A DNA stretch of 10,517 nt, from positions 700-11,216 of the forward strand of contig JAYEOX010000131.1 in the NCBI GenBank assembly GCA_034723415.1, read 5' to 3'. Shown here in pieces: positions 1 through 10,517 of the stretch. This DNA comes from Fidelibacterota bacterium (GTDB lineage: Bacteria; Fidelibacterota; Fidelibacteria; Fidelibacterales; Fidelibacteraceae). How positions within the stretch are numbered: position 1 is the stretch's first letter; each line of letters begins with the position of its first letter. The position numbers and the translations under genes were made by a program. The notes below the pieces were generated by a model. The model saw only the letters and a list, made by a program, of their open reading frames with translations. It made no database searches and was not told where the DNA came from.

Positions 1-137
1 CAGTAGATGCAGTAGAAGGTATATCGGCAGATTCGAAGATAAATTTATCAATTAAGTTTGATGTAAAGAATGTACCTGCAAGCACAAGTGCTGGAGATAT
101 TTCACATAATTGTAAATTAACAATTTTGGCTAATTAA
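1..137 (+). CDS. 3' end (44 aa visible) of an upstream tandem paralog of the pilin-like gene at 171-665; truncated by the window edge
   Basis: Frame from nt 3 reads VDAVEGISADSKINLSIKFDVKNVPASTSAGDISHNCKLTILAN-TAA(135-137), identical to the C-terminus of the 164-aa protein. nt 1-137 match 529-665 except g128/a656, a synonymous Leu TTG/TTA change. Not in the ORF track. Confidence 0.92.
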   Translation, partial: VDAVEGISADSKINLSIKFDVKNVPASTSAGDISHNCKLTILAN

Positions 138-170
138 TAATAAAAAGAAAATTTAAAAAAGGAGAAGAAA

Positions 171-665
171 ATGAAGAAATTAATTGTATTACTATTGTTG
201 TTGGGCGGTATAAGCACAGTATTCGCCGTTAATAATAATGATGACAATGTAGATGTTAACTGGACAATTCCCGCTGTAAATTCCATTGATATTGATGATG
301 AAGCGATTGACATTGGAGAATTGAACCACACAGTTGGTAATGTAAATTTTGATGATGCAACAAGTTCAGGAACATATGATTATGCATCAAATCAAACATC
401 AGAAAGAAAGATCACAGCAGAATTAACATCTGCAAATGTAGCAGCCGGTAACTTATATCTTACACTTGATGATCCAAACACAGAGACAGCAGGATCAGAA
501 GTTGATATTACAAACAGTTATGGATCGGCAGTAGATGCAGTAGAAGGTATATCGGCAGATTCGAAGATAAATTTATCAATTAAGTTTGATGTAAAGAATG
601 TACCTGCAAGCACAAGTGCTGGAGATATTTCACATAATTGTAAATTAACAATTTTAGCTAATTAA
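171..665 (+). CDS. Secreted beta-rich small protein, putative major pilin/fimbrial subunit (chaperone-usher/WxL-like)
   Basis: AAGGAG SD at 159-164. Sec signal peptide MKKLIVLLLLLGGISTVFA. About 145-aa mature chain starting with the alternating strand VDVNWTI and ending AGDISHNCKLTILAN (Gly at -14 plus a terminal alternating strand). Tandem copy and downstream chaperone/usher-like genes support the call. Confidence 0.7.
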   Translation: MKKLIVLLLLLGGISTVFAVNNNDDNVDVNWTIPAVNSIDIDDEAIDIGELNHTVGNVNFDDATSSGTYDYASNQTSERKITAELTSANVAAGNLYLTLDDPNTETAGSEVDITNSYGSAVDAVEGISADSKINLSIKFDVKNVPASTSAGDISHNCKLTILAN

Positions 666-690
666 CAATAAATAGAAAATAATATTAATG

Positions 691-722
691 AAGAGGCGGT
701 TTGTTAACTGTCTCTTTTTTTT
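691..722 (+). terminator. Rho-independent terminator after the pilin genes
   Basis: Stem AAGAGGCGGTT / AACTGTCTCTT (two G-U pairs), loop TGTT, followed by a T-run to 722. Confidence 0.8.
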
Positions 723-780
723 ATGTACAAAATTTTATGTTCATAAATAATTTAGATTTAATGCAAATACCAATATATCA

Positions 781-824
781 AAATTGTTTAATAAAATAAA
801 CAAATTGTATATTTACTTAAACAA
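781..824. promoter_or_regulatory. Two tandem TGT-N12-ACA palindromes, candidate upstream activator sequences for a sigma54 enhancer-binding protein
   Basis: TTGTTTA-ATAAAA-TAAACAA (784-803, perfect inverted repeat) and TTGTATATTTACTTAAACAA (805-824). The sites are 21 bp apart and lie about 130-170 bp upstream of the sigma54 element. Confidence 0.55.
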
Positions 825-952
825 AATTTAATATTTATTAATTTAAAGATATAAAAAAATAAAAAAAGACAAAAAAATATAATCGCATAATAGCGTATAA
901 TAAGGCAAGTTAGCCAGTTAATTAAAATAGTTATTATTAAAACTAACAATTC

Positions 953-968
953 TGGCACAATAGTTGCA
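953..968 (+). promoter_or_regulatory. Sigma54 (RpoN) -24/-12 promoter
   Basis: TGGCACAATAGTTGCA matches the consensus TGGCAC-N5-TTGCA. GG(954-955) and GC(966-967) have the canonical 10-nt spacing, directly upstream of the response regulator. Confidence 0.88.
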
Positions 969-1002
969 TTATATTATAGTGGTATGAAAATGAAAAAGGA
1001 AA

Positions 1003-1440
1003 ATGAAAAAGGAAAATGATATAAAAATGAAAAATACAATATTGATTCTAGAAGATTCGAAAATTCAGAGAATACAGATAATAGATGAATTAAAACGAGA
1101 TGATAGAGAGATAATATCAACAGGATCTATCCTTGAGGCAAAAGAAATTTACGACAGCAACAAGTTCAAAATTGGTCTATTTATACTTGATTTGAAGCTT
1201 CCTGATGGTAATGGAGTTGAATTTCTTGAATATGTAAGAGAATCTTTAAATGTTGCACCTGCTATTATTCAAAGCGGTTTTTTATCTCAAAATATTATAA
1301 GTAGGGCTAGAGAACTTGGAATTATTGAATTTTTTGAAAAACCAATTCAAATTACTAATTTAGTTTTAGTTGTAGAAGAATATTTTAATGACAATATCAA
1401 TGCTAATAAGAAAAAAAAAATAATGTTTATAGTTAATTAA
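1003..1440 (+). CDS. Single-domain response regulator (CheY-like REC); alternative start ATG 1027
   Basis: ILILEDS acidic pocket, FILDLKLPDGNG phosphoacceptor Asp, IIQSG switch Ser and FFEKP conserved Lys; no output domain. Confidence 0.92.
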   Translation: MKKENDIKMKNTILILEDSKIQRIQIIDELKRDDREIISTGSILEAKEIYDSNKFKIGLFILDLKLPDGNGVEFLEYVRESLNVAPAIIQSGFLSQNIISRARELGIIEFFEKPIQITNLVLVVEEYFNDNINANKKKKIMFIVN

Positions 1441-1456
1441 TAAATAGGGTAAAATT

Positions 1457-4400
1457 ATGAAGAAAATAGAAATAATAATATTAATTTTTTTAATGAATGT
1501 TGGTCTATATGCAATAGATAAACAATATCAAGTAAATTCTAGTTCAGACGATGCTGAAGAAAGAGCTGCCGGGTCACAAATTGGAGAAATGTATTTAAGT
1601 AGTAGTGATTTAGAGTTTGTTAGAGATGGAAATGACCAAGAAATTGGAATTAGATTTAATAATATTGACATTCCACAAAACGGTATTATAGATTCTGCAA
1701 AATTGGTTTTTGTTATTGATGAAGACAGAACAACTGAAACTAATTTAAATATTTATGCTCAATATACTGGTAATGCTTTAGAGTTTAATGATAATGATTA
1801 TGATATTACTCAAAGAGCAAAAACATCTAATAGTGTTCAATGGAATAATGTTGATCCAGCAGCTGTTGGCGAGACCTTAACATCTCCTGATATTTCTGCG
1901 ATAATACAAGAAGTTATCAATAGAGAGGACTGGTCATCTGGAAATTCATTGGCAGTAATTATAAATGGAGAGGGTCAAAGAATTGTTGAGTCATATAATG
2001 GTGATAGCAATAATGCTCCAATTTTGAATATATCTTTTATTGCCGGAGAAGAGGATGAAGGTAACGGAGACGAATCTGCAGGATTAGTTTCATTTTGGAA
2101 CTTCAATGAAAATTCAGGATCTGTAGCAAAGGATTCTGTTGGTGATAATAATGGAGTAATTTATGGAGCAAGCTGGACAACTGGTATCAATGGGAGTGCT
2201 TTAGAATTTTTTGGAAAGGGAGAACGTTTAGAAGTAGATAATAGTAATTCTTTAAATATAGATGGTAATCAAATAACTTTATCAACTTGGTTTAAGCTTA
2301 GTGAGATTAAAAATGCGGGTGGACTTATTTTTAAGAATTCCCAATATTTTTTAAAGATTAATAATCAAGGAAAAATAAGTTTTGTTTTATATATTCCATC
2401 TTGGTCAGAGATCTCTACAGATTGGGGTGATAGGATTACAGATACTAACTGGCATCATGTTGCTGGTGTTTATGATGGAGTTGAAATGAAAATTTATTTA
2501 GATGGTAAAGAGTTTGCCAGTCAAGCTGTGAAAGGGAATATTCAACTTACAACTTCTGATGTTTGGATTGGAAGTCAAACAAAATCTCTAAATAATTTTA
2601 ACGGGAAATTAGATGAAATAGGAATATATAACAAAGCATTAAGTGAGTCTGAAATTGAAGATTTATATAACAGTCAATCGCAAACCCCATCAGAAATTTT
2701 AGGTAATCATACAGACGAGGATGGTGATGGTTATTCTCAGGGTTGCACAGTAACAAGTCCACCAGAATGTGAAGAAGGAAGTTTTACTGTTGAATTTGAA
2801 GATATGTTTTCCGGAAGCGGAGAAACCATTAATGATGAAATTAACTGGATGGGTAGGTATGATTTGCCTAATGTTAGTGCTGTGACAGAAAATAATATAG
2901 CGAAAATTTATGGTTGGAAGAATATTAGAACTGTTAACAGTTATGACCATTCCTCAAAATGGGTTAAGTATTCCGTTCAGATCGTAGATGATAACACTGT
3001 GGCAAAAGTAGCAACCCATCCAATTTCTACAGAGTCGGGAGAAGTATTGGGAGGAATTGGAGTAGTGGTTAAATTTGAGAACAGTATAGCTACTATTTAT
3101 GGAGATAATTTAGGTTATGCTCCACAAAGATCTATAGAATCAATTGATTTTTCTGGAGAAAGCGGTCCTTTGCAAGTTAATATCTATCAAAAAGACAAAC
3201 AATATCAAGTAAAATTAGTCAGGGGCGAACACTCGGCCTTTAAGAGCTGGACAGGTAGTCGGGATGAATTAAATAATCCACAGACAATTTTACAGTTGGG
3301 GAGTGAAGGAAGTGATAGTTATTATGATAATGTCAATATTCAAATCTGTGAAGTTGTGCCAGAAGAGATGCAAGGTTCTGGAACAAAAGACGATCCTTAC
3401 ATTATTCTAACTTTGGATCATCTACAATCTATAAACGAAGATTTAGATGCTTATTATAATTTAGGTGTAAATATTGACGCTTCAGAAACTGAAAATTGGA
3501 ATAATGGATTAGGTTTTGAACCACTTGGAAGTGTAGATAGTGCTTTTACTGGAGTTTTTGATGGTAAGGGATATATCATTTCAAATATTTATATTAATCG
3601 TCCAGATTTGAGTTATAGTGGATTGTTTGGTTATATTTATAGATATGGAGATGGTATAGCAATAATTAAAAATGTAGGTATTGAGAGTATTAACATAATT
3701 GCAAAGAATGAGATTGGAGGGTTAGTAGGTTATAATAAATATGGAGATATCTCAAATTGTTATGTTACTGAAGGTTCTATTAATGGAAGCGGATCTGTTG
3801 TAGGGGGATTAGTTGGACATAATCGTGGATATATTATAGATTCTTATTCAACTGCTGTTGAATTAGAGGGTTATTATGGTGTAGGAGGATTAATTGGAAG
3901 ACACGATTATCATATCAGTAATACCTATGCTGCAAATATAGTTAATGTAAGAGATACCAATACTCCTTTCCAAGGAGGCTTAATTGGTTGGGTTAATACT
4001 GACTTTGAGCCAACAGTTAATAATTCGTTTTGGGACACAGAAGTATCAAATCAAAATACAACTCACCTAAATATGGGAACAGGAAAGACCACCGCTGAAA
4101 TGCAAGATGTAGTAACCTTTACAGATGAAAATACTGACGGTTTAGATGATGCCTGGGACTTTATAAACAATCCTAATAATGATACCGCTAATGAAGATAT
4201 TTGGATTATTGAAGAAGATGTTTATCCTTTTTTAACTTTATTTTCAGATTATGGACCAGATGAGCCAACACCGGTGACATTAATAGATTTTAATGCTAGT
4301 AATGAGAATGGAAATGTTGTACTTAATTGGAATACTGCTTCTGAAACAGATAATGTTGGTTACAAAATTTATAGAAAATTAAGAAACAAAGATAGTGAAT

Positions 4401-4864
4401 TAATATCCTCTTATTCAGATAATTATGATCTGAAAGGACAAGGAAATTCAACTGAAAAACACAATTATGAATATATTGATTCAAATGTAAAAGCAAGTGT
4501 AGATTATACTTACATATTAAAAAATGTTGATTATTCAGGAACTGAAACCAAATCCGGTGAAGTAAATATTACAACAAATGAAAGTAATTTTATTATAAAT
4601 GATAAATACATATTGGAAAACACATATCCAAATCCATTCAATTCCACATTTACAATTCCACTAAAATTGAACGAAAGTGCATTTGTAGATATAAAATTAA
4701 TAAATATACTTGGACAGAAAGTATTACAGATCAAAGAGAATCAAATGGTTGAAGGTAATCATAATTTACAAGTAAATTGTAATGATCTAGTTTCAGGCAC
4801 CTATTTTGTAAGAGTAACAGTTGATAATGTAAATGATGTTCAAAAAGTTGTTTTATTAAAATAA
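1457..4864 (+). CDS. Large secreted multi-domain adhesin-like protein: signal peptide, DDAEE/DNRLRE-like domain, LamG, unassigned domain, GLUG-motif region, FN3-like domain, T9SS type-A C-terminal sorting domain
   Basis: Signal peptide MKKIEIIILIFLMNVGLYA. SSSDDAEE..SSDLE..GIRF..SPDISAIIQEVI..APIL (~1515-2040). LamG GLVSFWNFNE..WHHVAGVYDG..IYLDG..FNGKLDEIGIYNKALS (~2080-2670). GSGTKDDPYII..FTGVFDGKGYIISNIYI..GGLVG repeats (~3370-4240). PVTLIDFNA..WNTASETDNVGYKIYR (~4265-4575). YPNPFN..LVSGTYFVRV..QKVVLLK (~4605-4861). Confidence 0.85.
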   Translation: MKKIEIIILIFLMNVGLYAIDKQYQVNSSSDDAEERAAGSQIGEMYLSSSDLEFVRDGNDQEIGIRFNNIDIPQNGIIDSAKLVFVIDEDRTTETNLNIYAQYTGNALEFNDNDYDITQRAKTSNSVQWNNVDPAAVGETLTSPDISAIIQEVINREDWSSGNSLAVIINGEGQRIVESYNGDSNNAPILNISFIAGEEDEGNGDESAGLVSFWNFNENSGSVAKDSVGDNNGVIYGASWTTGINGSALEFFGKGERLEVDNSNSLNIDGNQITLSTWFKLSEIKNAGGLIFKNSQYFLKINNQGKISFVLYIPSWSEISTDWGDRITDTNWHHVAGVYDGVEMKIYLDGKEFASQAVKGNIQLTTSDVWIGSQTKSLNNFNGKLDEIGIYNKALSESEIEDLYNSQSQTPSEILGNHTDEDGDGYSQGCTVTSPPECEEGSFTVEFEDMFSGSGETINDEINWMGRYDLPNVSAVTENNIAKIYGWKNIRTVNSYDHSSKWVKYSVQIVDDNTVAKVATHPISTESGEVLGGIGVVVKFENSIATIYGDNLGYAPQRSIESIDFSGESGPLQVNIYQKDKQYQVKLVRGEHSAFKSWTGSRDELNNPQTILQLGSEGSDSYYDNVNIQICEVVPEEMQGSGTKDDPYIILTLDHLQSINEDLDAYYNLGVNIDASETENWNNGLGFEPLGSVDSAFTGVFDGKGYIISNIYINRPDLSYSGLFGYIYRYGDGIAIIKNVGIESINIIAKNEIGGLVGYNKYGDISNCYVTEGSINGSGSVVGGLVGHNRGYIIDSYSTAVELEGYYGVGGLIGRHDYHISNTYAANIVNVRDTNTPFQGGLIGWVNTDFEPTVNNSFWDTEVSNQNTTHLNMGTGKTTAEMQDVVTFTDENTDGLDDAWDFINNPNNDTANEDIWIIEEDVYPFLTLFSDYGPDEPTPVTLIDFNASNENGNVVLNWNTASETDNVGYKIYRKLRNKDSELISSYSDNYDLKGQGNSTEKHNYEYIDSNVKASVDYTYILKNVDYSGTETKSGEVNITTNESNFIINDKYILENTYPNPFNSTFTIPLKLNESAFVDIKLINILGQKVLQIKENQMVEGNHNLQVNCNDLVSGTYFVRVTVDNVNDVQKVVLLK

Positions 4865-4994
4865 AGAACATTTAATTTTAGAAAAATAAGAAAAAATAGA
4901 ATAGAAATTTAAAAAGAAAAAATGAAAAAAATAATAATTCTTGGCTTTTTAAATAATAATAATTACATTTCTTTAAACTAGGAGTTTGAATTAT

Positions 4995-5936
4995 ATGAAA
5001 ATTTTTAAAACATTAATTATAATAATATTTATTACAACATTTTTATTTAGTGCTGATGCTGTATCTATTGTTCCATCTGATAAAACAATGATCGGCGGTA
5101 ATACAGAAATATTTGATGTAAATATTAATAATGCCTTTAATCTGAGTGGTTTTGACATTCGGATCAAATATAATACAGATTATATTAGCTCATTTGTATT
5201 GACTGAAGGGACATTTCTAGACAATGCTGATGGTAATACTACTCAATGGTATGTTACAGGAGTTGCAGGTGACTATATTGCTCATTGTACAATTTTAGGA
5301 CCAACAGAAGGAGCAACAGGTAATGGAAAATTATTTACAATTGAAATTACTACAAAAGATGTAAATTATACAGTAAATTCCGATATATTGTTGTATTCTG
5401 CTATTTTTAGTAAGTCTGACGACCATCCTGATGATCAATTTGCTGCTGTAGGTGTTTTAGAAAAAAGTATTTCAAACCAATCTATTTTAAATAGTGTTAA
5501 TTTAACTATCTGGCCTAATTGGGGAAACATTGATATTATAGGTAATTGGGATATTATAAATATTTCTGAAAATGATATTATTAATTCAAATGAAGTTGAA
5601 AGTGCAGATAATTTTGTTTACCTGGATGTTAGTGGTTTTTCCTGCAACTGGTGGTTCTGTGATAACTGGAGAATCGATGTCAAAAAAACAGATATTAATT
5701 GGAATGAAAATCTTGTATTATCATTAAAAAGAGTTAATGATGGACATGCTGATAATAATGGAGAAATTAATGGTGGTACCAATTATCAAATAATTACAAA
5801 TTCAAATCAATTATTTTGTGAAGGAGAGGGCGATAGAAAGAGAATCTATTTACAAAATAAATTAGGAGGATTATCCTATCAAATTCCTCCAGACACATAT
5901 TCAACTACAATACAATTCACAATTATAGATGAGTAA
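4995..5936 (+). CDS. Secreted two-domain protein: N-terminal cohesin-like domain plus C-terminal pilin-like domain (putative minor/tip subunit)
   Basis: AGGAG at 4980-4984 favours ATG 4995 over TTG 4986. Signal peptide MKIFKTLIIIIFITTFLFSA. Cohesin-like motifs FDVNINNAFNLSGFDIRIKYN..LTEGTFL..GNGKLFTIEI. C-terminus PDTYSTTIQFTIIDE aligns without gaps with the pilin C-terminus AGDISHNCKLTILAN. Confidence 0.65.
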   Translation: MKIFKTLIIIIFITTFLFSADAVSIVPSDKTMIGGNTEIFDVNINNAFNLSGFDIRIKYNTDYISSFVLTEGTFLDNADGNTTQWYVTGVAGDYIAHCTILGPTEGATGNGKLFTIEITTKDVNYTVNSDILLYSAIFSKSDDHPDDQFAAVGVLEKSISNQSILNSVNLTIWPNWGNIDIIGNWDIINISENDIINSNEVESADNFVYLDVSGFSCNWWFCDNWRIDVKKTDINWNENLVLSLKRVNDGHADNNGEINGGTNYQIITNSNQLFCEGEGDRKRIYLQNKLGGLSYQIPPDTYSTTIQFTIIDE

Positions 5937-5967
5937 TATTTTTATTAAAAATTAAAAGAGGAATAAA

Positions 5968-6831
5968 ATGGTTATTAAATTTAAAGAAAATATGATATAT
6001 AGAAGTATTAAAAATAACTTAATAAAATATTTTTCTATTTTATTATTTATTATATATATACCATTTTCTTCAAAAGTACTTCTTGGTAGTATTTTAATTG
6101 AAAGTGAGCTATTTTTTCAAGATAACCTAAATATAGGAGAGAGATCTACGGGAGTAATCCGAATTAGAAATACAGGAGAAAAACCGGCAAAAGTAAATCT
6201 CTATAAGAAGGATTATTCATTTAATAGTAATGGTACAAATAGTTATTTGGAACCGGGAACTTTAGAGAGATCGAATGCAGATTGGATTACGATTGTTCCT
6301 GAAAAGGTTACAATCCCCGGTAATGGAAGAGTTGAAATAAATTATACCGTAAAGGTACCCTTTGATAAAGCTCTAATTGGTTCATATTGGAGTCTTATAA
6401 TGGCTGAGCAAGTAACAAATCCAAAACTTAATAATAAAAAAAATAATGATAATGTACGAGTTGGTGTATTTGTTAGCACACGATATGGTATTCAAATACT
6501 TACAAATATTGGTTTAACGGGGCAAAAAAAACTTAAGTTTACAAAAACAAAAATTAAAAAAAATGTTGATAAAGAATATTTATTTGTAGACGTTAAAAAT
6601 GTTGGAGATCAATTTTTACGGACAAAAATTTATGCTGAATTTTATGATCAATCAGGAAATTATATAGGTAAATTTTTAGGGGAGGAGAAAAAGAGAATAT
6701 ATCCTGATACATCTGTAAGATTTAAAATAGATATTAGTAAAATAAAAAATGGAAAATATAGTGTATTAATTGTTGCAGATGGTGAAGAAGAAGCATTGTT
6801 TGGAATAAAATATACTTTAACAATTGAATAA
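5968..6831 (+). CDS. Putative periplasmic pilus chaperone (two Ig-like domains; PapD-like / DUF916 WxL-interacting-protein-like)
   Basis: Hydrophobic signal YFSILLFIIYIPFSS. Domain 1: IRIRNTGEKP..DWITIVPEKVTIPGNGRVEINYTVKVP..GSYWSLIMAE. Domain 2: VDVKNVGD..IYPDTSVRF..GKYSVLIVAD. Stop lies 3 nt before the usher-like start (taaggaatg). Alternative start at 5992. Confidence 0.7.
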   Translation: MVIKFKENMIYRSIKNNLIKYFSILLFIIYIPFSSKVLLGSILIESELFFQDNLNIGERSTGVIRIRNTGEKPAKVNLYKKDYSFNSNGTNSYLEPGTLERSNADWITIVPEKVTIPGNGRVEINYTVKVPFDKALIGSYWSLIMAEQVTNPKLNNKKNNDNVRVGVFVSTRYGIQILTNIGLTGQKKLKFTKTKIKKNVDKEYLFVDVKNVGDQFLRTKIYAEFYDQSGNYIGKFLGEEKKRIYPDTSVRFKIDISKIKNGKYSVLIVADGEEEALFGIKYTLTIE

Positions 6832-6834
6832 GGA

Positions 6835-9800
6835 ATGAAATTATTAATCAATATTACAATTGTTATTTTCTTATTTTTTGTTTTGCCAGAATATTGTTTT
6901 TATAAAACTGATTCTGATAATACTAATTATATATTTAATGATATAAAAAAAATAGAATATGATTCTATTGACAATCAATTTAGCAGTATTTCTTATATTT
7001 ATGATAATAAGCAAATTGGGACTGATTTTGATAATGTAGATAGTATATTAAATGATATTAGAAAAGTAGAACATGATTCTATTAACAATCAATTTAGCAG
7101 GATTTCTTATATTTATGATAATAAGCAAATTGGGACTGATTTTGATAATGTAGATAGTATATTAAATGATATTAGAAAAGTAGAACATGATTCTATTGAC
7201 AATCAATTTGACAGCATTCTTTATTTATATGATAATAAACAAATTGGGACTGATTCAATATTTACTCACCCATTAAAAATATTGAATATGGATACCACTA
7301 ATGTAACAAGTTTAGATACTGTTATGCAAGAGAAACAAAAATTGGGTCCTAAAAGTTTTCCGAAAGGTAATATAAAAATTATTGTCAATAATAAAAAAAA
7401 AAATAGAACAAGCCCCGGAAAAATAATTACTTTTCCAATTAAAATAATTAATAAAAGTAATTATAAAGCTACTTATATAAATAATGTTAAATTACCAAAT
7501 AATTGGAGAATTCTCTCTAAAGCAAAAAAAATTATTTTTAATAAGCAGTCCGAAACTTTAGAATTAGTTAGCGTTTTTATTCCAGGGGCTACATTAGCGG
7601 GTAAATATAATATTGAATATTCACTTATAAATAAATATAATCCGAATGAAAAGAAAAATATAGTAAACATACCCGTTGTTGTTTTACCTGTAATTGACTT
7701 GAGTGTAAATCCAATGAATATAAGATATACAAGCGTTATTGCAGGGGAACCATATAAAGTAGATTTTATAGTTAGTAATAAAAGTAATAAATTAAATAAA
7801 ATAAAGATACTACTTCAATCTGATTTGGGATATAATGTGAACCCAAAAATACAGGAAATAAATTTTCAACCAAATGAAAAGAAAATTATTCAGGCAATTG
7901 TTAAAACAGAGAAAGATATTGAAAAAAAGATTTTTGATAATACAATAATTAATTGTAATATTATTGGGAAACCGAATGTACGGGCAACAGCTAATTATAA
8001 AGTTCAAATTATTCCACGAACTCATGGTGCAGGCGAGAAATTTGTAAAAATTCCTATTAGATTGAAAAATACTTATGTAAGCAAATATGAAGATAAATAT
8101 GAACATGGATTGCTAACTGAATTATCAGGCAATTTTACTATTGGAGAAAATAGAACTAATGTTAATTTTATATTTATGAAACCCAATATTGCGGGTGGAT
8201 CAATAATTAAACAACAAGGAAGGTATTATGTTAGTATAAAATCCAACAATTTTTATTTGAATTTAGGAGATAGAAATTATTCTTTGTCTCCTCTTACATC
8301 AACTTCTTTATATGGTACTGGAATTGAATCAAGTTTTAAGTTTGGAAAGTTTGAGTTAGGTAGTTGGTATTATCATAAGAATAAATATAATAATCAGGAT
8401 AGTAATATTAAAAGATATGCAAGCTATCTGAAATATCATTTCCATGGAAACGAGAATATAGGGGTTAACTATTTTAAAAATGAACAATATGGCAGAAATG
8501 GAAATATTATTAGTTTTAATACCCATTTGAATCCATTTAATAAGAAAACATTTGTTAATATGGAATATGCAATTAATAATCAGGATAGCAGTTATCAAGA
8601 TGCTTATTTATTTGAGTCAAGAGGGTTTTATGATCGTTGGAATTATTCTTTTAAATTTATTCAATCCGACCCATTATTTAGAGGATACAATAATGATAAA
8701 GAATATCTCAGTGGAAATATTAACTTGAAAATATCAAACAATTGGAGAATATTCGCGAGTTTGCATAGTGGTAAGTATAATAGCGAATTTAGCGTCGATG
8801 AAATGCATTCTTATTTATCAGATTACTATAATGTAGGATTTAAATTTCTTAAATCTAAATTTCGTGCAGGTATAAATTATAATTATTTTGAGAGAGAAGA
8901 TAGAACTCTTGGATCAGAGTATCATCAGGTTGAAAATAGAGTTAATTTTATTTTTAGCCAGCAGTTTAAAAAATTTAATTATAATATTTTTACGAATCAT
9001 GGAATTGGGGAAAATTTACTTTCAGGAGTAGAATCATCTTTTAATAGATATGAACTTCGTTTTGGTTATAAGCATTCATCAAAACAATCTTATAATTTTA
9101 ATATATCCTATAATGGATATGATTATAGAAGTGGAGCATTAATAAAAAAATATGTAAACGCCGGTTTAAATGTAAGATATAAATTATTCAAGAACTTAAA
9201 GGGAGAAGCATATTATAACATGTTTCATTATTTAAATGATATAAATTCCGGTTATAATAGCTTTAATGTTAGATTAACTCAGAAATTATTTAATGGTTAT
9301 GTTTCACTTCAAACTAAACATTATTTGTACAATGATCCAGAGCAGTCAACTATACATGAAATGTTTTTAGAATATAGTTTACCAATTAACGCACCAATTT
9401 GGAAGAAAAAAAATGTCGGTCAAGTTTATGGAAATATTATTAATGCTGAAACCGGTGAACCATATAAAGATATTATAGTAAACATTGTTGATTTATTCTC
9501 AGTTACAAATGAAAAAGGGGAATATCGTTTCAAATATTTGGAAGCTGGAAAACATATTCTAAATATTAATGCTTCAAAATTAGATGCCAACTTAATACCA
9601 CTTAATCAGGGTCCACTTATTATTAATGTCAGTAGCGGTGAGAAAAAAAGATTAGATATACAGCTTACGAAAACCAAAACTTTTATTGGTAAAGTGGCTG
9701 TTTACAAAGAAAAAGAAGTAGGTTTATTAACGAAATCACAAAAAAAAGAATATGTTTTTGATTATGGTTTGGAAAATGCGATTGTTGAATTGAGAAAAGA

Positions 9801-10038
9801 AGATAGAAAAGAACAGGTAATTTCAGGTTTACAAGGAAATTTTAGATTCTCAGAATTAATACCGGGTAAATGGAAATTATCAGTATTAGAAGAAGATATT
9901 CCCGAAGGATATTTTGTTAAAAAAGATAATTATGAAATTTATATTAAACCAAATGAAAAAACGAAGAGTTTTGAGATTAAGATATTGCCCAAAAGGCGAA
10001 AGATTCACATGATGGAGGAAGGTGGTGAAGTTAAATAG
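6835..10038 (+). CDS. Usher-like outer-membrane protein: signal, 38-aa repeats, two COG1470/NEW3-like Ig domains, large beta-barrel, two C-terminal carboxypeptidase-regulatory/SdrD-B-like domains
   Basis: Ig motifs PGKIITFPIKIINKSN..LPNNW..IPGATLAGKYNI and AGEPYKVDFIVSNKSN. Y/F/N-rich amphipathic strands at ~8050-9390, including LGDRNYSLSPLT..GTGIE. Then GQVYGNII..TNEKGEYRFKYLEAGKHILNI and GNFRFSELIPGKWKLSV..IPEGY. Confidence 0.7.
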   Translation: MKLLINITIVIFLFFVLPEYCFYKTDSDNTNYIFNDIKKIEYDSIDNQFSSISYIYDNKQIGTDFDNVDSILNDIRKVEHDSINNQFSRISYIYDNKQIGTDFDNVDSILNDIRKVEHDSIDNQFDSILYLYDNKQIGTDSIFTHPLKILNMDTTNVTSLDTVMQEKQKLGPKSFPKGNIKIIVNNKKKNRTSPGKIITFPIKIINKSNYKATYINNVKLPNNWRILSKAKKIIFNKQSETLELVSVFIPGATLAGKYNIEYSLINKYNPNEKKNIVNIPVVVLPVIDLSVNPMNIRYTSVIAGEPYKVDFIVSNKSNKLNKIKILLQSDLGYNVNPKIQEINFQPNEKKIIQAIVKTEKDIEKKIFDNTIINCNIIGKPNVRATANYKVQIIPRTHGAGEKFVKIPIRLKNTYVSKYEDKYEHGLLTELSGNFTIGENRTNVNFIFMKPNIAGGSIIKQQGRYYVSIKSNNFYLNLGDRNYSLSPLTSTSLYGTGIESSFKFGKFELGSWYYHKNKYNNQDSNIKRYASYLKYHFHGNENIGVNYFKNEQYGRNGNIISFNTHLNPFNKKTFVNMEYAINNQDSSYQDAYLFESRGFYDRWNYSFKFIQSDPLFRGYNNDKEYLSGNINLKISNNWRIFASLHSGKYNSEFSVDEMHSYLSDYYNVGFKFLKSKFRAGINYNYFEREDRTLGSEYHQVENRVNFIFSQQFKKFNYNIFTNHGIGENLLSGVESSFNRYELRFGYKHSSKQSYNFNISYNGYDYRSGALIKKYVNAGLNVRYKLFKNLKGEAYYNMFHYLNDINSGYNSFNVRLTQKLFNGYVSLQTKHYLYNDPEQSTIHEMFLEYSLPINAPIWKKKNVGQVYGNIINAETGEPYKDIIVNIVDLFSVTNEKGEYRFKYLEAGKHILNINASKLDANLIPLNQGPLIINVSSGEKKRLDIQLTKTKTFIGKVAVYKEKEVGLLTKSQKKEYVFDYGLENAIVELRKEDRKEQVISGLQGNFRFSELIPGKWKLSVLEEDIPEGYFVKKDNYEIYIKPNEKTKSFEIKILPKRRKIHMMEEGGEVK
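6907..7255 (+). repeat. In-frame tandem repeat, 3 x 114 bp (38 aa), in the N-terminus of the usher-like gene
   Basis: Units start at 6907, 7021 and 7135 (actgatt[c/t]tgataat...gataataa[g/a]caaattggg), with a partial unit at 7249-7255. Unit approximates TDFDNVDSILNDIRKVEHDSINNQFSRISYIYDNKQIG. Confidence 0.93.
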
Positions 10039-10083
10039 TTATTAATTAAAATAAGAAAATACCTATTTTGTAAATTATTTATC

Positions 10084-10116
10084 AAAAAAAAGACCTGTAA
10101 TTTAAACAGGTCTTTT
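10084..10116. terminator. Bidirectional intrinsic terminator between convergent genes
   Basis: AAAAGACCTGT(10088-10098) / ACAGGTCTTTT(10106-10116) perfect stem with a 7-nt loop; A8 on the left and T4 on the right. Confidence 0.85.
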
Positions 10117-10135
10117 AATTCGTATGGGAATTTTG

Positions 10136-10330
10136 TTACTTTAAATTATAATAAGTAATGTTGCCTTTTTTTGTAACATCTAATTTATCTTCTTTTGATA
10201 GCCATCCAAGAGCCATTAAAATTTGATCTTTCTTTTCAGATGTTTTCTTTGTTAATCCGGTAACAGTCATTTTACCATTACTACTTAACATTTTCCATAC
10301 TTTGCCAGCAATTGTCCCGATATTTTTCAT
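10136..10330 (-). CDS. Small winged helix-turn-helix protein, DUF2582-like (64 aa)
   Basis: MKNIGTIAGKVWKML...ILMALGWLSKEDKL matches the IGxxAGxVW / A(I/L)GWLxxExK pattern. AAGGAG SD (minus strand, 10335-10340) supports the start at 10330 rather than 10366. Confidence 0.85.
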   Translation of the reverse strand: MKNIGTIAGKVWKMLSSNGKMTVTGLTKKTSEKKDQILMALGWLSKEDKLDVTKKGNITYYNLK

Positions 10331-10454
10331 TTTTCTCCTTTCAATTTTATGCAAAATATAGAACACAAAAATTCAATATGCAAACAAAAATATTAGAAAT
10401 TTGAAATCAGAAATTTGGAATAAAGCGCGGATAATGCGGATTAGGAGGATACAC

Positions 10455-10517
10455 ATGGAGAAGAATGGAATTGGATTTGGAATTCGAAATTTGATTCGAA
10501 ATTTATTTAAAATTCAT
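10455..10517 (+). CDS. Possible 5' start of an ORF running off the window (MEKNGIGFGIRNLIRNLFKIH...)
   Basis: AGGAGG at 10443-10448, 6 nt before ATG 10455; frame open for 21 codons. The sequence is low-complexity, so the ORF may be spurious. Confidence 0.25.
   Translation, partial: MEKNGIGFGIRNLIRNLFKIH

Follow-up and report, generated by a model that had tools for sequence, protein, structure and literature searches.

The 10,517-nt window, i.e., the whole stretch of DNA analysed, originated from a Marinisomatota-type genome and encodes four core genes, namely, those of a pilin, a tip subunit, a chaperone, and an outer-membrane barrel protein. A preliminary description of this DNA had placed the pilin at 171-665, a two-domain protein at 4986-5936, a chaperone-like protein at 5968-6831, and a barrel protein at 6835-10038, all on the + strand, with a 3-nt gap coupling the last two genes. 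Both the placements and the coupling were borne out. The features of the window are listed below.

1..137, +, 3' end of a near-identical pilin copy lying upstream; the tandem array is collapsed at a gap in the scaffold
171..665, +, major pilin (164 aa); Ig-like core predicted to be incomplete, with its last strand as the chain end
about 171-227, +, putative signal peptide of the pilin
240-269, +, predicted donor strand at the pilin's N terminus (mature residues about 5-14)
690..727, +, intrinsic-terminator-like hairpin (690-717) and T run, 3' of the pilin
953..968, +, sigma54-type -24/-12 promoter motif (strict motif match)
1003..1440, +, single-domain response regulator (PF00072, E 2e-13); outside the conserved core
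1457..4864, +, T9SS cargo protein (LamG, GLUG, Por_Secre_tail C-terminal sorting domain); an insertion in this genome, outside the conserved core
4986..5936, +, predicted tip subunit, 316 aa; N-terminal domain with a cohesin fold, joined to a pilin-like domain
5968..6831, +, chaperone of two domains, predicted to be periplasmic, 287 aa
6835..10038, +, predicted usher-like outer-membrane protein, 1067 aa
6907..7255, +, lineage-specific set of three repeats of 114 nt (38 aa) within the barrel protein's N-terminal extension
about 7372-8013, +, two N-terminal Ig domains of the barrel protein
about 8041-9405, +, predicted 26-strand barrel with no inserted plug
about 9415-9990, +, two C-terminal prealbumin-like domains of the barrel protein
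10088..10116, no strand assigned (detected on the minus strand), terminator-like hairpin separating a convergent DUF2582 gene from the barrel gene

The tandem small secreted proteins of the preliminary description proved to be a real array, with the correction that they are near-identical copies of one pilin, collapsed at an assembly gap. The copy at 1-137 was compared with 529-680 and showed 98% identity over 152 nt; a run of N lies in the scaffold immediately upstream of the window start, and the contig contains three 3' ends and two 5' ends of the pilin. A pilin-to-pilin joint (528 to 1) was present in contigs from one of three public DNA runs and from an RNA run in a second study; the promoter-to-pilin joint (987 to 142) was present in contigs from all three DNA runs. 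Moreover, the pilin contigs of the public runs were approximately 3.6-6 times deeper than neighbouring long contigs, although depth does not equal copy number. From these joints and depths, an assembly artefact was ruled out and the array was concluded to be real, with roughly five near-identical copies, the exact number being approximate. Such amplification may increase the supply of subunits.

In the window genome, the cluster was interrupted by a terminator, a duplicated sigma54-type promoter, the response regulator, and the T9SS cargo gene, the pilin being separated from the assembly genes by the terminator and two unrelated genes. The terminator-promoter stretch was duplicated whole; its second copy is located 5' of another pilin copy (C131:425), and the promoter copies were aligned. 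When the genome of 1.94 Mb was scanned with the sigma54 -24/-12 consensus, only four strict matches were obtained, two of them at the pilus locus. The genome also carries RpoN and two strong activator matches, and control of the locus by sigma54 is conceivable. In a same-genus locus (L004/L007), the response regulator was missing between the pilin and tip genes, and T9SS cargo genes were found downstream of the cluster rather than inside. SprA was present in the genome. An NCBIfam TafC match on the cargo protein was rejected, as it covered the LamG domain only. In the single RNA run, which was from another strain and consisted of contigs, from which neither absence nor level can be read, the pilin and the cargo gene were covered and no long piece of the chaperone or barrel genes was found.

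The major pilin was modelled using AF2 (pLDDT 93) with residues 1-17 unpaired and the chain ending on its last strand, in agreement with the incomplete fold that had been expected. Its best fold neighbours were CfaB, cannulae, CS17, and EcpA, all strand-donating filament subunits (Z 7-8.6), and TLP-1b (9IKK) was also matched (Z 6.7), although a link to it could not be established; these scores may be generic, as the best Z was 8.6, no Foldseek E was below 0.001, and the TM-scores were 0.4-0.5. The alternating hydrophobic pattern of the N terminus was kept across 128 aligned family pilins. The single Cys and the missing penultimate Tyr reported for the window pilin are both true; within the 128 pilins, 57 had no Cys, 50 had one, and a penultimate Tyr occurred in none. 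Known pilin families were matched by none of the 128 at E 0.01, and the WxL domain PF13731 was likewise matched by none. As the profile-profile comparison of the major pilin with 8 WxL proteins was also poor (0.3%), the reading of the pilins as WxL domains was left unsupported and rejected. Sequence searches of the PDB using the pilin and tip profiles yielded chance-level matches only.

The sole significant PDB match of the chaperone profile was EfmWxLIP1 (E 1e-7), over both domains. In profile-profile comparisons, the family matched WxLIP (96-98%) and archaic Csu-type chaperones (95-98%) about equally, whereas the latter two matched each other poorly (26-61%). Thus, the family forms a sequence bridge between them. 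Classical chaperones (PapD/FimC/Caf1M) were matched at 4-53%. The earlier view that the parts are closer to WxL and DUF916 proteins than to PapC and PapD therefore was supported for the chaperone only, to which the archaic Csu-type is equally close by profile, and failed for the pilins, which have no WxL similarity. PF00345 was matched by none of 149 family chaperones, PF06030 by 24, and PF11797 by 8 (E 0.01); the window chaperone itself scored 20.9 bits, below the Pfam cut-off of 27.3. In a quick tree, a split separated the family, together with WxLIP, from all PF00345 chaperones, with an SH-aLRT support of 96 for the PF00345 side and 93 (unstarred) for the family with WxLIP; as the tree was midpoint-drawn, we infer no direction of descent from it. 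Further WxLIP genes were sought in the order of G154, and none was added.

Compared with the WxL (Elr) pilus of Bacillota and its DUF916/DUF3324 chaperone (WxLIP, ElrE), the window chaperone was homologous over both domains, including the domain-1 hairpin, and parallel donor-strand complementation is predicted as well. However, hydropathy indicated a C-terminal membrane helix in none of the 149 chaperones, against 96.7% in a 2026 preprint on the WxL pilus (10.64898/2026.10.17.759780), and an outer-membrane barrel is present in place of sortase/LPxTG anchoring. In that preprint, WxL operons were found in Bacillota only (10.64898/2026.10.17.759780), whereas the window family occurs in two-membrane phyla. 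According to the preprint, strand-exchange pili are formed by WxL proteins, the chaperones of which are disjoint from chaperone-usher (CU) chaperones, and common ancestry is left open (10.64898/2026.10.17.759780). Since the present family matches both sides, this question becomes testable.

The donor strand of the chaperone was predicted at mature residues 123-133, then a conserved R-Y motif. Y133 (Tyr in 129/149, Phe in 12/149), which follows R132, aligns with the R-I of EcpB, and the donor strand of the family is thus register-shifted and fills position 0, as do Tyr116 of CsuC and Ile117 of EcpB. Classical chaperones have two basic anchor residues in domain 1; in the first strand of the family, basic residues are not conserved. 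For non-classical chaperones (CsuC/EcpB/CfaA), the domain-1 arginine has been named as the feature that characterises them most (PMC4654587). At the position aligned with this invariant Arg89, the anchor of the subunit carboxylate, the family has Ser (146/149) or Cys (3/149), in a weak, low-probability alignment with EcpB (0.45%), and no conserved Arg lies in the columns beside it. In domain 2, the anchor positions are basic or polar, with Arg203 (121/149) at the Tyr position and Arg178 (74/149) at the Arg position.

Structure prediction of the chaperone with the pilin, proposed earlier as a check, yielded a score of 0.89 (median of three runs), and the best of three controls reached 0.01. The contacts agreed by at least 94%, and the pLDDT of the partners was 86 or higher. 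Of 157 solved complexes, 116 attained the mark applied to this score, as did 2 of 215 mismatched pairs; these counts are only approximate for predictions from our own alignments. In the model, chaperone residues 126-134 pair with pilin residues 136-143 with indices rising on both, i.e., parallel to the last pilin strand, and residues 199-203 contact the pilin. Chaperone-bound CU and WxL pilins have this parallel geometry (10.64898/2026.10.17.759780). The result may partly reflect memory, given the likeness to solved chaperone-pilin pairs.

For the barrel protein, whose relatives are mostly about 930 aa, the AF2 model (pLDDT 89) contained 26 consecutive amphipathic strands, all alternating in hydrophobicity, with a longest gap of 14 residues. 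An usher has a barrel of 24 strands into which a plug domain is inserted, the part considered central to its gating. The wide barrel with a plug that had been anticipated was thus half supported: a wide barrel was predicted, with FimD/PapC at all of Foldseek ranks 1-10 (E 5e-15 to 8e-11), but the plug was predicted to be absent. The strand count and the plug's absence were read from a single model (pTM 0.67), by way of its secondary structure and its alignments. Whole-chain TM-scores against FimD/PapC were 0.24-0.32 only. The best match by Z, and the best for the barrel alone, was MtrB (Z 20.8, 413/449 residues aligned, rmsd 5.0), a porin barrel with 26 strands; this likeness was read as one of barrel size only, as the core here has no cytochrome genes and the barrel protein has four extra periplasmic domains. 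Residues 224-878 were co-linear with PapC 139-808, and the barrel with both C-terminal domains was co-linear with FimD too. Beyond this structural likeness, the system differs from classical Fim/Pap pili in its chaperone profile and lacks PapC_N, a conserved pair of Cys, a penultimate Tyr and, by prediction, the plug.

The locus could instead encode a very divergent form of a known non-classical CU pilus (archaic Csu/CupE; alternative CFA/I, ECP), its differences being drift or modelling error. It shares with these the pilin-chaperone-usher operon logic, the predicted incomplete pilin fold with an N-terminal strand and CfaB/EcpA as nearest folds, the shifted R-Y/I donor motif, and a barrel followed by two C-terminal domains. 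At 95% (E 3.5e-8), the barrel profile also matched 12 archaic ushers from PF00345 loci, 11 of them above the PF00577 cut-off; the match spanned the barrel's second half and the two C-terminal domains. However, no part has Pfam membership: the window proteins reached no usher, PapD, pilin, or WxL cut-off, PapD_N, SCPU, and Fimbrial also remained without a match, and PF00577, PapC_N, and PapC_C were unmatched at E 0.1 in the window protein, throughout the genome, and in four close relatives. Single-sequence comparison with E. coli EcpA, EcpB, and EcpC was insignificant. Together with the replaced domain-1 arginine, the tree position, the predicted 26 strands leaving no room for a plug, the two N-terminal NEW3-like Ig domains, the usually single donor-less domain of the family tip, and the lack of a conserved disulfide, these results make this explanation unlikely.

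In the tip subunit, the N-terminal domain (about residues 23-176) had cohesin-type structural neighbours, and the pilin-like domain matched the pilins weakly (profile E 8e-4). The latter belongs to a subfamily without a donor strand, present in 56 of 80 loci. Its single-domain relatives begin approximately 14 residues later, straight at the first core strand; the median distance from the hydrophobic region was 12 residues in the tip subfamily (n=48) and 23 in the pilins (n=117), a shortening of approximately 14 residues after register correction. The tip profile matched 8 WxL proteins at 25% over 23 columns. A cohesin fold might suggest a scaffold for T9SS cargo, in which the tip docks dockerin-bearing enzymes and the cargo gene is a functional part. 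T9SS cargo genes do lie in or beside the cluster in the window and the same-genus locus; by eye, one of them contains a stretch resembling a dockerin, and cargo-like genes occur near 6 of the 80 loci. However, PF00404, PF00963, a dockerin-like motif, and a second cohesin were all without a match in the 94%-complete genome, the cohesin-fold fusion was seen only in two genomes, both of the window's genus, and adjacency may be due to chance, as T9SS cargo genes are abundant in this genome. Accordingly, the scaffold explanation was considered extremely unlikely.

The 80 loci were chosen by the chaperone alone, from many two-membrane phyla. The barrel gene was found in 78, a pilin-like gene in 76, and both in 74, in conserved order and far above chance; the six loci without both partners were all at contig ends. 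Thus, the expectation that similar clusters exist in other genomes was confirmed. In many loci, the small subunits were of several kinds, as many as 7-8. This variety and the predicted plugless barrel of MtrB-like size would suit a module that exports or displays small proteins singly, or as a short complex on the surface such as a WxL-platform-like coat or short stalks, rather than a long pilus. However, the conserved free N-terminal strand of the major subunits, lost in one dedicated subfamily, is what a capped polymer with head-to-tail subunits would require, the approximately five copies of one pilin gene behind strong-looking promoters suggest bulk demand, and WxL proteins themselves turned out to be pili. 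Display without a long pilus is therefore very improbable.

Overall, the four core genes probably specify a pilus of a class not described before, which relies on a chaperone and a pore and is built by strand swapping. The non-canonical chaperone-usher machine proposed earlier was thus supported by computation, through the predicted pilin fold, the predicted wide barrel, and the co-occurrence of the genes. In the proposed mechanism, the pilin would be exported via Sec and held by the periplasmic chaperone, which is predicted to lend it a strand, the C-terminal carboxylate of the subunit possibly being anchored by the domain-2 arginine, mature Arg203. The pilin would then be handed to the predicted plugless barrel and exported through it, with polymerisation at the barrel as the N-terminal strand of each subunit completes its neighbour. 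The donor-less 316-aa protein would sit at the tip with its cohesin-fold domain as an adhesive payload, and the open pore may be gated by a periplasmic Ig domain or the tip subunit. The pilus may serve in surface attachment or aggregation.

No published description of this gene cluster or pilus class was found in literature searches. We give an even chance to the broader reading, that these pili are a widespread third class, formed by strand exchange under the guidance of a chaperone and centred on two-membrane environmental phyla, in which the chaperone family is the evolutionary link between the Gram-positive WxL and proteobacterial CU systems and a 26-strand plugless pore assembles fibres. 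Assembly by such a pore would imply a gating mechanism not yet described, and a plugless usher, if true, would test the need for the plug in gating and catalysis. The range of CU-type pili would also widen to many phyla in which surveys based on Pfam overlook them. With the chaperone profile, 734 clusters at 50% identity were found (E <1e-30). Two Bacillota with a membrane-tailed chaperone relative had neither an Omp85 nor a barrel match, and all three carriers labelled 'Clostridia/Bacillota' had Omp85. The cultured carriers include Deinococcus deserti, Thiocapsa marina, and Thiohalocapsa marina.

The window, which comes from an FCB-group bacterium, carried seven genes:

171–665, + strand: pilin, no Pfam match
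1003–1440, + strand: response regulator, named by Pfam/NCBIfam
1457–4864, + strand: T9SS cargo, named by Pfam/NCBIfam
4986–5936, + strand: two-domain protein (316 aa), no Pfam match
5968–6831, + strand: chaperone-like protein, sub-threshold WxLIP_PGBD match (E 4e-4)
6835–10038, + strand: barrel protein, Pfam/NCBIfam matches to prealbumin-like C-terminal domains only
Convergent to the barrel gene: DUF2582 gene, named by Pfam/NCBIfam

SprA was present in the window genome, and no PF00577 usher was found in it. The regulator and cargo genes stood downstream of one copy of a duplicated promoter. As the cluster in a second genome of the same genus has the order pilin-tip-chaperone-barrel and lacks both genes, they were regarded as an insertion and not as part of the core. 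Within the cargo gene, a related strain in the public RNA run X5 skipped about 2177–3359, which suggests that the middle domains are gained or lost as modules.

Scanning the chaperone alignment across species-representative genomes yielded 291 confirmed stretches, and the best 80 were analyzed. These were labelled Deltaproteobacteria, KSB1, Planctomycetota, Ignavibacteria, Zixibacteria, Chromatiales, Spirochaetota, Verrucomicrobiota, Bacteroidetes, Armatimonadetes, and others. With iterated profiles, a barrel gene was detected in 78 and a pilin-like gene in 76 of these 80 loci; 74 had both. The loci include near-duplicates (L023/L029 and L027/L031) and represent fewer than 80 independent cases. 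The six loci missing a barrel or pilin match were all at contig ends, and Omp85 was present in all three carriers labelled Clostridia or Bacillota. The cluster was also found in Deinococcus deserti (DEIDE_RS15110–15125), where the products are recorded as hypothetical proteins or carry the labels "FimB/Mfa2 family" and "carboxypeptidase regulatory-like domain"; Thiocapsa marina is another carrier available in culture. The proposal in the preliminary description that similar clusters exist elsewhere was borne out. The chaperone profile matched 4515 clusters (50% identity) at E 0.001 and 734 at 1e-30. In the phylum of the window, 29 of 251 genomes were matched, mostly weakly, as was 1 of 32 other genomes of the same family; this patchy spread would fit a mobile module.

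Two-component genes recurred beside the cluster (L007–L086), one receiver-bearing family in 20 of the 80 loci, and such genes are common anyway. In a variant from genome G031 (L005:7587–17522), five genes were pilin-like, and the barrel protein measured 2137 aa; its N-terminal part contained a stretch of Cys-rich repeats as well as about eight PKD domains. A sister system (L159 in G481, L163 in G561, and L135–L152) combined DUF4402-type pilins with an 890-aa barrel-like protein ending in a carboxypeptidase-regulatory-like domain. Its chaperone scored 30–70 bits against the window's chaperone family, and the system was frequent in one genus of the same phylum (17 of 23).

The chaperone had been placed closer to WxL-interacting proteins (WxLIP) than to PapD. 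Its profile (149 sequences) gave two significant matches in the PDB, both to EfmWxLIP1 over both domains (E 1e-7), and matched no chaperone-usher (CU) chaperone there up to E 1. Among the 149 members, 24 matched WxLIP_PGBD and 8 matched WxLIP_HBD, all weakly, and none matched PapD_N. Profile-profile comparisons were made with 9 WxLIP proteins, 12 classical chaperones, and 16 PF00345 proteins with lower scores that were treated as the archaic set; 9 of 11 small genes checked beside this archaic set encoded SCPU pilins. The family matched WxLIP at 96–98%, the archaic set at 95–98%, and the classical set at 4–53%, while WxLIP matched the archaic set at 26–61% and the classical set under 1%. As an 11-sequence subsample still gave the lower ends of the ranges, depth alone does not account for the double match. 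By profile, the placement held against classical chaperones, but archaic ones were equally close. In a quick tree of 56 sequences, which was unrooted and had saturating distances, all 24 PF00345 proteins were set apart (SH-aLRT 96), and the family grouped with WxLIP and membrane-tailed monoderm forms (SH-aLRT 93).

According to the accessible part of 10.64898/2026.10.17.759780, WxL pili are built by a DUF916/DUF3324 chaperone in Bacillota only, at E 1e-20 no connection links WxL chaperones with PF00345 chaperones, and ElrE resembles CsuC, CfaA, EcpB, and Caf1M by Foldseek. The present results do not contradict that part, because its Pfam-threshold screen misses the window's family, which, as judged by sequence, bridges the gap between WxL and PF00345 chaperones. 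Chaperone relatives with a C-terminal hydrophobic tail stood beside one non-WxL secreted pilin-like subunit (L161, L162, and L089), and no Omp85 or barrel match was found in two Bacillota genomes carrying them (completeness not stated). These membrane-tailed monoderm forms may be transitional towards WxL pili. A 555-aa chaperone relative of about double the usual length (L160:6654–8321) adjoined a secretin-like gene in G053, a Bacillota genome positive for Omp85. Among control genomes, PF06030 (WxLIP_PGBD) exceeded its cut-off in Thermotoga maritima, i.e., outside Bacillota, and PF00345 did so in Deinococcus radiodurans.

Compared with the non-classical CU chaperones described in the accessible part of PMC4654587, the window family kept the shifted donor register, but had Ser in place of the domain-1 Arg89 and Arg at the domain-2 Tyr position. 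A pilin-chaperone complex was predicted with a score of 0.89, against at most 0.01 for controls; as similar complexes have been solved, structures memorized by the model may contribute. Of 157 solved complexes, 116 reached the score mark, as did 2 of 215 mismatched pairs. Contact agreement was at least 94%, with partner pLDDT of at least 86. Chaperone residues 126–134 ran parallel to pilin residues 136–143, and additional contacts involved the chaperone's first strand, domain-1 hairpin, and residues 199–203.

In the AF2 model of the pilin (128 sequences, pLDDT 93), residues 1–17 had no sheet partners, and the final strand was the very C-terminus. Fold matches were led by strand-donating subunits, namely, CfaB, archaeal cannulae, CS17, EcpA, and PapG/FimH pilin domains, at modest scores (Z 8.6–6.5; Foldseek E 0.002 and weaker). 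The Atlas model matched SCPU (TM 0.63) and Fimbrial (TM 0.58) clusters, also modestly. The incomplete Ig fold anticipated for the pilin is favoured by the unpaired segment and the fold neighbours, at modest fold scores. Conserved in the alignment were a T-x-T last strand and, at the N-terminus, a segment in which hydrophobic residues alternate; neither Cys nor the penultimate Tyr was conserved across aligned pilins. The C-terminal domain of the 316-aa protein fell into a subfamily, weakly homologous to pilins (E 8e-4), that occurred in 56 of the 80 loci and nearly always lay directly 5' of the chaperone gene. In relatives, this domain stood alone and began at the first core strand, about 14 residues further on, and therefore lacked a donor strand. 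By CU logic, this donor-less subfamily would be the tip subunit. Among the loci examined, a cohesin-fold domain was fused N-terminally to the pilin-like domain in this genus only.

The barrel model (AF2, residues 176–1067, 64 sequences; pLDDT 89, pTM 0.67) comprised two Ig domains, 26 consecutive strands (228–682), all alternating in hydrophobicity, and two C-terminal domains. FimD/PapC filled Foldseek ranks 1–10 with low whole-chain TM. VIA-align gave Z 20.8 for MtrB (413 of 449 residues), 15.4–15.9 for PapC, and 15.3 for FimD, and the barrel with both C-terminal domains was co-linear with full PapC and FimD. The profile match to 12 ushers of PF00345 loci was 95%, spanning the second barrel half and both C-terminal domains. 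From the fold matches, co-linearity, and profile match, the protein was identified as an usher relative. FimD and PapC have 24 strands plus a plug, and MtrB has 26 strands; the window's barrel is predicted to be larger than FimD/PapC and plugless. Of the wide barrel with a plug expected at 6835–10038, the AF2 model thus retained the barrel but not the plug. Three 38-aa repeats occupied the N-terminal extension (window 6907–7255), where public contigs break, and their number may vary.

Unlike the window system, the cyanobacterial systems in the accessible part of PMC4390875 have PF05229, PF00345, and PF00577. The accessible parts of PMC11494351 and 10.1101/2025.10.22.684050 held nothing on the window's family, and no description of this pilus family was found in the literature searched, which covered few subscription journals. 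By their tested defining features, the window system lies outside the classical, archaic, alternative, and WxL families. It probably works like a non-classical chaperone-usher pilus.

Window positions 1–152 recurred at 529–680 with 98% identity. Directly upstream of the window the scaffold has an N-run and, beyond it, another pilin end, a terminator, a promoter, and a pilin start. The joint 528->1 was present in contigs of one of three public DNA runs and of an RNA run from a second study, and the joint 987->142 in those of all three DNA runs. Pilin contig depth was 110.6, 195.9, and 71.6, against 18–21, 36–46, and 12–20 in neighbouring long contigs, depth being a rough guide only. The three DNA runs belong to one study, and one run may be the source of the window. 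The joints and depth point to about five near-identical pilin copies.

A sigma54-type motif lay at 953–968, one of four strict matches in the window genome, two of them at the pilin locus; the search pattern, based on the sigma54 consensus, was defined after the window was seen. Of 73 testable related loci, 7 had the motif upstream of pilin genes; when the opposite strand was used instead, 1 did. The window genome encodes RpoN and two strong activators. Together, these make sigma54 control likely for the window and for a minority of its relatives. The promoter copies differed almost only in a 35-nt stretch (window 884–916), 40–70 nt upstream of the sigma54 motif. Its two short palindromes are candidate activator sites, possibly giving the promoter copies different control. 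Another locus (L035) had seven consecutive pilin genes with four sigma54-type motifs in between.
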